Translations under genes and position numbers: made by a program
The notes under the pieces: model-generated
Seen by the model: the letters and a program-made list of their open reading frames with translations, nothing else
Databases searched by the model: none
What the model was told of the DNA's origin: nothing
Source of the DNA: Janthinobacterium lividum
Lineage (GTDB): Bacteria > Bacteroidota > Bacteroidia > Cytophagales > Hymenobacteraceae
Length of the DNA stretch: 64,000 bases
Direction: 5' to 3'
NCBI GenBank assembly: GCA_050954845.1
Contig: JBPBQK010000039.1
Span: 37,783 to 101,782 of the forward strand
Shown here: one piece after another, positions 1 to 64,000 of the stretch
Position numbering within the stretch: the first letter of the stretch is position 1
Layout of the letters: each line of letters begins with the position of its first letter

Positions 1-2
1 CT

Positions 3-254
3 AAGATTCCCTCGCTCTGGGAAAAAATTTGGGGCCGTCCATTGTGGAGCCCTCCTACTTGGCCTACCCAAACGCTGGCTGAACTAACTGATTGGACCGT
101 AGCCATTAACTACGAACAGCTTCTTCATCTGCCTTTAGCTAGCCAGTATGAGGTTGAGCAAACTGTTATTGGCATCACCAGCTACTCCTCGGGCGTGCCA
201 GTTGAAGAAATTCAATTACAAAGCAGCTTCACCAACGACTTAGGTATGGATTAG
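3..254 (+). CDS. 3' end of a hypothetical protein (frame open from the window edge)
   Basis: The frame of track ORF 42..254 stays open back to position 3 (KIPSLWEKIWGRPLW...). No recognisable motif. Confidence 0.4.
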   Translation, partial: KIPSLWEKIWGRPLWSPPTWPTQTLAELTDWTVAINYEQLLHLPLASQYEVEQTVIGITSYSSGVPVEEIQLQSSFTNDLGMD

Positions 255-577
255 TTGGTAGCTTGTATCACATGCACCCCGCCCGCTAGCCCCGGCTGCG
301 CCAGCACCTGCGGCACCAGTAGTTTCACCGTGTCATATTTCAGATTAGGCACATCCAGAAAAATGACTGGGATGGTATTGTGCTGCCAATTCTGCTCGTA
401 GCGCATTTTCTTGTCTGCCGTCAGAAAAGCCTCGAACTTGTGTTCAACCAACAGTCTCAGCAGCTGGCCATTTTTCTTGCTGCGCCAGTCCATGTCCTGC
501 ACAGTTAGCGCATCGTGCATTGGCACCAGCCGATGCGACAGCCGCCGGGGCAGTTGCTCATCAAACAGCAGCTTCAC
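251..577 (-). CDS. DUF5615-type PIN-like toxin (VapC45-like)
   Basis: GTG at 577 gives MKLLFDEQLP..., the typical N-terminal LxDE/N motif; 'FLTADK' is also present. Lies directly downstream of a DUF433 gene. Confidence 0.8.
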   Translation of the reverse strand: MKLLFDEQLPRRLSHRLVPMHDALTVQDMDWRSKKNGQLLRLLVEHKFEAFLTADKKMRYEQNWQHNTIPVIFLDVPNLKYDTVKLLVPQVLAQPGLAGGVHVIQATN

Positions 578-842
578 GGGGCGGAATTTTATCAGCAAAC
601 GAAAAGTCAATCTGCGCGGGCGCTACGTGGAAAGCTGGTGGCAACAAGGCTTCTTGCGCCGCTTTTAGCACTCCCTCGGCCTGCTCGCGGCTCACAGAAG
701 GGAAGTCATACAGGAACATCGTCATTGGCTCATCGCCTCCCAAATAGTCAAATAGCGCCTGAATAGGCACCCGCGTGCCCGTAAGAACCGTCGTGCCACC
801 CGTGATTTTGGGGTCGATGGTAATGAGGTCGGTGCGTAGCAT
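561..842 (-). CDS. DUF433 antitoxin (VapB45-like)
   Basis: 'ITIDPKITGGTTVLTGTRVPI...LFDYL...FLYDFP.VSREQ' matches the DUF433 pattern. Overlaps the toxin start. Confidence 0.85.
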   Translation of the reverse strand: MLRTDLITIDPKITGGTTVLTGTRVPIQALFDYLGGDEPMTMFLYDFPSVSREQAEGVLKAAQEALLPPAFHVAPAQIDFSFADKIPPREAAV

Positions 843-869
843 AAGGCTAATATACAGCTATTAAGGGCC

Positions 870-1235
870 TCAGGGTTTCTCCAGTAGATACACCGTTTCG
901 GTGGTGGCACCCACGCCCACCGTGCTCTGCGTGACGTGCGCCACGCGCCAGCCCTGCGCCACCAGTGCGTTGACTTTCAGTAGTTCGGCACGGTGTATTT
1001 CGGCAGCGGCGGCTGTGCTAGTGCGCTCCGTGCCAATTTTTATTTCGGGTAGGCGCTGCACCTGGCGCTGGCCATCGGGCTGAATGGTGGTGATTTCGGG
1101 CACGGCTGAGGTAGTGCCGGGCCGGCCGCTACCGATTACCATTAGGTAGCCGCTGGGGGCTGTTTTGTCGGGTTGGAAGGCCCAGGAGCCAACTGCGGCT
1201 AGCCCAACGCTGGCGAAAAGCAGAAACTTTTTCAT
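870..1235 (-). CDS. secreted hypothetical protein
   Basis: Signal peptide MKKFLLFASVGLAAVGSWA; 121 aa. Confidence 0.7.
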   Translation of the reverse strand: MKKFLLFASVGLAAVGSWAFQPDKTAPSGYLMVIGSGRPGTTSAVPEITTIQPDGQRQVQRLPEIKIGTERTSTAAAAEIHRAELLKVNALVAQGWRVAHVTQSTVGVGATTETVYLLEKP

Positions 1236-1384
1236 GAAGAAAAGGTGAAGAGAGAAGTGATGAGCAGACTAACGTAAAAGCTTGCGCAATGGCTATCTAC
1301 CTCTTACCAACGCTCCAAAACCCAACGCCCAGCGCTACCCCGCCGTATAGCCCTTACTGTCTCACCCCTTAGATTCTTCCAGCC

Positions 1385-1726
1385 ATGGCTACTGAAACCG
1401 AAAATAAACCCGACCACGAAAACGCCGAAACCCGCCGCCACGAGCGCCGCGAAGAGGCCAACGCCGAATACCGCGAGCAAGGCGACGACATGCGCCAGGG
1501 TGGCCCCGACCCCGACCTAGCCCACCGCATGCGCACCCGCTCGGGCGACGGTAACTTCGACCCTAACGTACAAGCCGAAGATGGCACCAGCGACGGCGTA
1601 GCCGCCCACATCGGCAGCAGCGGCCAAGGTGCCAGCAAGCGCGGCCACGACACCGAGCAAAACGCCAACAAAGCCCCCGACCGCCTCGACCAGCGCAACG
1701 TAGACGGCGGCGATTTGAAAGACTAA
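1385..1726 (+). CDS. highly hydrophilic, probably disordered hypothetical protein
   Basis: Rich in D/E/R/N/G/Q with almost no hydrophobic core; followed by a terminator. Confidence 0.7.
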   Translation: MATETENKPDHENAETRRHERREEANAEYREQGDDMRQGGPDPDLAHRMRTRSGDGNFDPNVQAEDGTSDGVAAHIGSSGQGASKRGHDTEQNANKAPDRLDQRNVDGGDLKD

Positions 1727-1748
1727 TTGCCCAGTGAGTTTAGTATTG

Positions 1749-1783
1749 AAAAGCCCGTCGTGCCCAGCACGGCGGGCTTTTTT
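1749..1783 (+). terminator. intrinsic terminator
   Basis: aaaagcccgtcgtgc-cca-gcacggcgggctttttt. Confidence 0.75.
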
Positions 1784-1831
1784 AGTGTTGAGTTTTCGGG
1801 TGGTTCCGTCTCTTCGCCGTAATTTGCCCGC

Positions 1832-2170
1832 ATGAAGCCCGCCACGCCCCTCGTCTTGTTGGAATGCCTTGTTGCCGGCACTTCCCACCGCCCCGAACTA
1901 CCCGCCCAGGAAAAATTGCTGAAAGTCGGCCAGACGCTGCGCCTCGAGCGCGAGGCCGATAGCAAGTATGACGACTGGGCCGTTAAAGTCCACTCGGGCG
2001 CAGCTGGCGATAAGGCCAGCTACTGGCTCGGCTACCTGCCCGAAACCCGCAACGAAACCGTAGCCCGCCTGCTCGATGCTGGCTACCCCCTCACTGCCCG
2101 CCTCGCCCACAAAGCCTGGGAAGACGACTGGCTGCACCTCGAAATCGAAGTGCTTTTGCCCCGCGAATAA
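1832..2170 (+). CDS. stand-alone HIRAN domain protein
   Basis: 'LRLEREADSKYDDWAVKV...LGYLP...NETVARLLDAG' fits the HIRAN pattern. Confidence 0.85.
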   Translation: MKPATPLVLLECLVAGTSHRPELPAQEKLLKVGQTLRLEREADSKYDDWAVKVHSGAAGDKASYWLGYLPETRNETVARLLDAGYPLTARLAHKAWEDDWLHLEIEVLLPRE

Positions 2171-2275
2171 AGTTGATGCTTACCGCCGGAACGGGAGCTT
2201 TTTGCTAACTAAAAAGGTTAGCTAATTGCCCGTTTCCGACGGATAACCGACAACCAGTTCCTATTACTTATTACT

Positions 2276-3328
2276 ATGCGCGAAGCCTATCTCACCGGCG
2301 GCAACGAAAATTTCGATGCCACCGACAAGGACATCGACAAGGCCCTGCGCCCGCTGAGCTTCAGCGACTTCACGGGCCAGGACAAAATCCTCGAAAACCT
2401 CAAGGTATTCGTGGCCGCCGCCAAGCAGCGCGGCGATGCCCTCGACCACGTGCTGCTGCACGGCCCCCCCGGCCTCGGCAAAACTACGCTCTCGCACATC
2501 ATCGCCAACGAGCTAGGTGCGGGCATCAAAATGACCAGCGGCCCGGTGCTCGACAAGCCTAGCGACCTCGCTGGTCTGCTCACCAACCTCGAGCCGCACG
2601 ATGTGCTTTTCATCGATGAAATCCACCGCCTCAACCCCGTGGTGGAAGAGTACCTGTACTCGGCGATGGAGGATTACCGCATCGACATTATGCTCGACTC
2701 GGGCCCAAATGCCCGCTCGGTGCAGATTTCGCTGTCGCCGTTCACGCTCATCGGGGCCACCACGCGCTCCGGCATGCTCACGGCGCCGCTACGCGCCCGC
2801 TTCGGTATCTCGGCCCGCTTAGAGTACTACGATTCTAAGCTACTGACTACCATCGTGCTGCGCTCAGCCGAGATTCTGCAAACGCCCATCCACGAGGATG
2901 CAGCTTTCGAAATTGCCCGCCGCTCGCGCGGCACGCCCCGCATCGCCAACAACTTGCTGCGCCGCACCCGTGACTTTGCCCAAATCAAAGGCAACGGTAC
3001 CATCACAGTCGAAATCGCGCAGTTTGCGCTAAACGCGCTCGACGTGGATGCCCGCGGCCTCGACGACATGGACAAGCGTATTCTCACCACCATCATCGAC
3101 AAGTTCAAGGGTGGCCCGGTGGGCATCAGCACCATCGCTACGGCTTGCGGTGAGGAAGGCGAAACCATCGAGGAAGTGTACGAGCCTTTCCTCATTCAAG
3201 AAGGCTACATCAAGCGCACGGCGCGGGGCCGCGAGGCTACTGAGGCGGCTTACCAGCACTTGGGGCGACTGTTGCCCAGTCACTTGCGAGGGAATAACGG
3301 CGATTTATTTGCTGAGATTACGTCGTAG
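2276..3328 (+). CDS. ruvB: Holliday junction branch migration helicase RuvB
   Basis: LRP..F.DFTGQ, Walker [10 protein letters not shown], Walker [20 protein letters not shown]. Confidence 0.97.
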
Positions 3329-3359
3329 TTTTCAACCCGTTATTTAAGCTAATTTGCTG

Positions 3360-3394
3360 GAACGCGCCGCCCTAAGCGGCGCGTTCTTTGTTTC
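3360..3394 (+). terminator. intrinsic terminator after ruvB
   Basis: gaacgcgccgc / gcggcgcgttc stem followed by tttgtttc. Confidence 0.65.
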
Positions 3395-3420
3395 TTCGTA
3401 GTTCAATTGTCTGCTACCTA

Positions 3421-4371
3421 ATGCTTCTTCACGCCGAATGGACGCCCTACATCAAGCGGCGCGCCGCCGAGCTAGGCTTCATGGCCTGCGGTATTTCCAA
3501 GGCTGAGTTTCTGGAAGAGGAAGCCCCACGCCTCGAAAACTGGCTCAAGAAGGGCATGCACGGCAAAATGGCCTGGATGGAAAACCACTTCGAGAAGCGC
3601 CTCGACCCGCGCCTGCTCGTGGATGGGGCCAAGTCCGTTATTTCGCTGCTGCTCAACTACTACCCGCCGGCCGAAGCGCAGCAATCCGATGATACGCTGA
3701 AAATCAGTAAGTACGCTTACGGGCGCGATTACCATTTTGTCATCAAAGACAAGCTGAAGACGCTGCTGGCCGATATACAGGCCAATATTGGCGAGGTGGG
3801 TGGGCGTTGCTTTGTCGACTCGGCCCCGGTGCTCGATAAGGCGTGGGCCAAGAAAGGCGGCTTGGGCTGGGTGGGCAAAAACACCAACCTTATTACGCCT
3901 GGCGCGGGCTCGTTCTACTTCATCGCCGAGCTGATAGTGGACGTGGAATTGGAGTACGATGGGGCCATCCGCGACTACTGCGGCACTTGCACTAAGTGCG
4001 TCGATGCCTGCCCTACGCAAGCCATTACGGAGCCTTACGTGGTCGATGGCAGCAAGTGCATCAGCTACTTCACCATTGAGTTGAAGGACCAGCTTATCCC
4101 GCAGGATGTGGCGGGGCAGTTTGGCAACTGGGTGTTTGGCTGCGATATCTGCCAGGATGTATGCCCCTGGAATCGCTTTTCCAAGCCCACACAGGAAGCG
4201 CAGTTTCAGCCTCACCCCGACTTAAACAAGCTGTCGGCTAGCGACTGGGAGGACATTACCCACGAAGTTTTTCAGGCGTTGTTCAAGCAGTCGCCGCTCA
4301 AGCGCACGGGCTACGAGGGGCTGAAGCGCAATATTCGGTTTGTAACGGGCCAGCCGCAGCTAGACAGCTGA
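3421..4371 (+). CDS. queG: tRNA epoxyqueuosine(34) reductase QueG
   Basis: [28 protein letters not shown] and [13 protein letters not shown] Fe-S motifs. ATG 3421 preferred over the track start 3388. Confidence 0.95.
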
Positions 4372-4389
4372 GGCTGGCCCCACATACAA

Positions 4390-4587
4390 CTACTCGGTGG
4401 GCGCGTGCTGGGCAAAAATGCGGTTCATCACCGTCCAGTGCAGGCGGGAAAACTGTTCGTAGCACCAATTCTTGAAATCGGTCAGTTCGGTGGGCAATAC
4501 GTGATGCAGGGCTTTGCGAAGCTCTTTCTCAAACAGCATCTTGCTAAAGCTGACTTTGAGCAAAATCGTTTTCACGTAGTCTAGCAT
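4390..4587 (-). CDS. small conserved-looking hypothetical protein
   Basis: MLDYVKTILLKVSFSKMLFEKELRKA resembles a small Bacteroidota family (from recollection, not a search). Confidence 0.7.
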   Translation of the reverse strand: MLDYVKTILLKVSFSKMLFEKELRKALHHVLPTELTDFKNWCYEQFSRLHWTVMNRIFAQHAPTE

Positions 4588-4870
4588 GGTGGGTGGGATA
4601 GGGGATAGGATGAGGGAGTATTCTGGGCGGCTACTTTATACGCGAAAAGGCCATTTTTGGCGATGCGCAAGCTGTTTTTAAGCTCACACAGCCAAATCAA
4701 AAGCCGGCAAATAAAGTGATTCGCAAGAGGTATAAAGATACTGCTATTTCGTTAGTTATTGAAGGTGAGCACGGCAGCAGCCCCACTCCTCTGCTGACTA
4801 CCAGACGGGAGCTAACGAAAAAATTTTATCGCCTAAAATGGCTGGTCGGGAAAAGCCCACGCGAAAGCAC

Positions 4871-4903
4871 AAAAAAAGGGCAGCCCCGTGAGGCTGCCCT
4901 TTT
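4871..4903 (-). terminator. terminator of ferritin-like operon B
   Basis: A7-gggcagcc-ccgtga-ggctgccc-tttt. Confidence 0.75.
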
Positions 4904-4929
4904 GCATACTAACCGTGTGCGGCTCTAGC

Positions 4930-5949
4930 TTAGAAGTAGACGCTGAACAGGGTGTTGCCGGCTACGACAAACGTGTTGGCGATGGTTGCTACCGTTTTCA
5001 CGTCCAGGCCTTCGTCGAAAGCTTCGCTGAAAGCCGAAGTCGGGAAGCCCGTGAAGTTGGTGCTGGTAGTGGTAGAAAGCGCCACACCGCCCTGGGTCAC
5101 GTTGTCTTCGGGCAAGAACGTAACGCCAGCTGCGGTGCCAATGCCGCTACCGGTGCCATTGCCATACACGGCAGTGCCCGTGTTGTTGCCAGTGCCGTAG
5201 ATAGGGGCCGTATAAGTTGGCGATGCGCCGCCGTTGTCGGTACCCGAAATCCAGCTCTTTGGAGCGGTGCTAAGTCCCGTACCGGAGCCGGGGATGCCTT
5301 GCGAAGGCGCATTGTTGCTAGCACCGGCCCGGCGCATAGCCCGGATGTGCGACGCGTGGCGCGCCTCTACCGAGTGAATGTTGAGGGCCGCCGTCAGCAC
5401 CGTAGGGTTGGCCATAATGGCGGCCAGGGGAGCAGCACCTTTGTAGGCACGCACACCGGTATCCTCAAACGACTGGGCCAAAGCCAAGTACGTAGCGGCG
5501 TTGGTGCGGTAGTCGGCAAATGGGGCGCCGGCTTTGGCAGCTGTAAAGTCGAAAGCTGCGGCGGTCGGGTCGGCGAGAACGGTACCGCCCAGTGACGTAA
5601 GCGTAGCACGCAGGAATTTTACGTGGTTGGCTTCGTCGGTAGCAATCAGGCTCAGGGCCGCCGTGTTATTGGCGCTCAGGCCCGTGACCGCGGTGCGCTG
5701 CTGGTAGAAATACATTTCGAGGTACTCGAGCTTCAGGGCGAAGGTCAGTACATCGGCTACGGCCAGGCCCATCGGCGTTTGGGCGTAGGCTTTGTTGAAG
5801 ATGGCGCCTACTGCCAGGGGCAGCGCAGCAGCCGAGAGCTTCTGGCCGAGGCCGCTCATGTGCTTGAATATGGAGCGGCGCGAATCGAGACGGCCGTAAA
5901 CTTCGGGGTCAACTTTCTCTATTTCAGAGAGGATTTCAAAAAAATTCAT
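4930..5949 (-). CDS. ferritin-like domain protein (Ferritin_2 / desiccation-associated type), copy B2
   Basis: Diiron-type motifs LEYLE, DEANH, FEDTG, VEARH; N-terminal RRSIF motif. Confidence 0.88.
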   Translation of the reverse strand: MNFFEILSEIEKVDPEVYGRLDSRRSIFKHMSGLGQKLSAAALPLAVGAIFNKAYAQTPMGLAVADVLTFALKLEYLEMYFYQQRTAVTGLSANNTAALSLIATDEANHVKFLRATLTSLGGTVLADPTAAAFDFTAAKAGAPFADYRTNAATYLALAQSFEDTGVRAYKGAAPLAAIMANPTVLTAALNIHSVEARHASHIRAMRRAGASNNAPSQGIPGSGTGLSTAPKSWISGTDNGGASPTYTAPIYGTGNNTGTAVYGNGTGSGIGTAAGVTFLPEDNVTQGGVALSTTTSTNFTGFPTSAFSEAFDEGLDVKTVATIANTFVVAGNTLFSVYF

Positions 5950-5996
5950 GACAATAGCAAAATAAGAATGGGGAGAATGCGGAGTCTCAGTGCAGC

Positions 5997-6734
5997 TTAG
6001 CCCAGGCCAGAAACGTCGAGTTTCGAGCCGTCGGCCAAGTACATGTTAGCCGTTTGCACGACTACCGAAGGCAGCTTCGACATTTCCAGGCTGTTGCCCG
6101 CAATGTCAACGATGTCGCTGCCCACGAAAGAGCCTTCCGTAACCAAGTCGCGGATGATGGCGGCGTGGCGAGCCTCTACCGATACTATTTTGCCCGCAAT
6201 GAACAGGTAACCAGCCTGGGTGATGAAACGGGCAGCCCCGTTGTAGGCGGCAACGCCCAGGTCTTCGAATGCTTTAGCAGTGCCCAATACCGAAGTACGG
6301 TCGTTGAAGTTGATGCTGCTGAAGTTGGGCGTCAACGCCTTAATTGGCGTAACGCCGGCATTTTTAATAGCCGTGAGGAAAAAGTCGCGGTGAATAACCT
6401 CGTGGTAGTAGAGGTCGTCCAAGATGAGTCTTTCGGCGCTAGTGGGGCCCAGGCCCGTGTAGTAAGTGCCAGCGCGTAGGGCAGTGTAGAAGCCAGCTTC
6501 GAGCTGCTCCAGCGCATAGGCGTAGTTGAGAACCCCTACGTCGGCCGTGCCTACGTTTACCGTGTTGGGCGAGTTAGAATTGTTGTCGTCTTTGCAGCCA
6601 GCCAAAACCAGGGCCGTGGCACCAGCAGTAGCGCCGGCATACATGAAAAACGAGCGACGCTTGATAGGCGTGTACAGCGGCCGGTCCAGTTCGGCCTCGT
6701 GCGGCTGCGAGCCTGAGGAAAGATTTTGGGACAT
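5997..6734 (-). CDS. ferritin-like domain lipoprotein with twin-arginine signal, copy B1
   Basis: KRRSFF Tat motif plus LAGC lipobox; LEQLE, HEVIH, FEDLG, VEARH. ATG 6734 chosen by alignment to the paralogue at 9241. Confidence 0.88.
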   Translation of the reverse strand: MSQNLSSGSQPHEAELDRPLYTPIKRRSFFMYAGATAGATALVLAGCKDDNNSNSPNTVNVGTADVGVLNYAYALEQLEAGFYTALRAGTYYTGLGPTSAERLILDDLYYHEVIHRDFFLTAIKNAGVTPIKALTPNFSSINFNDRTSVLGTAKAFEDLGVAAYNGAARFITQAGYLFIAGKIVSVEARHAAIIRDLVTEGSFVGSDIVDIAGNSLEMSKLPSVVVQTANMYLADGSKLDVSGLG

Positions 6735-7277
6735 GGGAAAAGGAAAAAGGGAAAAAAACAATATAACTGCCTGCTACGGTCGGGTGCAAAGCGCAGCGGC
6801 AAACGGAGGAGAAATTGCGAACTAGAGCCCTGTACGCTAAGGTTGTGCGAATAGATACGCACCAGGTAAAATAATCGTCTGTAAATTACTGTTCAGCTTG
6901 GTGGTCAGTACGTTAGCAGCAAAAAAATGATTGAAGCGTAGGCTTTTTCACATACTGAAAAACAGCTTGTTAAAGCGTCAAGCCCGCACTATGGTTGGGC
7001 TTTTGGTCGATTTACGTAAAGGATGCTGGTGCCGGATTGAACGAAGCTGGCTGAAGCTGTGAATAATTGGCGAGCGGATACTGCTGCTTGTAAGTAATTA
7101 TCTGATAGTAAGCGTTTTGTCTGGTATTAATAAATAAATTTTACGTGAGCTTTACCAGGGTAGTAGCTCAGCGTATGGCTAATGTGGGTTATAATGAGTT
7201 GCTTTTTGGCCCACTTGGCCCGTATTATGGCGAATAGACAATAAAATATAAAAATTCTTAGCCAGGGTGCGACGCAC

Positions 7278-7319
7278 AAAAAAGCCGGCAGCCCTCTTGT
7301 TGAGGACTGCCGGCTTTTG
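7278..7319 (-). terminator. terminator of ferritin-like operon A
   Basis: aaaaaagccggcag...ctgccggctttt. Confidence 0.75.
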
Positions 7320-7379
7320 TTTGGTGCCAGGTAAGGTGGCTAGCTTCAGGTACGGCGCACTACGCGGCACCTGAAGCTA

Positions 7380-8381
7380 TTAGAACGTTTGCTGAAACAA
7401 ACCCTTGGCTTTGCCAGCCGTGGAAGTGAAATTCAAGGCAATGGTTTGCACGGTACCTGGGTCGAGGGGCTCGTCAAAAGCTTCCGATACCGCCGCTGCC
7501 GTATACGCACTGTTGAGGGTCGAGAAGGTTACGCCGGCCTGCGTAGCGTTGCTCTCAGCGGGGTAATTGGCGGCGGGGTTGCCCGCATTGTACACGGCCG
7601 CGGCTGGCTTAGAGTTGTTGGGAGCAGTGGGGCCCCCGTTGTCTATCAGGTTAATCCAGCTTTTGGGGGCGGCCGGGGCCGAATCGTAAGGCGCTACTGC
7701 CGGGGCCAATGCCGAGCCCAGCGTGTTGGCTACGATGGCGCGGCGCACGCTGCGGAAGTGCGAGTTGTGGCGCGCTTCTACCGAGTGGATGTTGAGGGCA
7801 GCCTCCAAAATATCTTTGGTACCCGTGGTATTCAGGGTAGGCGCGCCGCCTTTATATGCCCGCTGGCCAACATCAGAAAATGCCTGGCCCGCCGCGAAGA
7901 AGAGGGCACCATTAGCATTGCCCGTGCCATTGGGCACTAGGGCAGTAGCCATGGGGCCAGTGCCGGTGCCGCCGCCGCCCGAGTAGTCAAAATCCGTAAC
8001 TAAATAGGAGGGAGCAGCCGAACCCAATACAGTACGCAATGCACTGATGTGGCCAGCCTCGTCGTTGCGGATGGTCGTGATGCCGTTGGTTTCCGAAGAC
8101 GGAATCAGCCCCGTTATGCCGAGCGCGGTGTTGTAGAAGTGAAACTCCAGGTATTCCAGCTGCAGAGCCAGCGTGAGCACCTTCTGCACATCGGCGGGCA
8201 GCGTGGTGGATTGGCCGTAGGCGCGGTTGAAAAACGAAGCCAGAATGACTGGCACGGCCGCAGCAGTTACTTTCTGGCCGGCATTGCCGAGGTACTTAAA
8301 TACGCGACGGCGGGGGTTGATACGGTCCAGAAACTCCGGGTCGGCCTGCTCCAGGTCGGAAATCAGCTTGAAAAGATTCAT
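7380..8381 (-). CDS. ferritin-like domain protein, copy A2
   Basis: LEYLE, DEAGH, FSDVG, VEARH; paralogue of 4930..5949. Confidence 0.88.
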   Translation of the reverse strand: MNLFKLISDLEQADPEFLDRINPRRRVFKYLGNAGQKVTAAAVPVILASFFNRAYGQSTTLPADVQKVLTLALQLEYLEFHFYNTALGITGLIPSSETNGITTIRNDEAGHISALRTVLGSAAPSYLVTDFDYSGGGGTGTGPMATALVPNGTGNANGALFFAAGQAFSDVGQRAYKGGAPTLNTTGTKDILEAALNIHSVEARHNSHFRSVRRAIVANTLGSALAPAVAPYDSAPAAPKSWINLIDNGGPTAPNNSKPAAAVYNAGNPAANYPAESNATQAGVTFSTLNSAYTAAAVSEAFDEPLDPGTVQTIALNFTSTAGKAKGLFQQTF

Positions 8382-8425
8382 GATACTAGCAATACAATAA
8401 GGATGGAGGAAAAGAGCAGGCAGGC

Positions 8426-9241
8426 CTAGGTGAAGCTGGTAGCCGAAAGCTTGGAGCCGTCGGCCAGGAAGTTGTTGACGGAGCTAAGCACGTCCTGCGG
8501 CTTGCGCGAGCGCTCGCCGCCAGCTACTGGGTTGCCATTGCCGGGGGTGAGGCTGGGGGTGCCAGCGCCCGTGTAAGCTGTGGTAGTGTTGGCGGGCAGA
8601 GTAGGCGAGAAGGTATTCACTACATCGCTGGCTACAAAGCTGTTGTAGGTAAGGATATCGCGAATGAGCGCCGCGTGGCGGGCTTCTACCGATACGATTT
8701 TACCAGCTAAGCCGAGGTAGGTATTATTGGTGATGTAGCGGCCTGCGCCGTTATAAGCGGCCACGCCCGTATCCTCAAACGTGCGAGCGGCTTGCAGCAC
8801 CTGGGTCCGGTCGTTGAAATTGATGCTCGAAAAATTCGGCGTTAAATCCTTGAGGAGCGTAGCACCCGCCGTAGCCGAAATGGCCGCCTTAAAGAAATCG
8901 CGGTGAATGGCTTCGTGCAACGCGAGGTCGTCGAAAATCTGTTTTTCGGCGTTGGAGGCACCCGAGTAGTACGTGCCGGTTTTTACCTGCGCGTAGAACG
9001 CGGCTTCGAGCTGCTCCAGCGCGTAGGCGTAGTTCAGGATACCGACATCGCCTGAGCCGACATCCGTTACGGCGGGGTTGTTATTGCTTTCGTTGCTGTC
9101 GCAGCCGGCCAGCACGAGGGCTGTGGCCCCGGCCGTAGCGCCGGCATACATAAAGAATGAGCGGCGCTTGATGGGCGTATACAGTGGTTGGTCGGGGCCA
9201 GCCTCGTGCAAGTGTGGGCCGGCAGGAATATTTTGGGACAT
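8426..9241 (-). CDS. ferritin-like domain lipoprotein with twin-arginine signal, copy A1
   Basis: KRRSFF, LAGC, LEQLE, HEAIH, FEDTG, VEARH; paralogue of 5997..6734. Confidence 0.88.
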   Translation of the reverse strand: MSQNIPAGPHLHEAGPDQPLYTPIKRRSFFMYAGATAGATALVLAGCDSNESNNNPAVTDVGSGDVGILNYAYALEQLEAAFYAQVKTGTYYSGASNAEKQIFDDLALHEAIHRDFFKAAISATAGATLLKDLTPNFSSINFNDRTQVLQAARTFEDTGVAAYNGAGRYITNNTYLGLAGKIVSVEARHAALIRDILTYNSFVASDVVNTFSPTLPANTTTAYTGAGTPSLTPGNGNPVAGGERSRKPQDVLSSVNNFLADGSKLSATSFT

Positions 9242-9649
9242 ACAGGGAAAAGGAAAAGAAGTGAGTGCTACTGTTCAGGTAACTATTAAGCCCCTGCTGG
9301 TTAGCGAGTATCAGTACGAATAGTGAGTGGATAGGATGTTTGTAAAGGGGGTAATAAATAGCTTGCTGAATATGGGGTGAAGACCCTGTTTAGGTAATAA
9401 CTTGCTCAAGTTGTGCGAGCTAAAAGCCATTATGGAAGAGGCAGTAAATCGAAAAAAAGTAATCGATTGTCTGAACCACTAAATCGGGCATTACGGGGGC
9501 CCTCCCGCAGCCACCGCTGAGCAGGCTGGCCGGGCAGAATAGGGGCCATGGTGTGGCACAGCACACGGGCCGAAAAGAGCTACGGTAGGCACTACTGGCC
9601 CAAACTGACGAACTTTGCCGCTCCTGTTAGTTTTTTGGGATAAAAGCTC

Positions 9650-11146
9650 TTGACTAAGCGCACATTTCTTGGCATGATGAGCTGGCTGCTGGTGCTGGCG
9701 GGGCTGCTGGGCCGCCCCGTGGCCGTGTGGGCGCAGCAGCCCGCCCCGGCCCCCGAAGCCGAGCTGGTGCCCGGCCCGGCCGTGGTGCCGCTCACGGCCA
9801 CCTACACGCTGGGGGTGCGGCTGCGCGGGGCCACCATCACGAGCCACTCCGACTTTCCCGAAATCGAAGGCTTCCGCAAGGCGGGCCTTGCTACTACCAC
9901 TGCTACCCGGCTCGTGGGCGGCCGCCGCACCGTGGCCGAGCTCACGCTGACCCAGCGCTACGCGCCCTACACCGAGGGCACGTACCAGGTGCCGCCCTTC
10001 GACCTCACCGTGAATGGCCAGGTGCTGCACAGCCCCGGCGGCCGGGTGCGGGTGGCCGCCGCCCCCGCCGCTGCCCCCCTCAGCGATGCGGCTGTAGCGC
10101 CGGGCCAGGGCATCGGCTCGCTCGACCAGCTGCTGGGCAAGCCCAAGCCCAAGTATTTCTACGAGCCGGCCGACCACGCTTCGCTGGCCCTCGAAGCCAA
10201 CCAACGCAGCGTGTATGTAGGTGAGGGCGTGCGCGTAAACTTATATCTATACGTGCAGCCCGCTGACCAGGCGGTACTCAATTTCTACAATTTTACCGAG
10301 CAGCTGCCCGAGCTAGTGCAGCAACTGCGCCAGCCCACCGCCTGGGAGGTGCCCGCCCCCGAAGCCGCCGGCGTGCCCGACACCGTGCGCCGCGGCGGGG
10401 TGGTATACCTGCGCTTTCGGCTGGCCGAGAATACCTATTATCCGCTCACCAGTCAGGATTTACGCTTCCCGCCCCTGGCCCTCATCATGACCAAGTACAA
10501 GCTCCTGAAAGCGCCGCAGCCAGGCGAGGATGCCAAGCTGGCCATGTACAAAACCTACACGGCACCCGCCCTGCGCGTGGCCGTGCGGCCCCTGCCGCCG
10601 CGGCCCGGCGCACCGGCCACCAGCGTGCCAGTGGGGCATTACGTGCTGCGCGAGGGCATCAGCGGCACCCGGTTTCAAACCGGCGAGGCCTTTGTGTACA
10701 CCTTTGGGGTGGAGGGCGTGGGCAATTCCACCGCGCTGGTGCTGCCCGCTCTACGCTCGACGCCGCAGCTAGAGGTGTACGGCCCCGATATCCGGGAAGA
10801 GAAGCTACCCGATGGCACGCCCCGCAAGAGTTTTCGCTACCGGCTGGTGCCGCACCAGCCCGGCGCGCTGCCGCTCGATAGCCTGTTTCAGCTGGTGTAT
10901 TTCGACCCTACCACCGCCCGCTACGATACCTTGCGCTCAGAGCTGCAGCCCGAGGTGCAAGGCCTGGCACGCGCCGTGGCCACCGCCCGCCCCGACGATG
11001 ACCCCTTCTACGGCCCCGCCCTAGCCAGTGCCGATACCCGCCTGCAGCCCTTTGATGTGTACCAGGAGGTGCGCCGCTACGCCGGCTGGCTGGTGGGCGC
11101 GCTCCTAGTAGTGGCCGCCGTAGGTTGGTGGCGCGCAGGTGGTTAA
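9650..11146 (+). CDS. BatD-family-like protein
   Basis: Signal peptide, beta-rich Ig-like segments, 'VYVGEGVRV', 'YFDPTTARY', C-terminal TM helix. Confidence 0.75.
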   Translation: MTKRTFLGMMSWLLVLAGLLGRPVAVWAQQPAPAPEAELVPGPAVVPLTATYTLGVRLRGATITSHSDFPEIEGFRKAGLATTTATRLVGGRRTVAELTLTQRYAPYTEGTYQVPPFDLTVNGQVLHSPGGRVRVAAAPAAAPLSDAAVAPGQGIGSLDQLLGKPKPKYFYEPADHASLALEANQRSVYVGEGVRVNLYLYVQPADQAVLNFYNFTEQLPELVQQLRQPTAWEVPAPEAAGVPDTVRRGGVVYLRFRLAENTYYPLTSQDLRFPPLALIMTKYKLLKAPQPGEDAKLAMYKTYTAPALRVAVRPLPPRPGAPATSVPVGHYVLREGISGTRFQTGEAFVYTFGVEGVGNSTALVLPALRSTPQLEVYGPDIREEKLPDGTPRKSFRYRLVPHQPGALPLDSLFQLVYFDPTTARYDTLRSELQPEVQGLARAVATARPDDDPFYGPALASADTRLQPFDVYQEVRRYAGWLVGALLVVAAVGWWRAGG

Positions 11147-11147
11147 G

Positions 11148-11250
11148 CAATAAGCAATTAACAATGAGCAATGAGCAGACCAAATAGGCAGTCTGCTCAT
11201 TGAACCTACTCATTGTCACCTGCTCATTGCTCATTGATAATTGCTTATTG
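11148..11250. repeat. 31-bp inverted repeat built from caatgag-type heptamers
   Basis: Arms 11148-11178 and 11220-11250 differ at one position. Confidence 0.85.
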
Positions 11251-11255
11251 AACTT

Positions 11256-12332
11256 ATGAATTCTTTCGGAACGCTTTTTCGCATCACCACCTTCGGCGAG
11301 TCGCACGGGGTGGGTATTGGGGTAATTATTGACGGCTGCCCGGCCGGCGTGCCGCTCGACGTGGCCGAGATACAAGCGGCGCTGGATAGGCGGCGGCCGG
11401 GGCAATCGGACCTGACGACGCCCCGCAAGGAGGCCGACACGGTGCTGGTGCAGTCGGGCACGTTTGAGGGCTACACCACGGGCACGCCCATCAGCCTGTT
11501 TATTGCCAATGCCGACCAGCGCTCGGGTGACTACTCGCACATTGCCCACGCCTACCGCCCCAGCCACGCCGACTACACTTACGATGCTAAGTACGGCCGC
11601 CGCGACTACCGCGGCGGCGGCCGCAGCTCGGCCCGCGAAACCGCCGCCCGCGTGGCCGCCGGGGCCGTGGCCGCCCGCCTGCTATCCCACTTCGGGGTCG
11701 AGGTAAAAGCCTACGTATCAGCCGTGGGCGAGGTCGAACTAATTGAAAGCTACGAAAACCTGGACCTAAGCCTTATCGAGAGCAACCCCGTGCGTTGCCC
11801 CGACCCCACGGCGGCCGCCCTTATGGAAGAGCGCATTCGGGCGGCGCAGGCCGCGCACGATACCGTGGGTGGCGTTATCACGGGTGTGGCCACGGGCTTG
11901 CCGACCGGCCTGGGCGAGCCGGTTTTCGATAAGTTACCCGCCGTGCTGGGCCACGCTCTGCTAAGTATTAATGCTGTGAAAGGCTTCGAGTTCGGCTCGG
12001 GCTTTGAGGGCACCAAGCTGCCCGGCTCGGTGCACAACGACGAGTTTTACACCGACGAAGCTGGCCGCGTGCGCACGCGCACCAACCACAGCGGCGGCAG
12101 CCAGGGCGGCATCAGCAACGGGCAAGACGTGTATTTCCGCGTTGCTTTCAAGCCCGTGGCCACGCTCTTGCAGCGCCAGCAAACGATTAATGACCAGGGC
12201 GAAAGCATCGAGCTAGTGGGCCGGGGCCGCCACGATGCCTGCGTGCTGCCCCGCGCCGTGCCCATCGTGGAGGCCATGACGCAGCTGGTACTGGCCGATT
12301 TATTGCTGCGGGCGCGAGCCAACAAGCTTTAG
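11256..12332 (+). CDS. aroC: chorismate synthase
   Basis: [38 protein letters not shown] 11256. Confidence 0.97.
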
Positions 12333-12491
12333 GTGAAAAGCGGGCTGGCGTAATATATAATTGTGCGCAACCTATGGCGGCCAGTCCTTGTTACTGTTTA
12401 AATTGCTTGACCGCTAGGCTATCGTAGCTGGTTCTTGCCTTGCGGCAGCCAGCTTGCCAACGCCTTTTTTAGCCTTAAAACTGTAGAAATC

Positions 12492-13094
12492 ATGTCTGCT
12501 ATCTCCATTTACGCTGAGGCGTCGCCCAACCCCGAGAGCATGAAATTCGTGCTCAACTCCACCCTGCTGCCCGATGGCGTGAGCGTGGACTACCCCACCG
12601 TGGAGGCCGCCGCCAACTCGCCCATCGCGCAGGAGCTGTTCGGCTTCGACTACGTGGGCCGGGTGTTCATCGCCCAAAACTTCGTGACCATCACCAAAAC
12701 CCAGCCCGAGCTGGGCTGGACGAGCATTATCCCCGAGCTGCGCCAGTTCATTAAGAGCTATGTGGAGGCCGGTGGTGCCTTGTTCACCGTGGACCCCGCC
12801 GCCGAGCAAAAGGCTGCCCAAGCCGCCAGCGCCGGCGACCCGACCCAGCAAGACGGCTTCACGAGCCAAAAAATCATCGACCTGCTCGACAATTACGTGC
12901 GCCCCGCCGTGGAGCAAGACGGCGGCAATATCACCTTCAAGAGCTACCGCGATGGCATCGTGACCGTGAACCTGCAAGGCTCGTGCTCGGGCTGCCCCTC
13001 GGCCACGGTTACGCTCAAGTCGGGCATCGAAAACCTGCTCAAGCGCATGGTGCCCGAGGTGAAAGAAGTAGTTGCCGAAGGCATCCTGGTATAA
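12492..13094 (+). CDS. NifU/NfuA-family Fe-S cluster carrier (Nfu_N + NifU_C)
   Basis: SPNPESMKF N-terminal domain; VRPAVEQDGG and GSCSGCPS motifs. Confidence 0.92.
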   Translation: MSAISIYAEASPNPESMKFVLNSTLLPDGVSVDYPTVEAAANSPIAQELFGFDYVGRVFIAQNFVTITKTQPELGWTSIIPELRQFIKSYVEAGGALFTVDPAAEQKAAQAASAGDPTQQDGFTSQKIIDLLDNYVRPAVEQDGGNITFKSYRDGIVTVNLQGSCSGCPSATVTLKSGIENLLKRMVPEVKEVVAEGILV

Positions 13095-13114
13095 GGTTAG
13101 CCGCTACAATGCGA

Positions 13115-13146
13115 GAAAAAGGCCGGGCTTTTGTCCGGCCTTTTTC
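13115..13146 (+). terminator. intrinsic terminator
   Basis: gaaaaaggccgg...ccggcctttttc. Confidence 0.7.
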
Positions 13147-13178
13147 ATGCCTGTACCTTTAGGCAAACTACTCTCTAT

Positions 13179-14012
13179 ATGGAAGAAGCTCTACTATTGC
13201 CCGAAGCGGTGCCTGCCCCGCTCGTCTACCCCACGTTGAAAGAAAGCTGGGCCGCGCTGGGCTGGTTTCTGCTTATCACGATGGGGTTAGTGCTATTGGT
13301 GCTGCTGCCAATAAAAGCTATTTTTCACGTAACAGGGTTAGCCAAGTCCGTACTAACGATAAGTATCGCGGTCCTATCCAATGGCGTGCTGGTGCTGTGG
13401 CTGCGGCGGCGAACCGCAGCCGGGCGCTGGCTGGGACTGCGCTGGCGGGGGCCGCGCCGACCCTGGGTAGCTTTTGGGCTGCTACTGCCAATAGTGCCGG
13501 CGCTGGCGGTGGTGCTGTCGGTGCAGGGGTTTCTACGGCTGCCCCGCTGGTCGGCGGGCAAGCTGCTGGCCGAGTTGGCGGCGCACCCAGCGCTGGCGCT
13601 GGTGCTAGGGTGTGTGGCGGCACCTATTTTAGAGGAAATGCTATTTCGGGGGGTGCTGCTGCCGGGGCTGCTGCGCAATTACCGGCCCGCGGTGGCCATC
13701 GGCCAGTCGGCGCTGCTGTTTGGTATTTTCCACTTCAACCCGGCCCAAAGCCTCAACGCCTTTTTTATAGGGCTGCTGCTGGGCTGGGTGTACTACCAAA
13801 GCCGCTCGCTGTGGCTGTGCATCGGCTTGCACGGCCTCTACAATGCGCTGGCGTTTGGGGCCAACCGGCTGCCTGGGCTGGCCAATGCGAAGCAGCTGTC
13901 TGCACTTATGCAACAGCCTAGCTATGCGCTGCTGTGGCTGGCTGCGGCGCTGGTGCTCGCCGTCAGTCTGTTGGTTATGGCCCGCAGCCAAGCCACACCG
14001 ACCAGCACCTAA
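13179..14012 (+). CDS. CPBP-family intramembrane glutamic endopeptidase (Abi/CAAX)
   Basis: APILEEMLFRG, FGIFHFN and LHGLYN motifs; multiple TM helices. Confidence 0.92.
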   Translation: MEEALLLPEAVPAPLVYPTLKESWAALGWFLLITMGLVLLVLLPIKAIFHVTGLAKSVLTISIAVLSNGVLVLWLRRRTAAGRWLGLRWRGPRRPWVAFGLLLPIVPALAVVLSVQGFLRLPRWSAGKLLAELAAHPALALVLGCVAAPILEEMLFRGVLLPGLLRNYRPAVAIGQSALLFGIFHFNPAQSLNAFFIGLLLGWVYYQSRSLWLCIGLHGLYNALAFGANRLPGLANAKQLSALMQQPSYALLWLAAALVLAVSLLVMARSQATPTST

Positions 14013-14056
14013 TGCAAAAGCGCCGGGCAACTGCCCGGCGCTTTTGCATTAGGTGC
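14005..14056. terminator. bidirectional terminator (24-bp perfect stem)
   Basis: gcacctaatgcaaaagcgccgggc-aact-gcccggcgcttttgcattaggtgc between convergent genes. Confidence 0.85.
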
Positions 14057-14068
14057 CTGGTGTAAAGG

Positions 14069-14989
14069 CTACCGCCGCTGCCGCTGCTTCACCGTGAAGT
14101 TGCGGCTCACGATGAAGCCGTAGTAGAGGTTGCCACTGAAGAACGTATTGTCGGTTTGGGCAATAAACTGCTGCTCAATCATGCCCGGCGAGTTGCTGAT
14201 GTGCAGCTGAAAAATGTGGCCGCCCGTCTCAATATCCACGCCCACGCCCGCCGAGTTATACTGGTTTTTCGCCGCGAAGCGGCTCAGCAGGTAGTAGTAC
14301 TCCGCATTGACGGAGAAGCGCTTAGTGATTTTGTAGCGCCCGCCGCCGCCCAGCGCGTACACGTCATTGTTTTCTCCTTCGCGCATCACCAGGTTGTGGT
14401 GAATGAGCGAGGGCATTAATTGCAGCGACAAATTGGGGCTGAATTTGCGGCCTATCAGGGCTTGGTAAGCGTAAGCCGTGCGCAGGCCAAACGTATGGTC
14501 GACGTTGTCGATATACTTGCGGGTATTCACCGCCGCCGAGGCCAGCAGCGTCACCGAAAACGGCGTGGCGTGCAGCCCGGTGCTTTGCCGCAGGGCGCGG
14601 TATTTTACGAAGCCATCCACCGCCGCATCGAGCGACGAGCGGCCCACGCCCACCTCCAGGCGGTCGGTGAGGCCATACTCCAGCGCAATGCGCACCTTGG
14701 CATTGTCGAACCCAAAAAGGGTAGAGCCTCCCTCGTTGAGGGTGCCAAAGTTGTGCGAAAAGAGGAAAACCAGCGTGCCTTCGCCGGGCGTTTCCACGGT
14801 GTGGCCGTTCACGAGGCGGGTGCTTTTGAAGGTGGCATCCACCAGCTGGTTGGGGGCGGCGTCTTTCTTGGTTTCCTGCTCTAGCTGGCCCAGCAAGTCG
14901 GTTTGGGCGTGGGCGGCGGGTGCGGCCAGGCCGGCCAGCAGCAAGGCTAGTATCGAGGCACGGCTGATAAAAGTAACTACTTGTTGCAT
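14069..14989 (-). CDS. outer-membrane beta-barrel protein (DUF5777-like)
   Basis: Signal peptide; 'FKSTRLVNGHTVET', 'DIETGGHIFQL', alternating beta-strands, C-terminal 'GFIVSRNF'. Confidence 0.8.
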   Translation of the reverse strand: MQQVVTFISRASILALLLAGLAAPAAHAQTDLLGQLEQETKKDAAPNQLVDATFKSTRLVNGHTVETPGEGTLVFLFSHNFGTLNEGGSTLFGFDNAKVRIALEYGLTDRLEVGVGRSSLDAAVDGFVKYRALRQSTGLHATPFSVTLLASAAVNTRKYIDNVDHTFGLRTAYAYQALIGRKFSPNLSLQLMPSLIHHNLVMREGENNDVYALGGGGRYKITKRFSVNAEYYYLLSRFAAKNQYNSAGVGVDIETGGHIFQLHISNSPGMIEQQFIAQTDNTFFSGNLYYGFIVSRNFTVKQRQRR

Positions 14990-15009
14990 AAGAATATAGC
15001 GAATAAAAA

Positions 15010-15627
15010 CTAGGGTTGAGAAACCAGCGTGGGCGCCACGGCATCGCAGGTGAGGCTCACGCGCACGCTCACCGACTTGGCAATGTGCTCGCGCACCAGC
15101 AGCGGAATGTCAATGGCGTAGTCGGCCGGAGCAATATTGAAATAAGCAAAAACAACCAGCTGGCCATCACGCAGTTGCAAGGTGCCCGACACGGCTACTT
15201 TGTGCGTCACGCCGTGCAGAGTCAGCTGGCCCTCAGCCTCCACGTTTTGGGTGGCCGTGGCCAGCAGCTTAGCTACCTGGGCGGCATTGATGAGCTGGCC
15301 GGTGAAGGTGGCTTTGGGGTACTTCTCCGATTCCATGTAGTTTTCGTTGAAGTGCTCCTGCATGAGGGTGCGCTTGAACTGAAACTCGTGAACGGGAACC
15401 GCAAATGCCAGCTGGCCGGTGCTGAGGTCGAGCACGGCGGCCACCTTCGTGTTGCGCGCCTCAATGTCTTCCATAATGGAAGCTGAGAAGAAGGAAATGT
15501 AGCCCGCTTTGGTCAGGTATTTGCCCTGGGCCTGGGCCGCGAGGGGCGTGGCCAGGCCACCCAGCCCCAGCAGGCACCCCAGCAGCCAGCGCCGTTGCCA
15601 GCGCGCGCTTTGTAGAAAACCAGTCAT
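15010..15627 (-). CDS. YceI-family lipid/isoprenoid-binding protein
   Basis: 'FQFKRTLMQEHFNENYMESEKYPKATFTG', 'GQLTLHGVT'; signal peptide. Confidence 0.88.
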   Translation of the reverse strand: MTGFLQSARWQRRWLLGCLLGLGGLATPLAAQAQGKYLTKAGYISFFSASIMEDIEARNTKVAAVLDLSTGQLAFAVPVHEFQFKRTLMQEHFNENYMESEKYPKATFTGQLINAAQVAKLLATATQNVEAEGQLTLHGVTHKVAVSGTLQLRDGQLVVFAYFNIAPADYAIDIPLLVREHIAKSVSVRVSLTCDAVAPTLVSQP

Positions 15628-15678
15628 GGAAAAGGGGGAAGAGGCGGAAAAAAACAAGTAGCGGAGCAGCCTCACGCC

Positions 15679-16098
15679 TTAGTTGTTGAGCGCCCCCGCA
15701 TCGACCCAGGCCTTGATAATGGCAATGTCGCAGTCGCTCAGCTTGCCACCATCGAAGGGCATGTTGTTGAAGCCCGCATCGTGGCGAATATTGCCGACCA
15801 TGGGGCTCACGCCGCCTTTGCCATTGACCGGGTTGCAGTAAAACTGCATTTGGGTGAAGGACTCCATGTTGAAATAGCCCTGCGTCTTCAGCACATAATT
15901 CGCCGCGTTGTGGCAGCGGTAGCAGTTGTTGGTCAGGATGGGCAGCACGTCGGTTTTGTAGCTCACCGTCAGGGGCATGTTGCACGGCGTGGGCTCGTAG
16001 CCATTTTTATAGGAGCAAGCCGATAGATAGCCACCCAGGCCCAAGGCCAGCACCGCAGCCGCTACACTGTACAGACGAGAAGGAATAAAAAATTTCAC
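15679..16098 (-). CDS. monohaem c-type cytochrome lipoprotein
   Basis: Lipobox LSAC, CYRCH haem motif, distal 'NMP...KLSDCDI..IKAWVDAGA'. GTG start. Confidence 0.85.
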   Translation of the reverse strand: MKFFIPSRLYSVAAAVLALGLGGYLSACSYKNGYEPTPCNMPLTVSYKTDVLPILTNNCYRCHNAANYVLKTQGYFNMESFTQMQFYCNPVNGKGGVSPMVGNIRHDAGFNNMPFDGGKLSDCDIAIIKAWVDAGALNN

Positions 16099-16431
16099 TT
16101 AAGTAAGAAATTAAATAATAAAATTTATTTTATAAATGCAAATTAAGGATAGTGCAACTGAGCTTATTTATTAGTGTAAAGCTCTTGAAACCACAAAGCT
16201 AAGATATATTCGTTGTATTAGCGCCCAAACATAACACAATTATTAGCAACCCAAGAGGAGGTGCTATAGTAGCACTTTTATAATAACCTCACTTTGCTAG
16301 TTTTAACCAGGCGCAACCTACGAGCCTAGGCAAAACTAGGATTGCCGACCGCGCAGAACGGATGTTTTTCGGTGGGCATGGCCTTTTGCCAGGCCAACCG
16401 GCCATTGAGTGCGCCAGCCCCGGTAGCCCAC

Positions 16432-16467
16432 AAAAAAAGAGCCTGACCGCGTAGGTCAGGCTCTTTT
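16432..16467 (-). terminator. terminator of secDF
   Basis: aaaaaaagagcctgacc-gcgta-ggtcaggctctttt. Confidence 0.8.
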
Positions 16468-16500
16468 CAGAAAGACTAAAAGCTAGGCTAAGCCCGGCAG

Positions 16501-19485
16501 CTATACAGTGGTGCGCAGTTTGGGCGCATCGCCAGCGGCGGCGCTGATATCCTCGCCAGCGGCGAGGCGCTCGCGCTCCTCTTGCTTGCCGTAGGTGTCC
16601 AGGATGATGGGCGTGGCAATGAACAGCGACGAGTACGTGCCGAAGATGATACCAATCATCATGGCAAACGAGAACGAGCGCAGCGTTTCGCCGCCGAAGA
16701 TGTAAAGCACCAGCACTACCAGGAACACCGTGGTGAACGTAATCATGGTGCGCGAGAAGGTCGAGTTCAAGGCTGGGTTCACCACTTGGGCGAACGTTAG
16801 CTTGGGGTCGTTGCGCAGGTATTCGCGGATACGGTCGTAGATAACCACCGTGTCATTCATTGAGAAGCCGATGATGGAGAGCACGGCCGCCACGAAAATC
16901 TGGTCCATCTCATAGTTCAGGCCAAAGGCGCGGGCGATGGGGTAGGAGGCGATAACCAGCAGCGCATCGTGGAAAAGCGCGATAACGGCGGCCATCGAGT
17001 ACTGCCACCGCTCGAAGCGGAACAGCACGTAGATGAAGATGCCGAGCAGCGTGAGGCCCAGCGACAGCACCGAAGTGCGCTTGATGTCATCGGCAATGGT
17101 AGCGCCCACTTTCGAAGCCGATGGTACGGTAGGAGCGGCCGAAGCAAACTTCTGGAGGCCGGCATCGAGCGCCTGGCGCACCTGCTTGTCGGCCGCCACG
17201 CTTTCATCATCAGCTAGGTAGCCCGTGGTCACGCGCAGGCGAGTGGGGCTGCCGTACTGCTTCACTTCGAGACCCGCGCCCTTAAAGGCGGGGCGCAGCT
17301 GGTCAGCCACTTCCGAAGAAACCATAGGCTTGTTGAAGTCAACCACATAGGCGCGGCCACCCTGGAAGTCAACGCCCAAGTTCGGGCCGCCTTGCAGGTA
17401 CATCAGCACGAAGCCGATAACGATAACAATAGTCGAGAAGGCGTAGGCAATTTTGCGCTTGCCCACGATGTCGAAGTTGACGTTCTGGAACAAATTGCGC
17501 GAGAGGAAGGTCGAGAACGTGATGGCGCTCGTCGTTTTGCCTTTAATCAAGGCCTCAATGATGAGGCGCGACACATACACGGCCGACAGGAACGACGTCA
17601 ACACGCCAATGCCCAAGGTCACGGCGAAGCTCTGCACCGGACCCGTGCCGAAAAAGCCCAGGATGATGGCGATGAGCATAGTCGTCACGTTCGAGTCAAA
17701 GATGGCCGAGAAAGCGCGCGAGTAGCCCGCGTTCACGGCATCGTGCAGCGAGAGGCCGTGGTCCAGTTCTTCACGAATACGCTCGAAAATAAGCACGTTC
17801 GCATCTACCGATGAGGCAATTACCAGAATTAAACCAGCGATGCCGGGCAGCGTGAGAGCCGTGCCGAATTGCGCTAGCACGCCCAAAATCAGGAACATGT
17901 TGAAGAGCAGGGCAGCATCGGCTACGAGGCCGGCGCGGCCGTAGTACACGGTCATAAACACCATGATAATCAGCAAGCCAGCCAGCGACGAGTACAGGCC
18001 TTGGTTGATGGCTTCGCGACCGAGCGACGGGCCCACTACGGCTTCTTCCACGATGCGGGTCGGGGCAGGCAGTTTACCAGCCTTCAGCACCTGGGCCAAA
18101 TCCTGGGCTTCTTCGATGCTGAAGCTACCCGAAATCTGGGTGTTGCCGCCCGAGATTTCGCTTTGCACTACGGGGTCCGAATACACCACGTCGTCGAGCA
18201 CCACGGCTACTTGCTTGCCGATGTTGGCGGCCGTCATGCGCTGCCATTTCTTCGAGCCGTTGGGGTTCATGCTCATGCTCACCTCGGGGCGGCCGCCTTG
18301 GTCGTAGTCCATGCGGGCATCGCTCACTACCTCGCCGGTGAGGGGCGCGGCGGTCATGCCAGTGCGGTCTTTCTTAACGGCAATCAGGCGGATAAACGAC
18401 TGTTTGTTCAGCTCCTTCGGCTTGGCATCGTAGAGCAGCACCAGGTTGGGGGGCAGCGTGGCGCGGGCTTCGTCCGAGCGCAGCAATTGGTTCACGCGGG
18501 CGGTGTCGCGCAGGTTCACACCCAGCGAGCCGGGCATGGTGAAGTAGCGCGTGAGGGCACCACCCTGCAACGCTTTAGCCGAGTCGGTTTTAGCCTGGCC
18601 GGCCGGGGTTTTCTTGGCCAACTGCGAAGCCAGCGACGACGAATCGCCAGCGGCGGCCATAGCAGCCTTCGACGTATCGGCAGCGGGCGTAGCAGCTACG
18701 GCCTTCTCCTTATCCGTCAGTGTTTTGTCGAGTTGAATCAAATAAGGTGCGAACTCCTGTTGGCTCCATACTTCGTAAAACTCCAGCTTGGCCTGGCCTT
18801 GCAATAGTTTGCGCACGCGGTCGGGGTTGTCCACGCCGGGCAGCTCTACCTGAATGCGGCCAGTGCCCTTCACGCGCTGAATGTTAGGCTGGTTTACGCC
18901 GAATTTATCCACGCGCTTGCGTAGGATGTCAAACGAACGGTCGATAGCGTCTTCCTCTTCTTTGTTGATGGCGGCCAGCACCTTGCTGTCAGAAGTCGAG
19001 CGGTCGATTTTGCGGTCTTTGTTCACCGAGTTGGCAAACAGCGGGGCCAACTGCTTGCCGGGCGCTACCTCTTGGTAAGCCTGGTAAAATAGCGAGGTGA
19101 AGGCCGTGCCCGAGTTGGTTTTCTGGCGCTCCTGGGCCAAAGCCAGGGCCTTGTTGAAGCTGGCATCTTTGGAGTTGCCCGCCATGGCGCGCACAATTTC
19201 TACCGGCGAAACTTCCAGGGTTACGTGCATGCCGCCTTTCAGGTCAAGGCCGAGGCCGAGCTCGTTCTGGCGCACATCGCGGTAGGTGTAGGGGCCGAAT
19301 ACCGGAGCACGCCACACCGAATCGAGGTAGTGCTGGCGCTGGGTTTCGTTGAGCTTGCCGTTGTGGGTGGCGTAATCCACCGCTTTCTGTTGCACCCCGC
19401 GCGAGACGTAGGTGAAAAACAGGAAGTACGCGCAGAGCACCGAAACCACAACGGTGAGCGCGATAATTATTCCTTTATTACGCAT
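16501..19485 (-). CDS. secDF: fused protein translocase subunit SecDF
   Basis: LGLDLKGG, RVDKFGV, VGPSLG, DANVLIFERIREE, GVDFQGG, GFSMNDTVVIYDRIRE. Confidence 0.97.
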   Translation of the reverse strand: MRNKGIIIALTVVVSVLCAYFLFFTYVSRGVQQKAVDYATHNGKLNETQRQHYLDSVWRAPVFGPYTYRDVRQNELGLGLDLKGGMHVTLEVSPVEIVRAMAGNSKDASFNKALALAQERQKTNSGTAFTSLFYQAYQEVAPGKQLAPLFANSVNKDRKIDRSTSDSKVLAAINKEEEDAIDRSFDILRKRVDKFGVNQPNIQRVKGTGRIQVELPGVDNPDRVRKLLQGQAKLEFYEVWSQQEFAPYLIQLDKTLTDKEKAVAATPAADTSKAAMAAAGDSSSLASQLAKKTPAGQAKTDSAKALQGGALTRYFTMPGSLGVNLRDTARVNQLLRSDEARATLPPNLVLLYDAKPKELNKQSFIRLIAVKKDRTGMTAAPLTGEVVSDARMDYDQGGRPEVSMSMNPNGSKKWQRMTAANIGKQVAVVLDDVVYSDPVVQSEISGGNTQISGSFSIEEAQDLAQVLKAGKLPAPTRIVEEAVVGPSLGREAINQGLYSSLAGLLIIMVFMTVYYGRAGLVADAALLFNMFLILGVLAQFGTALTLPGIAGLILVIASSVDANVLIFERIREELDHGLSLHDAVNAGYSRAFSAIFDSNVTTMLIAIILGFFGTGPVQSFAVTLGIGVLTSFLSAVYVSRLIIEALIKGKTTSAITFSTFLSRNLFQNVNFDIVGKRKIAYAFSTIVIVIGFVLMYLQGGPNLGVDFQGGRAYVVDFNKPMVSSEVADQLRPAFKGAGLEVKQYGSPTRLRVTTGYLADDESVAADKQVRQALDAGLQKFASAAPTVPSASKVGATIADDIKRTSVLSLGLTLLGIFIYVLFRFERWQYSMAAVIALFHDALLVIASYPIARAFGLNYEMDQIFVAAVLSIIGFSMNDTVVIYDRIREYLRNDPKLTFAQVVNPALNSTFSRTMITFTTVFLVVLVLYIFGGETLRSFSFAMMIGIIFGTYSSLFIATPIILDTYGKQEERERLAAGEDISAAAGDAPKLRTTV

Positions 19486-19616
19486 TGCGTAGAAGTATGA
19501 GTTATGAATTAAAAAGTGTGAATTGGCGGAATACGAATGAGTTAGCTATAGAATTAAAGATGTGAACTGGCATTAACAGCCAATTCCTAACGCATAATTC
19601 CTAACTCATAATTTTT

Positions 19617-20000
19617 CTAGGGTGCCTGCGGCGACACCGCCGCGCTCAGCAACCGCTGGCGGCATAGCAAGGCCACAAACGTGCTGGCCGCTACCAGCGG
19701 CACCGCTGCAATGGCCCGGCGCACCAAACGCGGCAGCCAGGTAGTGGGCAGCGTGCCCGGTAGCCAGCCCAGCGCAAAGGCTGGGGCCACGTAGGAGCCC
19801 AGCGGCGAGGCCGCCTCCAGCACTACTTTTTGCTTGATAACCGTGGCGCGGGGCGCGGCACTCAGCCGCGACTGCGCGGGCGAACCCAGTGGGCGCAATA
19901 AGCTCACTGTCCGGCCATTCAGGCCCAGCAGCAGCAGCACGGGCAGGGCCACTAAGGCTAGCCGCAAAAACTGTCTAAACTGGGAAATTGAATTGTACAT
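19617..20000 (-). CDS. exported small protein upstream of secDF (candidate arrest/leader peptide)
   Basis: N-terminal basic and hydrophobic segment; ends SPQAP-stop; lies between a consensus promoter and secDF. Confidence 0.7.
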   Translation of the reverse strand: MYNSISQFRQFLRLALVALPVLLLLGLNGRTVSLLRPLGSPAQSRLSAAPRATVIKQKVVLEAASPLGSYVAPAFALGWLPGTLPTTWLPRLVRRAIAAVPLVAASTFVALLCRQRLLSAAVSPQAP

Positions 20001-20016
20001 ACGCCGGGCAGGGCTA

Positions 20017-20024
20017 CAAATATA
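20017..20024 (-). promoter_or_regulatory. Bacteroidota sigma-A -7 element for the leader ORF and secDF
   Basis: TATATTTG on the minus strand (TAnnTTTG), with TTG about 21 nt upstream. Confidence 0.65.
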
Positions 20025-20060
20025 CCTATTTCAAGTGGCAACTGCCAAGCTACCTAGGTT

Positions 20061-20528
20061 TCAGCTATCGCGCAGCCCCTCAAAAGCATATTGGGCCCCG
20101 CTCCAAAACTCATCGAGCGCAATGAGGCGGGGCTTAAAAAACGAAATCAGCGCCGGCCAGTCGTCGCGGCTGAACAGGTTGACGGGCTGCATCTCGGCAT
20201 AAATGCGGCTCAGGGGCAGCCCGTTGGCGTCGGTGGCGTGCTGCTCCCAGCGCCAGGGCTCGCCCAGCGCTTCGTGCAGCAGGTTCTTCAGCTCCAGAAA
20301 TTGCTCGAAGAACAACTCGCGCACGCCCGCATCGGGGTGCGTGAGCTCGATGGCGATGCTGGCGCGGCGGTTGTCGGCCTGCATGCGGAAATACACGTGC
20401 TTGAGGCCGGTTTTGTAATTAATCCAGTTGGTGGGGCCGCCTTCAGCCGAGGGCACCGGGGCCATGTATTGGCCAAAGGTGGTCCAGAAGGCTTGGCGGA
20501 GCTGGGTGGCTTCGGCTTTGCTGTACAC
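20061..20528 (-). CDS. DUF4268-like protein
   Basis: 'MYSKAEATQLRQAFWTTFGQYM...NWINYKTGLK' pattern. Confidence 0.75.
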   Translation of the reverse strand: MYSKAEATQLRQAFWTTFGQYMAPVPSAEGGPTNWINYKTGLKHVYFRMQADNRRASIAIELTHPDAGVRELFFEQFLELKNLLHEALGEPWRWEQHATDANGLPLSRIYAEMQPVNLFSRDDWPALISFFKPRLIALDEFWSGAQYAFEGLRDS

Positions 20529-20544
20529 TTACTTACCTAACGTT

Positions 20545-21147
20545 TTAGCGCCGTAGCGGGCGCAAATCAAATTGAAAGCCGGGTAGTACCGGCTCGCCGC
20601 TCAGCTCCTGGTCGTAGCCCTGCACAGTTTCGGCGGGCTGGCCGGCGCGGTACACGTAGGCCGTTTCAGCCTCCACATCGAGCAAGAAGCCGAGCTGCAT
20701 ACCGTTGGCCAAGTAGGCCTCCATTTTGGCTTGTAGCAGTTGAACGTCATCCGAAGGCGATTTCACTTCCACCATAAACTCGGGGCACACCGGCGGAAAT
20801 TTGCGCCGCTGCTCGGGCGTGAGCTGCTCCCACTTAGCTTCGCTCAGCCACGCCGCATCGGGCGAGCGTACGGAGTTATCGGGCAGCTTAAAGCCAGCCG
20901 AAGATTCATACACGTGACCCATGCGGGTCCGTCGGTTCCAGTGCATCAACTGGTAATTAGTCTCGGAGCAAGACTCACTCGATTCGGAACCTGCGGGCGG
21001 CATAACAGTGATGTCTAGTTGGGGAGTGCGCTCCAAACTCAGCGAAGGATTAGCCTGGCACAGCTCAAAAAACTCATCGTCGCTGAGCCGCGCCAGTATC
21101 GCGCCGTGCAACACCGGCAACTCCGGAAACTCGTAGGTGGGCCGCAT
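20545..21147 (-). CDS. Uma2-family (PD-(D/E)XK) endonuclease-like protein
   Basis: 'RSPDAAW', 'PEFMVEVKSPSD', 'KMEAYLANG', 'LPGF'. Confidence 0.9.
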   Translation of the reverse strand: MRPTYEFPELPVLHGAILARLSDDEFFELCQANPSLSLERTPQLDITVMPPAGSESSESCSETNYQLMHWNRRTRMGHVYESSAGFKLPDNSVRSPDAAWLSEAKWEQLTPEQRRKFPPVCPEFMVEVKSPSDDVQLLQAKMEAYLANGMQLGFLLDVEAETAYVYRAGQPAETVQGYDQELSGEPVLPGFQFDLRPLRR

Positions 21148-21203
21148 AGTGATAAATCAAGTAAGACACTAGCCAATATACGGCCGGCCGTTCGCTTTAG
21201 AAG

Positions 21204-21830
21204 TTATATCTGCTCGGCCACCTTGCACTTCAAAAAGCCCGTGAGTACGGCCAGCCCATTCTCAAAATGCCGGTTGTTGGGGATGATGATGTCGGCGTCG
21301 TCCTTGAAGGGCTGGATGTACTTCTCGTAGGTCGGGGCCACGTGGTTGGTGTAGCGGTACAGCACATCGTCGAGGCCGTAGCCGCGCTCGTCGCGGTCGC
21401 GGATGATGCGGCGGTGCAGCTTCACATGTTCTTGGGCGTCGATGTAGACTTTGAGGTCGAGTAGCTTCGCGATTTCCTCAAAGTAGAATACAAAAATGCC
21501 TTCGACCACCACAATGGGCGCGGGCCGGAACACCAGGTCCTGCGGCACCATGTTGGGGTTGTTGAAGGTGTACTCTTTGCGGCGCACCTCGAGGCCTTGG
21601 CGCAGGCTGCTCACATCGGCGGCGTAGGCGGCCGAATCGATGCTGCCGGGTAGGTCGAAGTTTTCAAACCCTTGGGAATCACGCTGCTGCTGCTCGCGTG
21701 GGTGGTAGTAGTTGTCCTGCGAGATGAGGCAGATATCGCGCTCGGGAAACTCCGACAGCAGGCGCTTGAGAAACGTAGTTTTGCCGGAAGCGCTGCCGCC
21801 CGTGATGCCGACGAGAAAAGGGTGTTGCAT
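21204..21830 (-). CDS. udk: uridine kinase
   Basis: GITGGSASGKT, SQDNYY, NFDLP, VVEGIF, RRIIRD..ERG. ATG 21830. Confidence 0.93.
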   Translation of the reverse strand: MQHPFLVGITGGSASGKTTFLKRLLSEFPERDICLISQDNYYHPREQQQRDSQGFENFDLPGSIDSAAYAADVSSLRQGLEVRRKEYTFNNPNMVPQDLVFRPAPIVVVEGIFVFYFEEIAKLLDLKVYIDAQEHVKLHRRIIRDRDERGYGLDDVLYRYTNHVAPTYEKYIQPFKDDADIIIPNNRHFENGLAVLTGFLKCKVAEQI

Positions 21831-21839
21831 AACGGGGGA

Positions 21840-21847
21840 CAAAGGTA
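21840..21847 (-). promoter_or_regulatory. -7 element of the udk promoter (very short leader)
   Basis: TACCTTTG on the minus strand, about 10 nt upstream of ATG 21830. Confidence 0.6.
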
Positions 21848-21982
21848 CAGGCGATACCGCTTGGAAACCTGGCTAAGGTAGCACGCGCCGCCCGCCGTCC
21901 GGCGCGGCCCGCTGGCGCAAAGTGACGCCCGGCACTACAAACCCAGCGCGTAACTTGCGCCGAACAAACCGCTGCAATACGC

Positions 21983-23119
21983 ATGAAAACGCTCCTTCCC
22001 GCCGCGCTAGCCGCCCTGCCGCTGCTAAGCCAAGCCCAGGCCCCGGCCGAAAAATTTGTGCTTGAAGGCAAAGTGGCCAGCGCCACGGCCGCCACCAAAG
22101 CCTACTTGCGCTATAACCTCGACGAGCGCCGAATCGTCGATTCGGCCGTGGTGAAGAAGGGCGCTTTTGCTTTTAAAGGCACCCTGCCCAACCCCGTGGC
22201 GGCCACGCTCTTTCTCAGCCACAAAGGCGCGCCGCTGGCGAAGTCGCAAGACGCGGTCCCGCTGTATCTGGAGCAGGGCACCATCAAAGTCACCACCCCC
22301 GACTCGGCCAGCAAGGCCACTATTCAGGGCACGCCCTTGAATGCCTCGGCGGCCCAGCTGAAAGCCCAAATCAAGCCCCTGCGCACGGAGTATGATAACC
22401 TGCTGCGCCAGTACATGGCTGGCCGCGCTGCCCAAATGCCGGCCGACCAACTGAATAGCCTCGAAGCCCGCGCCGATGCCAATGAGGAAGCCCAGCACCA
22501 AGTGCAGTTCGCCTACGTCACGGCCCACCCCGACGACCGGTTTAGTCTCTTTGTGCTGCCGCAGGCCGTGGGCTATGCCCCCGATGCCAAGGACTATGCC
22601 ACACGTTTTGCCCAGCTTTCGCCGCGCTTGCGCGCCATGCCCCAGGGCCAGCGGATAGCCGAAAAAATCAAGCAGTTGGAGCGCGTAGCCATCGGGGCCA
22701 CCGCGCCCGATTTCACCCAAAACACGCCCGACGGCAAGCCGCTCGCGCTGTCCTCATTGCGTGGTAAATATGTGCTCATCGACTTCTGGGCCAGCTGGTG
22801 CGGCCCTTGCCGCCGCGAAAACCCCAATGTAGTAGCTGCTTACAACGCTTTTAAAGACAAAGGCTTCACCATCCTGGGCGTGTCGCTCGACAAGGACACC
22901 GGCCGCGAAGCTTGGCTGAAAGCCATCGAGAAGGACGGCCTGGCCTGGAACCAGGTTTCGGACTTGAAATATTGGCAAAACGCCGCCGCCAAAGAGTACG
23001 GCGTGCAGGCCATCCCCCAGAATTTCTTGCTCGACCCCGATGGTAAAATTGTCGCCACCAACCTGCGCGGCGAAAAGCTGCAGGAAACCTTAAAAGAATT
23101 GCTCACTCCGGTGAAGTAG
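21983..23119 (+). CDS. TlpA-family disulfide reductase with N-terminal DUF4369-like domain
   Basis: Signal peptide; FWASWCGPCRRENP; IPQNFLLD. Confidence 0.92.
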   Translation: MKTLLPAALAALPLLSQAQAPAEKFVLEGKVASATAATKAYLRYNLDERRIVDSAVVKKGAFAFKGTLPNPVAATLFLSHKGAPLAKSQDAVPLYLEQGTIKVTTPDSASKATIQGTPLNASAAQLKAQIKPLRTEYDNLLRQYMAGRAAQMPADQLNSLEARADANEEAQHQVQFAYVTAHPDDRFSLFVLPQAVGYAPDAKDYATRFAQLSPRLRAMPQGQRIAEKIKQLERVAIGATAPDFTQNTPDGKPLALSSLRGKYVLIDFWASWCGPCRRENPNVVAAYNAFKDKGFTILGVSLDKDTGREAWLKAIEKDGLAWNQVSDLKYWQNAAAKEYGVQAIPQNFLLDPDGKIVATNLRGEKLQETLKELLTPVK

Positions 23120-23161
23120 GCGTTCGCAAAACCAGTGTAAGGGTTGTTCGCGCTGCTAAAG

Positions 23162-23262
23162 ACGTCTGTCATTGCGAGCGTAGCGCAGCAATTGCATCCA
23201 GGGTGTGCCTACAGGTGGCCATTCTGGTGCGATTGCTGCGCTACGCTCGCAATCACAGACGT
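23162..23262. repeat. REP-like inverted repeat (35-bp arms)
   Basis: Arms 23162-23196 and 23228-23262 have 2 mismatches; located between convergent genes. Confidence 0.85.
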
Positions 23263-23289
23263 TTTCCATTTTGTTTAAATAACTGTTAA

Positions 23290-23880
23290 TCAGACAGCTG
23301 CTTCTTCCTGCAAAAAGGCAACAAGGCTTTCGACTGCCCGCGCCCGGTGGCTGAGCATGTTTTTCTCAATCAGCGTCATTTCGGCGAAGGTGCGCCCGTC
23401 GCCTTCGCTGGGCACAAATACTGGGTCGTAGCCAAAGCCTCCTCGCCCAATGGGCGCGCCGGCTATCATGCCCGCCACCTCGCCGCTGAATTCGCGGGCC
23501 TCGGTAGCTGGCCGCACCAGTGCGATGACTGTGCGGAAGCGGGCCTGGCGGTTGGGTTGGGTGGCCAGCTCGTGCAGCAGCTTGGCTACGTTGTCGGCGG
23601 CCTCGCGCTGGGGGCCAGCGTAGCGGGCCGAGTACACGCCGGGCTCCCCATTGAGGGCCTCTACTTCTAGGCCGGTGTCATCGGCAAAGCAGGCTACTGC
23701 GTAGTTATCAAATACATACTGCGCTTTCTGGCGGGCATTGCCTTCCAGCGTGGGCTGGGTTTCGGGCAGCTCTTCGTGGCAGCCGATTTCGGCCAGGCTG
23801 ACTAGCTGCACCGTAGCTGGCAGCAGCGGCCGAATCTCATCGAGCTTGTGGGCATTATTAGATGCGAAGCAAAGGCGCAT
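23290..23880 (-). CDS. rdgB: RdgB/HAM1 non-canonical purine NTP pyrophosphatase
   Basis: ASNNAHK, ENARQKA-like segment, ADDTGL, PGVYSARYAG, GFGYDPVF, SHRARA. ATG 23880. Confidence 0.93.
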   Translation of the reverse strand: MRLCFASNNAHKLDEIRPLLPATVQLVSLAEIGCHEELPETQPTLEGNARQKAQYVFDNYAVACFADDTGLEVEALNGEPGVYSARYAGPQREAADNVAKLLHELATQPNRQARFRTVIALVRPATEAREFSGEVAGMIAGAPIGRGGFGYDPVFVPSEGDGRTFAEMTLIEKNMLSHRARAVESLVAFLQEEAAV

Positions 23881-24010
23881 AACTAAAAAAGAGAATAAGG
23901 AAGGGGTATTAAAACTAAAAAACCGCGCTGTCCCAGCGCGGTTACAAAAACAAAAGTGCAATTCAGTAACGAAAAATTAATTCTTTTTGCCTGCGGCAAT
24001 TGGCAAACGC

Positions 24011-24517
24011 TTACCGAAAAGCCAGTTTGAAAGTAGCCCAGGAACGCTGCACGGTGATTTTTACAGTGCTGGTTGTCGGAAGAAAATCCAACTCGGAGCT
24101 CTCGGATGGGGTGGCAAGGCGGCCGCTTGCAGGGCCCGGGAGTGGGGTGCTATAAGCGGGGCTGGTAGCGAAGGAGTAGGTAGGTACCATGCTACTAAGC
24201 GACACGGGCAAAACCTGGTTTGCAGCCTGCCGCTCACTAGCTAATTGGCTGGTTGTCTGTGGGAAAGCAAGCGTAGGTTTCCACGATAGCCGCGACATTT
24301 CGGTACTTCCAGTGGTGGCACCCACCAGCAGGCTTGTCGCTAGCCCGGCCCCGCTTAGCAGCAGCGCCGCGCCCACGCTCAGCCGGAAGCTCCAGCCCGA
24401 GAACCTGCGTAGTACATAGAGGTGTTGCACAGATAGAACCAGCCGCTGAGACGGTCGATAACCAAATATAGGTGAAAGCCCCCGTCTACCAAGAAAATAT
24501 TCGAAAAAGCCAAGCAC
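24011..24517 (-). CDS. possible secreted Ser/Thr/Pro-rich hypothetical protein (start uncertain)
   Basis: Fills the gap between rdgB and the rpmE promoter and has a hydrophobic segment GAALLLSGAGLATSLLVG. No family motif. Confidence 0.35.
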   Translation of the reverse strand: MLGFFEYFLGRRGLSPIFGYRPSQRLVLSVQHLYVLRRFSGWSFRLSVGAALLLSGAGLATSLLVGATTGSTEMSRLSWKPTLAFPQTTSQLASERQAANQVLPVSLSSMVPTYSFATSPAYSTPLPGPASGRLATPSESSELDFLPTTSTVKITVQRSWATFKLAFR

Positions 24518-24578
24518 GCAATTCCTTCAGTGGTAGCGCTTACTTGCGGGGGGCGTTGATTTTGTGGTAGCTAATTCG

Positions 24579-24586
24579 TACTTTTG
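24579..24586 (+). promoter_or_regulatory. -7 element of the rpmE promoter
   Basis: TACTTTTG with TTG at 24556-24558 (20-nt spacing). Confidence 0.7.
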
Positions 24587-24639
24587 CAGTCCCTTCCGCA
24601 AAATCGGCAGGGTTTACTAGGTAAAAAGGCCCTCCCGAT

Positions 24640-24909
24640 ATGAAAAAGGACACGCACCCCGAGTACCGCCAGGTAGTTTTTCAAGACACCTCGTCGGACT
24701 TCAAATTTATTACCCGCTCGACCATGACGTCGGCTGAGACGATTCAGTGGGAAGACGGTAACACCTACCCGGTGATTAAAATCGAAGTAAGCAGCGCTTC
24801 GCACCCCTTCTACACCGGCAAGAACATGTTTATCGACACGGCCGGCCGCGTGGAGAAATTCCGCACGCGCTACGCCAGTAAGGCCCAAAGCAGCGCAGGC
24901 AAAGAATAG
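24640..24909 (+). CDS. rpmE: 50S ribosomal protein L31 type B (no Zn-binding Cys)
   Basis: [35 protein letters not shown]. Confidence 0.96.
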
Positions 24910-24954
24910 CTTTTTAGGAGCTGTTAGCTCTTGGCTGCTAGCTGTTAGCTTTTT

Positions 24955-24990
24955 AAAACTCCTTTCGGTACCTCCGAAAGGAGTTTTTTT
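24955..24990 (+). terminator. intrinsic terminator after rpmE
   Basis: aaaactcctttcgg-tacct-ccgaaaggagttttttt. Confidence 0.8.
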
Positions 24991-25083
24991 GTGCACTAGC
25001 CCGGCTAGCTGAGTGTAATTTTGGGAGAAAGATTCAGCAAGTTACCAGCTATCAGCTGTTAGCTAATAGCTTACAAAAGAATA

Positions 25084-26310
25084 ATGCACGTTCTGCTCTT
25101 CGACGACCCGGCTATTCGGCCGCACCTGCTGCCCTTCACCTTCACGCGGCCAGTGGCGGCGCTACGCTGCGGCATCCTCACGCTGGCCGAAAAATGGCAG
25201 CGCCGCTTGGGCGCGCCCACCTTGGGCTACCTCACGCAGCCCTACTTGCAGGCCAAGTTTCCGGTGTGTGCCGATGGGGTGGTGACGGGCCCGGCGCTGG
25301 TAATTAACGGGGCAGTGTGCCCCGACGACCTGCTGGTGCGCCAGGTGCAGGCGCTGGCACCCGGCGAGGGCCTCTACTGCGATGAAGTGCTGGTAGCGGC
25401 CCACCTCGCCGATGCCGGCCAGGTGGCCGAGCTTATCCAGGATGGCCTGCGCGAGCATCGCCAAGTGGCTGAACCCGTTACGCTTATCAGCCGGCCCTGG
25501 CAGTTGTTTCTGCGCAATGGCGCGGAAATTCGCCGCGATTTTGCTTTGCTTACGCAGGGCCGCACCTCGCAGCCGGTGGGCGATGCCCACACCATTGTGT
25601 ACGCGCCGGAAAATATTTTTATTGAAGAAGGCGTGAAGATTCGCGCCGCGATTCTCAACGCCGAAAGCGGCCCTATTTACCTGGGCAAAAACTCGGAGGT
25701 GCAGGAGGGCGCTATTATTAAAGGCCCGCTGGCGCTGGGCGAAGGCGCGGTGGTGAATGCCGGAGCCAAGCTGCGTGGCGACAATACTATTGGCCCGTAC
25801 TGCAAAGTGGGCGGTGAGGTAGGCAACAGTATCTTGCTGGGTTACAGCAATAAAGGCCATGACGGCTACCTCGGCAACTCGGTTATCGGCGAGTGGTGCA
25901 ACCTGGGGGCTGACACCAACACTTCGAACCTCAAAAACAACTATGCCCCGGTGAAGGTGTGGAGCCACACCGCCCGCCGCTTCGTGAATACCGGCCAAAC
26001 CTTCTGCGGCCTTATGATGGGCGACCACTCAAAGGCGGGTATCAACACCATGTTCAACACCGGCACGGTGGTGGGCGTGGGGGCCAATATTTTCGGGGCG
26101 GGCTTCCCGCGCACGTTCATCCCATCGTTTAGTTGGGGCGGCGCGTCGGGGTTCGAGACGTTCAAGCTCGATAAGTTTGCCGAGGTGGCCGAGCGCGTAA
26201 TGAGCCGGCGCGGGCTGAGCTATGACGCTGGGGAAGTGGAGATTATAAAAAACGTTTTTCAGCAAACAACTGAGGACCGGGTTTGGGAGCGGGCAATAAA
26301 AGAAGCGTAA
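25084..26310 (+). CDS. GlmU-family putative sugar nucleotidyltransferase with left-handed beta-helix
   Basis: LLPFTFTRPVAALRCGILT N-terminus; hexapeptide repeats; KGHDGYLGNSVIGEWCNLGA. Confidence 0.9.
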   Translation: MHVLLFDDPAIRPHLLPFTFTRPVAALRCGILTLAEKWQRRLGAPTLGYLTQPYLQAKFPVCADGVVTGPALVINGAVCPDDLLVRQVQALAPGEGLYCDEVLVAAHLADAGQVAELIQDGLREHRQVAEPVTLISRPWQLFLRNGAEIRRDFALLTQGRTSQPVGDAHTIVYAPENIFIEEGVKIRAAILNAESGPIYLGKNSEVQEGAIIKGPLALGEGAVVNAGAKLRGDNTIGPYCKVGGEVGNSILLGYSNKGHDGYLGNSVIGEWCNLGADTNTSNLKNNYAPVKVWSHTARRFVNTGQTFCGLMMGDHSKAGINTMFNTGTVVGVGANIFGAGFPRTFIPSFSWGGASGFETFKLDKFAEVAERVMSRRGLSYDAGEVEIIKNVFQQTTEDRVWERAIKEA

Positions 26311-26349
26311 CATTATCTTCACTGGCTCACTCACTGGTCCCGTTTCGTT

Positions 26350-26643
26350 ATGCCCGACGTGCAAACTAAATCTGATACGTTGCTAGCCTACCTGCTCGGT
26401 GGGGTAGGTCTGCTGGCTATTTCTATTCTGCCATTGGTTAGCGTACTTATAGCGGACGTGCAATTGGCAGGTAGGCTGGCACTGTTGGCTTACTGGCTAC
26501 TCGGCGCCTTTGCTATCAGTTGGGCCGTGCGCCGCTTCTCGAAGCTTGGCCAGCGGGTCGTAGCCGTGGTTGCTGTAGTAATTGGCTGGTACATAGTATT
26601 CCAGATACTGATGGTATTAGAAACGATGGTTTTTAGATTTTAA
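26350..26643 (+). CDS. small membrane protein (about 3 TM)
   Basis: Three hydrophobic segments; fills the operon gap. Confidence 0.6.
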   Translation: MPDVQTKSDTLLAYLLGGVGLLAISILPLVSVLIADVQLAGRLALLAYWLLGAFAISWAVRRFSKLGQRVVAVVAVVIGWYIVFQILMVLETMVFRF

Positions 26644-26646
26644 ACG

Positions 26647-27780
26647 TTGCAGTTCGCCGACATCCCCAACCAAATTGCTCTTAAGGAAATCCTGCGCCAG
26701 TCGGTGCAGCGCGGGCACGTAGCCCACGCCCAGCTTTTTCGCGGGGCCGAGGGCTCGGCGGCGCTGCCATTGGCCCTAGCCTACGCGCAGTACCTCAACT
26801 GCGAAGACCGCGCCGACGATGCTGCCGATAGCTGCGGCCACTGCCCTGCGTGCCTGAAAATGGGCAAGCTGGCGCACCCCGACCTCAACTTTATTTTGCC
26901 CACCACGACCACCAAGGCCGTGCCTAAGGATGCCACTAGCGCCAAGTTTGCCGCCGAGTGGCGCACCTTTCTGGCCGAGAGCCCTTACCAGGGCTTCAAT
27001 GACTGGATGCAGCACATCGGGGCGGAGAACAAGCAGGGCAGCATCTCGAAGGAAGAAGCCGGCTCGCTGCTCAAGCTGGTGTCGCTCAAGGCGTTTGAGG
27101 CCAAATTTAAAATCGTCGTCCTTTGGCTGCCCGAGTTGATGCACCCGGCCGCCGCCAACGCGGTGCTCAAGCTGCTCGAGGAGCCGCCGCCCGCTACCAT
27201 TTTCCTGCTCGTGAGCAATGAGCCCGAGCGGCTGCTGCCCACTATCCTGAGCCGCGTGCAGCCGGTAGTAGTGCGGCCGTTTTCGGAAGATGAGATTGCG
27301 ACGTATATAGCTGAACACTACCACATACCAGAGGTGAAAGCCCGGCAGGTAGCCCAGCTTGCCGAGGGCAATTTGGGCGCGGCCATTGCCAGCCGGGAAA
27401 AGAGTGCTGACCACGATTACGCCGACTTTTTTATTAAGTGGATGCGTAAGTGCTTTTCAGCCAAGGTGGTAGATTTGCTGGCCCTGGCCGACGAGTTTCA
27501 GAAAATGGGCCGCGAAAACCAGAAAGAGCAGCTCAGCTTCTCGCTGGGGCTGTTGCGAAAGGTGCTGCTTTTCGGCCTCGACCCGCAGCTGGTGCCGCAC
27601 CTGCCCAGCGGCGAGCAGCAGTTTGTACACGGTTTCAGCCGGTTTGTGACGCCCAACAACGCCGACCAACTCACCGAGGAGCTAAACACGGCCCACTACC
27701 ACATCGAGCGCAATGCCAACCCGCGCATGGTGTTCGTAGATGCTTCGCTGCGCCTGGGCCAGCAGCTGCGCCGCGCTTGA
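26647..27780 (+). CDS. holB: DNA polymerase III subunit delta'
   Basis: HAQLF, CGHCPAC, HPDL, AANAVLKLLEEPP, LLPTILSR. TTG start. Confidence 0.92.
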   Translation: MQFADIPNQIALKEILRQSVQRGHVAHAQLFRGAEGSAALPLALAYAQYLNCEDRADDAADSCGHCPACLKMGKLAHPDLNFILPTTTTKAVPKDATSAKFAAEWRTFLAESPYQGFNDWMQHIGAENKQGSISKEEAGSLLKLVSLKAFEAKFKIVVLWLPELMHPAAANAVLKLLEEPPPATIFLLVSNEPERLLPTILSRVQPVVVRPFSEDEIATYIAEHYHIPEVKARQVAQLAEGNLGAAIASREKSADHDYADFFIKWMRKCFSAKVVDLLALADEFQKMGRENQKEQLSFSLGLLRKVLLFGLDPQLVPHLPSGEQQFVHGFSRFVTPNNADQLTEELNTAHYHIERNANPRMVFVDASLRLGQQLRRA

Positions 27781-27847
27781 ATGTAAAAGGGAGTGGCACT
27801 CCGTTGCCATGCAAGCGCCAAAACGGAGTGGCACTCCGTTTTACATT
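27780..27847. repeat. REP doublet (two self-palindromic GGAGTG-G-CACTCC units, inverted)
   Basis: Arms 27780-27805 and 27822-27847 have 2 mismatches. Confidence 0.85.
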
Positions 27848-27862
27848 GCCGACCTTTGCTTT

Positions 27863-28795
27863 ATGCGCCGTCCCACTTGCTTTCTGCTAGCCGCCAGCTT
27901 GAGCCTGGGCACCGTGCGGGCGCAAGTAGTCGGCCCCGACCCCCTGCGCGCCGATACCGGCATCAACCAGGGCCGGTTTATCGGGGTAGTGGCGGGCACG
28001 GCCGTGGTTTACGCCCTGACTACCTACTTCTTAGGCAAAACCTGGTATACCAAGCGCATTCCCTTCCACAGCTTCAACGATAACGGCGAGTGGCTGCAAA
28101 TGGACAAGGTAGGCCACGCTACCACGGCTTACGCCATCAGCCGCGGCGAGTACGAGCTGTTTCGCTGGAGCGGGGTCAATGAGCGGGCCTCGGTGCTCAC
28201 GGGCGGCCTCATCGCGCTGCTTTACCAAACGACTATTGAGGTGTTCGACGGCCGCTCCGAAGGCTGGGGCTTTTCCAAAGGCGACATGGCCGCCAACCTC
28301 AGCGGCGTGGCCTTGTTTATGGGGCAGCAGTACGGCTTTGGCGAGCAAAAAGCCAGTTTGCGCTATGGCTGGCGGCAGAGTATCTACCCCGGCTACCGGC
28401 CCAATTTGCTGGGTAAAGCCATTGGCAGCCAGATGCTAAAGGATTATAACGGCCAGCAATACTGGCTGTCGTTCAATGTGGCTTCGGTGCTGCCGGTGGG
28501 GCCCTCGTTTCCGCGCTGGCTTAACCTCGACCTGGGGTACAGCGGCAGCGGTATGACCGGTGGCCACGCCAACCCGCCGTATTTCGACAGCGACGGCAAC
28601 GAGGTGAAATTTCGGCGCTACCGCCAGTTTTACCTGTCGCCCGACATCACGCTAGCCCGTTTGCCCGGCGTGCGCAGCTGGGGTGCCGAGCCGCTGGTAA
28701 GCGCCGGGCAGTTCTTCAAAATTCCCGCACCTTCGTTGGAGTACAACCCCGTGCACGGGCTGCGCGTCCATTCGTTACTATTGCCTAAAGACTAG
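27863..28795 (+). CDS. DUF2279/YfiM-like protein
   Basis: 'FNDNGEWLQMDKVGHA', 'EVFDG.SEGWGFS.GD', 'KDYNGQQYWLS'. Confidence 0.85.
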   Translation: MRRPTCFLLAASLSLGTVRAQVVGPDPLRADTGINQGRFIGVVAGTAVVYALTTYFLGKTWYTKRIPFHSFNDNGEWLQMDKVGHATTAYAISRGEYELFRWSGVNERASVLTGGLIALLYQTTIEVFDGRSEGWGFSKGDMAANLSGVALFMGQQYGFGEQKASLRYGWRQSIYPGYRPNLLGKAIGSQMLKDYNGQQYWLSFNVASVLPVGPSFPRWLNLDLGYSGSGMTGGHANPPYFDSDGNEVKFRRYRQFYLSPDITLARLPGVRSWGAEPLVSAGQFFKIPAPSLEYNPVHGLRVHSLLLPKD

Positions 28796-28803
28796 ATTTT
28801 TAG

Positions 28804-28896
28804 CGCGAAGTTTCGCGAAGTTCAACCGCAAAGTTTGGCAAAGTAGGTTGATGCAGCTTTTATTGACTTCGCGCTTACACTTCGCGATACTTCGCG
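28804..28896. repeat. cgcgaagt / acttcgcg short-unit inverted repeat cluster
   Basis: Four forward units (two degenerate) at 28804-28844 with about 10-nt period; three reverse units at 28866-28896. Confidence 0.7.
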
Positions 28897-28908
28897 TTAA
28901 ACCAAGTT

Positions 28909-29850
28909 ATGCCTGATACCCCCATTCGCCTCGCTACCCGCGCCTCGCGTCTTGCCCTGTGGCAGACCGAGCACGTCGCCAGCCTCCTCAACCAAGCCGG
29001 CCTGCCCACCGAAATAGTACCCATGCAAACCGTGGGCGACCAAGTGCTCGACCGCTCGCTGGCCAAAATCGGGGCCAAGGGCGTCTTCACCGAAGAGCTG
29101 GAAGAAAGCCTGCGCCGTGGCGATACCCACTTGGCCATCCACTCGGCCAAAGACGTGCAAAGCACCATCCCGCCCGACCTGGAGCTACTCGCTTTTCTAG
29201 AGCGCGAGCAAGCTAACGACGTGGTTATCAGTTTTAAGGAGAATTTTGATATTACCCGCCCCGGCATCGTGCTTGGCACCAGCAGCACCCGCCGCAAAGC
29301 CCTGCTGCGCCGCTTCTACCCGCAGGCCAACACCGCCGAGGCTCGCGGCAACCTCCAGACCCGCGTGCGCAAACTCGAGGAGGGTCAGTACGATGCCTTG
29401 GTATTGGCTTATGCTGGCGTGCACCGCATGGGCTACGATGGCCTCATCCGGCACCACTTGCCCACCAGCCAGTTTGTGCCGCCCGTAGGCCAGGGTAGCA
29501 TCGCGGTCGAGTGCTCGCGCTTTTTGGATAGCGAGCTGAAAACTAAGATAAAGCAAGCTCTCGACCACCCGGTCACTCACCGCTGCCTGCTGGCCGAGCG
29601 CTCCTTTTTGCGGCGTATGGAAGGTGGGTGCAGCATTCCCTCGTTTGCCCTGGCCACGCTCACCGAGGCGGGCGATATCCACTTGCACGCCGGCATTGTC
29701 AGCCTCAGCGGCGAGGAGTACGTGGACTTTACGCAAACCGCACCCGCCGCGCAGGCCGAAGGTCTCGGCCTGGCCGTGGCCGAGCGCGTGCTAAGCCAGG
29801 GTGGCGAGGCCATTCTAGCCAGTATCCGCGAGCAGCGGGGCGAGTTGTAG
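28909..29850 (+). CDS. hemC: hydroxymethylbilane synthase
   Basis: TRASRLALWQT, GAKGVFTEELE, HSAKD, GTSSTRR, RGNLQTR. Confidence 0.96.
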   Translation: MPDTPIRLATRASRLALWQTEHVASLLNQAGLPTEIVPMQTVGDQVLDRSLAKIGAKGVFTEELEESLRRGDTHLAIHSAKDVQSTIPPDLELLAFLEREQANDVVISFKENFDITRPGIVLGTSSTRRKALLRRFYPQANTAEARGNLQTRVRKLEEGQYDALVLAYAGVHRMGYDGLIRHHLPTSQFVPPVGQGSIAVECSRFLDSELKTKIKQALDHPVTHRCLLAERSFLRRMEGGCSIPSFALATLTEAGDIHLHAGIVSLSGEEYVDFTQTAPAAQAEGLGLAVAERVLSQGGEAILASIREQRGEL

Positions 29851-29907
29851 CGCCTACGCCGCGCCGCCTATTTTTGCCCTTAGGTTGAATTTGATTATTC
29901 TTTGCCA

Positions 29908-30546
29908 ATGACTATTCGCTTGTCCCGCCTGTCTTTTCTGCTCGGGTTGCTGCTGCTGAGCTTACCCAGCCTGGCCATCAAAAGCCCGCTAAAAAGTAAG
30001 AAAGACGAAGTCGTCACCATCAGCACCAGCCTGGGTGATATTCGCCTTATCTTATTCACCGACACGCCGTTGCACCGGGCCAACTTTCTGAAGAAAGCTA
30101 AGGACGGCTTCTACAACGGCACCACCTTTCACCGCGTCATTCCGCAATTCATGGTGCAGGGCGGTGATGCCAATTCTAAAGACAGCGACCCCAACAACGA
30201 CGGCCAGGGCACGCCCAACGAGCCCACCATTCCGGCCGAGCTGGCTGCTGGCCACAAGCACGACTACGGGGCCGTGGCCGCCGCCCGCCAGGGCGATTTT
30301 GCTAACCCCCAGCGGGCCAGCAGCAGCACCCAGTTTTACCTGGTCGAAAACCACCAGGGCACGCACTTTCTCGATGGGCAGTACACCGTGTTTGGCCAAG
30401 TTATTCAGGGCCAAGAGGTAATCGATAAAATAGCGACGCTGCCCAAAGACGGCCGCGACCGCCCCCTCACCGACCTGAAAATGACGGTGAAAGTAGAAAA
30501 GCTCAAAAAGAAGAAAATCACCGCCCTCTACGGCTACAGCTATTAA
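29908..30546 (+). CDS. cyclophilin-type peptidyl-prolyl isomerase, secreted
   Basis: YNGTTFHRVIPQFMVQGGD, LDGQYTVFGQV. Confidence 0.93.
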   Translation: MTIRLSRLSFLLGLLLLSLPSLAIKSPLKSKKDEVVTISTSLGDIRLILFTDTPLHRANFLKKAKDGFYNGTTFHRVIPQFMVQGGDANSKDSDPNNDGQGTPNEPTIPAELAAGHKHDYGAVAAARQGDFANPQRASSSTQFYLVENHQGTHFLDGQYTVFGQVIQGQEVIDKIATLPKDGRDRPLTDLKMTVKVEKLKKKKITALYGYSY

Positions 30547-30613
30547 AGCAGTCCCGCGGGGCGGCGAGTTACCAAATCGGTAATTTGCCGCCCCGCTTCC
30601 TTTTCCTCTGTTC

Positions 30614-31525
30614 ATGAAAATTCTGCTCACCGGCTCCAATGGTTTGCTCGGCCAAAAGCTCGTCGGCTTGCTGCGCCAGCAGCCCGACGTGGCCCTTGTA
30701 GCCACCGCCCGCGGCCCAAACCGCCTGGCTGGCCTCTACCCCGACCTGTATTTTGTGCCGCTCGACGTGACCGATGCCGCCCAGGTGCGCCAGGTGCTAG
30801 CCCAGGAGCAGCCCACGCACCTCATCCACACCGCCGCTATGACCCAGGTCGATGACTGCGAGCTAAACCAAGCCGCCTGCTGGGCCCAGAATGTAACCGC
30901 CGTGCAGCACCTGGCCGACGCCTGCGCCGACCTCGGCATTCACCTCACCCATCTCAGTACCGACTTCATTTTCAACGGTAAAGAAGGCCCGCTGGCCGAA
31001 GATGCTCAGCCCGACCCCATCAGCCACTACGGCGCGAGCAAGTTGGCTGCTGAGCGCATCGTGCAGGCCACACCCGGCCTGCGCTGGGCTATTGCCCGCA
31101 CCGTGCTGGTGTATGGCACCGTGCACGGCGGCGGACGCAGCAACATCGTGCTGTGGGTACGCGACTCGCTGCGCAAAAGCCAGACTATTAAAGTGGTAAC
31201 CGACCAGTGGCGCACACCCACCCTAGCCGAAGACCTGGCCGAAGGCTGCTGGCTGCTAGCCCGGCACGCGGCCGAAGGCATCTACCACCTCAGTGGGCGC
31301 GAGCTGCTGACCCCTTTCCAGATGGCCGAGCAGGTCGCCGATTTCTTTGGCCTCGATAAGGTGTTGCTTACGCCCGTCGATAGCTCCACCTTTACCCAGC
31401 CCGCCCGCCGCCCGCCGCGCACGGGCTTTCTCATTGCCAAAGCCGAACGCGAGTTGGGCTACCAGCCGCGCACTTTCGCCCAAGGCATTGCACTGCTGGC
31501 GCAGCAAACCGACCCCACCACGTAG
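30614..31525 (+). CDS. RmlD-like extended SDR oxidoreductase
   Basis: GSNGLLG, HTAAMTQVD, STDFIF, YGASK, DQWRTPT. Confidence 0.88.
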   Translation: MKILLTGSNGLLGQKLVGLLRQQPDVALVATARGPNRLAGLYPDLYFVPLDVTDAAQVRQVLAQEQPTHLIHTAAMTQVDDCELNQAACWAQNVTAVQHLADACADLGIHLTHLSTDFIFNGKEGPLAEDAQPDPISHYGASKLAAERIVQATPGLRWAIARTVLVYGTVHGGGRSNIVLWVRDSLRKSQTIKVVTDQWRTPTLAEDLAEGCWLLARHAAEGIYHLSGRELLTPFQMAEQVADFFGLDKVLLTPVDSSTFTQPARRPPRTGFLIAKAERELGYQPRTFAQGIALLAQQTDPTT

Positions 31526-31537
31526 CACAGCCAAAGT

Positions 31538-31570
31538 AAAAAAACCCGTTGGCAATACCAACGGGTTTTT
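31538..31570 (+). terminator. intrinsic terminator
   Basis: aaaaacccgttgg-caata-ccaacgggttttt. Confidence 0.75.
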
Positions 31571-31691
31571 CAGCTATAAACCTTCCGCTTTTAAATAAGT
31601 CACTACTTAATACTGGACACCGAATAAACACTTAAATGGCAAGGCGCGCGACGTAGCCGGCGCTTGCAGGAAACTAAAAGCGCTAGTCTAC

Positions 31692-31898
31692 TTAGAGCTG
31701 CGAGGGCCAGAAGCCTACCAGCAAGCCACCGACCAGCAGGGCGGTGCGCTGGCGCAGAGCTGCCTCGCCCAGGGCGCGGGGTACCAGCCGCCCGTCGGGC
31801 GTCATAAAGTCGCGCTCGGCCGACAAGTAGGAAAAATCCTCGGCTAGCGCCCCAGCAGGCGAGATGGCTTGGTTGAAACAGTAGGTAGTGCTCATGAC
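31692..31898 (-). CDS. small hypothetical protein with C-terminal hydrophobic tail
   Basis: ATG near 31895-31898; GC-rich coding stretch next to AT-rich upstream DNA. Confidence 0.45.
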   Translation of the reverse strand, partial: VMSTTYCFNQAISPAGALAEDFSYLSAERDFMTPDGRLVPRALGEAALRQRTALLVGGLLVGFWPSQL

Positions 31899-32250
31899 AA
31901 ATAGTAGCAGATAAAAGGTAAGATGGCTAGGCAGCCAATAACTCAGTTTCGGATTCTGATACAATTTTAGCGGAGTCACTCAGCCCTCAAAAGGACAAAC
32001 CTGCGTTTTTTACGACATTGTATATTTTTGATATTTATGGGTCTAAAGCCCTAAAAAACCGTGTATAATTGAAAATTATAAACTGAACATTAGAAAAATA
32101 TTTGCTTTATATTATTGATTTTTAATAATTTAACTAAAAGACTGCGATTGAGCTTACCCTGGTTTTTTGTCAGAAAAGTGCATAAATAGGACATTGAAGC
32201 CCCTTCAAAGCAGGCCTTTTTACCTCGGTTTTTCTATAAAAAAGAGAGGA

Positions 32251-33246
32251 TTAGCGCGTTGCAAACGCGCGCGCCAGCCGCTGCAAGGCGAGCAGCGTAA
32301 GCAGCAAGGCCCCGCCCGCGCTGGCCAGCAGCCACCAGGCACCGGGCTCTTGGCGCAGCATACCGAGCAAGCGGCCCCAACTCGAAACATCGGGTGGCCG
32401 CCCAACCCCCAGAAAAGCCAGCGTGCTTTCGAGCCCAATAAGCCCGGCCAGACTGAGTGGCACGGTAGCTTGCAGGGGCCGGCAGGCGTGGGGCAGGGCG
32501 TGGCGCAGCCACACCCTGCCAGTGGACAGGCCCAGCGCGCGCGCCGCCTCCACAAAGGGTAACTCGCGTACTTGCTGCATCTGAGCCCGCACCTGCCGGG
32601 CGGGCTCGGGCCAGGCTACTACTACTAGCAGCACCAGCAGTTGCCCCGTGGCCAGGGGCGGCCCGGCGGCCAGCACAAGCACCAGTACCAGCCGGGGCAC
32701 GGCCCCAAGCAGGGTAATTGCCGTTTGGAAAAGGCTATCGAGCGGCAGCGGCCAAGTGGCGTGGCCCACCCAGCGCACCCGTGGCGCAACCCACCAAGCC
32801 AGCATGGCCGCCCCCAGCAACAAGCCCGCCACCGTGCGGCCACCGGGCAGGGCCACCAGCCACCACCCCACCGCTAGCCCCAGCAGCCACGCGCCCAGCG
32901 GCAGCCGCCAGCCCCGGTCGCCCCAAAAGCCAGCACTACCACCAGCCAGCGCCCCCACCAGCGCCGCCAGCAGGGCCGCCGGCAAACTTAGGATGGCCAC
33001 TTGGCGCGCCCCAAATAGTACCTCCGTCAGGACATCGCAGCCGAGCGGGTCGGTGCCCAGCCAGTGCCGGGGCGCGGCCCCCCAACTTGGTGGCTCGGCC
33101 ACGTGCAGCAGGTCGGGCACGCCGGGGGCGAAGGGCAGCGGTAGCCACGGCGCCAGCAGTCCCACGCCGCTCACTAGCACCAGCCAGCCAATGGCCAGCC
33201 AGGTAAGCCTCGAAAAGGCAACGTATGGAAACCGGCCTAAACGCAT
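32251..33246 (-). CDS. peptide/nickel ABC permease (DppC/OppC type)
   Basis: HWLGTDPLG.D and FVEAARALG (EAA loop). ATG 33246 overlaps the upstream permease stop. Confidence 0.88.
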   Translation of the reverse strand: MRLGRFPYVAFSRLTWLAIGWLVLVSGVGLLAPWLPLPFAPGVPDLLHVAEPPSWGAAPRHWLGTDPLGCDVLTEVLFGARQVAILSLPAALLAALVGALAGGSAGFWGDRGWRLPLGAWLLGLAVGWWLVALPGGRTVAGLLLGAAMLAWWVAPRVRWVGHATWPLPLDSLFQTAITLLGAVPRLVLVLVLAAGPPLATGQLLVLLVVVAWPEPARQVRAQMQQVRELPFVEAARALGLSTGRVWLRHALPHACRPLQATVPLSLAGLIGLESTLAFLGVGRPPDVSSWGRLLGMLRQEPGAWWLLASAGGALLLTLLALQRLARAFATR

Positions 33247-34304
33247 GAGGCAAGGCGAATGCGCGGGTCGACCAACGCTTGCAGGGCATCGGCCAGCGCC
33301 AAGCACAGCAGCCGCACCACCGCCGTGAACAGCACCCCAGCCACTACGACCGGGTAGTCGTGGGCGGCCGCCGACTCGGCTAGCAGGCGGCCCACGCCCG
33401 GGATGGCAAAAACCGTTTCTACCAGCACCGTGCCGGCCAGCAAAGTCGGCAGCAAGCCCGCGAAAGAGGTGAGCAGCGGCAGCAAGGCATTGGGCAGGGC
33501 GTGGCGGCGTAGCAGCGTAGCAGTGGGCACGCCCTTAGCGCGGGCCGTAGTGGCGTAGTCGGCTTGCAGCTCGCGGCGCAGCGCGGCGGCCAGCGGCAAA
33601 GTCAGCTCGGGCAAAACCGCCAGTACCAGCGTTAGCAGCGGCATAAGAAGCTGCAAGGCAAAGGCCCCCGGTGCCAGGTCGGCCGAGCCACTGCCCAGCG
33701 AATAGGCGGGTAACAGATTGAGCGCGTCGGGGTTAGCGAAAACAAAAAGTAGCCCCAGTGCCAAGGCAAATACCGGTATGCTCTGCAAGCTGGTAAGTAG
33801 CACCTGCAAGCCCGCTCGCCACCCCGTGGAGCCAGCTAGTGGGCCGCTCGCCAAGGCCAGCCCCAGCGCTAGTGCCCCCAGCCCGGCTACCACGGCGGCG
33901 GCGCCCGCCAGCGGCAGCGTATAGGCCAGGGCCGCGCGCAGCCGGGGGCCAATAGGCTGGCCATCGCGGTAAGACGCGCCCAACTGGCCGTGCAGCAGCC
34001 CCACTACCCAGTGGTGGTACTGATTATGTGTGCCGTGCCAACGCCAGGTAGCCGAGTCGCGGCTGGTGCGGGTGAGGTAAAAAACTGGCTCCGTAAGCCC
34101 CAAGCGCTGGCGCAGGGCCTGGCGGGCAGCTAGCTGGTCGGCTTGGCCAATGCTGCTGGCGTGCGCCCGCAAGTCATCGCTTTCCCCCAGCATAACTTCT
34201 TCGGCCCCCGCCACCAGTACCCGGCTCAGAATAAATACCAAGGAGGCCGTGGCCCAGGCGGCCAAGCCAGCCCGTCCTATTTGCAGCAGTAGCCAACGCC
34301 TCAT
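33237..34304 (-). CDS. peptide/nickel ABC permease (DppB/OppB type)
   Basis: LGASYRDG, YATTARAKG, RHALPNAL, VETVFAIPGVG, DYPVV. Confidence 0.9.
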   Translation of the reverse strand: MRRWLLLQIGRAGLAAWATASLVFILSRVLVAGAEEVMLGESDDLRAHASSIGQADQLAARQALRQRLGLTEPVFYLTRTSRDSATWRWHGTHNQYHHWVVGLLHGQLGASYRDGQPIGPRLRAALAYTLPLAGAAAVVAGLGALALGLALASGPLAGSTGWRAGLQVLLTSLQSIPVFALALGLLFVFANPDALNLLPAYSLGSGSADLAPGAFALQLLMPLLTLVLAVLPELTLPLAAALRRELQADYATTARAKGVPTATLLRRHALPNALLPLLTSFAGLLPTLLAGTVLVETVFAIPGVGRLLAESAAAHDYPVVVAGVLFTAVVRLLCLALADALQALVDPRIRLASCV

Positions 34305-34316
34305 ATCCCAGCAGGT

Positions 34317-36068
34317 TTAGCGAGCCAGGGCATCTGTTGTGGCGGCCCAGGTAGCAGCGGCGGCATAATAGCCTGGCTTATAGCCCGAGGGGTATAAATT
34401 CTGGAGGCCCCGGGCCGTAGTCAGGCGGTAGGGCAGAAAGAACAGTGGCATCAGTGGCATCTGCTGCTGCATTATCAGCTGGAAGCGCCGGAGCAGCCTG
34501 CGCTTGCGCGCCGGGTTTCCAGTTGCCGCAATAGCGTCGATGAGCTGGTCGGTAGCGCGAGTGCTAAATTTCGTGAAGTTGCTCTCCGGAATGGTGCGCG
34601 AATGCAGCAACGTCGTGAAGTTGAAGGCAAATGGGTTGCCGCTCAGCTTGCGTACATAGATGTCAAAGTCACCCTCGCGGAGGGTAGTAGTCAGGAGCGA
34701 AGGCTCGGTAGGCCGCAGCTCGACCGGGATGCCTAACTTGGTAGCAGCGCTTTTAAACTGAAGCGCAATGGTAGCAAACGTAGGTTCGTCGGTGCGGTAG
34801 CGAACTGTAAGGGACAGTTTCTCAATTGGCTGCGCTTTGGTGGCTGCGCTGCGCACCCAGCCCGTAGCCTGGCGCTGCCAGCCCGCTCGTTGCAGTAGCG
34901 CCAGTGCTTGTGCGGGAGCATAAGCGGGGAGGGGCAGGCTGTCATTATAATACAAGTGGTCGTTCGGGTGCACCAGCCCCACCGTGCGTAGCCCCTGGCC
35001 AAGCTGCGTGGCTTTCAGTAGATTAACTGGGTCAAACAGCAAGGCCAGTGCTTGCCGGGTCAGCGAATCGTGCAGGGCGGGCTGGCGGGTATTGAAGCCC
35101 GCCGTTACCAGCTCGTAAGAAGTAGTAGCGTAAAACGCCAACTCTTGCTGCGCCCCAGTAGCGGTCTGTAGGCGCTGAAACCCACGGGCCGACATCTGCG
35201 GTAGTACATCCAGCTCGTGGCGGCGCAGGGCCAGGGTCGCAGTTGCCTCGTCTGGAATGATGAGAAACTGAATCTGGGGCACCTGGGCTTGCAGCATAAA
35301 GGGCGTGGGCCGCAGCGCATTGGCCCACCAGTGGGGCTTGCGCACAAAGGTCAGGAAATGGTCTATCTCCCAGGTCTTCAGGCGGTAGGCCCCGCAGCCC
35401 GGCAGCCGCTCGGGGTGGTGGCTGGGGTCGGCGTGTTGGTAGCGCTGCACCAAGGCCTGCAGGGCAGTATCACGCTTGGTCAGCAGCGAAAGCTTAGTTA
35501 GCTTGGCCAGCGAGCAGTGGCGTAGCGTGCACTGGGGGTCAAGGGCAGCTTCGGGCAAAATAGGGAACTCGCCGGCCTCGTAGCTGTACTCGGGCGCTTG
35601 CCCCTGGCAAACCAGCGTAAACCGCCGTGGGTTGCCAGCATCCAGCCGGATGGCACGAATGAAGCTGAGCTGCGCCCGCACTTTTTCATTGGGCAGGCCG
35701 GGGCATTGATACAGCTTGAGCGTGAAGGCTACATCGCTGGCCAGCACCGGGCGGCCATTATCCCAGGTAGCAGCCCGGCGCAACTCGTAGCGTAGCTCGG
35801 TAAGCGAATCGCCTACCAAGCGTACGTTAGGCAACGAGTCGGCCAGGGCTGGGGAATAAGTACCCGTCAAAAAATTTACTTGCAGCAAGCTGCAATGCAA
35901 TAAACTCAGGGCATCTATTGCATTTTGGTTGGGCTGTACCAAGGGCGATAGGTTTTCGGGGTCGCGGACCCACCGAACCCGAATGCCGGTATGCTGCTGT
36001 TGCTTAGCTGGTAGCGAGCATGACCCGCTAACAATGGCCAGCAAGAGACCAACCCAAAATTGCTTCAT
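34317..36068 (-). CDS. family-5 (Opp/Dpp/Nik) substrate-binding lipoprotein
   Basis: Lipobox SGSC; 'TWDNGRPVLASDVAFTLK'; 'GCGAYRL..W'; 'VRQALA'-like segment; 583 aa. Confidence 0.9.
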   Translation of the reverse strand: MKQFWVGLLLAIVSGSCSLPAKQQQHTGIRVRWVRDPENLSPLVQPNQNAIDALSLLHCSLLQVNFLTGTYSPALADSLPNVRLVGDSLTELRYELRRAATWDNGRPVLASDVAFTLKLYQCPGLPNEKVRAQLSFIRAIRLDAGNPRRFTLVCQGQAPEYSYEAGEFPILPEAALDPQCTLRHCSLAKLTKLSLLTKRDTALQALVQRYQHADPSHHPERLPGCGAYRLKTWEIDHFLTFVRKPHWWANALRPTPFMLQAQVPQIQFLIIPDEATATLALRRHELDVLPQMSARGFQRLQTATGAQQELAFYATTSYELVTAGFNTRQPALHDSLTRQALALLFDPVNLLKATQLGQGLRTVGLVHPNDHLYYNDSLPLPAYAPAQALALLQRAGWQRQATGWVRSAATKAQPIEKLSLTVRYRTDEPTFATIALQFKSAATKLGIPVELRPTEPSLLTTTLREGDFDIYVRKLSGNPFAFNFTTLLHSRTIPESNFTKFSTRATDQLIDAIAATGNPARKRRLLRRFQLIMQQQMPLMPLFFLPYRLTTARGLQNLYPSGYKPGYYAAAATWAATTDALAR

Positions 36069-36127
36069 TTAACCAGCAGGGTAAAAATCAATGCCAGCAA
36101 GTTAACGAAGTATAAGGATTTACAAGC

Positions 36128-36379
36128 TTAGTCGTGGTCCCAGCCGCTGCCGCCGATGGTCGGGTCCGGGGCTGGCGAGCCAGTTGCGTCGTGGTCCCAG
36201 CCGCTGCCGCCGATGGTGGTAGAAGTGCCGGTTACGTCGTGGTCCCAGCCGCTACCACCGATGGCTTGCGTCGTGGTGGGGCCAGTTACATCATGGTCCC
36301 AGCCACTACCACCAATGTTGGTAGAAGTACCAGTGAGGGTAGCAAACTGCAGTAGGGCAAGTACAAGTAGGTCAAACAT
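36128..36379 (-). CDS. 83-aa secreted precursor with four IGGSGWDHD cores
   Basis: ATG 36379; hydrophobic leader MFDLLVLALLQFATLTG; four exact 9-aa repeats, the last at the C-terminus. Confidence 0.85.
   Translation of the reverse strand: MFDLLVLALLQFATLTGTSTNIGGSGWDHDVTGPTTTQAIGGSGWDHDVTGTSTTIGGSGWDHDATGSPAPDPTIGGSGWDHD
36131..36316 (-). repeat. four in-frame 27-bp coding repeats
   Basis: Units at 36131-36157, 36188-36214, 36236-36262 and 36290-36316; spacers 30, 21 and 27 nt; differences are synonymous only. Confidence 0.95.
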
Positions 36380-36443
36380 GGTAATTGAGGTGAGGGGGTA
36401 GATGATTAACTGATACAAAAGTCCTCACTTACTTAAGCCCAAC

Positions 36444-36472
36444 AAAGGACAATGTTTGTGAAAATAGGACAA
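36444..36472. promoter_or_regulatory. candidate operator: direct repeat A(A/T)AGGACAA with 20-bp period
   Basis: aaaggacaa at 36444 and ataggacaa at 36464, in the divergent intergenic region. Confidence 0.4.
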
Positions 36473-36744
36473 CGATTTTTATTGTATTATTTATAATTTT
36501 TACAAGCAAAAAGCAAGTTTTACTGCTTCTGCTGCGTAAAAATAGAATTTCCCGTGATGATTTTTTGCAAGAAAAAGTGGAAATTGTGACATCTCTTCGA
36601 TAAAAAAGCTCGCTCGTCCACTTTGCAAAGGTTTCAACTAAGCAGCTCGTAAAAAAAGGACAAAGTGGTTATTTTTTTATGTGCTAATTTTAGCACTTAT
36701 TCTAGTCCCAAAACCGCTATTTGGCCTGCTAGGGCGTTTTCTCT

Positions 36745-38253
36745 ATGAAAGAAATTGCAAATTTGGCCCGAATTGTGACATTACGCCGCCTCAAAAATGA
36801 GCCCTTGCTCGATTTGGATACGCGGCAGCCGGGAAAGGAAGCGCAGCTGGCCGCAATCTTAGCAGCCGATGCGCATATTACTGGCCCTCAGGCAGCTAAG
36901 CAAGTTTATGGCAAAAGCTCGGAGGCCAGCCAAACGGCCTTTTTGCGCCTGCGGGCCCGAGTGCAGGAAAAGCTGCTAAACCATCTTTTTTTTCTCGACC
37001 ATACCGATGCGCGCTTGTTTGTAGCGCGTCGCTATGAACTTGAATGTCTGGATTTGCTGCACAAGGTAACAATTTTATACTTAGAAGGCGAATATGCGCT
37101 GAGCGAGCGCCTGCTGCGGCGCTGCTTGCGCCAGGCCGAAAAGGGCGAGTTTACGAAATACGCTGAGCAGGCGTGCCAGCGCTTGAGTACCCTGTATGCC
37201 GAGCAGCGCCAGCAGCACAAATACAACACTTACAGTAAGAAGCTGGCCAAGCTGCGCCAAGTGCTTATTTATGAGCAGGAGGCGGAGCAAATGGCGACCC
37301 AGGTGCGCCTGACGATGACCCGGACGGTGACCATCCGGCGGACGCTGCTGCCCAAGATGCCCGGCTACATTGCCAAGGCCGAGCAGCTGCACCAGAAGGC
37401 GGGTAGCTTCACTACCTACGTATCGCTCTACCGCTTGCGCCTGATACAGGCAGAGTTAACCGGCCATTACGACGAGATTATTCGCTATACCACGGCGGCT
37501 ACGCAGCTGCTGCGCCAGGGCAAGCTCAATGAGCGGCGCTTCGACCAGCGCTTCAACCAGTTTATGAGCATGTATGCGCACTTGCGCAGCCGGCAATACA
37601 AGGCCGGCCTCAAGCTGGCCGAAGATTTTGCGGCCGATTTGCATCCTACTTCCAACAACTGGTTTTACTTCTACGAGCACTATTTGCTGCTGGCCCTGCA
37701 CGCCGGCGAATACGACCACGCCCTGCGCCTGCTGCACGTGGCGCACAAAAACCCGTCGTTTCCGAAGCAGCGGCCCGCCGCCCAAGAGCGCTGGCAACTG
37801 CTGCAAGCCTACGTAGAGTTTGTGCAGCCCGAGGAAACGCTGCCCCAGCGCCGCCGCATTCAGATGGCCACTGCCGCGCTGCTAGTGGTGCCCGAGTTCA
37901 CGCGCGACAAGCGGGGCTACAACGTGGCTATTCTGGTGTTTCAGCTGCTGCACTACCTGCGCCAGCGCGAGCTAGAGCCGGTGCTCACGCGCCTCGAGCG
38001 CCTGCGCAAGTACCAGCAGCGGCACCTACGCGACGCGGCCACCCTGCGCAGCCGCACGCTGCTGCGCCTGCTTATGCTGCTGCCCGAAGCCGAGTTTGAC
38101 CCCGAGGTGCTGGCCAAACGGGGCCAAACCCGCCTGGCGCAGCTAAGCCAGGCCCCTATGGTGGGCGATGCCGACGCCGAGGTCGAAATCATTCCCTACG
38201 AGCGGATTTGGGAGCTGACCCTTAGTATTTTGCGCGCTGGTACTCCACAATAG
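36745..38253 (+). CDS. soluble all-helical protein; putative N-terminal HTH plus TPR-like repeats (candidate peptide-responsive regulator)
   Basis: No signal peptide or TM segment; helix-turn-helix-like 'GPQAAKQVYG...AFLRLRARVQEKLL'; TPR-like units such as 'YLEGEYALSERLLRRCL' and 'LHAGEYDHALRLL'. Confidence 0.75.
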   Translation: MKEIANLARIVTLRRLKNEPLLDLDTRQPGKEAQLAAILAADAHITGPQAAKQVYGKSSEASQTAFLRLRARVQEKLLNHLFFLDHTDARLFVARRYELECLDLLHKVTILYLEGEYALSERLLRRCLRQAEKGEFTKYAEQACQRLSTLYAEQRQQHKYNTYSKKLAKLRQVLIYEQEAEQMATQVRLTMTRTVTIRRTLLPKMPGYIAKAEQLHQKAGSFTTYVSLYRLRLIQAELTGHYDEIIRYTTAATQLLRQGKLNERRFDQRFNQFMSMYAHLRSRQYKAGLKLAEDFAADLHPTSNNWFYFYEHYLLLALHAGEYDHALRLLHVAHKNPSFPKQRPAAQERWQLLQAYVEFVQPEETLPQRRRIQMATAALLVVPEFTRDKRGYNVAILVFQLLHYLRQRELEPVLTRLERLRKYQQRHLRDAATLRSRTLLRLLMLLPEAEFDPEVLAKRGQTRLAQLSQAPMVGDADAEVEIIPYERIWELTLSILRAGTPQ

Positions 38254-38274
38254 TCAGTAGCTTGTAGCTGCTGG

Positions 38275-38874
38275 CTACTGCACCACTACCACCTCCTGGG
38301 TGGCGCAGTGGCTGGCGGCGCAGCTGCCGGGGCCGTAGCCGCGCAAACTTAGGCGCACCTGATAGCGGCCAGCCTTGCGAAAGGTGTGGTCGATGCGGCG
38401 GCCCTGCTGGGTGAGGCCATCGCGAAAGTCCCAGATATAGAGCACGTTCTGGCAAGTGGGCAAGCCCGAGTCCAGGGCGTCGAAGGCTATCGCTTCGCCA
38501 ACGTGGATGGTTTTGGCGGGCAGGCTGAAGTAGATAACGGGCTGCGTAACGAGGTCTACTTCAAAGGTTTTTTCGGCCTTGCGCACCTCGCCGGTGGCGG
38601 GCACCAGCACATCGAGCACTACCTGGTAGCGGGCGCGGCGCTTGTAGCAGTGGCTGATAATGAGTCCGGTGAGAGTAGTGCTGTCGCCCATTTGCCAGCG
38701 GTATACCACGGGGCCCGCGGCCGGGTCCACAGAGCGGCTGGCATCAAAATCTACGCACATCTGGGGTAGGATTGGGGGCCCGCAGTCGGCGGCATCCTGG
38801 GCGTGGGCCGCTTGCGAGGCCAGCCCACCACCCGCCCAAACCGACAAAACCAACAAAGCGCGTAATAAACTCAT
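38275..38874 (-). CDS. secreted PKD-domain protein (two PKD-like repeats)
   Basis: 'FDASRS...YRWQMGD' and 'FDALDS...YIWDFRDG...HTF.KAGRYQVRL'. Confidence 0.85.
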   Translation of the reverse strand: MSLLRALLVLSVWAGGGLASQAAHAQDAADCGPPILPQMCVDFDASRSVDPAAGPVVYRWQMGDSTTLTGLIISHCYKRRARYQVVLDVLVPATGEVRKAEKTFEVDLVTQPVIYFSLPAKTIHVGEAIAFDALDSGLPTCQNVLYIWDFRDGLTQQGRRIDHTFRKAGRYQVRLSLRGYGPGSCAASHCATQEVVVVQ

Positions 38875-38965
38875 ACAAAAACAGGCTAACTAAATAAGCT
38901 GGCGATGGGGCCATAAGTGGCCAATGACCTAAGCCCACCGGCGGGCAAAGTAACGCCCTGCCGCC

Positions 38966-39748
38966 CTACAAGCGGTTGAGCCGCTGCAAAACGTTGCGCA
39001 GGTACGTCTGGCCCACTGGTATATATTTATCCTTGATTAGTAAAGAGTTGTCTTCCAGCGCCTGCACGCAATTGATGTTGGCAATGAAGGAGCGGTGCAC
39101 GCGCACAAACTGCGTGGGCGGAAATTTCTCCTCGATAGCCCGCATGGTGCTGTACACAATGAGCTTGCTTTGGCTGGTGACGATGTGCACGTAATCGCCG
39201 AGGGCCTCGACGTACTGCACCTCGCGAAAATCGACTCGCACCAGCTTGGTATCCATCTTCACAAATGTGAAATCGGGCTCGACGGCCGGGGTTACTAAGC
39301 CCGCAGTATCGCTTTCGGCGGCCCGTTCGGCTGTGATTATATCCAGAACTTTTTGGGCCGCCTGCAAAAAGCGCGGATAGGACAAAGGCTTGAGCAGGTA
39401 ATCGGCCACGGCAAACTCGAAGGCCTGCACTGCATAATTGTCGCTGCTGGTAATAAGCACGACTTGGGGTAGGTCAATTTGCATTCGCAGCAGGTCGATG
39501 CCCGACATCATGGGCATCTCGACATCCAGAAAAAGTACGTCGATAGGCTGGGCGTGAGTACGCAGTAGCTCAGCGGCTTCTAGCGCGTTGGTGAAGGAAC
39601 CGACTGCTTGCAAAAAGGGCGTATTGGCAATGCAGTTCAGAACAATTTGCACCGAAAGCGGGTCGTCGTCAACGACCAGACAACGGAGTGGAGCGGTAGC
39701 AGTAGCGGGCTCAGACGAAGAGGTAGGCATAGCAACAGTTGATTTCAT
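38966..39748 (-). CDS. LytTR-family response regulator
   Basis: VVDDD, FLDVEMP, DYLLKP receiver motifs; FVRVHRSFI LytTR motif. Confidence 0.95.
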   Translation of the reverse strand: MKSTVAMPTSSSEPATATAPLRCLVVDDDPLSVQIVLNCIANTPFLQAVGSFTNALEAAELLRTHAQPIDVLFLDVEMPMMSGIDLLRMQIDLPQVVLITSSDNYAVQAFEFAVADYLLKPLSYPRFLQAAQKVLDIITAERAAESDTAGLVTPAVEPDFTFVKMDTKLVRVDFREVQYVEALGDYVHIVTSQSKLIVYSTMRAIEEKFPPTQFVRVHRSFIANINCVQALEDNSLLIKDKYIPVGQTYLRNVLQRLNRL

Positions 39749-39876
39749 AATAGCTATTCATTACGGGCGATAAATTGTATAAAAGTAATACGACTAATCC
39801 TTATTAGTCAACATATCCGGACGGAAAAACAAGGAAATTGGTAAGAGGTAATACGTAAACAGAAAAAGAACAGGAT

Positions 39877-43497
<3,621 letters not shown>

Positions 43498-43632
43498 TTA
43501 AAACCCGGCTTATTGCCGGCGCGGCGCCATGCGTGCAAGTTAGGGAGATGCCTGGGCGGAGCTATTGCATTCAGGATTAGCGCGTCTATTTGCCCGGTTA
43601 GCCCCGGTAAATAGGCGGTGAAAAGGACGGGG

Positions 43633-45810
43633 CTAATTGCCCGCAATCACTTTAAACCCAGTGGGCCGGCTGGCATCGGTCACCGAAGCAGTGGCTTGGC
43701 CAGCCGCGGCAGTGCTAGCCGTGCTGAGGCGCGTGCGCGCAATGCCGTGGGTAGCCAGGTACGTGAGCACCGCCTCGGCGCGCGGCTGGCTGAGGTCGTT
43801 GCTGGCGGCGGCATCGGCCGGGCCGTTGGCGGGGCCGCTCAATTCTAGGCGCAGGCCGGGCTGCTCGGTTAGCAGCTGCTTGAGGCGCACCAACTCGGGC
43901 GCACTCTCGGGCCGCAGGTCGGCCTGCCCAGGGGCAAAGAAGATATTGCGCAGTTCTACCGTAGCGCCAGCCACGGGGCGGTTCAGCGCCACATCCTGCC
44001 GAATTTCGGCGTAGGGTGCATTCGCAGGTAGGTCAAAGTTTTCAGAATGCAGCAAATAGCCCACTTGGCGTACCGATACGCCGTAGTTCAGGCCCGAAGG
44101 CAAGCTGATGAGGTAGCGCCCGGTGGCCGCATTGGCCTGGTACGTAGCTACTACTTCATCTTTCTGGTTGTTAATCACTTCGATAGTAGCGCCCAGCGGC
44201 TGCTTGCTCACTGCATCCAGCACGATGCCTTTCAGAATAGTAACCTGGGCAGTAGCGGCCGCTACGACAGGGGCTGCGGGAGCGGCCTCGGGCGTAGGGG
44301 CCGGGGCGGCGGGCGCTAGTTTGGGCGCAACTTTAGCTGCTAAGGTTTTGGCTGGTGCAGCTTTGCTGGCAGTGGTTTTGCCAGCCACTGTTTTAGCAGG
44401 CACTTTGGCCGGCGTGGCGGGGCGCTTGGCGGCGGGGGTGGCGCGGGCCACTACGGGCGCGGGCTCCGGCCCCAAGAAGGTGACGCGGTAAATGTCCTTG
44501 CCGCCCTGGCCATCGGGCTGGTCCGAGGAATAGTAGGCGTGCTGGCCCGACGCGCCCGTCACAAAATACACATCATCGTCGGGGGTATTGATGGGCCAGC
44601 CCAGGTTTTCGGGTTCGCTCCACTGGCCTTTGGCATTGAGCGTCGATTTAAAAATATCGTAGCCGCCCATCGAGTCGTGGCCCTTCGAGGAGAAGTACAG
44701 TGTCTTGCCGTCGGGGTGCATAAACACGCCTTCCTCATCGTAGGGCGAGTTAATAATCGGGCCTAGGTTTTCGGCCGGCGTGCGGGCTTCCAGCTCCAGG
44801 CGGTAGATGTCGCGGCCGCCGCGGTTGCCGTCGGGCCGGTCGCTCACAAAGTACAGGTACTTGCCATCGGGCGAGTAGCAGGCCGACGATTCGGTGAACT
44901 TCGTATTGAGGCGCGCGCCCAGGCTCTTGGGCTTGCTCCAGGTGTTGCCCAGCAAGTTAGCTTCGTAGATATCGCCCTCGTTTTCTTCGGAATACACCAG
45001 TAGGCGCTGGCCATCGGCCGAAAGGCCCACGGTAGCATCGTGCTGCACAGTATTGATGGGCGCGCCCAAGTTGCGGGCCGGCCCCCAAGCCGTACCGGTC
45101 CAGTCGCTTTGGTAAATATCCTCCAGCATACCATCGCCCTCCGGGTCGAGCTGCCCGCCCGTCGAGCCTACCCGGCGCGAGGTCAGCAGCAGCACCGACT
45201 CATCGGCCGAGATAAGCGGGGCGTAGTCCGACATGGGCGAGTTAATGGCCGGGCCGGCATTTTCGAGCAGCACCCGCACCGGGTGGGCTTGCAGCTGCTG
45301 GCCGCGGTGGCACTCGCGCACGCGCTGAGCCAGGTCGTCGGTGGTCACGGCTACGTCGTCGCTGGTAGCGTCAGCAGCCACGGGGCGGGCCAGCTCATAT
45401 TCTTTAATGGCGGCGGCCCACTGCCCACCCAGGTGCAGGGCGCGGGCCAGCAGGTAGTGTAGCTTAGGCTCGGCAGTAGCATCAAGCTGCTGCGACTTTT
45501 GGAGGTAAGCCAGCGCCGCCTGCTTCGTGGAGGAATGCAAGTAGCACTCCCCAATCTTAGCATTAAGGATGGCATTGCTCGGATTGAATTTTTGCGCCCG
45601 TAGGTAGTGGGGTAAGGCTGCGCCAAAGCGGGCCGGGTCGGCCGTAAACTCGTGGTCGCCCAGGGCCAATTCATGCTGCGCCAGCTTCAGGCCATCTTTA
45701 TCAATCGTGAACTTCTCTTTGGTGAAGGGAATGCTCTGCGCATGCGCTAATGGCATACCAAGCAAGAAAACCCCAACCAACAGCGGTAAAAAACGAGTAG
45801 AAGAATACAT
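43633..45810 (-). CDS. TPR + PD40 + carboxypeptidase-regulatory-like + OmpA-like protein (PorE-like architecture)
   Basis: TPR N-terminus; PD40 repeats (YSPDGKYLYF, HPDGKTLYFSS); ELRNIFFAPG OmpA-like start. Confidence 0.85.
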   Translation of the reverse strand: MYSSTRFLPLLVGVFLLGMPLAHAQSIPFTKEKFTIDKDGLKLAQHELALGDHEFTADPARFGAALPHYLRAQKFNPSNAILNAKIGECYLHSSTKQAALAYLQKSQQLDATAEPKLHYLLARALHLGGQWAAAIKEYELARPVAADATSDDVAVTTDDLAQRVRECHRGQQLQAHPVRVLLENAGPAINSPMSDYAPLISADESVLLLTSRRVGSTGGQLDPEGDGMLEDIYQSDWTGTAWGPARNLGAPINTVQHDATVGLSADGQRLLVYSEENEGDIYEANLLGNTWSKPKSLGARLNTKFTESSACYSPDGKYLYFVSDRPDGNRGGRDIYRLELEARTPAENLGPIINSPYDEEGVFMHPDGKTLYFSSKGHDSMGGYDIFKSTLNAKGQWSEPENLGWPINTPDDDVYFVTGASGQHAYYSSDQPDGQGGKDIYRVTFLGPEPAPVVARATPAAKRPATPAKVPAKTVAGKTTASKAAPAKTLAAKVAPKLAPAAPAPTPEAAPAAPVVAAATAQVTILKGIVLDAVSKQPLGATIEVINNQKDEVVATYQANAATGRYLISLPSGLNYGVSVRQVGYLLHSENFDLPANAPYAEIRQDVALNRPVAGATVELRNIFFAPGQADLRPESAPELVRLKQLLTEQPGLRLELSGPANGPADAAASNDLSQPRAEAVLTYLATHGIARTRLSTASTAAAGQATASVTDASRPTGFKVIAGN

Positions 45811-46209
45811 AGCAAGATAAGGAAACAGGAAAGAAATAGGCCATGATTGGCTAACACCTACTACCTGGCTTCTTGATGCTGCAGAGTAGCGTAGTAGTAG
45901 GATAAGCGAACCTGATAATTTTATTTATTGTATAATGTCAAGATTTTTCTGAATGACTATCTCATTGTCAGCCTAAAGGTAAAGAGAAAAAAATGCAAAA
46001 ACACTAAGCGGTTGGCAGCTTGATTTTTTAAGTTAAAAAAATAGACGGTTGAGTGAGCGCTCATTGCGGATGCTAGCGGGCCGCCCACCCGCAATTTTGC
46101 CCGAACCTTTCGGGGGGCTTCCGACTTATGAAGGGCAGAGCGGCACCGGACGTACTTTTGTAAGGAAGCTGACGGCTGTTCCGCGCTTTTATCTCTTTAT
46201 CTACCCGTT

Positions 46210-46632
46210 ATGGCTGTTTATCCCGAATACATGGTAGCCCCCATCCGCCAGGATTTGGTGGAGGCTGGCTTCGAGCAATTGATGTCGCCGCAGGAAGTGG
46301 ACGCCGCCCTGGCTGCTACCGAAGGCACCGTACTAGTAGCCGTGAACTCGGTGTGCGGTTGCGCGGCTGGCAAGGCCCGCCCGGCCCTCAAGCTGGCCCT
46401 GGCCAGCGCTGACAAGAAGCCCACGAAACTCGTAACTGTGTTCGCCGGCATGGAAACCGACGCTGTGGCCAAAATGCGTGAGCACATGCTGCCGTATCCG
46501 CCCTCGTCTCCCTGCATCGGCCTGTTTAAGGACGGCGAGCTAGTGCACATGATTGAGCGCTATCACATCGAAGGCTCCGACATGATGCGCATTGTGAACA
46601 ACCTGCAAGGCGCGTTCGAAGAATATTGCTAA
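46210..46632 (+). CDS. BrxA/BrxB-family bacilliredoxin
   Basis: VNSVCGCAAGKARP (CGC motif), TVFAG, PPSSP, IER..IEG. Confidence 0.92.
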   Translation: MAVYPEYMVAPIRQDLVEAGFEQLMSPQEVDAALAATEGTVLVAVNSVCGCAAGKARPALKLALASADKKPTKLVTVFAGMETDAVAKMREHMLPYPPSSPCIGLFKDGELVHMIERYHIEGSDMMRIVNNLQGAFEEYC

Positions 46633-46853
46633 CCGCAGAGTCAAACGGATTAAACAGATTTAACGGATACGCCCGCCTGCGGCGGGCTGACTAAGCGAAT
46701 GTTTCGCTGGCCGTTACGCTGTAAACACTGCCAACAAAGAAAGGCCGCCTAAACAGGCGGCCTTTTTTTGTTTTACACCTGCACATTCGAATAGTCAGCC
46801 CGCCGCAGGCGGGCGTATCCGTTAAATCTGTTTAATCCGTTTGACTCTGCGGT
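46632..46853. repeat. MITE/REPIN-like element, copy 1 (62-bp perfect inverted arms)
   Basis: Arms 46632-46693 and 46792-46853; the interior contains a terminator hairpin at 46740-46769. Confidence 0.9.
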
Positions 46854-46871
46854 CTGGATATGCGGTTTAGG

Positions 46872-49082
46872 CTAATTAGCTACTTCACTCAGGAACTTGA
46901 TTCGCATCAGGCGTACTTCTTCTTCCGAGAAATCATCTGGCCCTAACTCATTCATGGCCACGGCGATATTGTCAGTGGTAGCCGACATAAAGTAGTCGTA
47001 AATCTCGTCCTGCTTGTCCTCATCCACCACATCCTGAATGTAGTAGTCGAGGTTTAGGCGGGTGCCCGAGTAGCAAATGTGCTCGACTTCCTCCATCAAA
47101 TCGGCCATCGTGATGCCCTGGCTGCGGGCAATGCCCGTTAGGTCCATCTTCTTATCGATTTGCTGGATGATATAGATTTTGAGCTTCGAGCGGTTCACCG
47201 TTGATTTAATAATCACATCGGCCGCCGTCTCAATCTCGTTTTCCTCTACATACTTCTTAATGGCAGCCGCAAAGGGCGCGCCGAATTTCTGCGCCTTGCC
47301 CTGGCCCACGCCCGAAATGTGCGTGAGTTCGTGCAAGCTCTGCGGGTACGTGGTGGCCATCTCCTTCAGGCTCGGGTCCTGGAAGAGCACGTAGGGCGGC
47401 AGGTTTTTTTGCTTGGCTACTTGCTTGCGCAGCTCCTTGAGGAGCGTGAAGAGCGCCTCGTCGTGGCCAGCGGCTTGCTGCGTTTTCTCGCCGTCTTCCT
47501 CCTCCTGCTTTTCGGCCTCGAAATCGTGGTCCTTGGTGAGCGTCATGCGGTAGGGATTTTCGATAAAATCGATACCCTTATCCGTAATATGTATCATGCC
47601 AATGGCATCGATATCCTTGTCCAGCAGGCCATTGAGTAAGCACTGGCGCAGTACCGACAGCCACACCTGCATGTCGCCGCTCAGAGCCTTGCCCTGGCCA
47701 TACACGGGCAGGCCATCGTGCCCGTAGCTGTCGATGTGGGGGTTGCGCAGGCCCAGTAGCACCTGGGCAATGTGGTCGAGGCCAAAGCGCGCCTCGGTTT
47801 GCACCACGGCGCGCAGGGCCAGGCCCACGTGCTCGGTACCGTCAAATTTCTCTTTGGGGTGGCGGCAGTTATCGCAAAAGCCGCAATCCTTGTCCAGTGC
47901 TTCGCCGAAGTAGTGCAGTAGCTGGCGGCGGCGGCACACCGACGACTCCGAGTAGTTCGTCATCTCCAGCAGCAGCTGCCGGGCGTTGTCGCGCTCGGTT
48001 ACCGGCTTGTCTTTGCTGAATTTTTCGAGCTTCAGAATATCATCGTAGCTGTAGAACATCAGGCAGTTGCCTTCCAGACCATCGCGGCCGCCGCGGCCGG
48101 TTTCCTGGTAGTAGCCCTCGATACTCTTGGGCGCATCGTAGTGAATAACGAAGCGTACGTCGGGCTTATCGATACCCATACCGAAGGCGATGGTGGCCAC
48201 AATCACGTCGCAGTCCTCGTTTAGGAACGCGTCCTGGTTGTTCATGCGGGTGTGCGGGTCGAGGCCGGCGTGGTAGGGAAGGGCGCGTACGTCGTTTACG
48301 CGCAGCAGCTCAGCCACTTCCTCTACCTTTTTGCGGCTCAGGCAGTAAATGATGCCCGCCTTGCCTTTGTGCGACTGCACGTATTGGATGAGCTGCTTTT
48401 TGGTATTGCGCTTGGCGCGCACCTCGTAGTAGAGGTTAGTGCGGTTGAACGACGTTTTAAAGACGCTCGCATCGTCCATGTGCAGGTTTTTCTGGATGTC
48501 CTGCTGCACCTTGGGCGTGGCCGTGGCCGTGAGCGCAATGAGCGGAATCTTACCCCCCAGGTTATCGATGATGCCGCGAATCTTGCGGTACTCGGGCCGG
48601 AAGTCGTGGCCCCACTCCGAGATGCAGTGCGCCTCGTCGATGGCCACGAACGAGATGGTAGCTTTTTGGAGAAAAGCAATAGTCTCATCCTTGGTCAGGC
48701 TTTCGGGGGCTACATATAATAGCCGCACTTCGCCCGCAATCACGTCTTTTTTAACGCGATTCATCTCCGTCTTAGTCAGGGTCGAATTGTACACTTGCGC
48801 GTTCACACCAAAGGCCGACAGCTGGTCGACCTGGTTTTTCATCAGCGCGATGAGCGGCGAGATAACAATGGCCGTGCCCGGCAGCACCAGCGCGGGCAGC
48901 TGGTAGCAGAGGCTTTTGCCTGCCCCCGTGGGCATAATGACAAATGTATTGTGGCCTGCTATAATATTCTGGATAACAGCTTCTTGCGTTCCCCTAAACT
49001 GCCCAAAACCAAATACTTCCTTGAGTTTAGTTTTTAATTGAGCGGCGGGCGCGAGAGGCTCCGCGGTAGCAAGCATGGGCAT
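46872..49082 (-). CDS. recQ: ATP-dependent DNA helicase RecQ
   Basis: MPTGAGKSLCYQLP, IDEAHC, ALTATA, ATIAFGMGIDKPDVR, QETGRGGRDG, Zn-binding Cys, HRDC. Confidence 0.97.
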   Translation of the reverse strand: MPMLATAEPLAPAAQLKTKLKEVFGFGQFRGTQEAVIQNIIAGHNTFVIMPTGAGKSLCYQLPALVLPGTAIVISPLIALMKNQVDQLSAFGVNAQVYNSTLTKTEMNRVKKDVIAGEVRLLYVAPESLTKDETIAFLQKATISFVAIDEAHCISEWGHDFRPEYRKIRGIIDNLGGKIPLIALTATATPKVQQDIQKNLHMDDASVFKTSFNRTNLYYEVRAKRNTKKQLIQYVQSHKGKAGIIYCLSRKKVEEVAELLRVNDVRALPYHAGLDPHTRMNNQDAFLNEDCDVIVATIAFGMGIDKPDVRFVIHYDAPKSIEGYYQETGRGGRDGLEGNCLMFYSYDDILKLEKFSKDKPVTERDNARQLLLEMTNYSESSVCRRRQLLHYFGEALDKDCGFCDNCRHPKEKFDGTEHVGLALRAVVQTEARFGLDHIAQVLLGLRNPHIDSYGHDGLPVYGQGKALSGDMQVWLSVLRQCLLNGLLDKDIDAIGMIHITDKGIDFIENPYRMTLTKDHDFEAEKQEEEDGEKTQQAAGHDEALFTLLKELRKQVAKQKNLPPYVLFQDPSLKEMATTYPQSLHELTHISGVGQGKAQKFGAPFAAAIKKYVEENEIETAADVIIKSTVNRSKLKIYIIQQIDKKMDLTGIARSQGITMADLMEEVEHICYSGTRLNLDYYIQDVVDEDKQDEIYDYFMSATTDNIAVAMNELGPDDFSEEEVRLMRIKFLSEVAN

Positions 49083-49266
49083 AGAATAGCAGCAGGGTGA
49101 TAGGGTAGAGTGAAGGTGATAAACGAAGATAAGAACAAAGTGAATTTTTTGCGAGAAAACTAGGTTTAGGCGCATCTATTTTCCAAAACTTCGCTTTTGG
49201 CCCGTGCAAAGCGGGTAGTGCTACCGAGCCCGAGCGGCCAATGGCGGTTACTTGGCCGCCTCGCCG

Positions 49267-49274
49267 TAGTTTTG
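49267..49274 (+). promoter_or_regulatory. -7 element upstream of the KpsF-like operon
   Basis: TAGTTTTG; supports a GTG start at 49302. Confidence 0.55.
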
Positions 49275-49301
49275 GCCGTGCATCCAACTTCCGACTCCCC
49301 C

Positions 49302-50285
49302 GTGCGACCCGCGCCGGTCGATGTGCTGGCCGTGGCCCGCCAGGTGCTGCTGACCGAAGCCGACGCCCTGCGCGACGTGGCCGCGGCCGTGGCCGCCACC
49401 CCCGATTTTGGCCGCTGCGTGGCGGCGTTGCTTGAGCTGAAAGGCCGGGTGGTGGTGACGGGCGTTGGCAAAAGCGCCCATATCGCGGCCAAACTGGTGG
49501 CTACCTTCAACAGCACCGGCACGCCCGCGCTATTTATGCACGCCGCCGATGCCATCCACGGCGACCTGGGCATGATTCAGGCCGAGGATTTTGTGATTGC
49601 CATCAGCAAGAGCGGCGACACGCCCGAAATAAAAGTGCTGGTGCCGCTGCTGCGCCGTAAAGGCGTGCCCATAGCCGCCCTCGTGAGCAACGCCGACTCA
49701 TACCTGGCCCAGCAGGCTGCGTATGTGCTGCACGCCCCCGTGCAGCGCGAGGCCTGCCCCCACGACCTGGCCCCCACTACCAGTACCACGGCTGCCATGG
49801 CCCTGGGCGATGCCCTAGCCGTGTGCCTGCTCGAAAGCCGCCAGTTTTCGGCCCAGGATTTTGCCCGCCTGCACCCCGGCGGCACGCTGGGTAAAAAGCT
49901 TTACCTGACTGTGGGCGACCTCAGCCGCCAAAACCAGCGCCCCCAAGTGCGCCCCGATGCGCACCTACGCGAGGTGCTGCTCGAAATATCGGGCAAGCGC
50001 CTCGGGGCCACGGCCGTGCTCGATGCGGCGGGCCAGCTGGCTGGCATCATCACCGACGGCGACCTGCGCCGCATGCTAAGCCGCGGCCATTTGTCGGAGC
50101 TGGACACCCTGACGGCGAAGGACATTCTGACGCCCCAGCCCGCCACTATTGCGCAGCAAGAGTTTGCCGTGGAGGCTTTGCGCCGCATGCAAGAGCGCAA
50201 CATTACCCAGCTGATAGTATTGGATGAGGGGCAGTTCGCTGGTTTCATCCACTTGCACGACTTGCTGCGCGAAGGCCTAGTGTAA
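49302..50285 (+). CDS. KpsF/GutQ-family sugar-phosphate isomerase (SIS + 2 CBS; arabinose-5-P isomerase-like)
   Basis: GVGKSAHIA, HGDLG, SKSGDT, APTTST, HPGG.LG, DGDLRR. Start uncertain. Confidence 0.92.
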   Translation: MRPAPVDVLAVARQVLLTEADALRDVAAAVAATPDFGRCVAALLELKGRVVVTGVGKSAHIAAKLVATFNSTGTPALFMHAADAIHGDLGMIQAEDFVIAISKSGDTPEIKVLVPLLRRKGVPIAALVSNADSYLAQQAAYVLHAPVQREACPHDLAPTTSTTAAMALGDALAVCLLESRQFSAQDFARLHPGGTLGKKLYLTVGDLSRQNQRPQVRPDAHLREVLLEISGKRLGATAVLDAAGQLAGIITDGDLRRMLSRGHLSELDTLTAKDILTPQPATIAQQEFAVEALRRMQERNITQLIVLDEGQFAGFIHLHDLLREGLV

Positions 50286-50338
50286 AAAACTTCCCTAACT
50301 TCACCGGCAACTGTTTGTCAACGCCCTAGCTTACTGCT

Positions 50339-51139
50339 TTGTCATCACCTGTTCTCTCGTTTCTGATTCCGGCCTATAATGAGTCGGCGCGGCTGGGCGC
50401 CACGCTCGGCCAAGTGCTGGCTTACCTGCGGGCTCAGCCTTTCGCCAGCGAATTGATAATAATCGACGATGGCTCGACCGACAACACGGTGGCCGTGGCG
50501 CAGGAGTATTTTGCTACGCACCAAGGCCGGGTGGCTACGCAGGTGCTGAGCTACACTCCCAACCGCGGCAAGGGCTACGCCGTGCGGCAGGGTCTGCTGG
50601 CCGCCCGCGGGGCCGTGGCCATCTTTTCGGATGCCGACTTATCGACGCCCATCGAAGAAGTGCCCCTAGTGCTGGAGCCCATTCTGGATGGCCATTACGA
50701 CGTGGTTTTTGGTTCGCGGGCCCTCGACAATAGCCTCATTGGCCAGCACCAGCCGTGGCTGCGCGAGCAAAGCGGCCGGTTTTTCAACCGCATGGTGCGC
50801 CTGGCCACAGGCATGCCCTACGCCGATACGCAGTGCGGCTTCAAGGCTTTTCGCCTCGATATGTGCCGCCCGGTAGTAGAAGGGGCCAAGCTCGACCGCT
50901 TTGGCTTTGATGTCGAATTGCTGTTTCTGGCGCACCGGGCCGGCCTGCGCCTGCGCGAGCAAGCCGTGCGCTGGAATGATGCGGCGGGCAGCAAAGTGAG
51001 TATGCTAGGCGGCCTGCACGGCTTCCGCGAATTGTGGGCGCTGCGCCAGCACTACCGGCGTGGGCATTACGCCGCTGCTCTGGCGCGCACCCAGGTCGTA
51101 GCTACCAACCGAGCGCAATTGCCCAAAGTGACCGTTTAG
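50339..51139 (+). CDS. GT2 glycosyltransferase (dolichyl-phosphate glucosyltransferase-like)
   Basis: IPAYNE, DDGSTD, NRGKG, DADLS, DTQCGFK. Confidence 0.9.
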   Translation: MSSPVLSFLIPAYNESARLGATLGQVLAYLRAQPFASELIIIDDGSTDNTVAVAQEYFATHQGRVATQVLSYTPNRGKGYAVRQGLLAARGAVAIFSDADLSTPIEEVPLVLEPILDGHYDVVFGSRALDNSLIGQHQPWLREQSGRFFNRMVRLATGMPYADTQCGFKAFRLDMCRPVVEGAKLDRFGFDVELLFLAHRAGLRLREQAVRWNDAAGSKVSMLGGLHGFRELWALRQHYRRGHYAAALARTQVVATNRAQLPKVTV

Positions 51140-51214
51140 CTCATCCGCCCTGCCTGCCAATTACTAGCCAGGCAGGCCGTTACTTTGTATTGCTATTAAA
51201 CTCAAAATTTCGCT

Positions 51215-52303
51215 ATGGAAAGCACTTACCTCGTCGTGATGGCGGGTGGCATTGGCAGCCGTTTCTGGCCGTTTAGCCGCACCCAGCACCCCAAGCAGTT
51301 TCATGATGTGCTGGGGGTGGGCCGCTCGATGCTTCAATTGACGGTAGACCGCTTCCGCGGCATTTGCCCCCCCGAAAACGTGTTTGTGGTGACCAACCGC
51401 GACTACGTAGAACTGGTGCACCAGCACCTGCCTGACCTGCCCGCCGACCAGATTCTGGGCGAGCCCATCGGGCGCAATACCGCGCCCTGCATTGCCTACG
51501 CCAGCTACCGCATAGCCCAGCGCGACCCGCAGGCCACTATCATCGTCTCGCCCGCCGACCATGCCGTGCTGCGCGAGGAGGAGTTCCGCCGCCTCATACG
51601 CGAGGCTGTGGCGGCGGCACGCCAGCACAATGTGCTCATTACTTTGGGCATTCAACCCTCGCGCCCCGACACGGGCTATGGCTACATTCAGTACATGGAT
51701 ACGGCGGGGCATCGCCTGCCCGATTCTAACTTGTACAAGGTGAAAACCTTCACCGAAAAACCTAATCCGGAGCTGGCGCGCATGTTCCTGGAAAGCGGCG
51801 ATTTCCTCTGGAATTCGGGGCTATTCGTGTGGCGGGCCGAAACCATCTTGCAGGCTTTCCGCCACCTGCTCAGCGACGTAGCCGAGGTGTTCGATGAAGG
51901 TCAAGAGCAGCTGGGTACCCCGCAGGAGGCCGCCTTTATTGACGAGGCCTATGCCCGCTGCCGCAACATCAGCATCGACTACGGCATCATGGAAAAGGCG
52001 GATAACGTGTACGTACTACCCGCCGATATTGGCTGGAGCGACCTAGGTACCTGGGATTCGCTGCACCGTGTGGGTCAGCAAGATGCCTCGCACAACGTGG
52101 TCGATGGCGACGTCATTCTCTACGATACCCAGGACTGCATCATCAAAACACCCCACGAGCGCCTAGTAGTAGTGCAGGGTCTGGAGGGCTACATCGTGGC
52201 CGAGCACGATAATGTGCTGCTCATCTGCCAGCGCTCGGAAGAGCAGCGGGTAAAAGACTTCGTAGCCGACGTGAAGGCGCGCAAGGGTACGGGCTACAAT
52301 TAA
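51215..52303 (+). CDS. mannose-1-phosphate guanylyltransferase
   Basis: MAGGIGSRFWP.SR...PKQF, EPIGRNTA, F.EKP, WNSG, WSDLGTW. Confidence 0.93.
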   Translation: MESTYLVVMAGGIGSRFWPFSRTQHPKQFHDVLGVGRSMLQLTVDRFRGICPPENVFVVTNRDYVELVHQHLPDLPADQILGEPIGRNTAPCIAYASYRIAQRDPQATIIVSPADHAVLREEEFRRLIREAVAAARQHNVLITLGIQPSRPDTGYGYIQYMDTAGHRLPDSNLYKVKTFTEKPNPELARMFLESGDFLWNSGLFVWRAETILQAFRHLLSDVAEVFDEGQEQLGTPQEAAFIDEAYARCRNISIDYGIMEKADNVYVLPADIGWSDLGTWDSLHRVGQQDASHNVVDGDVILYDTQDCIIKTPHERLVVVQGLEGYIVAEHDNVLLICQRSEEQRVKDFVADVKARKGTGYN

Positions 52304-52318
52304 CCGCGACTGGTAATC

Positions 52319-52372
52319 TGCTTTTAAACAAAGAAGGGCCGCTCTAGAGCGGCCCTTCTTTGTTTAAAAGCA
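52319..52372. terminator. 54-bp perfect palindrome, probable bidirectional terminator
   Basis: tgcttttaaacaaagaagggccgctct|agagcggcccttctttgtttaaaagca. Confidence 0.85.
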
Positions 52373-52376
52373 AATA

Positions 52377-52709
52377 TTAATTAAGTTTAGCTAATATTAA
52401 ATCCAGCTTGCTGCCAAATTCAGCCCGCATCTCAGTTACATCTGTCTTTATCATTGCCACGTCCGTTTTCAGCGTTGCCACGTCCGTTTTGAGTGTCGAT
52501 ACATCGGCTTTGAGCGTGGCTACATCGTCTTTGATGACGATATGCTCACGTAGCAAAAAGCTAATACTATCACTTTGCTGGACTAACAGCGTAGTGACGT
52601 TCGTAACGGCGCTGGTTAACTGCTTGAGTTGAGCGGTGTGGCGGTCCAGCACGGTTAGCGCTTCGGAAACTAGTAGCTCAAGCTGGTCGAGGCGTTGGTC
52701 GGCGGTCAT
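52377..52709 (-). CDS. coiled-coil protein with heptad repeats
   Basis: DVATLKA/DVSTLKT/DVATLKT/DVAMIKT/DVTEMRA; 21-bp DNA repeats. Confidence 0.8.
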   Translation of the reverse strand: MTADQRLDQLELLVSEALTVLDRHTAQLKQLTSAVTNVTTLLVQQSDSISFLLREHIVIKDDVATLKADVSTLKTDVATLKTDVAMIKTDVTEMRAEFGSKLDLILAKLN

Positions 52710-52753
52710 GTAAGCTGTTGATATAAAAAGGAGTCGAATATATAAACTGGTGG

Positions 52754-53773
52754 CTAGCTCCTGGCTTTGGCTACCTCAAACAGCATAATCCCAGCCGCTA
52801 CGCCCACGTTCAGGCTTTGAATCTGGCCGCTCATCGGGATGCGCAGGCGCTGGTCGCAGAGGCGCAGCAGGTCGGGCGAAATGCCGTCTTCCTCCGAGCC
52901 CATTAGCACGGCGATGGGGCCGTTGAGGACAGCGGGTGCCGATTGGCCGAGGTCGGCATCAGCCTTCTCGGTACAGGCGACTACGGTCAGGCCGCTATTT
53001 TTGAGAAATTGGATGGTTTGGTGCAAGTCGGCCTCGCGGCACACCGGCAAGATGTTGAGCGCGCCGGCCGAGGTTTTCACGGCATCGCCGTTGATTTGGG
53101 CGGCGCCGCGGGCGGGCACTACCAAGGCCTGCACGCCCAGGCATTCGGCGGTGCGGGCAATGGCCCCGAAGTTGCGCACGTCGGTCACGCGGTCGAGCAG
53201 CAGCAGGAAGGGTACTTTGCCTTCCTCAAACAAGCCGGCCAGCAGTGTATCGAGCGGGGCAAAGTCGATGGGCGACACGTAGGCCACCGCGCCCTGGTGA
53301 TTTTTGCGGGTCATGCCCTCCAGCTTTTCCAGCGGCACCAATGATACCGGCACGTTGGCCGCGCGAGCCAGGTCCGAAATATCCTGGGTCATGCTGTTCT
53401 TGGTGCCGCGCAGCAGGAAAATCTTGTCCAGCGTGCGGCCCGCGTTCAGCGCCTCCAAAATGGGGCGCAGGCCAAACAGCATGTCAATGCTACGGTCGGC
53501 GGCGGGGCGAGTGTTGTGCTGCTTATAAGGCGCATCGCCGCGCTCGCCGGCGGGCTTACGCTGCACCTGGCGGCCCTGCTCGTCGTAAAACGGGCGGTTG
53601 GGGCGCGGGCGATTGGCGCTGCCGTCGCCGGCCGGGCGGCGGTCGTCGGGGCGGGGCGCATCGCGGTTTTCGCGGCGCTCGGGGCGGCTGTCGCCCGCGC
53701 CTTCGCGGAAGCGGCGCGGCACGTACTCGTCGTCAAATCCGCCGGTTAGCGAACGGTCATTGTCTTTCTCCAT
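52754..53773 (-). CDS. rlmB: 23S rRNA (guanosine(2251)-2'-O)-methyltransferase with a disordered N-terminal extension
   Basis: HQGAVA, DVRNFGAIART, MGSEEDG, SLNVGVA SPOUT motifs. Confidence 0.92.
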   Translation of the reverse strand: MEKDNDRSLTGGFDDEYVPRRFREGAGDSRPERRENRDAPRPDDRRPAGDGSANRPRPNRPFYDEQGRQVQRKPAGERGDAPYKQHNTRPAADRSIDMLFGLRPILEALNAGRTLDKIFLLRGTKNSMTQDISDLARAANVPVSLVPLEKLEGMTRKNHQGAVAYVSPIDFAPLDTLLAGLFEEGKVPFLLLLDRVTDVRNFGAIARTAECLGVQALVVPARGAAQINGDAVKTSAGALNILPVCREADLHQTIQFLKNSGLTVVACTEKADADLGQSAPAVLNGPIAVLMGSEEDGISPDLLRLCDQRLRIPMSGQIQSLNVGVAAGIMLFEVAKARS

Positions 53774-55068
53774 CGTTCTACGGCGGCATACCAGAGCGAT
53801 TCGTACTCGGGGTGGCGCACCAGTTCATAGTTATCAGGTGCTAAGGTACTAGGGCGGGGCCGGAAGGTGAATGCCGTCTCGCGGCCGCTGCGGTCGAGCT
53901 CGGTATAGACCCAGCGCTCCTCGCCGGTGGGCAGGCGGCGCACGCTGCCGGGCGCGCCCAGCACCACATACAGCAGGCCGCGGTCGGTGAGCCAGCCCGG
54001 CTTGTGGCCGGTAAACAGCTCGTTGGCTGTCGTCACGAGGCCATAGTAGCGGCGAATGAGGTCGCGAGCCCGCGCCTGGTCGCCGCCCGCGGCTTGCAGC
54101 CAAAACTGGTCCACGGCCCGCTTGGGCTCGGCAGATTGGCGCAATTGCTGGCGCTCGGCGGCCGTGGTGAGGTACAGCAGATTTTCGATGAGTTCCTCGG
54201 CCGTGCGCTGGCCGGGAAAGTCGCTGCGCGTGACGAGTAACGGCATAGTACGCACTGGCTCGCCGCCCATGCCACCTATGCGCAGCGCATACAGCCCTTG
54301 CTGCGGCAGCCGCAGCAGCTGATTAGGAGGCAGCGGCGCGGCCGACGAGTCGAGCACGCCCAGTTGGCGTGGCGCGGCTGGCTGGCGGCGCGGGTCGGCA
54401 AAGGGCGGCAGGGCCGCCACGCCAGACGCCGCGTAGCGCCGCCAGCGCACCGGCTGGGCCAGGCCAAAGCCCGCCACTACCACCGCCTCGCCGGCCCGCA
54501 CGTAGGAGCGCGTGAGTACCAGTCCCATCGAGTCGAGCAGCACAAAGGGGCGGGCCAAGCGCTCGGTAGTCAGCCGCAACCAAGCCGTGGTGGCCGGGTT
54601 TTGGTCGGCTCCCTGAGGCTGGTTGGTTAAAATGGATTCTTCAAGATTGGCCTGTAATACTGACCCGGCGGGCAGCTGGGCCACAGGCAGCGCCACCGTG
54701 AGCACCAGCGTGGCACTGGCCGGGTCGGCCCCTGGGTAAAGCCGCAGGCGCTTGGTGGTTTGCAGCAGCGGCTGCTTGGCATCGTAGGCAGGCCACACCG
54801 TGAGTTGAACAGTAGGAAAGGCCTGCCCGGCGGGGCCGCCCGGCCGGTTTACGAGCAGGCGCAGGCTGTCGGCCTCGCGGCGGGTTTCGAATAGCAGGCG
54901 GCTGGTGGCGGGCCGGTACAGGCCCGCAAAGTCGAGGCGCGGCGGCACCGGCGGCGCGGCGGCCGTGGCACTCAGCAGCAAGCTCAGTAGCACTAATAAT
55001 GCGCCGCCGTTGTTTAATTTGGACCTTGATTGACCGTACTGTTCTGCTTTCTTTAGTTTCCCACCCAT
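53746..55068 (-). CDS. GWxTD domain protein (start uncertain, probably downstream of 55068)
   Basis: 'KPGWLTDRGLLYVVLGAP' motif. Confidence 0.88.
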   Translation of the reverse strand: MGGKLKKAEQYGQSRSKLNNGGALLVLLSLLLSATAAAPPVPPRLDFAGLYRPATSRLLFETRREADSLRLLVNRPGGPAGQAFPTVQLTVWPAYDAKQPLLQTTKRLRLYPGADPASATLVLTVALPVAQLPAGSVLQANLEESILTNQPQGADQNPATTAWLRLTTERLARPFVLLDSMGLVLTRSYVRAGEAVVVAGFGLAQPVRWRRYAASGVAALPPFADPRRQPAAPRQLGVLDSSAAPLPPNQLLRLPQQGLYALRIGGMGGEPVRTMPLLVTRSDFPGQRTAEELIENLLYLTTAAERQQLRQSAEPKRAVDQFWLQAAGGDQARARDLIRRYYGLVTTANELFTGHKPGWLTDRGLLYVVLGAPGSVRRLPTGEERWVYTELDRSGRETAFTFRPRPSTLAPDNYELVRHPEYESLWYAAVERWRKTMTVR

Positions 55069-55348
55069 GAGTTTCCTGCTTGCGCTGCTGATATTTTCGC
55101 TCCTTGTACGCTATTTGCTGCCGGTGGTGCTGCGCGCAGTGCTCGGTAGCCTTGTGCGCCAGCAGGTGCGGAAGGCCCAGGAAGGCGGGTTTTATGCACC
55201 TACTAGTGGCCAGCAGCGGGCCTATACCCCACCGGCCGCCGCTCCCGGCCAGGTGCGCGTCGATTTCGTGCCGCCCAAAACCGCTAAGGTTGAGCAGAAG
55301 CCCGAATTTCGGGGTGGCGAGTATGTAGATTATGAAGAGGTCAAATAA
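55067..55348 (+). CDS. DUF4834-like small membrane protein
   Basis: N-terminal TM segment; C-terminal 'GGEYVDYEEVK'. Confidence 0.85.
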   Translation: MSFLLALLIFSLLVRYLLPVVLRAVLGSLVRQQVRKAQEGGFYAPTSGQQRAYTPPAAAPGQVRVDFVPPKTAKVEQKPEFRGGEYVDYEEVK

Positions 55349-55536
55349 CCGCAGATTCAAACGGATTAAACAGATTTAACGGATACGCCCGCCTGCGGCG
55401 GGCTGACTACTCGGGCGCAGAGCGGCCTTCGGCCAGCTTTTAAAGGAGCAGGCGAAGCCACTCCTACGTCCAAATAGTCAGCCCGCCGCAGGCGGGCGTA
55501 TCCGTTAAATCTGTTTAATCCGTTTGAATCTGCGGT
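55348..55536. repeat. MITE/REPIN-like element, copy 2
   Basis: Arms 55348-55409 and 55475-55536; same arms as at 46.6 kb, different interior. Confidence 0.9.
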
Positions 55537-55549
55537 CTGGATATGAGGT

Positions 55550-58222
55550 CTATATGCCCAGGCCGAGGCGGATGCCCGAGCCTACGTGCTCGCGGCTTTG
55601 CAGCGCTGTGTAAAAGTCAATGCGGCCGATTTTGAAAATGTGCTCGATGCCCGCGCCTAGCTCTAGGTAGGGGCCCGACTGGCTGGTTTGTAAGTAATTG
55701 AGCGAGAGAACTTCCTGCCATTTCAGGGCCTTCAGTAGCGGGATTTTATTGAAGATGAAGCCGTTGAAATGGTGGTTGAAGTGGCCTTCGAAGTAGCTGG
55801 CGCGGGTGCTGTACTGGTAATAATCGAGCAATTGAAAATCGCCGAAATTGCCGGTAAGAATGGTGCGATTACCCGAAAAATGGCGGTAATCGACAAACGT
55901 CAAATTAGCCGTGCTGCCCACGAAGCCGCCCAGCACCGCCTCGTAGGACGAGGTGCCCAGTAGACCCAGCTGAATGTTTTGGCGCACCGAGCCTTGCAGC
56001 AGCGTGTAGCGCACGTGCGTGCCCAGCGCGCCCACGCCCTGCCGTATCTGGGCGTTGAAGGTCGGGTACTTAGTGCCGAGGTTAAATTTGCCATCGGGCC
56101 GGGTAATGTATTGGGTGCCCGGCCGGTAGCTTACCGAGAGGTTGAGGGTAGCAGCGCGGCTGCGGCCGAAGCCCGTGCCATCGGGCAGCTCCTCGGCCTC
56201 GGGCTGGTTGGAAGTGAAGGCGCGGCCCTTCACATCATTCCATAAGTAGGTGCTGGTATTTTCGAGCTCGTGGCGGTCGAAGTAGCTGGCCGCGCCGCGC
56301 ACGGTGAGGCCATTCACCGGCTCCCAGAAGTAGCTGAGTTCGGCCCCGTCGCGGCGGTAGAGCTTGGCGTAGTTGCGGTTGGCCAGCAGCGAGTATACTG
56401 AGTTGATGAAGGGTGTGAGCTGCGAGTTGCGGTCAAAATTTTCGATGGTGCGGCCCGCTACCAGGCCCACCTGGCGCAGCTTCACCGGGTCGAGCTGCCA
56501 GTTCACGGTTAGGCTGGGTTGCAGCTGCTCGTTTTGGAAACCGTAGCGCAGCGTGGGCGTCAGGGTCACGAAGCGGCGGTCGTCGGTGCGCTGGGAGTAA
56601 GTGGCCTGGGCATTCAGCACGTAGCCCTCCACGGTGTTGTATTGCAGCTCATTGAAAATGGGCTGCACCGATAAGCTGCTTTTGGCGAAGGTATTGCGGT
56701 GAGTGTAGCCGCTCAGTAGCAGCTTGCTGGGCGTGAACTCGTTGCGCTTGCGGTCGAGCGAATCCTGGTAGGGGCGCGAGTTACGGATTACTTCCGAGCT
56801 GTCCTTTTTGTGGTAGTCGAGCTTTTCTTCCTCCGTCAGGGGTACCGGCCGTATCTGGGTCCAGTACGAGCTGTCGCGCTCGTTCACGCCTTTTTCGACC
56901 AGCATCACCTCGCCGGTTTTCATCTGGGCAAATGGGTCATTGCGGATAGAATCGCGCCGCGCCTGCTTCACCTGGCGGCGCACTTGCCGGTTCAGGCCCG
57001 CGAGGTCGGGCTTCTGGCGCTTGATTTGGCGGGTCAGCTCCTTGGTCGTGACCGGGGCCACCACGGGCGGCGCGGCCGGTTGGGCGGCCGTGGCCGGGGT
57101 GGCCGCAGCGGGCGCTTTCTTCACCTCGGGCGGCGCGGGGTAGGTGGGGACCACGTGGTTGTAGTTCGACACAACCGCCGTGGCGTAGCCCGAGCCCTTA
57201 AAGCCAAAGGCCGAAAAATTGACGCTTAGCTTCTGCGATTGCAGCACCCACACGTGCGGCACGCCCGGTGCGGGGGCAAATAGCTGCTCGATGTGCAGGT
57301 CGTCGACATAGTCGAGCTGAGCATCCTTGGTAAGGCGCAAATCCACGGAGTGAATGCGCCACGAGCCGTCCACGATGTAGATGAAGCCGCTGAACACTGG
57401 GTCGGTGCGGCGGCGCGGAATGAGGCGAATCTTATGCACCAGCTCGCCGCCCTGCTGGGTAGTGCCCACCAGCTCGTACTGGTAAAAAAGAAACGAATTG
57501 CTGGCGATGGGCGACACAAAGCCACGCTGCGAAAAGCTGGGCTTCAAGACATTGTCATAAAAATTGAGTCCGCCCTGCGCCCGGTTGAAACTGATGCCCC
57601 GCGAGTCGCCGCTAACGCGGCTCGAAATCATGCGCTCCTTAATAGTATTAGGCTGGGTGAAGCGGATATCGGATAGGCTTTCTGATAGGTATAGGATGCC
57701 TGGCTTCACATCGGGCCCTACTTTAAAGAGGCCGAATACCTTGCTGGGCGTCTCGCTAAGGCGAATCAGGCTTTTGATATACATGCGGGCCTGAAACGTG
57801 GCCACCTCGCGCTGGTGGTAGGTGCGCCACTGCTGCGCCTGCTGGATGATGGCGTAGGCCGGGTCGCGGTCGGAGCCCCGCACAGTTACCTCAGTTAGGT
57901 TATACGACTCGGGGGCCAGCGCCACGTTGAGCACCACTGTAGAGTCGCCGGCCGGCACGCGCACGGCCTCGGTGCGCGGGCGGTAGCCCACGTACTGAAA
58001 CACCAGTTGGTACTGCCCGGCTGGCATCTTTAGTAGGTACTGGCCCTGGTCGTTGGAGCCGGTGCTGGCCGCCGTGCCACGCACCGCCACGTTGGCAAAG
58101 GCTAGGCCTTCATTGTTGGTGCCCGTCACCTTGCCCTTGATAATGCCCGCGTGGGCAGTGGGGGAGGCCGCCAGCCCGCCCAGCAGCGAAAGGAGTGAAA
58201 ATAAATACTTAAAAAAGCGCAT
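55550..58222 (-). CDS. carboxypeptidase-regulatory-like + DUF5686-type outer-membrane protein
   Basis: Signal peptide; 'GKVT...LAFANV...G...Y.L.FQYVGY'; 'FVSPIA...FYQY'; C-terminal barrel ending 'GIRLGLGI'. Confidence 0.85.
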   Translation of the reverse strand: MRFFKYLFSLLSLLGGLAASPTAHAGIIKGKVTGTNNEGLAFANVAVRGTAASTGSNDQGQYLLKMPAGQYQLVFQYVGYRPRTEAVRVPAGDSTVVLNVALAPESYNLTEVTVRGSDRDPAYAIIQQAQQWRTYHQREVATFQARMYIKSLIRLSETPSKVFGLFKVGPDVKPGILYLSESLSDIRFTQPNTIKERMISSRVSGDSRGISFNRAQGGLNFYDNVLKPSFSQRGFVSPIASNSFLFYQYELVGTTQQGGELVHKIRLIPRRRTDPVFSGFIYIVDGSWRIHSVDLRLTKDAQLDYVDDLHIEQLFAPAPGVPHVWVLQSQKLSVNFSAFGFKGSGYATAVVSNYNHVVPTYPAPPEVKKAPAAATPATAAQPAAPPVVAPVTTKELTRQIKRQKPDLAGLNRQVRRQVKQARRDSIRNDPFAQMKTGEVMLVEKGVNERDSSYWTQIRPVPLTEEEKLDYHKKDSSEVIRNSRPYQDSLDRKRNEFTPSKLLLSGYTHRNTFAKSSLSVQPIFNELQYNTVEGYVLNAQATYSQRTDDRRFVTLTPTLRYGFQNEQLQPSLTVNWQLDPVKLRQVGLVAGRTIENFDRNSQLTPFINSVYSLLANRNYAKLYRRDGAELSYFWEPVNGLTVRGAASYFDRHELENTSTYLWNDVKGRAFTSNQPEAEELPDGTGFGRSRAATLNLSVSYRPGTQYITRPDGKFNLGTKYPTFNAQIRQGVGALGTHVRYTLLQGSVRQNIQLGLLGTSSYEAVLGGFVGSTANLTFVDYRHFSGNRTILTGNFGDFQLLDYYQYSTRASYFEGHFNHHFNGFIFNKIPLLKALKWQEVLSLNYLQTSQSGPYLELGAGIEHIFKIGRIDFYTALQSREHVGSGIRLGLGI

Positions 58223-58305
58223 ACGCAAAAGCAAATCCGAAGCAATGGGCAAGATAGGGCGGCCCCTGCCATAGATGCTATCGCGTGCGAAAGGGTTGGC
58301 TGGCT

Positions 58306-59166
58306 TCAGGAAGGCTTGTGTTTGGCGGTGTACCACGCATTGAGGGCCACGCCCAGCAGCACTACGGCCATGCCGCCAAAGGCCAGCGGCTTTATTTTCT
58401 CATCAAAAAACCAGTAGCCCAGGGCCGCCGCGTACACCAACCCCAAGTAGTCGAGCGCCGCAATGCCGGCCGCCTGCTGGCCGCGCTGGTAGCTCTGCGT
58501 GACGCACCACAGCGCCGCCTGCGTGAGCAGACCCACGGCCGCTAGCCACGCCCACTCCAGCCCCCGCGGCTGGTGCCAGTCGAAGGCCGTCCAGAGGCCC
58601 GCTACCGGCAAGGTAACTAATTGAAAATAAAAGATAACTACCAGCGGATGCTCTTTCTGGCCCACGCGGCTATTAAAGACGTAGCTGAGGCCCGAGGTGG
58701 CAGCCGCGCCCAAACCCAGCGCCACGCCGGCCCAGCCCAGGCCATTCACACCCCGCGACACGACTACGCCGCCCAGCGAAATGGCAAAAAATAGCCACTG
58801 CCACTTCCGCACCGGCTGCCCCAGCAGCCAGATGCCCGCCACCGCCGTGAAAATCGGCCCCAGGTATTGCAGCGTCACGGCCGGGGCCAGCGGCAACTGC
58901 TTAATGGTGAGAAAGCCCAGAATCAGCGCCGCCGTGCCCATAATGCCACGCCAGATGAGGTCGGCCCGCTGCGGGGCGTGGCCCCAGGGCGAGGTGTGCG
59001 CGGCACGCACCATGGCCAGCGTGAGCAGCAGCGAGATAACTGACCGAAACAGAATGATTTCGACGGCTGGCAGGTCGGGCAGGTTTTTGAGGCAAACATT
59101 AACCAGCGCGAAGAGCAGCGTGGATGCCAGCATGTAGAAAACTGCGGGCAGGGAGGAATTTTTCAA
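58306..59166 (-). CDS. DMT/EamA-family transporter
   Basis: About 10 TM helices in two repeats; 'EIILFRS', 'LQYLGPIF'. TTG start at 59166 inferred. Confidence 0.88.
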   Translation of the reverse strand: MKNSSLPAVFYMLASTLLFALVNVCLKNLPDLPAVEIILFRSVISLLLTLAMVRAAHTSPWGHAPQRADLIWRGIMGTAALILGFLTIKQLPLAPAVTLQYLGPIFTAVAGIWLLGQPVRKWQWLFFAISLGGVVVSRGVNGLGWAGVALGLGAAATSGLSYVFNSRVGQKEHPLVVIFYFQLVTLPVAGLWTAFDWHQPRGLEWAWLAAVGLLTQAALWCVTQSYQRGQQAAGIAALDYLGLVYAAALGYWFFDEKIKPLAFGGMAVVLLGVALNAWYTAKHKPS

Positions 59167-59238
59167 CGAAAGCGGAGCAAGGCGTGTTCTACCCAACGCC
59201 GGGGGCCGAACTTCGTTGCCCGCCCGATTCCTCTTCCT

Positions 59239-59727
59239 ATGTTTAAGCAGCCCGACAAAGCCCCCAAATCGTATACCCCCCTAGAGGCCGTGCCCAAGAT
59301 AGCCGCCTACTGCGCCTACCAGGAGCGCACTCACAAGGAGGTGGCCGAAAAGCTGCGCAGCTATGGCCTCGACGAGGACGAAGCTGGCGAAATCATTATT
59401 CGGCTGGGCCGCGAAAAGCTGCTTGATGAGGAGCGCTATGCCCAGGCCTACGCCCGTGGCAAGCACCGCACCAACGGCTGGGGCCGTCGCCGCATTCGGA
59501 TGGAAATGAAGGCTAAGGGCCTGAGCGAATTCTGCATCAAAAGTGGCCTTAAGGAGCTGGATGGCGATGAGTATTACGACAAGCTAAAGCAGCTGCTTGG
59601 CCAGCGCGATGCCCGCGAAAAGGAAAGCCACCCGCAAAAGCGCAAGCTAAAGCTCATGGCCTACCTCACGCAAAAAGGCTACGAGTCGGACCTAATACAG
59701 GAAGCCCTGAACGAGCTGAATGCCTAA
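59239..59727 (+). CDS. recX: regulatory protein RecX
   Basis: YCAYQER...EV..KL, LDEERYA, WGRRRI, YLTQKGYE. Confidence 0.92.
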   Translation: MFKQPDKAPKSYTPLEAVPKIAAYCAYQERTHKEVAEKLRSYGLDEDEAGEIIIRLGREKLLDEERYAQAYARGKHRTNGWGRRRIRMEMKAKGLSEFCIKSGLKELDGDEYYDKLKQLLGQRDAREKESHPQKRKLKLMAYLTQKGYESDLIQEALNELNA

Positions 59728-59770
59728 GCTTCTAGCTCGGATAGGGTTGAAAGTATAGGTAATAGTAGCA

Positions 59771-59846
59771 CACAACGAAGCAGCTCGCGTGGCGCAGTAA
59801 TTTCTTACACCAAGATTTACTGCACCACGCGAGCTGCTTCGTTGTG
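59771..59846. repeat. REP-like hairpin (30-bp arms)
   Basis: Arms 59771-59800 and 59817-59846 have one mismatch (G-U on the minus strand). Confidence 0.85.
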
Positions 59847-60382
59847 CGCTGCACGGCCACCCAAGCGGGATAGGTACTAAGCCCAGCCCGGCACCCGCTA
59901 TGGCAGGCAGCGGGGTGGCAGGAAAAGCATGCCTTCTTAAGCCAGCAGCAAGCCGCATCCGCCAAAGCTCGACATCCATCGGACGGCAAAAAAAGGGTTG
60001 CATCCGCTGCTTTTCTACATGCGCTCTTCATCTTGGGGTGTTGGATTTTTGCTCGGTGGAGTAGGGGGCATCCTGTGCCCGGAATGCATCACAAGTATTG
60101 TCTATTTAATCTATGATTTATGTTATAAAGCATATAATCTGGATTATTGCCAGCCTAAATTTGCCCGCCTTCATTTAGCAGCTGTTTGATTTTTGATGTA
60201 TTGTATAATGCTGATGGAGAAGCGTTTGTTTATCGAGTGCCGGGCTTTTGTAGTTAAGCTTTGACTGCTGGCGCGTTAATGAGTCTTTCATTTTTCAGGT
60301 AGTTGGTAGGTAAGATTGTGCGTTGCTCTGCCTAACTTGCTTTTAGTTTATACCCTTCATTTTCACATTTCCTCCTTCTCTA

Positions 60383-63300
60383 ATGCCAAATTTCTACTCT
60401 ACTCTGCGGCGTTTCGCTATGACGGCGTTGCTGAGCGGTGGCGGGTTACTGGCCGCTCAGGCCCAAAATCTGAGCCAGCCATTGACCGGGGCCGCTACTG
60501 CGGCGGGGACCTATACCGACCTGGGCACAACGGGCACAGTTATTAGCACGGCCAACCTGGACGATGCCAACTCGGCCGCCCAGGATATTGGCTTTCCGTT
60601 TAGCTTCAACGGCACGATTTTTACGCAGTTTGTTCTCAACACCAATGGGTTGATTCGTATGGGTAGCGCGGCCCCCTCCACGGCAGCGCTGCACATAGAT
60701 GGCACCGGCACGGACCCGCTCCAGAGCCTGCTCGCGGCCGATGTGAATCTCATCATGCCGTTCAACCTCGACCTGGTGTCGGGCACGGGCGGGGCCGAGT
60801 ACCGCGTGACCACCACCGGCACGGCCGGCAGCCGCATCTGTACCATTCAGTGGAAAAACGTGGCTGACAAAGCGTACTCGGGCAACCCCCAGCAGTACAG
60901 CAGCTTCAGCTTTCAGGTAAGGCTGTATGAGGGCCCCGGCACCATCGAGTTTGTGTACAATGCCCCTACCGTGAGCACCGCCGCGGCCACCTCGCGCTTT
61001 AGCAACGTGGGCCTGAAAGGCTCGGGCATCGGTAGCGGCCAGGTACTGGTGGCTGCCAAAACCAGCACCACTGCTTGGAGCGCCACCACTTTCCAGAACA
61101 CGCCTTACGGGTCTATTAGCACCCACGACATCGACAACTCTACGAATCCTACGGCTGGCCGCCTCTATCGCTTCACCGACCCTACTTATTGCGTGTCGCT
61201 GCCCGTTTCGGCCTATCCTTATACCCAGAACTTTGATGGCGTAACGGCCCCAGCCCTGCCCTGCGGTATCTCGGTGGTTGATGCCAACAGCGACAGCAAC
61301 ACCTGGACCAACTTCAACAGCGCTACTTACGCGTCGTCGACGCCTAACTCGATGCGCTACTCGGGCAACACCAACCAGGCCAACGATTGGTTTTTTACCA
61401 ACCCGCTGACCATGACGGCGGGCCAGAGCTACCAGCTGCAGTTTAAGTACCGCTCGTACTCGGCAACCTACACCCAGGCGCTGGAAGTGAAAGTGGGCAC
61501 GGCGGCCACCGTGGCCGGCCAGACCACTACGGTCTTCACCAACTCGGCCTTCAACAACGCAACCTATAACACGACCAGCACCAGCCAGGTAGTGCTCTTT
61601 ACGCCCACCACCACGGGTACTTACTATTTCGGCTTCCACGCCATCAGCAACGCCAGCCAGCTGTACCTCAACGTCGATGACGTGAAGGTAGACCAAGTTG
61701 CTACCCCGGCTTGCCCGCAGCCCATAAACCTAGCCGCAACCAACGTTACGGCCACGGGCGCTACGGTCACGTTTACGCCCCCCATCGGCGGCACTACCTA
61801 TACGGTGGTTTACGGAGCCTCGGGCTTTAACCCGACCACGGGTGGCACTACCACCACGGCCTCGGCCTCGACCAGCATCACGCTGAGCGGCCTGAATTCG
61901 AACTCTCCCTACGATGTGTACGTGCAGGCCACTTGCGGCAGCAGCGGCACCAGCATTCTCACCGGCCCGATAAGCTTCCGCACGGCTTGCGCCACGGTTA
62001 CTTCTTATCCTTACCTGGAGAACTTTGATGGCGTGACGGCCCCGGCCCTGCCTTGCGGCGTGACGGTAATCAACGCGAACAATGATACCAAGACGTGGGT
62101 AAACACGGCTAACGCGACTTACGCCGCCTCGGGTACCAACGCGATGACGTATACCTATAACCTCACTGGGCCTGCTGATGATTGGTTTTTCACCAACGCT
62201 CTGCAAATGACAGCGGGCAAGAGCTACCAGCTTCAGTTTAAATACCGTGTGTACTTGGCTTCGTATCCCGAAGCCATGGAAGTGAAAGTGGGTACGTCTA
62301 ACACCGTAGCAGGCCAGACGACCACCTTGTTCACAAACAACAACCTGATTAACGTTACCTACGCTACCACTACTGCTGGTAGCATCCCTGGCCAGGTAAT
62401 GCTGTTTACCCCCACTACTACCGGGGTGTACTACTTCGGTTTTCACGCAACCAGCCTCACCAACCAGTATAACCTCTACGTGGACGACCTGCGGGTGGAT
62501 GAGACGAATGCCCCAGCTTGCCCACAGCCAATAAACTTGGCCATAGGCGGCATTACGCCCACGACTGCTACCGTAACGTTTACGCCGCCTACCAACGGCA
62601 CGCAGTATACGGTTATCTACGGGTCCCCGGGCTTCAACCCGGCTACGGGCGGCACCACTACGCCGCCCTCGACCTCTACCAGCATCACGCTGACCGGCCT
62701 GACCTCGAATACCAACTACGATGTGTACGTGCAGGCTACTTGCGGCACCAACGGCGCGAGCGTGCTTACCGGCCCCGTTAGCTTCACCTCGGCTTGCGCT
62801 ACTACGACGACCTTCCCATACACCGAAAACTTTGACGGAGTAGTTGCGCCCATCTTGCCATGCGGCATTACCGTGCTCGATACCAACGGCGACAGCAAGC
62901 GGTGGGAAAACTACAGCAGCACCACCTACGCCGCCTCGGGCAGCAACTCGATGCGCTACAACTACAGCACTAGCGTAGCCGCCGATGACTGGTTCTTCAC
63001 CAACGCCATGAGCATGCAAGCCGGCAACACCTACCAGCTGCAGTTCAAGTACCGCTCCTACATCTCGGGCTATACCCAAGGCCTGGAAGTGAAAGTGGGC
63101 ACGGCCAACACCGCCGCCGGCCAGACGACTACGGTATTCTCTAGCAGCAACATCACCAACACTACCTACGTAACTACTGCCGCTGGCACCGGGGCCGGGC
63201 AGGTAACCAGCTTCACGCCGACCAGCACCGGGGTCTACTACTTCGGCTTCCACGCCAACAGCGCGGCCAGCCAGTACTACCTCTACGTCGACGATGTGCA

Positions 63301-64000
63301 AGTAACGCTGACCAGCCTAGGCGCTTGCCCCACGCCCTCGGGCCTGGCCGTAAGCGGTATCACGGCTAACACGGCCACGGTAACCTTCAACGCCGTAGCC
63401 GGCACGAGCTACCGCGCCATCTACGGGGCGCGCAACTTCAACCCGAACACCGGCGGCACGGCCTCGGCTCCGGTTACGACCGGCTCGGTGACGTTGACGA
63501 CCCTGACGCCCATCACGAACTACGACGTGTACATTCAGGCCACCTGCGGTACCAACGGCAACAGCCTGGTATCGGGCCCGATTAACTTCACCACGGCTTG
63601 CGCCACCACGATTGTCTTCCCTTACCAGGAAGCATTTGACGGGGTAACGGCCCCGGCCCTGCCCTGCGGCATCACAACCCTCGATGTCAACAACGACGGT
63701 AGCACCTGGGTCAATGACACCGACAACCCCAGCTCGGGCCGCAACTCGATGCGCTACCTGCCCAGCTCGGCTAATGCCGCCGACGACTGGTTCTTCACCA
63801 ACGCCATGAACCTCAAGGCAAACATGAAGTACCAGCTGCAGTTCAAGTACCGCGTGTTCTCGTATAACTACCCCGAGAAGATGGAGGTTAAAATTGGCAC
63901 CAGCACCACGGCCGCCAGCCAGACCACCACGCTGTTCTCAAACATGGCCATCCTGAACGGGGCGTACACCACGACCTCGCCCGGCACGCAAACCGGTAAC
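60383..64000 (+). CDS. large secreted modular surface protein (cleaved-adhesin/choice-of-anchor-J-like + FN3 tandem modules), 3' end beyond the window
   Basis: ATG 60383 and signal peptide MPNFYSTLRRFAMTALLSGGGLLAAQA. Frame checked at several points and reads through to 64000. Modules start near 61214, 62006, 62813 and 63617. Confidence 0.9.
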   Translation, partial: MPNFYSTLRRFAMTALLSGGGLLAAQAQNLSQPLTGAATAAGTYTDLGTTGTVISTANLDDANSAAQDIGFPFSFNGTIFTQFVLNTNGLIRMGSAAPSTAALHIDGTGTDPLQSLLAADVNLIMPFNLDLVSGTGGAEYRVTTTGTAGSRICTIQWKNVADKAYSGNPQQYSSFSFQVRLYEGPGTIEFVYNAPTVSTAAATSRFSNVGLKGSGIGSGQVLVAAKTSTTAWSATTFQNTPYGSISTHDIDNSTNPTAGRLYRFTDPTYCVSLPVSAYPYTQNFDGVTAPALPCGISVVDANSDSNTWTNFNSATYASSTPNSMRYSGNTNQANDWFFTNPLTMTAGQSYQLQFKYRSYSATYTQALEVKVGTAATVAGQTTTVFTNSAFNNATYNTTSTSQVVLFTPTTTGTYYFGFHAISNASQLYLNVDDVKVDQVATPACPQPINLAATNVTATGATVTFTPPIGGTTYTVVYGASGFNPTTGGTTTTASASTSITLSGLNSNSPYDVYVQATCGSSGTSILTGPISFRTACATVTSYPYLENFDGVTAPALPCGVTVINANNDTKTWVNTANATYAASGTNAMTYTYNLTGPADDWFFTNALQMTAGKSYQLQFKYRVYLASYPEAMEVKVGTSNTVAGQTTTLFTNNNLINVTYATTTAGSIPGQVMLFTPTTTGVYYFGFHATSLTNQYNLYVDDLRVDETNAPACPQPINLAIGGITPTTATVTFTPPTNGTQYTVIYGSPGFNPATGGTTTPPSTSTSITLTGLTSNTNYDVYVQATCGTNGASVLTGPVSFTSACATTTTFPYTENFDGVVAPILPCGITVLDTNGDSKRWENYSSTTYAASGSNSMRYNYSTSVAADDWFFTNAMSMQAGNTYQLQFKYRSYISGYTQGLEVKVGTANTAAGQTTTVFSSSNITNTTYVTTAAGTGAGQVTSFTPTSTGVYYFGFHANSAASQYYLYVDDVQVTLTSLGACPTPSGLAVSGITANTATVTFNAVAGTSYRAIYGARNFNPNTGGTASAPVTTGSVTLTTLTPITNYDVYIQATCGTNGNSLVSGPINFTTACATTIVFPYQEAFDGVTAPALPCGITTLDVNNDGSTWVNDTDNPSSGRNSMRYLPSSANAADDWFFTNAMNLKANMKYQLQFKYRVFSYNYPEKMEVKIGTSTTAASQTTTLFSNMAILNGAYTTTSPGTQTGN

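Follow-up and report, generated by a model that had tools for sequence, protein, structure and literature searches.

Organization of the secDF locus

The window analysed here is a stretch of 64,000 nucleotides from a Bacteroidota host; the closest homologues of the leader peptide described below are named Hymenobacter spp. in public records, and the promoter is of the TAnnTTTG type. The region under study is a two-cistron unit on the minus strand, in which a promoter is followed by a leader ORF as first cistron and then by secDF. Its features are the following.

20017..20048, minus strand: promoter, TTGGCA at 20048-20043, an 18-nt spacer, then TATATTTG at 20024-20017
19617..20000, minus strand: leader ORF, 127 aa plus TAG stop, ATG at 20000 (ORF list)
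19920..19964, minus strand: N-terminal hydrophobic core of the leader, residues 13-27, RLALVALPVLLLLGL (hydropathy)
19812..19841, minus strand: mid-peptide motif VIKQKVVLEA, residues 54-63 (conservation)
19620..19667, minus strand: putative arrest module, last 16 residues, CRQRLLSAAVSPQAP (conservation and tail alignment)
19617..19619, minus strand: leader stop TAG, putative stall site (A site), on the model of the tested NAP-stop peptide
19579..19613, minus strand: hairpin 5' arm, G-rich, words GAGTTAG / GAATTAT (inverted repeat, tandem 14-mer and fold)
19493..19527, minus strand: hairpin 3' arm, C-rich, ending 8-11 nt before the secDF AUG (inverted repeat and fold)
16501..19485, minus strand: secDF, fused SecD-SecF of 994 aa (Pfam hits)

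The Pfam matches of the second cistron are SecD_SecF_C (2.2e-77), SecDF_P1_head (2e-31), SecD_1st (5.6e-19) and Sec_GG. As read from the sequence, TATATTTG is a Bacteroidota -7 box matching TAnnTTTG, and the promoter reaches 10 of 12 matches in a sigma-70-like scan, with an implied 5' UTR of only ~10 nt. In each of 37 Hymenobacter loci the chosen uORF start is preceded by this TAnnTTTG element, at a distance of 16-20 nt in 35 of them, and it occurs inside the uORF-secDF gap in none of 38. This gap, from the leader stop to the secDF ATG at 19485, measures 131 nt (107-224 nt across 38 Hymenobacter loci); no terminator was called in it on the minus strand and no U run follows the 3' arm of the hairpin. 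The initial annotation had placed here a TAnnTTTG promoter at 20017-20024, a 127-aa ORF ending ...SAAVSPQAP-stop and, 131 nt beyond it, secDF. All these elements were found as described, the identity of secDF being backed by Pfam and the promoter by its conservation.

Conservation of the leader peptide

The leader ORF was matched, without internal stops, in 36 of 36 genomes of the genus Hymenobacter, and its profile matches 251 of 251 Hymenobacteraceae genomes belonging to 8 of 8 genera, with a frame that is open and alignable from end to end. In every inspected locus (38 Hymenobacter, 5 from other genera) it lies directly upstream of secDF. Codon-position entropy in the Hymenobacter alignment is highest at the third position (1.32, against 0.88 at the first and 0.69 at the second), and GC3 (0.77) exceeds GC1 (0.66) and GC2 (0.54). 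A search against Pfam gave no domain at E <= 0.1, the YajC profile PF02699 included. This comparative pattern indicates that the leader ORF is a real gene, translated and selected at the peptide level.

The N-terminus of the leader, described as signal-like in the initial annotation, looks like a signal peptide or a signal anchor: two Arg precede a conserved hydrophobic core with a Kyte-Doolittle mean of 2.39 over its 15 residues, the first 13 residues carry a net charge of +2, and R13, L25, L27 and N28 are invariant within Hymenobacter. The localisation signal was judged from hydropathy only. In the middle of the peptide, even across genera, V54 and V59 do not vary and E62 and A63 hardly do. 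With the ribosome at the stop codon, the VIKQKVVLEA motif would sit outside the tunnel, and we only infer a role for it in releasing the arrest.

Conservation of the C-terminal tail runs up to the stop codon. All 38 Hymenobacter leaders end ...RLLxxxxSP(Q/H)AP-stop, with Q in 32 and H in 5 of 37 sequences at position -3. L117, L118, P124, A126 and P127 are invariant in 37 Hymenobacter sequences, each being written with 3-6 synonymous codons (4 for P127, 37/37). The leader stop is TAG at 27 of the 38 loci, TAA at 11 and TGA at none, against a genome usage of 40%, 47% and 13%, respectively. The homologues in other Hymenobacteraceae genera end PNAP-stop or PQAP-stop before secDF, and the Hymenobacter profile retrieves the PNAP-ending leaders of sister genera with E values of 4e-6 to 2e-15 per genome. 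Among the family tails in a library of 1.84 billion representatives, 28 are PNAP, 13 PQAP, 2 PHAP and 2 AQAP; a terminal Pro is present in 49 of 59 clusters, the other 10 being non-homologous hits or calls that are truncated or frameshifted. Ala-Pro closes every Hymenobacter sequence and is near-universal in the family, one library cluster ending PNGP.

The initial annotation had called this ending a QAP-stop variant. The tail does end in QAP, but this is not a new motif class and not special, since QAP tails also precede secDF in other Cytophagales families, and several Cytophagales families carry Q, H or K at -3. The tail is also the only segment that aligns with the leaders of these other families (profile-profile comparison: last 16 residues, E = 0.015, probability 2.9%), beyond which no homology was detectable by this method. 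Otherwise unrelated secDF leaders of other families share the pattern (F/Y/L)(K/R)x(L)(L/F)xxx(I/L)xx(N/Q)AP-stop.

Relationship with known arrest peptides

The Bacteroidota secDF uORFs that combine a localisation signal with Pro as the last residue before the stop codon have been described as uDF_NAP-stop (Fujiwara, Tsuji, Yoshida, Takada, Chiba 2024, Nat Commun 15:2711; PMC10987492). The published set holds 396 sequences, grouped in clusters with a shared terminal Pro and listed by C-terminal tripeptide (PMC10987492). Since the family was assembled in this way, NAP is its commonest tail and not a strict criterion. A member from Echinicola vietnamensis stalls in vitro, with a toeprint that places the stop codon in the A site; changes at -3 and -1 reduce stalling in this family, and N123A weakened stalling of the tested peptide (PMC10987492).

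The leader of the window resembles these peptides in its Bacteroidota host, in its position directly upstream of secDF on the same strand, in its length (127 aa, against 125 for the tested member and ~110-127 aa overall), in its N-terminal localisation signal and in an x-Ala-Pro tail abutting the stop codon; moreover, its sister-genus homologues end PNAP-stop. It differs by having Gln (His in some species) at -3 where the tested member has Asn, and its homology to the Echinicola peptide is not demonstrable, so that its membership rests on architecture and motif. As N123A weakened stalling of the tested Asn peptide, leaders with Gln or His at -3 may stall more weakly or fail to stall. On these comparative grounds, our data support an export-monitoring arrest peptide of the uDF_NAP-stop type, an already published kind and not a new one. 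The arrest peptide that the initial annotation had postulated before secDF is strongly supported in this comparative sense by family conservation, the signal-like N-terminus and the near-invariant Pro-stop tail.

Two further groups of leaders are informative. SecM (secM-secA of E. coli) and VemP (vemP-secD2F2 of Vibrio) stall during elongation within their ORF, the ribosome then standing on a helix that masks a Shine-Dalgarno site. Like them, the window leader is a presumably exported peptide with a C-terminal arrest module encoded upstream of a Sec component gene, and the expected logic is the same, export relieving the stall and the stall raising downstream expression. In contrast, it shares no sequence similarity with them, it would stall at termination, no Shine-Dalgarno site is involved and the helix lies almost wholly outside the ribosome footprint. 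Stalling at termination on a Pro-stop is known in E. coli, from TnaC and from SsrA tagging at Pro-stop. In uA_NSP-stop of the Sphingobacteriaceae, located upstream of secA, release is slowed when the P site holds the terminal Pro and the A site the stop codon, with modulation by the residues at -3 and -5 (PMC10987492). The window leader would share with uA_NSP-stop and TnaC the P-site Pro, the A-site stop and slowed release-factor-dependent hydrolysis; uA_NSP-stop differs in its downstream gene, secA and not secDF, and TnaC in its logic, which needs tryptophan and acts through Rho.

Taken together, we consider it probable that the locus is a promoter-leader-secDF unit with a NAP-stop-type arrest module, in which Gln replaces Asn at -3, and that the hairpin in the gap is generic. 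The last ~16 residues (CRQRLLSAAVSPQAP) and the adjacent stop codon would constitute this module. If it behaves as the tested family member does, a terminating ribosome would stall with UAG in its A site and Pro-tRNA still in its P site; as in SecM and VemP, the Sec machinery would end the stall by pulling the nascent chain through, so that the length of the stall would signal export capacity and feed back on secDF. That QAP causes stalling, that export ends it and that secDF is affected are the steps that we infer. If the stall is coupled to secDF at all, another route than the hairpin would most likely be used, such as mRNA protection, Rho polarity or processing.

The hairpin of this genome

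The pairing reported in the initial annotation, 19610-19596 (TATGAGTTAGGAATT) with 19510-19496 (AATTCATAACTCATA), consists of 15 bp with one G/A mismatch and is beyond chance: the duplex between the two 45-nt ends of the gap has an energy of -28.1 kcal/mol (z = -5.1 against shuffled arms), and the whole leader fold one of -32.8 kcal/mol (z = -2.3). The arm positions given there also hold, the 5' arm beginning at the 7th nt after the stop and the 3' arm covering -11 to -25 of the AUG. The stem is longer than was described, with arms at 19579-19613 and 19493-19527 plus an inner helix, and the arms have a periodicity of 14 nt, that is 2 x 7 (TRF period 14, score 57, for the 5' arm). The caveat that the arms are made of heptamer-type words recurring elsewhere was well founded, related GAATTAT / GAGTTAT words being present at other loci in the genome.

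About 80 heptamer-word palindromes were found in the genome, 68 of 80 with the G-rich arm first. They occupy 46 of 1343 co-directional gaps, and in 36 of these 46 they span the gap from stop to start; the junction before aroC, taken as a control, has the same stop-to-start architecture. The hairpin of the secDF leader is a local copy of this dispersed class. It resembles REP/BIME-like dispersed intergenic palindromes and the heptamer-repeat hairpins of Hymenobacter: tandem 7-nt words make up its AT-rich arms, of which the G-rich one comes first, it fills a stop-to-start gap, and many copies with related words exist in the genome.

The alternative that survives best, although we regard it as improbable, is the full model of the initial annotation, in which a ribosome stalled at the stop would melt a hairpin hiding the secDF initiation region, so that secDF translation rises when export is poor. 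The window's stem is real and strong, and it runs from 7 nt after the stop to 10 nt before the AUG. However, a ribosome holding the stop codon in its A site has its leading edge ~+15 from the first P-site base, i.e. at ~19608 by established toeprint geometry. The 5' arm, said to lie inside the footprint of the stalled ribosome, has therefore only ~3 nt covered, the rest of the 15-nt arm being outside. In a thermodynamic model, the opening energy of secDF -18..+12 goes from 8.0 kcal/mol in the free RNA to 7.1 kcal/mol with the footprint, a change of about -1.0 kcal/mol for ~3 bp of stem reached. The window hairpin would thus lower the accessibility of the secDF start moderately and would barely respond to a parked ribosome. 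It is also more stable as antisense RNA (dE +4.5), and the closest relatives (L002, L004) have no terminal stem. To our knowledge, Bacteroidota generally lack Shine-Dalgarno sites, so that there is no defined initiation element to mask. Since the palindrome is generic, spanning stop to start at many unrelated junctions, is absent from most Hymenobacter clades and from the examined leaders of other genera and families, would be opened by ~3 bp only and changes the modelled opening energy so little, the RNA switch is unsupported in this genome, and it is unlikely that the window hairpin acts as one.

The hairpin across Hymenobacter

The dismissal of the hairpin may nevertheless be too strong for this genome, because that of one Hymenobacter clade looks switch-like. 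Of 38 Hymenobacter leaders, 15 have a strong stem (z <= -3) between the two terminal 45-nt segments of the gap, mostly from stop to AUG, with word sequences that are wholly different between species, whereas the aroC control junction retains one in only 2 of 26 species; in this persistence the secDF-leader copies differ from the dispersed class. They differ also by a bias to sense-strand G.U pairs (57 sense against 20 antisense in stem-bearing secDF leaders, 60 against 67 in the genome-wide class), and the sense strand is the more stable in 15 of 18 secDF leaders compared with 21 of 45 genome-wide. When a parked ribosome is modelled, the opening energy of the start region falls by 3-14.5 kcal/mol in 10 of 38 leaders. 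Against this, either such a dependence or any significant structure is missing in the other 28 of 38, as well as in all the examined leaders of other genera and families. In the switch-like clade, the stop codon and the nucleotides directly ahead of the secDF AUG lie in the base of the stem or next to it.

For the window's own copy, neither the cross-species persistence nor the sense-strand G.U bias holds.

On the basis of this modelling, a switch role for the hairpin is plausible only in the sister clade. The idea that in one Hymenobacter clade, not clearly that of this genome, a selfish or neutral palindrome has been domesticated as an arrest-responsive RNA switch is a tentative one, which we consider rather doubtful.

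Other readings of the leader ORF

A leader peptide with an arrest module also has to be weighed against an ordinary protein. The ORF could encode a small membrane or periplasmic accessory subunit of SecDF, its tail serving the function of the protein and no arrest taking place. Small membrane proteins such as YajC are encoded beside secDF in other bacteria, public records offer no more than 'hypothetical protein' of Hymenobacter, and the VVKQKVxLEAT and AWLP motifs are conserved across genera in addition to the tail. VVKQKVxLEAT is conserved as strongly as the tail, and the leader may thus have a function of its own. Yet the canonical YajC of this genome (PF02699, 83.9 bits) sits on another contig, and conservation is highest over the 16 C-terminal residues and extends precisely to the stop, with Ala-Pro invariant in Hymenobacter. 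Since the same tail pattern recurs on otherwise unrelated secDF leaders of other families, a ribosome-directed module fits better than the function of a folded protein, and a tail of this kind stalls ribosomes, as shown for the Echinicola member (PMC10987492). We therefore hold the accessory protein to be very improbable.

Although spurious long ORFs are frequent in a genome of ~60% GC and many overlapping frames were seen here, a chance open frame in a region that is merely the secDF 5' UTR is scarcely credible, being effectively refuted by the family-wide conservation of the frame, by a codon-position pattern in which variability is greatest at the third position and key residues vary synonymously only, and by the conserved promoter.

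Significance

The preferred reading, a NAP-stop-type leader before secDF, would on comparative grounds confirm the Hymenobacteraceae as carriers of a secretion-monitor leader of the stop-codon-stalling type. The natural variation between N, Q and H, and also K or R, at the mutagenesis-sensitive position -3 helps to define the arrest motif. Two things that seemed joined at this locus are separated by our analysis: a leader peptide kept throughout the family, and a hairpin that is a volatile dispersed repeat. If the domestication of the palindrome in one clade were true, it would show a termination-stalling leader gaining an output device from a dispersed repeat, and it would provide a first testable mechanism linking NAP-stop stalling to secDF. 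The Hymenobacter clades with and without the stop-to-start stem constitute a natural experiment on how a stall is transmitted to secDF without a Shine-Dalgarno site.

Organization and transcription of the leader-secDF unit

The gene secDF (16501-19485) encodes a 994-aa fused SecDF (Pfam: SecD_SecF_C at 2.2e-77, P1 head and Sec_GG domains). Sequence reading and Pfam confirm the layout of the initial annotation, i.e., a promoter, a 127-aa leader ORF (19617-20000) and a 131-nt gap ahead of secDF.

Features of the leader-secDF unit (from sequence reading unless indicated)
20048-20017, minus strand: promoter, TTGGCA, 18-nt spacer and TATATTTG (TAnnTTTG type)
20000, minus strand: ATG of the leader ORF, 127 aa, C-terminal end ...CRQRLLSAAVSPQAP (also ORF listing)
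19619-19617, minus strand: leader stop codon TAG
Between this TAG and the secDF ATG, minus strand: leader-secDF gap, 131 nt, AT-rich
19579-19613 and 19493-19527, minus strand: arms of a longer imperfect hairpin with an inner helix (folding)
19485, minus strand: ATG of secDF

A TAnnTTTG box was found upstream of the leader start codon in 37/37 loci, at a distance of 16-20 nt in 35 of them. Since a box precedes every leader, none occurs in the 38 leader-secDF gaps and no terminator-like site separates the two genes on the minus strand, secDF is most likely transcribed solely as a co-transcript with the leader. An internal secDF promoter was rejected on the absence of the box from these gaps, a weak sigma-70-like match (9/12) within the 3' arm of the hairpin being taken as chance, and an intrinsic terminator or attenuator was rejected because, besides the lack of a terminator-like site, no U run follows the stem. 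The upstream neighbours on the same strand (20061-21147), a DUF4268 protein (3.2e-36) and a Uma2-family putative endonuclease (3.7e-35), have no apparent link to the unit.

Conservation of the leader ORF

By six-frame search, the leader ORF was recovered end to end and stop-free in 36/36 genomes of the genus Hymenobacter, and in 0/24 genomes from other families of the Cytophagales. A profile built from 37 copies matched 251/251 genomes of the Hymenobacteraceae, in all 8 genera. Close homologues in public records are "hypothetical proteins" of 121-127 aa from Hymenobacter species, devoid of Pfam domains; Pfam gave no match for the leader of the window, and Rfam gave none for 18500-21500 (E <= 1). 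The initial annotation had suggested looking for a conserved C-terminal tail upstream of secDF, and one was found: all 38 Hymenobacter loci carry RLLxxxxSP(Q/H)AP-stop, with secDF (product starting MRNKG...) 107-224 nt downstream, and the sister genera carry PNAP or PQAP. Residues L117, L118, P124, A126 and P127 are invariant, with 3-6 synonymous codons used for each, column entropy is 1.32, 0.88 and 0.69 at the third, first and second codon positions, and the GC content follows the order GC3 > GC1 > GC2. On this sequence evidence, the leader ORF is a real, conserved and translated gene on which selection acts at the peptide level.

A hydrophobic core (residues 13-27) preceded by two Arg makes the leader look exported. 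The conserved mid-peptide motif VVKQKVxLEAT, expected to be beyond the tunnel while the ribosome is stalled, could have a role in arrest release or in a function of the peptide itself. YajC is a small membrane protein adjoining secDF in other bacteria; the leader was rejected as its analogue since YajC is encoded elsewhere in this genome, on another contig. One Hymenobacter genome (G006) has two leader-secDF pairs (L021 and L032), and a genome of another genus of the family (G062) has a second, PNAP-ending leader paralogue (L045) without secDF behind it.

TGA is the leader stop in 0/38 Hymenobacter loci (genome usage 13%). A stop-codon rule specific to RF1 finds no support, since TGA is used in other genera (loci L040 and L072) and the 38 loci are not independent. 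In the tail codons (19620-19634 in the window, with the orthologous codons in L001-L038), Ser at position -5 is encoded by TCG in 34/34 Ser-bearing sequences vs 34% in the genome, and GCT/GCA for Ala at -2 and CCT for Pro at -1, all rare codons, are commoner there than in the genome as a whole. These codon biases and the absence of TGA may reflect phylogenetic inertia.

Relationship to published arrest peptides

Fujiwara et al. (2024) surveyed the regions upstream of secA, secDF and yidC for ORFs in ~30,000 genomes, and described in Bacteroidota six clusters of secDF-upstream ORFs, named uDF_NAP-stop, whose members carry a localisation signal at the N-terminus and have a conserved Pro as the last residue before the stop codon (PMC10987492). 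For the member tested, a 125-aa peptide of Echinicola vietnamensis, peptidyl-tRNA accumulation in vitro requires the stop codon, stalling is weaker with N123A or P125A, and the toeprint locates the stop codon to the A site; downstream regulation was tested there only for an enterobacterial RAPP-type leader (PMC10987492). The leader of the window shares the uDF_NAP-stop architecture.

Among the five other genera of Hymenobacteraceae sampled, four have homologues with SPNAP, IPNAP or QPNAP directly before the stop and a distance of 106-193 nt to secDF; in the fifth, the tail is APQAP and the distance 164 nt. When 1.84 billion representative proteins were searched with a profile, only 59 clusters were returned: 28 with the tail PNAP, 13 with PQAP, 2 each with PHAP and AQAP, and a few with xRAP or NGP, the remainder being truncated or frameshifted gene calls or non-homologous matches. 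The ORFs that precede secDF in other Cytophagales families are 111-155 aa long, with the endings QVNAP, QVHGP, SPNAP, AINAP, RANAP, QAQAP, GQAP, AKAP or SPQAP. Since the same tails precede secDF in these families, the QAP tail is recurrent and not specific to Hymenobacter, and is, as judged from the tails compared, a common natural variant.

Whole-length homology to these leaders was not found: in profile-profile comparison with the Hymenobacteraceae alignment only the last 16 residues align (E = 0.015, probability 2.9%). This indicates that the published "family" is a shared module and architecture, not a group with demonstrable homology over the whole length. What links the leader to the Echinicola peptide tested is a motif, (F/Y/L)(K/R)x(L)(L/F)xxx(I/L)xx(N/Q)AP-stop. 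The initial annotation had proposed a Bacteroidota arrest peptide with a QAP variant; the arrest-peptide reading is supported and corresponds to the already published uDF_NAP-stop, hence it is not new, and the QAP ending is not special.

The hairpin in the leader-secDF gap

The inverted repeat initially reported, 19610-19596 pairing with 19510-19496 over 15 bp with one mismatch, is exactly present within the longer hairpin. The fold of the leader has an energy of -32.8 kcal/mol (z = -2.3), and the duplex between the two terminal 45-nt segments of the gap -28.1 kcal/mol (z = -5.1). The arms consist of tandem 7-nt words with a 14-nt period.

The initial caveat that such heptamer-type repeats occur elsewhere, and that the hairpin could be incidental, was borne out. 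Scanned genome-wide, the assembly of the window holds ~80 AT-rich palindromes whose arms have a period of 7 or 8, the G-rich arm coming first in 68/80, and several share GAATTAT, GAGTTAT or GAATTAG words with the secDF leader. Examples lie at C39:48926-49032, C25:35756-35857 and C62:19992-20099, and word families include GAATTAAAAATTAAAAATG, TAATGGTTAATGG, CAATGAGCAATGAG, GAATGAGTGAATGAGT and CATTTAACA. A palindrome occupies 46/1343 co-directional gaps of 60-260 nt (crude gene calls), and in 36 of these 46 it reaches to within 12 nt of the stop on one side and to within 25 nt of the start on the other, the latter distance being biased by the start-codon rule used. The aroC junction (11143-11255) has the same stop-to-start build with a duplex z of -10.6. 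An arm after the stop and an arm before the AUG are therefore the norm for this class of repeat and no speciality of secDF. At aroC, the gap from the TAA of the upstream gene to the ATG at 11256 is filled by a palindrome of TAAGCAA/CAATGAG words; in the closest relative, a gap of 26 nt takes its place. Elsewhere in the window, AGCTGTT-type heptamer arrays flank a clean intrinsic-terminator-like hairpin (aaaactcctttcggtacctccgaaaggagttttttt) at 24919-25070, and two copies of an element with ~60-bp inverted arms (ccgcagaKtcaaacggattaaacagatttaacggatacgcccgcctgcggcgggctgacta...) and unrelated interiors lie at 46632-46853 and 55348-55536.

Strong stop-proximal/AUG-proximal stems (z <= -3) were observed in 15/38 Hymenobacter leaders, with quite different heptamer words, and were absent from the closest relatives of the window (L002 and L004). 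Leaders of other genera and families are AT-rich, without significant structure. The stem is therefore not conserved in the leader-secDF unit.

Predicted response of the hairpin to a stalled ribosome

By established toeprint geometry, a ribosome whose A site holds the stop codon reaches ~15 nt past the first base of its P site. This puts its leading edge at ~19608 in the window, so the claim that the 5' arm falls within the footprint of the stalled ribosome holds for ~3 nt, the rest of the arm being outside. The footprint was imposed as unpaired and ensemble opening energies were computed for positions -18 to +12 of secDF. The modelled change is negligible in the window (8.0 kcal/mol free vs 7.1 stalled), and with a hairpin that is generic and non-conserved, the proposed RNA switch finds no support there. 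In the same model, the opening energy drops by 3-14.5 kcal/mol in 10/38 leaders, all from one clade (L007-L019) where the base of the stem takes in, or directly adjoins, the stop codon and the nucleotides beside the AUG; no effect on start opening was predicted for the other 28. An RNA switch is thus possible in this sister clade only, not in the window.

The words of the arms differ by species and are not reliably alignable, and covariation in a DNA palindrome cannot separate RNA function from maintenance at the DNA level; the asymmetry of G.U pairs between sense and antisense folds was therefore preferred. Eighteen heptamer-type secDF leaders gave 57 G.U pairs in the sense vs 20 in the antisense fold, and the sense RNA was more stable in 15. 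No bias was seen in 45 other co-directional palindromes of the same assembly as the window (60 vs 67 pairs; sense more stable in 21/45), and the window's own leader goes in the opposite direction, the antisense being more stable by 4.5 kcal/mol. Only 2/26 Hymenobacter species retain a strong stem at the aroC control junction. These comparisons, drawn from related species with a single control locus and differing detection thresholds, give a hint of an RNA-level function of the stem in the sister clade; a similar asymmetry could arise from a mutation bias linked to transcription.

Proposed mechanism

Promoter, leader and secDF form a unit in which the tail of the peptide is under strong peptide-level selection ending at the stop, with a family-wide link to secDF. 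Tails of the NAP-stop type stall termination in vitro (PMC10987492). By analogy, the QAP tail would stall the ribosome, export would relieve the stall, and the stall would raise secDF expression. In the window's genome, the hairpin is a poor candidate for the route from the stall to secDF; alternatively, the stall may act by keeping Rho or nucleases off the long untranslated gap.

Follow-up and report, generated by a model that had tools for sequence, protein, structure and literature searches.

A conserved Hymenobacteraceae locus with a predicted TPR solenoid protein, a divergent multi-core peptide gene and Opp-type importer genes: a candidate analogue of RRNPP peptide circuits

RRNPP signalling systems combine a cytoplasmic receptor carrying a TPR-type helical repeat domain with an adjacent small propeptide gene and with re-import of the peptide by Opp, and their hosts are Bacillota or the mobile elements of Bacillota. 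Circuits of this peptide-signalling kind are so far known only from Gram-positive bacteria. The N-terminal HTH domain is of the XRE type in PlcR, NprR, PrgX, Rgg and AimR, and Rap has a three-helix bundle effector domain. In pCF10 of Enterococcus faecalis, the gene of PrgX, which shows detectable kinship to other RRNPP proteins, is divergent from the short propeptide gene PrgQ (iCF10), and the mature peptide derives from the C-terminal end of its precursor. The same locus holds the lipoprotein gene of PrgZ, a dedicated OppA-type substrate-binding protein (SBP), while the ATPases used are encoded elsewhere. Export of ComS and SHP uses PptAB and Eep.

The active peptide of ComS and SHP is the Trp-containing C-terminus, which enters the cell through Opp/Ami and binds a cytoplasmic protein of the TPR type (PMC5131902, PMC3150281). 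Multi-pheromone Phr propeptides are also known, and the Rap-Phr pheromone copies are freed by extracellular proteolysis and imported by Opp (PMC11343458).

We analysed a stretch of 64,000 nucleotides (the window) from a soil Hymenobacter (Bacteroidota), in which an initial annotation had proposed the parts of such a circuit. The genes of the locus are unannotated, and every part was located:

32251..33306, minus strand: OppC/NikC-type permease, 351 aa (BPD_transp_1, E 8.6e-20; present at 16/16 fully sampled loci)
33237..34304, minus strand: OppB/NikB-type permease, 355 aa (BPD_transp_1, E 6e-25; present at 16/16 fully sampled loci)
34317..36068, minus strand: family-5 substrate-binding lipoprotein, 583 aa (Pfam SBP_bac_5, E 1.8e-44; lipobox-like N-terminus)
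36128..36379, minus strand: precursor peptide gene, 83 aa, beginning MFDLLVLALLQFATLTG, with a leader, Thr/Pro-rich spacers and four IGGSGWDHD cores
36380..36744, no strand: AT-rich control region, 365 nt, 36% GC versus 59% for the whole window
36745..38253, plus strand: REG, predicted 502-aa cytoplasmic TPR solenoid, putative peptide receptor (AF2 model, Foldseek)

The measurements agree with the earlier description of an AT-rich gap of about 365 bp and of a 59-bp gap free of a terminator after the precursor: 59 nt at 37% GC separate the precursor from the ATG of the SBP gene, and the scan gave no terminator-like site there.

The arrangement recurs throughout the family. A divergent short ORF with a hydrophobic leader and a Gly/Trp core lies beside the TPR gene at 35/35 other Hymenobacteraceae loci examined, comprising 16 that were sampled in full, from five other genera, and 19 further Hymenobacter loci. 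The check proposed in the initial annotation, whether homologues of 36745-38253 are divergent from such an ORF, thus came out positive at every Hymenobacteraceae locus checked. The full order (TPR gene divergent from the short ORF, then the family-5 SBP gene and two permease genes) is present at 16/16 fully sampled loci, where these are the sole conserved genes, and the short ORF is also followed by the SBP gene at 19/19 of the further Hymenobacter loci. The TPR gene was found in 143 of the 150 other Hymenobacteraceae genomes sampled; within the family, the locus is near-universal, single-copy and syntenic. Among five family genomes without the TPR gene, an SBP match is absent from four, and the fifth has a weak one with 26% identity.

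The precursor is organised as follows:

36329..36379, minus strand: leader, residues 1-17, MFDLLVLALLQFATLTG, a hydrophobic stretch immediately after Met with zero Lys/Arg
36290..36316, minus strand: core 1, IGGSGWDHD
36236..36262, minus strand: core 2, IGGSGWDHD
36188..36214, minus strand: core 3, IGGSGWDHD
36131..36157, minus strand: core 4, IGGSGWDHD, at the precursor C-terminus
36128-36130, minus strand: stop codon, directly after the fourth core

The four cores differ by 20 pairwise nucleotide differences, all 20 of which are synonymous, and all 12 core copies in three species encode IGGSGWDHD, though the spacers vary. Across the Hymenobacteraceae the core is a C-terminal GG(S/T)G(x)W, with GGxGxW kept between genera. 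Its copy number is 1-17 in tandem in Hymenobacter, with units near-identical inside each genome, and one in the other genera, where the core sits at the extreme C-terminus after a low-complexity Thr/Ser/Pro linker. Residues 1-20 are free of K/R in 25 of 27 precursors. A leader profile, which included the window's own leader, matched, across all 6.57 Mb of the genome, the precursor ORF alone (23-30 bits, against 8-9 bits for the runner-up), and profile comparison of leaders between lineages gave no significant similarity. In a set of 5.8 billion proteins there are only 11 precursor-like predicted proteins, every one named 'hypothetical'. The K/R-free leader, low-complexity linker, C-terminal core and tandem copies suggest that the short ORF is a propeptide. 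Judged from the synonymous-only core differences and the recurrence in 35/35 family loci, the arrangement is far beyond chance. What the analysis establishes is which genes are present, how they are linked and co-occur across genomes, the modelled fold of the TPR protein, and selection on the cores at the protein level.

The family-5 (cluster C) SBP and two OppB/OppC-type permeases have the composition of a PepT-type importer. A Cys-containing lipobox-like N-terminus is present in the SBP orthologues, and the SBP is distant from NikA, YejA, MppA, DppA and OppA. Against NCBIfam, Opp and Nik models score best for the importer proteins, though well short of the curated cut-off for any named subfamily; the best matches are Opp2B and Opp4B, below cut-offs, for the permease at 33237..34304 and Opp4C for that at 32251..33306. 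The importer is incomplete as encoded at the locus, because no ATPase gene is present there. A 614-aa ORF adjoining lspA on contig C111, with two ABC_tran and two oligo_HPY domains, encodes the only fused OppD/F-type ATPase of the genome. It is kept in 5/5 family genomes without the TPR gene and is therefore shared rather than dedicated. The earlier claim of a full set of circuit parts with a dedicated importer consequently stands for the SBP and the two permeases and fails for the ATPase; furthermore, no exporter, processing protease or outer-membrane transporter is linked to the locus in this genome.

REG is, according to its model, a cytoplasmic TPR solenoid protein. The AF2 model (pLDDT 94.4, pTM 0.91) has 24 helices, all helix pairs, and its Foldseek matches are generic TPR solenoids only. 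Inspection of the sequence shows no signal peptide. The 502-aa ORF itself has no Pfam or NCBIfam match; TPR Pfam families match 18 of 95 members of the REG family, which comprises 1,930 cluster representatives at E<=1e-3, and no HTH Pfam family matches any of the 95. One subregion deserves separate mention:

36745..36999, plus strand: N-terminal four-helix domain, residues 1-85, with the conserved motif KE..LY..I..G....D..AA..LY........Y..LK.RL..KLLN and a possible DNA-binding role

The best Foldseek match of this domain has an E of 1.6, winged HTH and AsnC-type HTH folds appear at TM 0.40-0.48, and the hhalign probability against GerE is 0.9%. Thus, of the HTH/TPR-like regulator first proposed, the TPR fold is borne out by AF2, Foldseek and Pfam matches in relatives, whereas an HTH is not demonstrable by Pfam, Foldseek or hhalign.

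The region between the divergent genes keeps a length of 353-378 nt in four genera and has no Rfam match. Cross-locus footprinting and a genome-wide pattern search gave two promoter-like modules, A and B, of which B has a footprint conserved across 27 loci:

36414..36451, minus strand: promoter-like module B, TGTCCTTT, 22 nt, GACTTTTGTA (Bacteroidetes -7-like box), about 35 nt 5' of the precursor start codon
36464-36472: extra TTGTCCTAT copy, 20 nt upstream
36585..36592, minus strand: conserved ATGTCACA box, ATGT-N-ACAT in most relatives
36624..36662, minus strand: promoter-like module A, TGTCCTTT, 23 nt, AACCTTTGCA, oriented like module B

The REG family extends to other Cytophagales, other Bacteroidota orders and Kapabacteria-like genomes. 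In many of these relatives, the divergent neighbour is a short ORF that has a hydrophobic leader and cores specific to the lineage, in some cases in tandem, such as IDPAGNK x7, IVTDPNGKN x4, ...IDR(T/R)ED, ...DEDGW and GGGDWSDDG; the pairing of TPR gene and short ORF also occurs with no SBP gene nearby. A recognisable peptide neighbour was not found at 13/18 order-level loci and 4/10 phylum-level loci. REG paralogues inside one genome have different peptides (G578, G284). In one genus, the N-terminal 37 residues of the peptide are nearly identical and 10 of the final 17 differ, and the accompanying TPR proteins are 78% versus 96% identical. One plasmid-borne REG paralogue exists, and phage and viral-contig collections contain no REG homologues.

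We propose that this locus specifies a circuit in which a peptide is exported, processed, taken up again and sensed by a cytoplasmic TPR receptor; it would be analogous to RRNPP but built from different protein families, and we give this reading an even chance. In its favour are the family-wide linkage, the propeptide-like traits of the short ORF, the TPR-peptide pairing beyond the transporter, the modelled solenoid with no visible signal peptide, the joint absence of the TPR gene and the SBP from family genomes, and the precedents of multi-pheromone Phr propeptides and of PrgZ. The 83-aa precursor would be inserted in or exported across the inner membrane via its uncharged hydrophobic leader, and envelope or extracellular proteases would excise the Thr/Pro-rich spacers to yield up to four peptides of about 9 aa (about IGGSGWDHD). 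The SBP lipoprotein encoded just downstream would capture the released peptide, and the two permeases would pass it inward, driven by the single fused ATPase. In the cytoplasm, the peptide may be bound by the TPR solenoid of REG, which would then alter gene expression, first at the conserved promoter region between the divergent genes; it would do so by way of the small helical domain at its N-terminus or, like Rap, with a partner protein. Several observations weigh against this circuit: a DNA-binding domain in REG is not demonstrable by the three methods above; the listed structural matches and the PDB profile search give REG no tie to RRNPP receptors; the leader is short of the positive n-region of Sec signals; an exporter, a protease and an outer-membrane transporter are not linked to the locus; many relatives of REG have no recognisable peptide neighbour; leaders of different lineages are not significantly similar by profile; and the gene set is a slow-evolving core set with GGxGxW constant across genera, unlike typical fast-diversifying pherotypes. 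The initial annotation knew of no description of such a system in Bacteroidota, and our search of a paper library likewise found none.

A broader reading is possible, to which we assign somewhat less than an even chance. The 500-aa TPR proteins and their divergent hydrophobic-leader, often multi-core peptides may form a Bacteroidota-wide family of cognate receptor-peptide signalling pairs (Cytophagales, other Bacteroidia orders, Kapabacteria) that arose independently of Bacillota RRNPP and gained its own SBP/permease uptake in Hymenobacteraceae. If true, Bacteroidota, a diderm phylum, would have its first ribosomal-peptide quorum-sensing family.

Alternatively, the short protein may not be released at all. 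It could be an inner-membrane-anchored tethered ligand or accessory subunit, whose Thr/Ser-rich, possibly glycosylated stalk shows the C-terminal GGxGxW to the SBP or another periplasmic partner and gates or reports on the transporter. The leader is indeed atypical, with neither the positive n-region of Sec signals nor a clear signal-peptidase site, and a hydrophobic N-terminus without a charged flank would suit an anchor. The single motif ending a long low-complexity linker in most genera, the lack of a linked protease and the 59-nt gap, across which the gene is presumably co-transcribed with the SBP gene, point the same way. However, such ORFs also accompany the gene of the cytoplasmic TPR protein at loci lacking a nearby SBP gene, the precursor offers that protein no cytoplasmic segment to touch, and arrays of up to 17 identical units suit a polyprotein better. 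We therefore consider a tether unlikely.

Next in order, the peptide could be a secreted bioactive product, either RiPP-like with unlinked enzymes or scavenging/metal-binding, which the SBP and permeases recapture, as MbnE-type proteins do for methanobactin, with the TPR protein regulating production. The leader and multicore organisation of the precursor, the Asp/His-rich tail of the window core and the presence of nickel and metallophore binders among the best curated models of the SBP (all far below cut-offs) are consistent with this, as is a TonB-dependent receptor gene that adjoins the SBP gene in one other Cytophagales family. Conversely, the conserved genes of the locus include no modifying enzyme, and the core tails vary by genus (GND, GGD, DDNN, DNKD, GETH and others), with no His or Cys kept across genera. 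The other-lineage cores IDPAGNK and IDRTED lack metal-binding character, and, being short, acidic and hydrophilic, the cores do not resemble bacteriocins. A secreted product is accordingly quite unlikely.

The TPR protein could also act on the precursor before export, as a chaperone, scaffold or targeting factor for an aggregation-prone leader, with something else as the substrate of the transporter. Chaperone or adaptor roles are common among TPR proteins, the searches with REG showed no DNA-binding domain, and within a lineage no part of the precursor is better conserved than the leader. We nevertheless find this improbable, because it leaves unexplained both the divergence of the C-terminal core alongside the TPR paralogue and the duplicated TPR genes that sit divergent from an SBP gene alone; moreover, regulator-target pairs typically show this kind of divergent layout around a conserved control region. 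A cis-regulatory upstream ORF, the translation of which (Gly/Trp codons) controls transporter expression while its product has no function, would fit the abundant Gly and Trp codons and the terminator-free position 59 nt 5' of the SBP gene but is very improbable given lengths of up to 249 aa, strong protein-level conservation, pairing with the TPR gene even without a transporter downstream, and separation from the SBP gene in two genomes (G114, G092).

Returning to the circuit around a TPR receptor, we compared it with described systems. For RRNPP, the helical repeat receptor is matched by REG as modelled, and the adjacent small gene by adjacency and architecture in 35/35 other family loci and several other lineages, with putative secretion and processing and a leader that is no canonical Sec signal. 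Family-5 SBP and two permease genes directly after the precursor gene would correspond to Opp re-import, and the host lies outside the Bacillota. Membership of the RRNPP family is not supported: the PDB profile search with REG returned kinesin-light-chain and synthetic TPRs only, the 50 PDB matches that Foldseek listed (all TM <= 0.4) include no RRNPP receptor, and neither gave detectable homology to Rap, NprR, PlcR, PrgX, Rgg or AimR. The original RRNPP-like reading is hence plausible as a statement of how the locus works and unsupported as one of kinship, there being no specific sequence or structural link.

Classification as a RiPP biosynthetic gene cluster is likewise unsupported; the leader-core architecture is present, though no modifying enzyme is among the conserved neighbours. 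The importer resembles the Opp/Dpp/Nik (PepT-family) importers in its family-5 SBP and two BPD_transp_1 permeases but differs in its lack of ATPase genes in the operon and in its scores far below all named-subfamily cut-offs.

Like Rap-Phr with tandem pheromones (PMC11343458), where the TPR receptor has a small non-HTH helical domain at its N-terminus, the locus has a TPR receptor candidate, with a small N-terminal helical domain in which an HTH is not demonstrable, and a putative multi-copy propeptide. In contrast, Phr has classical Sec signals and sits downstream of rap in the same orientation, and Rap, of about 380 aa, is confined to Bacillota and absent from the listed Foldseek matches of REG. 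The streptococcal ComR-ComS (XIP) and Rgg-SHP systems share a short precursor that starts hydrophobic, in some ComS without a charged n-region, a Trp-containing C-terminal core and, for the window locus as proposed, Opp-type import and a cytoplasmic TPR partner (PMC5131902, PMC3150281). ComS and SHP, however, are 17-25 aa long and have no linker or repeats, ComR and Rgg have HTH domains, and nothing comparable to PptAB or Eep is linked to the window locus. The PrgX/PrgQ/PrgZ system of pCF10 shares a gene for a helical-repeat protein, a putative receptor in the case of REG, divergent from a short propeptide gene, the dedicated SBP, the ATPase encoded elsewhere and, as predicted for the window locus, a mature peptide from the C-terminal end. 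Unlike PrgX, REG is a 500-aa TPR solenoid as modelled, in which neither an HTH nor specific similarity to RRNPP proteins could be demonstrated, and unlike pCF10, the window locus has its own permeases, is chromosomal and is conserved throughout a family of diderm Bacteroidota.

The locus of this genome, whose host is a Hymenobacter according to the source names, is real, strongly conserved and essentially unannotated. Its gene content and neighborhood are as follows:

32251-33306, minus strand: permease, BPD_transp_1
33237-34304, minus strand: permease, BPD_transp_1
34317-36068, minus strand: substrate-binding protein (SBP), 583 aa, SBP_bac_5
36128-36379, minus strand: precursor ORF, 83 aa, MFDLLVLALLQFATLTGTSTN-IGGSGWDHD-VTGPTTTQA-IGGSGWDHD-VTGTSTT-IGGSGWDHD-ATGSPAPDPT-IGGSGWDHD-stop
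36444-36472: direct repeat TTGTCCTAT/TTGTCCTTT, spaced 20-21 nt
36745-38253, plus strand: REG, 502-aa TPR protein, putative peptide receptor
38275-43497, minus strand: PKD-domain protein, LytTR response regulator and 1,206-aa ORF, by eye hybrid-histidine-kinase-like, converging on the TPR gene

The initial annotation described a four-core precursor followed after 59 bp, with no terminator, by a family-5 binding lipoprotein and two permeases, and separated from a divergent gene by an AT-rich gap of about 365 bp. This layout is borne out: four IGGSGWDHD units are read in the precursor, a scan of the 59-nt gap before the SBP gene (37% GC) found no terminator-like site, the SBP has a lipobox-like N-terminus, both permeases, encoded 3' of it, are of the OppB/C and NikB/C type, and the 365-nt gap between precursor and REG has 36% GC versus a window mean of 59%. 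Of the dedicated importer that the initial annotation read here, genes for the SBP and the two permeases are present, but none for the ATPase lies within the locus. Only two SBP_bac_5 genes occur in the genome, that of the importer and an orphan on another contig, and a second OppB-like permease is encoded elsewhere. A single 614-aa ORF with two ABC_tran and two oligo_HPY domains adjoins lspA on contig C111. Since this one fused ATPase sits outside the locus, the SBP and permeases presumably borrow it as a shared component.

REG has a match in 143 of the 150 other Hymenobacteraceae genomes sampled, mostly single-copy and at 30-90% identity. The order REG, divergent gap, SBP, permease, permease is invariant at the 16 loci sampled in five other genera, and no neighbors beyond this set of four genes are conserved. 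The start codons of REG and the precursor lie 353-378 nt apart in four genera. REG and the SBP also co-occur: among five family genomes without REG, four have no SBP match and one has a weak, 26%-identical match, and all five keep the fused ATPase. The permease linkage is usual, not obligatory, as split modules in two Hymenobacter species (L078, G114:C27; L079, G092:C15) illustrate, where one REG copy is divergent from the precursor and a second from the SBP gene, the orthologous permeases being encoded on a different contig. One genome carries an extra divergent SBP-REG pair with neither peptide nor permeases alongside. Regulator genes are often divergent from their targets, and REG copies tend to be divergent from the precursor or the SBP gene. 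In genus g3 (L033, L035, L036, L038) the TPR gene is tandemly duplicated, with a second copy, 27-30% identical, immediately downstream, and the pair adjoins only one precursor and one SBP operon.

The initial annotation proposed to look for REG homologues divergent from a short ORF with a hydrophobic leader and repeated Gly/Trp/Asp cores. Such an ORF, reading towards the SBP gene, lies within the REG-SBP gap at 35 of 35 other family loci. Its leader has about 16 hydrophobic residues right after the Met and no Lys or Arg, M-(F/L/I/V)-(E/D/Q)-L-L-x-x-A-L-(L/F)-Q-..., and is followed by a Thr/Ser/Pro-rich linker and a C-terminal core, (I/V/Y/F)-G-G-(S/T)-G-(x)-W-x-x-(x)-(D/N/H), which ends at the stop or a few residues before it. 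Repetition of the core holds within Hymenobacter (1-17 in tandem, each genome having one or two types of unit) but not in the rest of the family, where precursors have one core and, in one genome, three precursor genes are arranged in tandem. At locus L026 (G016:C5), three tandem single-core genes, each ...GGTGSWDDNN, replace the single multi-core gene between the SBP and TPR genes; this amplification is at the gene level, not intragenic.

The cores are under selection. The window's four 27-nt cores show 20 pairwise nucleotide differences, every one synonymous and at a third codon position, and IGGSGWDHD is kept in all eight copies of two species whose 502-aa proteins are 90% identical, while the spacers vary. 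Only 11 predicted proteins in 5.8 billion resemble the precursor. For eight precursors the sole NCBIfam match was a sub-threshold one of WGxxGxxG_fam to the hydrophobic part. A Hymenobacteraceae leader profile, which included the window's own leader, gave one match of 30 bits in the window's genome, the next best scoring 8 bits.

The divergent protein had been described as an HTH/TPR-like regulator of RRNPP type, that is, akin to the receptors of Bacillota systems such as Rap-Phr, PlcR-PapR and Rgg-SHP; of this, the TPR part stands, an HTH could not be shown, and the kinship is unsupported. The 502-aa ORF matches no Pfam or NCBIfam model. The AlphaFold2 model (119-sequence alignment; pLDDT 94.4, pTM 0.91) has a TPR fold of 24 helices, with an N-terminal domain (helices 2-14, 31-41, 47-55 and 60-83) and paired helices thereafter to residue 498. 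Foldseek against the PDB returned only generic TPR solenoids (IFT-A, P58IPK, TTC7B, SKI3, DdvA and others); among the 50 matches listed, the best E was 3e-3, every TM was at most 0.4, and none was an RRNPP receptor. A profile search of PDB sequences likewise found kinesin-light-chain TPRs only, so that RRNPP membership fails the homology test. TPR Pfam families were found in up to 18 of 95 REG family members and an HTH family in none. The N-terminal 96 residues modeled alone (AlphaFold2, pLDDT 89.9) had no significant Foldseek neighbor (best E 1.6), with TM 0.40-0.48 over 51-59 columns against winged-HTH and AsnC HTH domains. A LuxR-like pattern in the REG consensus was unsupported by these searches and by hhalign against the genome's own 15 GerE domains (probability 0.9%).

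Relatives of REG number 1,930 at E<=1e-3 among 1.84 billion cluster representatives, nearly all of which measure about 500 aa and align over their full length. They occur in 52/201 Cytophagales and 17/301 Bacteroidota genomes sampled and in Kapabacteria- and Ignavibacteria-labelled metagenome bins, and in none of the genomes of the two largest families sampled (0/63 and 0/49). Outside Hymenobacteraceae they mostly lack an adjacent SBP. Many of these distant genes have, at a distance of 160-570 nt, a divergent short ORF of like build, conserved among related genomes:

Partner ORFs of distant REG relatives
MSFLVSLLLFLGVISSEADYD...RQNDPSDEDGW
MGLLVALYIAVGIQF...RPGEGGGW
MDLITALLIFFGMASPD...QIDRRED and MDLICAILMYFGLLTSPQ...GIDRTED
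MGFLVSIIVALSSFL then (IDPAGNK)x7
MGTITAIIIALLSIV then (TDPNGKNIV)x4
MIHLILSLLLSFSSPEE...GGGDWSDDG

The ORF filter gives some false positives, and no short-ORF peptide neighbor was found at 13 of 18 order-level and 4 of 10 phylum-level loci. REG paralogues of the same genome have different peptides, ...IDR(R/T)ED and ...EIVDRGTGN in G578 and two different W-containing tails in G284. In one genus, two species with 96% identical REGs have a common tail, ...NDPSDEDGW; a third, with a 78% identical REG, has ...SEPVDIDKF, and the first 37 residues of its peptide are almost unchanged. In these sequences the leader and pro-region are kept while the C-terminal core changes fast and follows the receptor, which is the pattern of cognate pheromone-receptor pairs. 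Homology of the leaders across lineages was rejected: against the Hymenobacteraceae profile the distant leaders score 4-10 bits, within background, and the shared leader therefore represents shared architecture, not demonstrated homology.

At three loci in other Cytophagales (L049, L050, L057), distant TPR members are divergent from a conserved 145-aa protein (...LPxDFxPDxLPxxGFTDD; DUF1232/YkvA-like in appearance only) instead of a peptide, so the family's partners are probably of more than one kind. In another Cytophagales family, locus L044 (G168:C101, 1952-5149) has 783-aa and 280-aa ORFs between the SBP and TPR genes, by eye TonB-dependent-receptor-like and with a lipoprotein-like N-terminus, respectively; no precursor was recognized there. 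This arrangement hints at an outer-membrane uptake step. Association with mobile elements was also considered and rejected. No homologue was found in phage records or viral contigs, and a second TPR copy in Hymenobacter sp. BRD128 (L110, NZ_CP053909.1 62156-63688; 46% identical), on a 141-kb plasmid, immediately followed by a tyrosine recombinase gene and with a TraM-recognition-domain gene nearby, has no adjoining peptide ORF that we could find.

In an alignment of 27 intergenic regions, TGTCCTTT occurs twice, both copies facing the precursor and each 22-26 nt upstream of nAnnTTTG(T/C)A, which is similar in sequence to the -7 box of Bacteroidetes. Between the two copies lies a conserved box, ATGTCACA (ATGT-N-ACAT), and in the window the proximal box has a further TTGTCCTAT lying 20 nt upstream of it. 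No Rfam family matched the control region. The composite TGTCCTTT-N(16-28)-AnnTTTG(T/C)A has only five copies in the genome, two of them at the locus. The other three (contig positions C76:138, C76:39295 and C105:498) are upstream of phage-like genes, two of them near-identical 313/314-aa ORFs, by eye S49/ClpP-like head-maturation proteases. The reading of the boxes as a private operator was therefore set aside; the composite may be a promoter class rather than a system-specific operator of the TPR protein, and this rare class may be common to the peptide locus and a prophage. A spacing of 20-21 nt is typical of LytTR binding sites, and the TTGTCCTAT/TTGTCCTTT direct repeat would suit a LytTR protein. 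An agr-like reading through the PKD, LytTR and hybrid-kinase genes was rejected, as these neighbors are conserved with the locus in none of the other genera compared.

The most economical reading, to which we give about an even chance and in which we infer each functional step, is that the precursor would be exported via its uncharged leader, proteolysis would free the core or cores, the lipoprotein SBP would capture them, and the imported peptide would bind in the TPR groove of REG and elicit a regulatory output. The circuit interpretation of the initial annotation is plausible, and the comparative check proposed with it came out in its favor. Among the alternatives, an uncleaved precursor acting as a tethered ligand of the SBP is the least improbable, though unlikely; recapture of a secreted peptide with a bioactive or scavenging function is slightly less likely still, and a role of the TPR protein as a chaperone acting before export is doubtful to a somewhat greater degree. 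Metallophore and uORF readings are down-weighted, and a purely cis-regulatory uORF is very improbable.

Re-imported pheromones with cytoplasmic TPR receptors are regarded as a hallmark of Gram-positive Bacillota, their phages and plasmids. If the export and re-import reading is true, a system in Bacteroidota that is analogous in structure but unrelated would mean that signalling of this logic arose more than once, and would pose the problem of how short peptides pass the outer membrane both ways. It would also be a candidate channel of cell-cell communication for soil and surface Bacteroidota, which are not known to possess one. The peptides are almost never annotated, and neither Pfam nor NCBIfam has a model for the receptor family; a new protein family of about 1,900 cluster representatives is therefore defined here, along with a rule by which its partner peptides can be found. 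No account of a system of this sort in Bacteroidota was found in the literature searched, as the initial annotation had supposed, and large RRNPP surveys cover Firmicutes only (PMC10075063, PMC9765709).

Functionally, the closest known systems are PrgX/PrgQ/PrgZ of pCF10, Rap-Phr with multi-pheromone propeptides (PMC11343458), and ComRS or Rgg-SHP (PMC5131902, PMC3150281). Unlike in these systems, the receptor here has no detectable homology to theirs and no HTH was found in it, the leader is of another type, the SBP and permeases are encoded in the operon, the host is diderm, and the locus is not accessory but a conserved part of the chromosomal core.

What the first reader, a model, noticed from the sequence alone, without database searches (positions are those of the whole stretch)
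36128..36379. 83-aa precursor with four identical IGGSGWDHD cores under apparent protein-level selection
The protein reads MFDLLVLALLQFATLTGTSTN-IGGSGWDHD-VTGPTTTQA-IGGSGWDHD-VTGTSTT-IGGSGWDHD-ATGSPAPDPT-IGGSGWDHD-stop. The four 27-bp units differ only at synonymous positions (att/atc, ggt/ggc, agt/agc, cat/cac, gat/gac). The Thr/Pro-rich spacers vary in sequence and length (9, 7, 10 aa) but stay in frame, and the last core ends exactly at the C-terminus. This is the pattern expected of a polyprotein that releases several copies of one bioactive peptide. Possible roles: a signalling pheromone, a multi-core RiPP whose maturase is encoded elsewhere (none is adjacent), or an Asp/His/Trp metal-binding peptide recovered by the Nik/Opp-family transporter.
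Basis: partly seen in the sequence, partly recalled or inferred. Interest (0 to 1): 0.88.

Follow-up and report, generated by a model that had tools for sequence, protein, structure and literature searches.

The report
Four-copy peptide precursor beside its receptor
A small Hymenobacter gene encodes four identical copies of a 9-residue peptide and is gained or lost together with a helical-repeat (TPR) protein and a peptide-uptake transporter, so it looks like a peptide-pheromone circuit of a kind so far described only in Gram-positive bacteria.

Summary
Window 36128-36379 (-) encodes an 83-aa protein with a 17-21-residue hydrophobic leader and four IGGSGWDHD cores. The cores differ only at synonymous sites (pS 0.67, pN 0).

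The gene is the first of a module that is present or absent as one unit in Hymenobacter. The module is: peptide, family-5 binding lipoprotein and two Opp-type permeases, with a divergent, cytoplasmic 502-aa TPR protein.

The TPR protein belongs to a large unnamed family (about 1,900 clusters at 50% identity) found in several Bacteroidota lineages. There too it sits beside small genes with a short leader and a C-terminal core. The core sequence differs between lineages and is present in 1 to about 20 tandem copies.

His is not conserved in the core and no maturase is linked, so the metal-binding and RiPP readings are weak.

Best reading (about 0.5): an RRNPP-like circuit in which the peptide is exported, cut into 8-9-mers, re-imported and sensed by the TPR protein. 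Export, cleavage, binding and output are all inferred. An AfsS-like intracellular partner of the TPR protein is the main rival.

Earlier notes of this scan describe similar cassettes on other Bacteroidota DNA.

The parts
36128..36379 (-). Peptide precursor gene: 83 aa, made of a leader, four cores and three spacers
   Evidence: Homologues appear.
36317..36379 (-). Leader MFDLLVLALLQFATLTG plus the TSTN linker. It is hydrophobic, has Asp at position 3, has no basic N-region and no canonical signal-peptidase site
   Evidence: The pattern M[FL][DE]L[LIF]x[LI]AL[LF]Q[FLIV]A[TS] is conserved across Hymenobacter. Among close relatives the leader has pN 0.07 and pS 0.54. That it is an export signal is inferred.
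36290..36316 (-). Core 1, IGGSGWDHD
36236..36262 (-). Core 2, IGGSGWDHD
36188..36214 (-). Core 3, IGGSGWDHD
36131..36157 (-). Core 4, IGGSGWDHD, followed directly by the stop codon
36444..36472 (.). Direct repeat AAAGGACAA-N11-ATAGGACAA with a 20-bp period, about 65-90 bp upstream of the peptide start codon. Candidate activator site
   Evidence: It is present at the same position in 21 of 21 loci of the window's clade. The strict pair pattern occurs only 6 times in the 6.57-Mb genome. Which protein binds it is not known.
36411..36423 (-). Conserved TTTG-TAnCA element, about 35-40 nt before the ATG. Probable Bacteroidota -7 promoter box of the peptide operon
   Evidence: The intergenic regions were compared by eye. 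This also explains the apparent in-frame 'HQLIT' conservation upstream of the ATG. The promoter assignment is inferred.
34317..36068 (-). Family-5 (Opp/Dpp/Nik type) solute-binding lipoprotein, 59 bp downstream of the peptide gene
   Evidence: Pfam SBP_bac_5, E 1.8e-44. No NCBIfam equivalog cut-off is reached. The N-terminus MKQFWVGLLLAIVSGSC has a lipobox-like Cys. The gap contains no terminator-like fold. The orthologue is present in 15 of 15 X502-plus and 0 of 10 X502-minus Hymenobacter genomes.
33237..34304 (-). OppB/NikB-type permease
   Evidence: BPD_transp_1, E 6e-25. The best NCBIfam hits are Opp2B/Opp4B, below cut-off.
32251..33306 (-). OppC/NikC-type permease. The true start is probably the internal ATG at about 33246
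   Evidence: BPD_transp_1, E 8.6e-20
36745..38253 (+). 502-aa cytoplasmic TPR-like protein ('X502'), transcribed divergently from the peptide gene. Candidate peptide receptor
   Evidence: It has no Pfam, NCBIfam or PDB sequence hit. The AlphaFold model has pLDDT 93 and is all-helical. Foldseek returns only TPR superhelices. TPR Pfam models hit other family members. It has no TM segment and no signal peptide. The family has 1,930 clusters.

Best explanation
The gene encodes the pro-peptide of a peptide-signalling module that works like the RRNPP(A) systems of Bacillota.

Proposed steps:
1. The 83-aa precursor is made from its own activator-dependent promoter, as the first gene of an operon that also encodes a binding lipoprotein and two Opp-type permeases.
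2. The short hydrophobic leader takes the precursor into or across the inner membrane.
3. Proteases cut it into four identical 8-9-mers, (I)GGSGWDHD, cleaving after the final Asp and before Ile/Gly.
4. The peptide accumulates outside the cell or in the periplasm.
5. The dedicated binding protein captures it. The two permeases import it, powered by an ATPase encoded elsewhere in the genome.
6. In the cytoplasm the peptide binds the 502-aa TPR protein encoded divergently.
7. The TPR protein then changes transcription, probably including that of the peptide/importer operon.

The tandem copies multiply the signal yield per transcript.

Shown here: the anatomy of the gene, purifying selection on each core, co-inheritance of the five genes, the pairing of peptide and TPR protein across the phylum, and the TPR fold.

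Inferred: export, the cleavage sites, binding to the SBP and to the TPR protein, and the output step. The output could be direct DNA binding or a Rap-like action on another regulator.
For: 1. Selection on the peptide.
- The cores differ only synonymously (pS 0.67, pN 0).
- In close relatives an amino-acid change appears in all four copies at once (IGSTGWDHD in L091, IGSSGWDHD in L092), while synonymous differences between copies persist.

2. Functional unit.
- X502 is found in 141 of 151 Hymenobacter genomes sampled.
- A leader-type peptide ORF lies just upstream of X502 in 19 of 20 further species and in nearly all loci.
- The SBP orthologue is adjacent in 15 of 15 X502-plus genomes and missing in 10 of 10 X502-minus genomes.
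- In five X502-minus genomes the flanking genes RmlD and PKD/LytTR/HK abut each other. The peptide, X502, SBP and two permeases therefore form one indel unit.

3. The functional element is the single core.
- Sister species carry 1, 2, 3, 4, 6, 9, 15 or at least 17 copies in the same context.
- Single-copy forms have the leader-linker-C-terminal-core layout typical of pheromone pro-peptides.

4. The pairing extends beyond the genus.
- Distant X502 homologues in Chitinophagales, Saprospiraceae and Ignavibacteria-like MAGs sit beside small ORFs with a short leader and unrelated cores, single or tandem.
- Examples: IVTDPNG x4, IDPAGN x7, PYLIDRGENN x3, IVVEDIITR x10 and x8, and single IDRTED, IITDDFGG and IVDDSGGF.

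5. Receptor-like partner.
- X502 is a soluble TPR solenoid without any enzyme domain.

6. Co-divergence.
- Core distance tracks SBP distance (partial Mantel r 0.47, p about 2e-4) and X502 distance (r 0.27, p about 0.002), with the neighbouring LytTR protein as control. The reverse control gives r -0.09.

7. Mobile copies.
- On plasmid-like contigs with Rep3, ParB and Tn3 genes, the peptide travels with X502 and, on one of the two contigs, an SBP, but without permeases.

8. Regulation and transcription.
- A direct repeat upstream of the peptide promoter is conserved in 21 of 21 loci.
- There is no terminator between the peptide gene and the SBP gene.

9. Precedent.
- Tandemly duplicated pheromones, 1-4 copies per pro-peptide, are known in RRNPPA systems (PMC11343458).
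Against: - There is no direct evidence of transcription, export, cleavage or binding.
- The leader is atypical for Sec. It is acidic, has no basic N-region and no AxA site. In Neolewinella the N-terminus is amphipathic rather than hydrophobic.
- No exporter or protease is linked to the module.
- The cell is diderm, so release past the outer membrane needs an unknown route.
- X502 shows no detectable homology to RRNPP receptors. The top 50 Foldseek hits are generic TPR proteins with TM 0.2-0.4.
- An N-terminal HTH is not established. The isolated N-terminal model has pLDDT 60 and its best fold match has E 1.5.
- Outside Hymenobacter the transporter is not adjacent to X502.
- Precursors with 15 to 17 or more copies exceed anything known for bacterial pheromones and would also suit a multivalent intracellular ligand.
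- The operon has no ATPase gene of its own.
- Partial Mantel tests on 19 related loci are known to overstate significance.
Confidence: 0.5

Rival explanations
1. Intracellular partner, as with AfsS. The repeat protein is not secreted. Its repeated units bind the TPR protein inside the cell, possibly at the membrane through the hydrophobic N-terminus, and modulate it multivalently. This is how the small repeat protein AfsS binds the TPR-containing regulator AfsR encoded next to it in Streptomyces.
For: - AfsS has 2-5 repeats, lies beside afsR, and binds AfsR more strongly the more repeats it keeps (PMC10832544).
- Here the leader is not a canonical signal peptide and no exporter or protease is linked.
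- Copy numbers of up to about 20 suit multivalency.
- The Neolewinella N-termini are not hydrophobic.
Against: - It does not explain why a periplasmic binding lipoprotein and two importer permeases are co-transcribed with the peptide gene and co-inherited with it and X502.
- It does not explain why the core co-diverges most strongly with the SBP.
- Single-core forms with the core at the extreme C-terminus are common.
- Short tails after the last core (YTR, IA, ITGR) suggest trimming.
Confidence: 0.2
2. Secreted repeat protein with a function of its own, for example a Gly/Trp/Asp-rich surface, matrix or ion-binding polymer. In this reading the TPR protein only regulates it, and the Opp system recycles its breakdown products.
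For: - Some species encode proteins of 220-290 aa that are almost entirely GGSGWGND-type units.
- The window core fits the first six positions of the RTX Ca-binding motif GGxGxD (direct reading of the sequence; the RTX consensus is from my own knowledge).
Against: - Sister species with the identical gene context carry a single core at the end of a 50-aa protein.
- Unit spacing is irregular (periods of 10 and 13 residues, or T/S/P spacers of 7-10), not the contiguous nonamers of a beta-roll.
- Position 6 is Gly in most core types.
- Cores in other lineages are unrelated in sequence.
Confidence: 0.1
3. Multi-core RiPP. The cores are post-translationally modified, for example at Trp, by enzymes encoded elsewhere, and are released as a natural product.
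For: - The leader-plus-repeated-core layout resembles multi-core RiPP precursors.
- Trp is invariant in the Hymenobacter cores.
Against: - No modifying enzyme, protease or exporter is encoded in the indel unit or is conserved near any of about 70 loci.
- The only universal partner is a TPR protein without a catalytic domain.
- Cores of other lineages lack Trp.
- No NCBIfam precursor family matches.
Confidence: 0.07
4. Metallophore-like peptide. The Asp/His/Trp core binds Ni, Cu, Zn or Fe outside the cell, and the Nik/Opp-family transporter imports the complex.
For: - The best NCBIfam hit of the SBP is nickel NikA, although far below cut-off (70 bits against 393), and the permeases score best against nickel/Opp2 models.
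- Family-5 binding proteins are known to import peptide-derived or opine metallophores (own knowledge: CntA, MbnE).
Against: - His is present in only some core types. DHD and GHD have it; END, DND, DVD, GND, GGD, GSD, GTD and VGD do not.
- Core chemistry differs completely in other lineages that have the same TPR partner.
- No metal-regulator site or metalloenzyme is linked.
- A TPR protein is not a typical metal sensor.
Confidence: 0.05

Closest known systems
RRNPP(A) peptide quorum sensing of Bacillota (Rap-Phr, NprR-NprX, PlcR-PapR, AimR-AimP), including pro-peptides with tandemly duplicated pheromones (PMC11343458; PMC10075063)
   Same: - A small pro-peptide gene lies directly beside a cytoplasmic TPR receptor gene.
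- The active unit is at the C-terminus of the pro-peptide.
- There are 1-4 (here 1 to about 20) identical or near-identical copies.
- An Opp-type importer is involved.
- Peptide specificity diversifies quickly between close relatives.
- Copies occur on plasmid-like elements.
   Different: - The phylum is different (diderm Bacteroidota).
- The receptor family is not detectably homologous and is not in Pfam.
- The leader is not a Sec signal.
- In Hymenobacter the importer is dedicated and co-transcribed with the peptide, rather than being the housekeeping Opp.
- The output domain is unknown.
Rgg/SHP and PrgX/PrgQ/PrgZ systems of streptococci and enterococci (own knowledge)
   Same: - Very short hydrophobic pro-peptides without a classical signal peptide are transcribed divergently from the receptor gene. 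The 20-23-aa forms in Saprospiraceae resemble these.
- pCF10 carries its own OppA-like binding protein (PrgZ) that uses the host permease. The Hymenobacter plasmid-like contig likewise carries X502, the peptide and an SBP but no permeases.
   Different: - No PptAB or Eep counterpart was identified.
- The leaders here are acidic rather than basic at the N-terminus.
- Tandem cores are not a feature of SHP or PrgQ.
AfsR-AfsS of Streptomyces (PMC10832544)
   Same: A small protein with 2-5 short repeats is encoded next to a TPR-containing regulator, and the repeats mediate binding to it.
   Different: - AfsS has no hydrophobic leader and no linked importer, and it acts inside the cell.
- AfsR has SARP and NB-ARC domains, which X502 lacks.
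Eukaryotic multi-copy pro-hormones such as yeast alpha-factor (own knowledge)
   Same: Four tandem copies of one peptide are separated by spacers and released by proteolysis, which multiplies yield.
   Different: Spacer processing there uses Kex2/Ste13 in the secretory pathway and the receptor is on the cell surface. There is no evolutionary relation.

Membership tests
RRNPP(A) quorum-sensing systems | Intracellular receptor whose peptide-binding part is a TPR-type helical repeat domain | tested here: met
   The AlphaFold model has pLDDT 93 and is all-helical. Foldseek hits are TPR superhelices only. TPR_12 and TPR_14 hit 16 and 13 of 76 family members. There is no TM segment or signal peptide.
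RRNPP(A) quorum-sensing systems | Receptor homologous to Rap/Rgg/NprR/PlcR/PrgX/AimR | tested here: not met
   No sequence hit to any PDB chain. No RRNPP receptor appears among the top 50 Foldseek hits in the PDB or the viral library.
RRNPP(A) quorum-sensing systems | Small pro-peptide gene directly adjacent to the receptor gene | tested here: met
   The window, about 45 Hymenobacter loci and 12 of 18 loci from other lineages.
RRNPP(A) quorum-sensing systems | Pro-peptide is exported and cut to a 5-10-residue pheromone | not testable with these tools
   There is only indirect evidence: the hydrophobic leader, the regular Asp|hydrophobic boundary after each core in the window's clade, and the short tails after the last core.
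RRNPP(A) quorum-sensing systems | Re-import by an oligopeptide permease | tested here: inconclusive
   An Opp-type SBP and two permeases are co-transcribed with the peptide gene and co-inherited with it and X502. All 26 X502-plus genomes in the phylum sample have a family-5 SBP, against 230 of 375 others. Transport itself was not tested.
RRNPP(A) quorum-sensing systems | N-terminal HTH or other effector domain on the receptor | tested here: inconclusive
   Residues 1-90 form 4 helices. The isolated model has pLDDT 60, and the best fold matches are HTH domains at E 1.5-10, which is not significant. The profile finds nothing in the PDB.
Multi-core RiPP precursors (e.g. cyanobactin-type) | Linked maturase, protease or exporter genes | tested here: not met
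   Pfam scans of neighbours in the window and in related loci. Clustering of all neighbours in 23 loci finds only X502 as a universal partner. The indel unit holds no enzyme.
Multi-core RiPP precursors (e.g. cyanobactin-type) | Match to a curated precursor family | tested here: not met
   No Pfam or NCBIfam hit at E up to 0.01.
RTX calcium-binding repeats | Contiguous nonapeptides GGxGxDxUx forming a beta-roll | tested here: not met
   The window core reads GGSGWD, but the units are separated by spacers of 7-10 residues. In relatives position 6 is mostly Gly and the periods are 10 or 13. There is no Pfam hit.
Nickel/metallophore ABC importers (NikA, CntA type) | SBP reaches the curated equivalog score | tested here: not met
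   nickel_nikA scores 70 bits against a cut-off of 393. opine CntA scores 29.8 against 800.

The most novel reading that the evidence does not exclude
This is one locus of a phylum-wide, undescribed peptide-signalling system of Bacteroidota. It has a new family of cytoplasmic TPR receptors (about 1,900 clusters at 50% identity). Each receptor is paired with a short-leader pro-peptide whose core diversifies into pherotypes and is amplified to as many as about 20 tandem copies. In Hymenobacter the system has its own dedicated Opp-type importer. If true, it would be the first import-dependent peptide quorum sensing shown in a diderm phylum.
Probability: 0.45. Interest if true: 0.9.

Novelty: new variant of a known kind. 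Interest (0 to 1): 0.8.

Why it matters
Peptide pheromones that are re-imported and read by cytoplasmic TPR receptors are treated as a hallmark of Bacillota (PMC10075063, PMC11343458). A 2026 review names only N-acyl-cyclolysines as a Bacteroidota signal (PMC13419125).

A five-gene module that is near-universal in Hymenobacter, with relatives of the receptor-peptide pair in Chitinophagales, Saprospiraceae and Ignavibacteria-like lineages, would extend this logic to Gram-negative bacteria.

It would also give a very simple test system. The ligand can be predicted from the sequence, the importer is dedicated, and natural alleles with 1 to about 20 copies allow a direct test of what pheromone amplification is for.

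In addition, it gives a function-level lead for a large protein family that has no Pfam model.

Tried and rejected
- **Pfam and NCBIfam on the peptide and on X502:** no family.
- **PDB sequence searches** with X502, with its family profile and with the N-terminal profile: nothing significant; only weak TPR hits at E 0.005.
- **Foldseek of the full model** against the PDB and viral libraries: generic TPR proteins only.
- **N-terminal domain folded alone:** low confidence, and no significant fold match. The HTH question stays open.
- **The search for related loci with the family alignment:** It was repeated with the single protein.
- **Rfam scan of 31000-39000:** nothing real.
- **Terminator scan and fold of the peptide-SBP gap:** no terminator.
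- **Regulon search with the AAGGACA direct repeat:** no regulon. There are 6 strict pairs genome-wide, and the single 9-mer occurs at the expected frequency, 26 times.
- **SBP adjacency outside Hymenobacter:** absent in 18 loci. In one Ignavibacteria-like genus an SBP lies near an X502 paralogue, but with another gene in between and no peptide, so it was not counted.
- **LytTR/hybrid-kinase operon as the receptor (agr-like reading):** a LytTR gene neighbours X502 in three lineages. However, in X502-minus Hymenobacter the kinase/LytTR/PKD genes remain while the peptide module is gone, so they are not part of the unit.
- **Literature searches** for Hymenobacter or Bacteroidota peptide quorum sensing: nothing on this family.
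Full report
**1. Observation**

The ORF at window 36128..36379 on the minus strand translates to MFDLLVLALLQFATLTGTSTN-IGGSGWDHD-VTGPTTTQA-IGGSGWDHD-VTGTSTT-IGGSGWDHD-ATGSPAPDPT-IGGSGWDHD-stop. The four 27-nt core units lie at 36290-36316, 36236-36262, 36188-36214 and 36131-36157. They differ at six positions, all synonymous T/C changes at third codon positions. A Nei-Gojobori count over the six unit pairs gives pS 0.67 and pN 0. Tandem Repeats Finder reports the array. The two + strand ORFs over the same DNA are mirror images of the repeat.

**2. The gene is real and conserved**

A protein search found 11 homologues from metagenomes and genomes. All have the same leader and 2-4 identical cores. 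Genome and locus searches added many more from named Hymenobacter species.

The leader M[FL][DE]L[LIF]x[LI]AL[LF]Q[FLIV]A[TS] is conserved. The spacers are not. The core keeps a Gly-rich stretch and an invariant Trp, while the two to four residues after the Trp differ between species: DHD, END, DND, DVD, GND, GGD, GHD, GSD, GTD, VGD, GDGH, SDGN and others. They are identical within each protein.

In the closest relatives, L091 has IGSTGWDHD in all four copies and L092 has IGSSGWDHD in all four, while synonymous differences between copies remain. This pattern means concerted change plus purifying selection for identical products.

Copy number ranges from 1 to at least 17. L059, L118, L120 and L122 carry a single GGGGWGGD at the C-terminus of a 50-aa protein. 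L098, L100 and L117 carry 15 to 17 or more copies. One of these arrays is interrupted by a run of N, so its count is a lower bound.

The opposite is seen.

**3. Context in the window**

- The peptide gene is followed after 59 bp by a family-5 solute-binding lipoprotein (34317..36068) and two Opp/Nik-type permeases (33237..34304 and 32251..33306). The gap holds no terminator-like structure.
- There is no ATPase gene in the operon or in the window. The genome's only match to the oligo_HPY domain typical of OppD/F-type ATPases is a fused double ABC protein of 614 aa on another contig. It stands alone between two lspA paralogues and an ATP-grasp gene.
- A second family-5 SBP (orphan) and a second OppB-like permease exist elsewhere in the genome.
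- Across a 365-bp AT-rich gap lies a divergent 502-aa ORF (36745..38253, 'X502') with no Pfam, NCBIfam or PDB sequence match.

**4. What X502 is**

A search of 1.84 billion cluster representatives found 1,930 relatives at E up to 1e-3. Those listed are mostly about 500 aa and match along the full length. Sources name them 'hypothetical' or, rarely, 'tetratricopeptide repeat protein'.

AlphaFold on a 76-sequence alignment gives a confident all-helical model (pLDDT 93, pTM 0.90). Foldseek returns only TPR superhelices such as CTR9, SKI3, TTC7B, SPINDLY and LGN, with TM 0.2-0.4. TPR Pfam models hit 13-16 of the 76 members. The protein has no hydrophobic segment (maximum Kyte-Doolittle 19-residue mean 0.92).

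It is therefore a soluble, presumably cytoplasmic, TPR-type protein without any recognisable enzyme domain.

Whether the first 90 residues form an HTH is not settled. Folded alone they give pLDDT 60. The best fold matches are DNA-binding HTH domains, but at E 1.5-10.

**5. The functional unit**

- X502 is found in 141 of 151 Hymenobacter genomes sampled. Two of these, G560 and G542, are unpublished. Without them the count is 139 of 149, and no claim depends on them.
- In 15 of 15 X502-plus genomes tested, the orthologue of the window's SBP (43-57% identity) is present. In 14 it lies within about 2.5 kb of X502. In the fifteenth (G001) both genes sit at contig ends.
- In 10 of 10 X502-minus genomes there is no match at all to this SBP.
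- In five X502-minus genomes the flanking genes are directly adjacent: the PPIase and RmlD genes lie next to the PKD, LytTR and hybrid-kinase genes.

So X502, the peptide gene, the SBP and the two permeases (with a small conserved ORF at 31692..31979) are present or absent as one block of about 6.7 kb. The kinase/LytTR operon is not part of that block. The ten genomes without the block may be one clade, so this may reflect a single event. It still defines the unit.

On plasmid-like contigs carrying Rep3, ParB and Tn3 genes (L024, L025), the peptide-X502 pair recurs. L025 holds a second X502 and an SBP but no permeases.

**6. Beyond the genus**

X502 homologues occur in 26 of 401 Bacteroidota genomes sampled, in 12 of 179 genera. 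Source names include Chitinophagales, Saprospiraceae (Neolewinella, Portibacter) and Ignavibacteria/'Chlorobi'-labelled MAGs.

Next to them lie small ORFs with a short N-terminal leader and either tandem or single C-terminal cores of unrelated sequence:
- IVTDPNG x4
- IDPAGN x7
- PYLIDRGENN x3
- IIDRGE x3
- IVVEDIITR x10 and x8, in two tandem genes
- single ...IDRTED, ...IIDRGEEN, ...IITDDFGG, ...IVDDSGGF and ...IVEDDGGL

I could call such an ORF in 12 of 18 non-Hymenobacter loci. The single-core calls rest on recurrence of the same C-terminus in related genomes.

Clustering all neighbours of 23 loci shows that X502 has no other universal partner. The SBP/permease genes are not adjacent outside Hymenobacter. 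However, all 26 X502-plus genomes carry at least one family-5 SBP, against 230 of 375 others. These genomes are not independent, so this comparison is only suggestive.

**7. Co-divergence**

The test used 19 Hymenobacter loci with the neighbouring LytTR protein as a proxy for phylogeny:
- Core edit distance correlates with SBP distance (partial Mantel r 0.47, p about 2e-4).
- It correlates with X502 distance (r 0.27, p about 0.002).
- LytTR distance given X502 shows nothing (r -0.09).

Partial Mantel tests on related sequences overstate significance, so I treat this as suggestive. It suggests that the periplasmic binding protein tracks the peptide.

**8. Regulation**

In 21 of 21 loci of the window's clade, a direct repeat AAGGA(C/A)A-N13-(G/T/A)GACA with a 20-bp period sits at a fixed distance upstream of a conserved TTTG-TAnCA element. 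That element is about 35-40 nt before the peptide start codon. Further GTGACATC and AAGGACAA copies lie nearer X502.

The strict pair occurs only six times in the genome, so the site looks local to this module. Which protein binds it is unknown.

**9. Interpretation**

The anatomy is that of an RRNPP-type circuit: a C-terminal core behind a leader, a cytoplasmic TPR partner encoded divergently, an Opp-type importer, rapid diversification of the core between close relatives, copies on mobile elements, and a dedicated promoter with an activator-like site. Bacillota pro-peptides with 1-4 tandem pheromone copies are documented (PMC11343458).

I therefore rate 'exported, cut, re-imported and sensed by X502' as the best explanation, at about 0.5.

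The steps not shown are export, cleavage, binding and output:
- The leader is acidic and lacks a signal-peptidase site, so it is more like SHP or PrgQ than like Phr.
- In the window's clade every core ends in Asp and is followed by V/A/Y/F/I. Elsewhere in the genus cores end in GH, GY or GN.
- The output could be direct DNA binding or a Rap-like action on another regulator.

The main rival is an AfsS-like intracellular repeat partner of the TPR protein (PMC10832544). It explains high copy numbers and the odd leader. It does not explain the co-inherited importer.

The RiPP and metallophore readings have little support. No enzyme is linked, and His is present in only a few core types.

**10. Membership and novelty**

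X502 is not detectably homologous to RRNPP receptors, and the phylum is different. The module therefore works like an RRNPP system but cannot be filed as a member.

Searches of the held literature found no description of this family or of peptide quorum sensing in Bacteroidota.

Earlier notes of this scan describe similar peptide-plus-TPR cassettes in Flavobacteriales and Saprospiraceae. I did not verify that they are the same family. A sequence look-up with a Saprospiraceae member found none.

Noticed in passing
L079:6711-9973 (G000 contig C111): The genome's only oligo_HPY (OppD/F-type) ATPase match is a fused double ABC protein of 614 aa with no permease or SBP beside it. It lies directly after two tandem signal-peptidase-II (lspA) paralogues. 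It is the likely motor of the window's ATPase-less importer.
   Followed up: partly
L099 / L023 (Hymenobacter sp. BRD67 chromosome): In this genome the hybrid kinase, SBP, second permease and X502 all appear in several frame-shifted pieces, and the peptide gene is truncated after one core. The module is either decaying or the assembly carries indel errors.
   Followed up: no
L024:38-10471 and L025:797-10783: Extra peptide-X502 pairs lie on plasmid-like contigs next to a Tn3 transposase, ParB, a Rep3 initiator and an HTH-S24 repressor. L025 has two X502 paralogues and an SBP but no permeases.
   Followed up: partly
window 38186-38217 (X502 residues 481-490): The most conserved stretch of the whole X502 family is a C-terminal motif E-x-E-I-I-P-Y-E-x-L-W-E. 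W489 is the only invariant residue, and the motif follows a low-confidence loop. Its role is unknown.
   Followed up: no
L064:10890-11249, L065:7105-7461, L070:7690-8052, L072:7010-7366: In the Ignavibacteria-like lineage a conserved protein of about 120 aa and unknown function lies close to X502 in four of the loci examined (within about 1.3 kb). It could be a lineage-specific third component.
   Followed up: no
L098:1761-2636: The array of 17 or more copies is interrupted by a run of N, and in G001 the X502 and SBP genes sit at contig ends. Long peptide arrays evidently break short-read assemblies, so copy numbers are lower bounds.
   Followed up: no
window 31692-31979 (-): A 95-aa ORF just downstream of the permeases is conserved in relatives (50-59% identity) and is missing together with the module in X502-minus genomes. 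It has no family match.
   Followed up: partly
L062:6361-7095 and L069:7082-7867: A LytTR response-regulator gene lies next to X502 in two distant lineages as well as in Hymenobacter. In Hymenobacter, however, the LytTR/kinase genes persist when the peptide module is absent.
   Followed up: partly

Follow-up and report, generated by a model that had tools for sequence, protein, structure and literature searches.

What does a soluble, helical protein do when its gene stands back to back with that of a small repeat peptide in a Gram-negative bacterium: does it sense the peptide inside the cell, and does it act on DNA? Gram-negative bacteria are generally held to signal by small molecules instead. 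In the literature consulted, imported-peptide signaling through cytoplasmic TPR receptors is confined to Bacillota with their phages and plasmids, and the RRNPP studies among it survey or describe Firmicutes/Bacillota only (PMC10075063; PMC11343458). The locus discussed here lies in a stretch of 64,000 nucleotides (the window, meaning the whole stretch of DNA analyzed) from Janthinobacterium lividum (GTDB lineage Bacteroidota, Hymenobacteraceae; assembly GCA_050954845.1, contig JBPBQK010000039.1), and its features are collected in Table 1. The original prediction took the 502-residue product for a peptide receptor and transcription factor with the layout of PlcR, NprR and Rgg. Our analysis, computational (in silico) throughout for both the protein and the peptide module, leads us to propose, with a probability of roughly 0.45, that a peptide signaling cassette is encoded here, with the protein as its cytoplasmic receptor.

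Table 1. Features of the peptide module and its surroundings, with positions in the window.
Feature	Coordinates	Strand	Basis	Remarks
502-aa soluble helical protein, pI 9.7	36745..38253	+	ORF and translation, AF2, Foldseek, family profile	
N-terminal domain, residues 1-92	36745..37020	+	AF2, alignments	Candidate output (DNA- or protein-binding) domain
TPR-like alpha-solenoid, residues about 94-502	37024..38250	+	AF2, Foldseek, family profile	Candidate peptide-binding part
Divergent control region, 365 bp	36380..36744	.		Between peptide gene and 502-aa gene
83-aa peptide precursor	36128..36379	-	Translation	Hydrophobic leader MFDLLVLALLQFATLTG and four IGGSGWDHD cores
SBP_bac_5 solute-binding lipoprotein, Opp/Dpp/Nik class	34317..36068	-	Pfam, E 1.8e-44	First transporter gene past peptide gene
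Two BPD_transp_1 permeases (OppB/C- or NikB/C-like)	33237-34304 and 32251-33306 (span 32251..34304)	-	Pfam, synteny	
PKD-domain protein	38275-38874	-	Pfam	Convergent neighbor
LytTR response regulator	38966-39748	-	Pfam	Convergent neighbor
Hybrid histidine kinase	39877-43497	-	Pfam	Convergent neighbor

The gene is a real open reading frame that begins with ATG, occurs once in the source genome and encodes, as had been predicted, an unannotated helical protein: searches with the single sequence against Pfam, NCBIfam and PDB sequences gave no match above threshold (matches to PHP and BtuB are noise), and the AlphaFold2 (AF2) model, all-helical with a mean pLDDT of 83.4, runs from an N-terminal four-helix domain through a disordered linker into a TPR-like solenoid. 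The absence of transmembrane and signal segments, likewise foreseen, is borne out by a Kyte-Doolittle mean over 19 residues that peaks at 0.92. About 18 paired helices follow residue 94, and the earlier reading of this part as TPR-like helical pairs stands, Foldseek and profile being in agreement. The top Foldseek matches of the whole model are all TPR solenoids (best E 2.5e-3, TM 0.2-0.5), the family profile aligns residues 261-334 with the consensus TPR at E 1.4e-4, and individual family members match TPR_12 and TPR_2 weakly. By fold and by profile, the protein belongs among the TPR-like alpha-solenoid proteins with their stacked helix pairs, and both kinds of search support a generic TPR only. 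Compared with the PDB and a viral structure library, the whole model recovered generic TPR and SNAP proteins only, the viral library holding no AimR-like match; RapH appeared as one generic TPR match among 981 (Foldseek, E 1.3e-2), domain III of MalT stood at rank 25 of the structural matches, and the family profile drew designed TPRs only from the PDB. Homology to the RRNPP(A) receptors (Rap, Rgg, NprR, PlcR, PrgX, AimR) was detected neither in sequence nor in specific structure, which counts against the receptor explanation; what survives of the likeness to PlcR, NprR and Rgg extends to layout and logic, but not to membership of their family. MalT/LAL-type and other TPR regulators also join a TPR sensor domain to a small helical output domain, whereas the present protein lacks their NTPase module and GerE-type HTH and carries its candidate output domain at the N-terminus.

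Residues conserved across the family are limited to Y55, R72, W306, N393, L420, Y423, R435 and E481, of which those in the solenoid comprise R435 and the motifs NW (W306), SKDKxGxNVxILI (N393), RxExLxxYxxRYL (L420, Y423) and EIIPYExLW (E481). Such a set led us to reject an enzyme, for which an invariant His/Cys/Asp/Ser set would be expected and is absent from the family alignment. The protein is strongly basic (charge +17 on the TPR part in the source genome) and the peptide cores are acidic, a charge complementarity that counts for the receptor reading.

Gene neighborhoods link the protein to the peptide. The family comprises 2317 representative protein clusters, and 144 of 151 Hymenobacteraceae genomes have it, in most cases with one copy; at 20 of 20 loci, from six genera, the gene stands divergent to a small precursor gene, which is accompanied by the binding protein of an Opp/Nik-type system and a pair of permeases. 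Distant Bacteroidota homologs (20-28% identity) do not have the transporter as a neighbor, yet at least eight of 16 distant loci with homologs of about 16-26% identity (L051, L053-L057, L065, L066) keep adjacent peptide genes with the same leader type. Seven of these eight have the peptide gene upstream and divergent, and some of the peptides are multi-core, with unrelated cores; one more distant locus (L058) has two further candidate peptide ORFs. Because the distant loci lost the transporter neighbor and still keep the peptide gene, peptide and TPR protein form the core two-gene module. A near-universal, mostly single-copy gene in Hymenobacteraceae does behave like a core gene, as would suit an ordinary housekeeping TPR scaffold that merely adjoins the peptide gene, but the pairing with a leader-type peptide persists in lineages at 20-28% identity whose neighborhoods are otherwise unrelated, and we consider such a scaffold highly improbable. 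For the peptide receptor that had been predicted, this pairing with a leader-plus-core gene, the importer operon in Hymenobacteraceae and the TPR-like C-terminal part together provide support that is strong but indirect.

Precursors of the Hymenobacteraceae share one plan: a conserved hydrophobic leader comes first, then a spacer of Thr/Ser and, at the C-terminus, a GGxGxW-acidic core. In the window the core reads IGGSGWDHD (N-/C-extended, for example, NIGGSGWDHDVTG) and is repeated between Thr/Pro-rich spacers, with the final copy abutting the stop codon. Orthologous precursors occur at 20 of 20 loci and at no fewer than 25 of 29 related loci, and none of the known families in NCBIfam and Pfam, RiPP precursor families included, was matched. 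Twelve core copies from three genomes are identical as protein and differ at synonymous sites only, a pattern of purifying selection on the cores, against drifting spacers, that counts for the receptor reading. Some Hymenobacter precursors are many-core (at L008, tandem cores make up an open frame of 282 residues), which fits a bulk secreted product as well as a pheromone and so counts against the receptor reading. The leader has Asp or Glu at position 3 and no basic n-region of the Sec signal peptide type. A double-glycine leader served by a C39 exporter was rejected, since a search of the source genome (96% complete) for Peptidase_C39 found none; the non-Sec-like leader and the lack of this exporter both count against the export step.

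The leader sequence is kept over very distant lineages while the cores differ, as is more typical of a dedicated leader-recognizing partner than of a generic signal peptide. Such conservation, the high core copy numbers and the non-Sec-like leader would suit a protein that is no receptor and instead assists in the biogenesis, chaperoning or targeting of a secreted product made of repeat peptides, for example a metallophore-like or antimicrobial one; the conserved hydrophobic leader would be what the TPR protein binds in the cytoplasm, and recapture of this product, or of a metal complex of it, would fall to the binding protein and permeases. The SBP_bac_5 protein resembles NikA, YejA, OppA and DppA weakly, all far under the equivalog cut-offs, and its best named match is of the NikA type. 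NikA is a nickel/metallophore binder, and its place among the nearest named relatives counts against peptide import and, together with the His and Asp of the window core, in favor of such a product. The cores of most other species, however, lack His; the neighborhood has no recurring modifying enzyme, protease or exporter; the 502-residue protein is devoid of enzyme-like invariant residues; and the module lacks a neighboring transporter in lineages other than Hymenobacteraceae. No recurrent biosynthetic enzyme was found among the neighbors of the 16 distant loci and in the window, and in this the locus does not match RiPP maturation systems, which would have a modifying enzyme and/or leader-recognition element conserved beside the precursor. 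We regard a role in biogenesis as unlikely. Known systems do offer partial parallels: multi-core precursors (fungal ustiloxin-type, plant lyciumins, cyanobactins) also combine a leader with many identical cores per precursor, and methanobactin operons also place a dedicated SBP_bac_5 uptake protein (MbnE) beside the precursor gene. Unlike either, the present locus has no modification enzymes in or near it, and its conserved partner is a non-enzymatic TPR protein.

As for an importer, no ATPase gene adjoins the permeases in the window, and a fused double ATPase (OppD/F-type) with two oligo_HPY domains is encoded on another contig of the genome, so that the import system could be complete in trans. 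SBP_bac_5 proteins are present in all 20 family-holding genomes of a 401-genome sample of the phylum, but also in 250 of the 401 overall, and their co-occurrence with the family accordingly carries little weight.

Action on DNA is a separate matter, for which the N-terminal domain is the candidate. It has helices at residues 2-13, 31-41, 47-55 and 60-81/87 and, modeled alone, reaches a pLDDT of 74.5; its mean net charge over the family is +5.3. The last helix of the segment spanning residues 31-81 (31-41, 47-55, 60-81) is basic and conserved (...AFLRLRARVQEKLLNHLFFLD), and Y55 and R72, invariant in an alignment of 33 N-domain sequences and at least 90% conserved in 25 full-length ones, lie in the motif LYG..D.RYR.LKSRL..KLLN. 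The helices and the basic, conserved last helix agree with the predicted HTH at residues about 45-80 and its Arg/Lys-rich recognition helix, but its identity as an HTH was not confirmed. Foldseek with the domain model alone found no significant structural neighbor (best E 2.3), an AsnC-type wHTH aligning over 48 columns only at E 7; comparison by hhalign with HTH profiles for GerE, sigma70_r4_2 and XRE, derived from the source genome, gave probabilities below 1%; the domain profile retrieved nothing from PDB sequences at E up to 10; Pfam matches among the 33 members were sub-threshold only (NNH6 in five, best E 0.001; HTH_24 in two, E 0.033); and a search for short stand-alone relatives turned up only fragments of full-length members. 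Neither profile nor fold thus recognizes an HTH domain of the XRE/HTH_3, GerE/LuxR, sigma-70 region 4 or winged type, which leaves the claimed transcription factor unproven and counts against receptor-driven autoinduction. The domain may be a divergent HTH. An HTH_3 protein encoded elsewhere in the genome (L110; a 502-codon open frame, 493 aa from its ATG) does not read as a TPR protein and was set aside.

The divergent control region is itself conserved. An alignment of 20 orthologous intergenic regions contains conserved blocks across genera, the ATG-to-ATG spacing is near constant (343-383 bp in 16 of them, 268-289 bp in the remaining four), and 18 of the 20 share AAAGGA-N16-GT[GA]AC at a constant place, against a mean of 0.02 in shuffles, with AGGAC as its second half-site in the window; this composite motif counts for the receptor reading. 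The window has three AAAGGACAA-type copies, at 36441-36457, 36461-36477 and 36652-36668, and its motif forms direct repeats spaced at a period of 20 bp; on the strand of the peptide gene, the region reads TCCTTTG-N19-GACTTTTG, similar to a Bacteroidetes -33/-7 promoter ahead of that gene. The strict intergenic motif was found nowhere else in the source genome, and a looser TGTCCT-N13-15-TGTCCT has two other genome sites only, with uninformative ORFs downstream. The conserved divergent gene order, the conserved motif and the basic N-domain are compatible with DNA binding, which falls short of a demonstration.

Direct repeats with such spacing are the usual layout of LytTR sites, and a LytTR regulator is a convergent neighbor of the gene. 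The protein might thus be a receptor of the Rap kind that does not bind DNA: the peptide would dock on the TPR solenoid and the N-terminal bundle would act on a partner protein, the best candidate being the neighboring LytTR regulator or kinase, with the regulator binding the intergenic repeats. A small N-terminal helical bundle, flexible linker and TPR domain make up the Rap architecture, no HTH is recognized, and RapH-Spo0F is among the top Foldseek matches, though weakly. The response regulator and kinase are syntenic at six of eight Hymenobacter loci (L031-L038; the PKD gene at five), a LytS-type kinase and LytTR regulator adjoin the distant homologs at L052, L055 and L056, making three separate lineages (Hymenobacter, L052, L055/L056), and the source genome has only 16 LytTR genes. 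In the other genera, however, none of these neighbors recurs, the LytTR gene not being found beside the family gene in five of six Hymenobacteraceae genera and at most distant loci; the divergent order of regulator and target is kept family-wide; and homology to Rap was not detected. This alternative, too, is in our view improbable. The convergent neighbors may be linked to the module and lie outside its core. Bacillus Rap-Phr systems share with the locus the helical bundle, linker and TPR domain, an Opp-imported peptide ligand (import here being presumed) and, given the LytTR neighbors, possibly an action on two-component response regulators, but they differ in the lack of detectable homology and in having phr downstream and co-directional, whereas the peptide gene here is divergent.

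For the cytoplasmic receptor that we favor, the path that we infer would run as follows. The divergent gene would yield the precursor, which its hydrophobic leader would take out of the cytoplasm, and proteolysis would free the repeated nine-residue cores. The peptide would return to the cell through the neighboring Opp/Nik-type binding protein and permeases, driven by the ATPase encoded elsewhere, and would there dock on the basic TPR-like solenoid and alter what the N-terminal domain, small and basic, does. Most likely, that domain would control the promoter region, itself conserved, from which the peptide-importer operon is read, and so close an autoinduction loop.

Set beside RRNPP(A) systems, above all the divergent Rgg/SHP and PrgX types, the locus has in common a two-gene core of a small propeptide gene and a cytoplasmic TPR-type protein, a presumed active part at the propeptide C-terminus, an Opp-type importer (of a presumed peptide substrate) and, with Rgg/SHP and PrgX, divergent receptor and peptide genes that share a control region. 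Some RRNPP(A) propeptides likewise carry tandem pheromone copies, tandem duplication within one propeptide being documented for Rap-Phr systems (PMC11343458). The differences are a Gram-negative host phylum, a receptor candidate with no XRE-type HTH, an importer encoded in the peptide operon, a leader that is acidic and hydrophobic and not Sec-like, and much greater core copy numbers, some species having many cores in tandem. RRNPP(A) receptors are, in addition, smaller than the receptor of about 500 residues considered here.

We tentatively suggest, at somewhat short of even odds, an independently evolved, RRNPP-like form of intracellular peptide sensing native to Gram-negative Bacteroidota, widespread there, with receptors non-homologous to those of Bacillota, an unusual conserved leader, often multi-core propeptides with clade-specific cores and, in Hymenobacteraceae, the importer in the peptide operon. 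Should the receptor reading fail, the module would still represent a new family of ribosomal peptides, multi-core and with a conserved leader, whose obligatory partner is a non-enzymatic protein. If the receptor reading is true, the logic of imported peptide and TPR receptor would extend to a major environmental phylum, some 2,300 uncharacterized protein clusters would gain a testable role, and the module would supply ready predicted ligand-receptor pairs for experiments.

The gene for the 502-aa TPR protein belongs to a family found in 144 of the 151 sampled genomes of the Hymenobacteraceae (six of eight genera), mostly as one copy per genome, as is also the case in its own genome. In one genus the genomes often carry two to four copies, and tandem paralogs occur at four of the loci fetched from other genomes (L046:10760-12238, L047:10788-12281, L060:8492-11859, and L061:7301-11034). 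In the surrounding 20-kb regions from 20 genomes of six genera, it always stands head-to-head with an operon for an SBP_bac_5 binding protein and a pair of BPD_transp_1 permeases, and the intergenic space holds, on the transporter strand and again in 20/20, a small ORF encoding a putative peptide precursor. The spacing of the two starts varies little: of the 20 aligned regions, 16 have 343-383 bp between them and the other four 268-289 bp. A precursor is also present at no fewer than 25 of another 29 Hymenobacter loci, with 1.5-kb flanks only and with GTG starts and long repeat ORFs counted.

At its N-terminus the precursor has a hydrophobic leader of conserved sequence (M-[FLIV]-[ED]-L-[LF]-x-x-A-L-L-Q-[LIF]-x-T-L-x-G), after which come a Thr/Ser/Pro-rich spacer and, at the end, a Gly-rich acidic core with Trp (for example GGTGSWDDNN, GGTGTWDNKD or IGTSGWDDRN); it falls in no curated family of Pfam or NCBIfam. 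In Hymenobacter the cores are repeated, with four in the window (see table) and between two and many more in other species, and their copy number changes quickly between species. The 12 core copies of the three closest genomes are identical as protein and differ only synonymously, while the spacers between them differ in length and sequence. Several expanded Hymenobacter precursors are 160-220 aa long; many tandem cores also occur in those of L012, L019, L020, and L022, and in L008 a 282-residue open frame (3271-4116, + strand) consists of tandem cores, largely VGGSGWGNDIAAN units. Elsewhere, in one genus, a tandem array of three precursor genes with one core apiece, all with the ending ...GGTGSWDDNN, takes the place of a single multi-core gene (L048:8114-8777, - strand), an alternative route to higher peptide dosage.

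Coordinates of the TPR protein, its parts, and precursor-type ORFs (window positions, unless a locus from another genome is named)
Feature	Location	Strand	Basis
502-aa ORF, ATG start	36745-38253	+	Translation
N-terminal helices of the 502-aa protein	Residues 2-13, 31-41, 47-55, 60-81		AlphaFold2 model
Linker of the 502-aa protein, low confidence	Residues 81-92		AlphaFold2 model
83-aa precursor, four IGGSGWDHD cores	36128-36379	-	Translation
Multi-core ORF, IVTDPNGKN x4	L057:18450-18626	+	
Multi-core ORF, NIVVEDIITRG x9	L066:8702-9109	+	
Multi-core ORF, IIDRGEEN x3	L065:7917-8060	-	
Two small ORFs, both ending IITDDGAGRNDSE	L058:8389-8532 and 7740-7853	-	

Conserved blocks are also evident in an alignment of 20 orthologous intergenic regions, 18 of which contain AAAGGA-N16-GT[GA]AC in a constant place, 52-77 nt from the start of the peptide gene, against a mean of 0.02 regions among shuffled sequences. 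In several a second copy, never inverted relative to the first, follows after about 210 bp, and the strict motif has no further occurrence in the genome of the window. Along the strand of the peptide gene, the first copy reads GTYAC-N16-TCCTTT(T)G-N19-nAnnTTTG and resembles a Bacteroidetes -33/-7 promoter that has one additional conserved element upstream; copies in the window read A(A/T)AGGACAA at 36441, 36461, and 36652, the first two 20 bp apart. Two promoter-like composites (GTYAC-N16-TCCTTT, then nAnnTTTG), about 210 bp apart in 36380-36744 and its orthologous regions, both face the peptide gene, and from the distal one either a leader RNA of about 200 nt or an independent small RNA would arise upstream of that gene. 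Within 31990-32200, one more TTTGTCCTTTTG-type element, followed by a -7-like box, lies at about 31998, just downstream of the permease genes, and faces a 67-aa ORF.

The closest relatives of the 502-aa protein are Hymenobacter proteins of 52-92% identity, all about 500 aa long. It is basic (pI 9.7) and, as originally predicted, has neither signal peptide nor membrane span (best 19-residue Kyte-Doolittle mean 0.92). Searches of Pfam, NCBIfam and PDB sequences gave nothing above noise, and the protein belongs to no curated family of the first two. Its AlphaFold2 model, built with 35 homologs, is wholly helical (mean pLDDT 83.4, pTM 0.74), with about 18 helices pairing into a solenoid after the linker. 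Foldseek against the PDB returned TPR-type solenoids only, with weak scores (best E 2.5e-3; RapH-Spo0F sixth, with E 1.3e-2; MalT domain III 25th), a viral structure library gave generic TPR and SNAP proteins and no AimR-like match, and a profile made from 25 diverse members of the family hit designed consensus TPR proteins over residues 261-334 (E 1.4e-4). Since these matches are to generic TPRs, the proposed TPR superhelix holds as a fold class only.

A helix-turn-helix had also been proposed at about residues 45-80. Three helices do lie within residues 31-81, the last (LYG..D.RYR.LKSRL..KLLN.L.FLD) being the best-conserved part of the N-terminal half, and every sequence of the N-domain alignment retains Y55 and R72 although the sequences share just about 20% identity; as a helix-turn-helix, however, the segment went unrecognised by every method. 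Modelled on their own (pLDDT 74.5), residues 1-92 had no significant structural neighbour in Foldseek (best E 2.3): the alignment to an AsnC-type winged HTH spanned 48 columns at 2.4 Å but with E 7, and WhiA reached TM 0.45-0.47 with E about 7. Probabilities stayed below 1% when hhalign compared the N-domain with alignments of GerE, XRE and sigma-70 region 4.2 proteins of the same genome, the N-domain profile found zero matches among PDB sequences at E up to 10, and Pfam gave sub-threshold matches only (NNH6 in 5/33 members, best E 0.001; HTH_24 in 2/33, E 0.033). Short stand-alone relatives, when sought, proved to be fragments of full-length members. The domain is usually basic (mean net charge +5.3; a few distant members are acidic), and DNA binding is thus a candidate function, though no method sees an HTH.

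When 1.84 billion representatives were searched with a profile, 2317 clusters scored at E up to 1e-3, nearly all of the best 150 about 500 aa long, and in a phylum sample the gene occurred in 20 of 401 genomes, in five families, with one to three copies each. Among 16 distant loci from this sample, where identity to the query protein is about 16-26%, at least eight have adjacent small ORFs with the same type of leader (such as MMALLIALLIQLGIIASP, MDLITALLIFFGMMSPD, and MELFIAILIYFGMVTPN), upstream and divergent in seven, with acidic, unrelated C-terminal cores (...QIDRRED, ...TIDRTED). Some (L057, L066, and L065; see table) hold several cores, a design that seems to have arisen several times within the peptide-TPR module. 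No transporter adjoins the homolog at any of the 16, no modifying enzyme, protease or exporter recurs nearby, and the large neighbours are heterogeneous (cytidylate kinase, MutS, acyl-CoA dehydrogenase, transposases, TPR-adenylate cyclases). What is conserved thus comprises two genes, those of the peptide and of the TPR protein, and the importer is an addition particular to the Hymenobacteraceae lineage. At L053 (4818-8609, + strand) and its counterpart L054, the homolog precedes two paralogous proteins with canonical TPR repeats and an adenylate/guanylate cyclase domain, and three leader-type peptide genes lie upstream; peptide sensing may be linked to cyclic nucleotides in this lineage.

The importer's binding protein, of the lipoprotein-type SBP_bac_5 kind, resembles NikA, YejA, MppA, DppA and OppA only distantly, so that its substrate class (peptide, nickel or metallophore) is not assignable. 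No ATPase gene adjoins the importer in the window, and its likely energiser in trans is a 630-aa open frame on another contig (G000:C111, about 120300-122200; stretches L067/L068), with two oligo_HPY domains, which looks like a fused OppD/OppF-type double ATPase. Three genes converge on the 3' end of the TPR gene and encode a PKD protein, a response regulator of the LytTR type and a hybrid kinase. The last two accompany the TPR gene in six of eight Hymenobacter loci and in none of the other genera, and a LytS-type kinase with a LytTR regulator adjoins distant homologs at three loci in two further lineages, a recurrence that is notable, though not universal, since the genome has only 16 LytTR genes. 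A Rap-like receptor acting on this regulator, and not on DNA, is one alternative, which we consider unlikely.

On evidence that is computational throughout, we favour, at a probability of roughly 0.45, the TPR protein as receptor of the peptide, because it is soluble, non-enzymatic and basic and the cores are acidic; because these sit at the precursor C-terminus under purifying selection; because a dedicated importer shares a putative transcript with the peptide where the system is near-universal, in Hymenobacteraceae; and because the layout is divergent with a conserved control region. Such an arrangement is typical of DNA-binding RRNPP members, for instance Rgg/SHP. Tandem pheromone copies in one propeptide also have a precedent, in Rap-Phr systems (PMC11343458). 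The receptor model is weakened by a leader that is not Sec-like, by the genome, in which a search found no C39 exporter, and by the very many cores of some precursors. The unusually conserved leader would suit a biogenesis or targeting factor that recognises it, for a secreted product later recaptured, a role we find doubtful.

The RRNPP literature found concerns Firmicutes/Bacillota (PMC10075063; PMC11343458), the large survey having covered Firmicutes genomes only (PMC10075063), and our search for RRNPP-like systems in Bacteroidota found none. The PlcR/NprR/Rgg layout originally proposed does not amount to membership by any test applied, and the protein resembles PlcR, NprR and Rgg in logic. 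Of the predicted peptide receptor and transcription factor, the second role is unproven, the HTH being unrecognised, but partnership with the peptide is strongly supported by the conserved pairing, and the data fit a TPR protein and a peptide that are obligate partners in one cassette.
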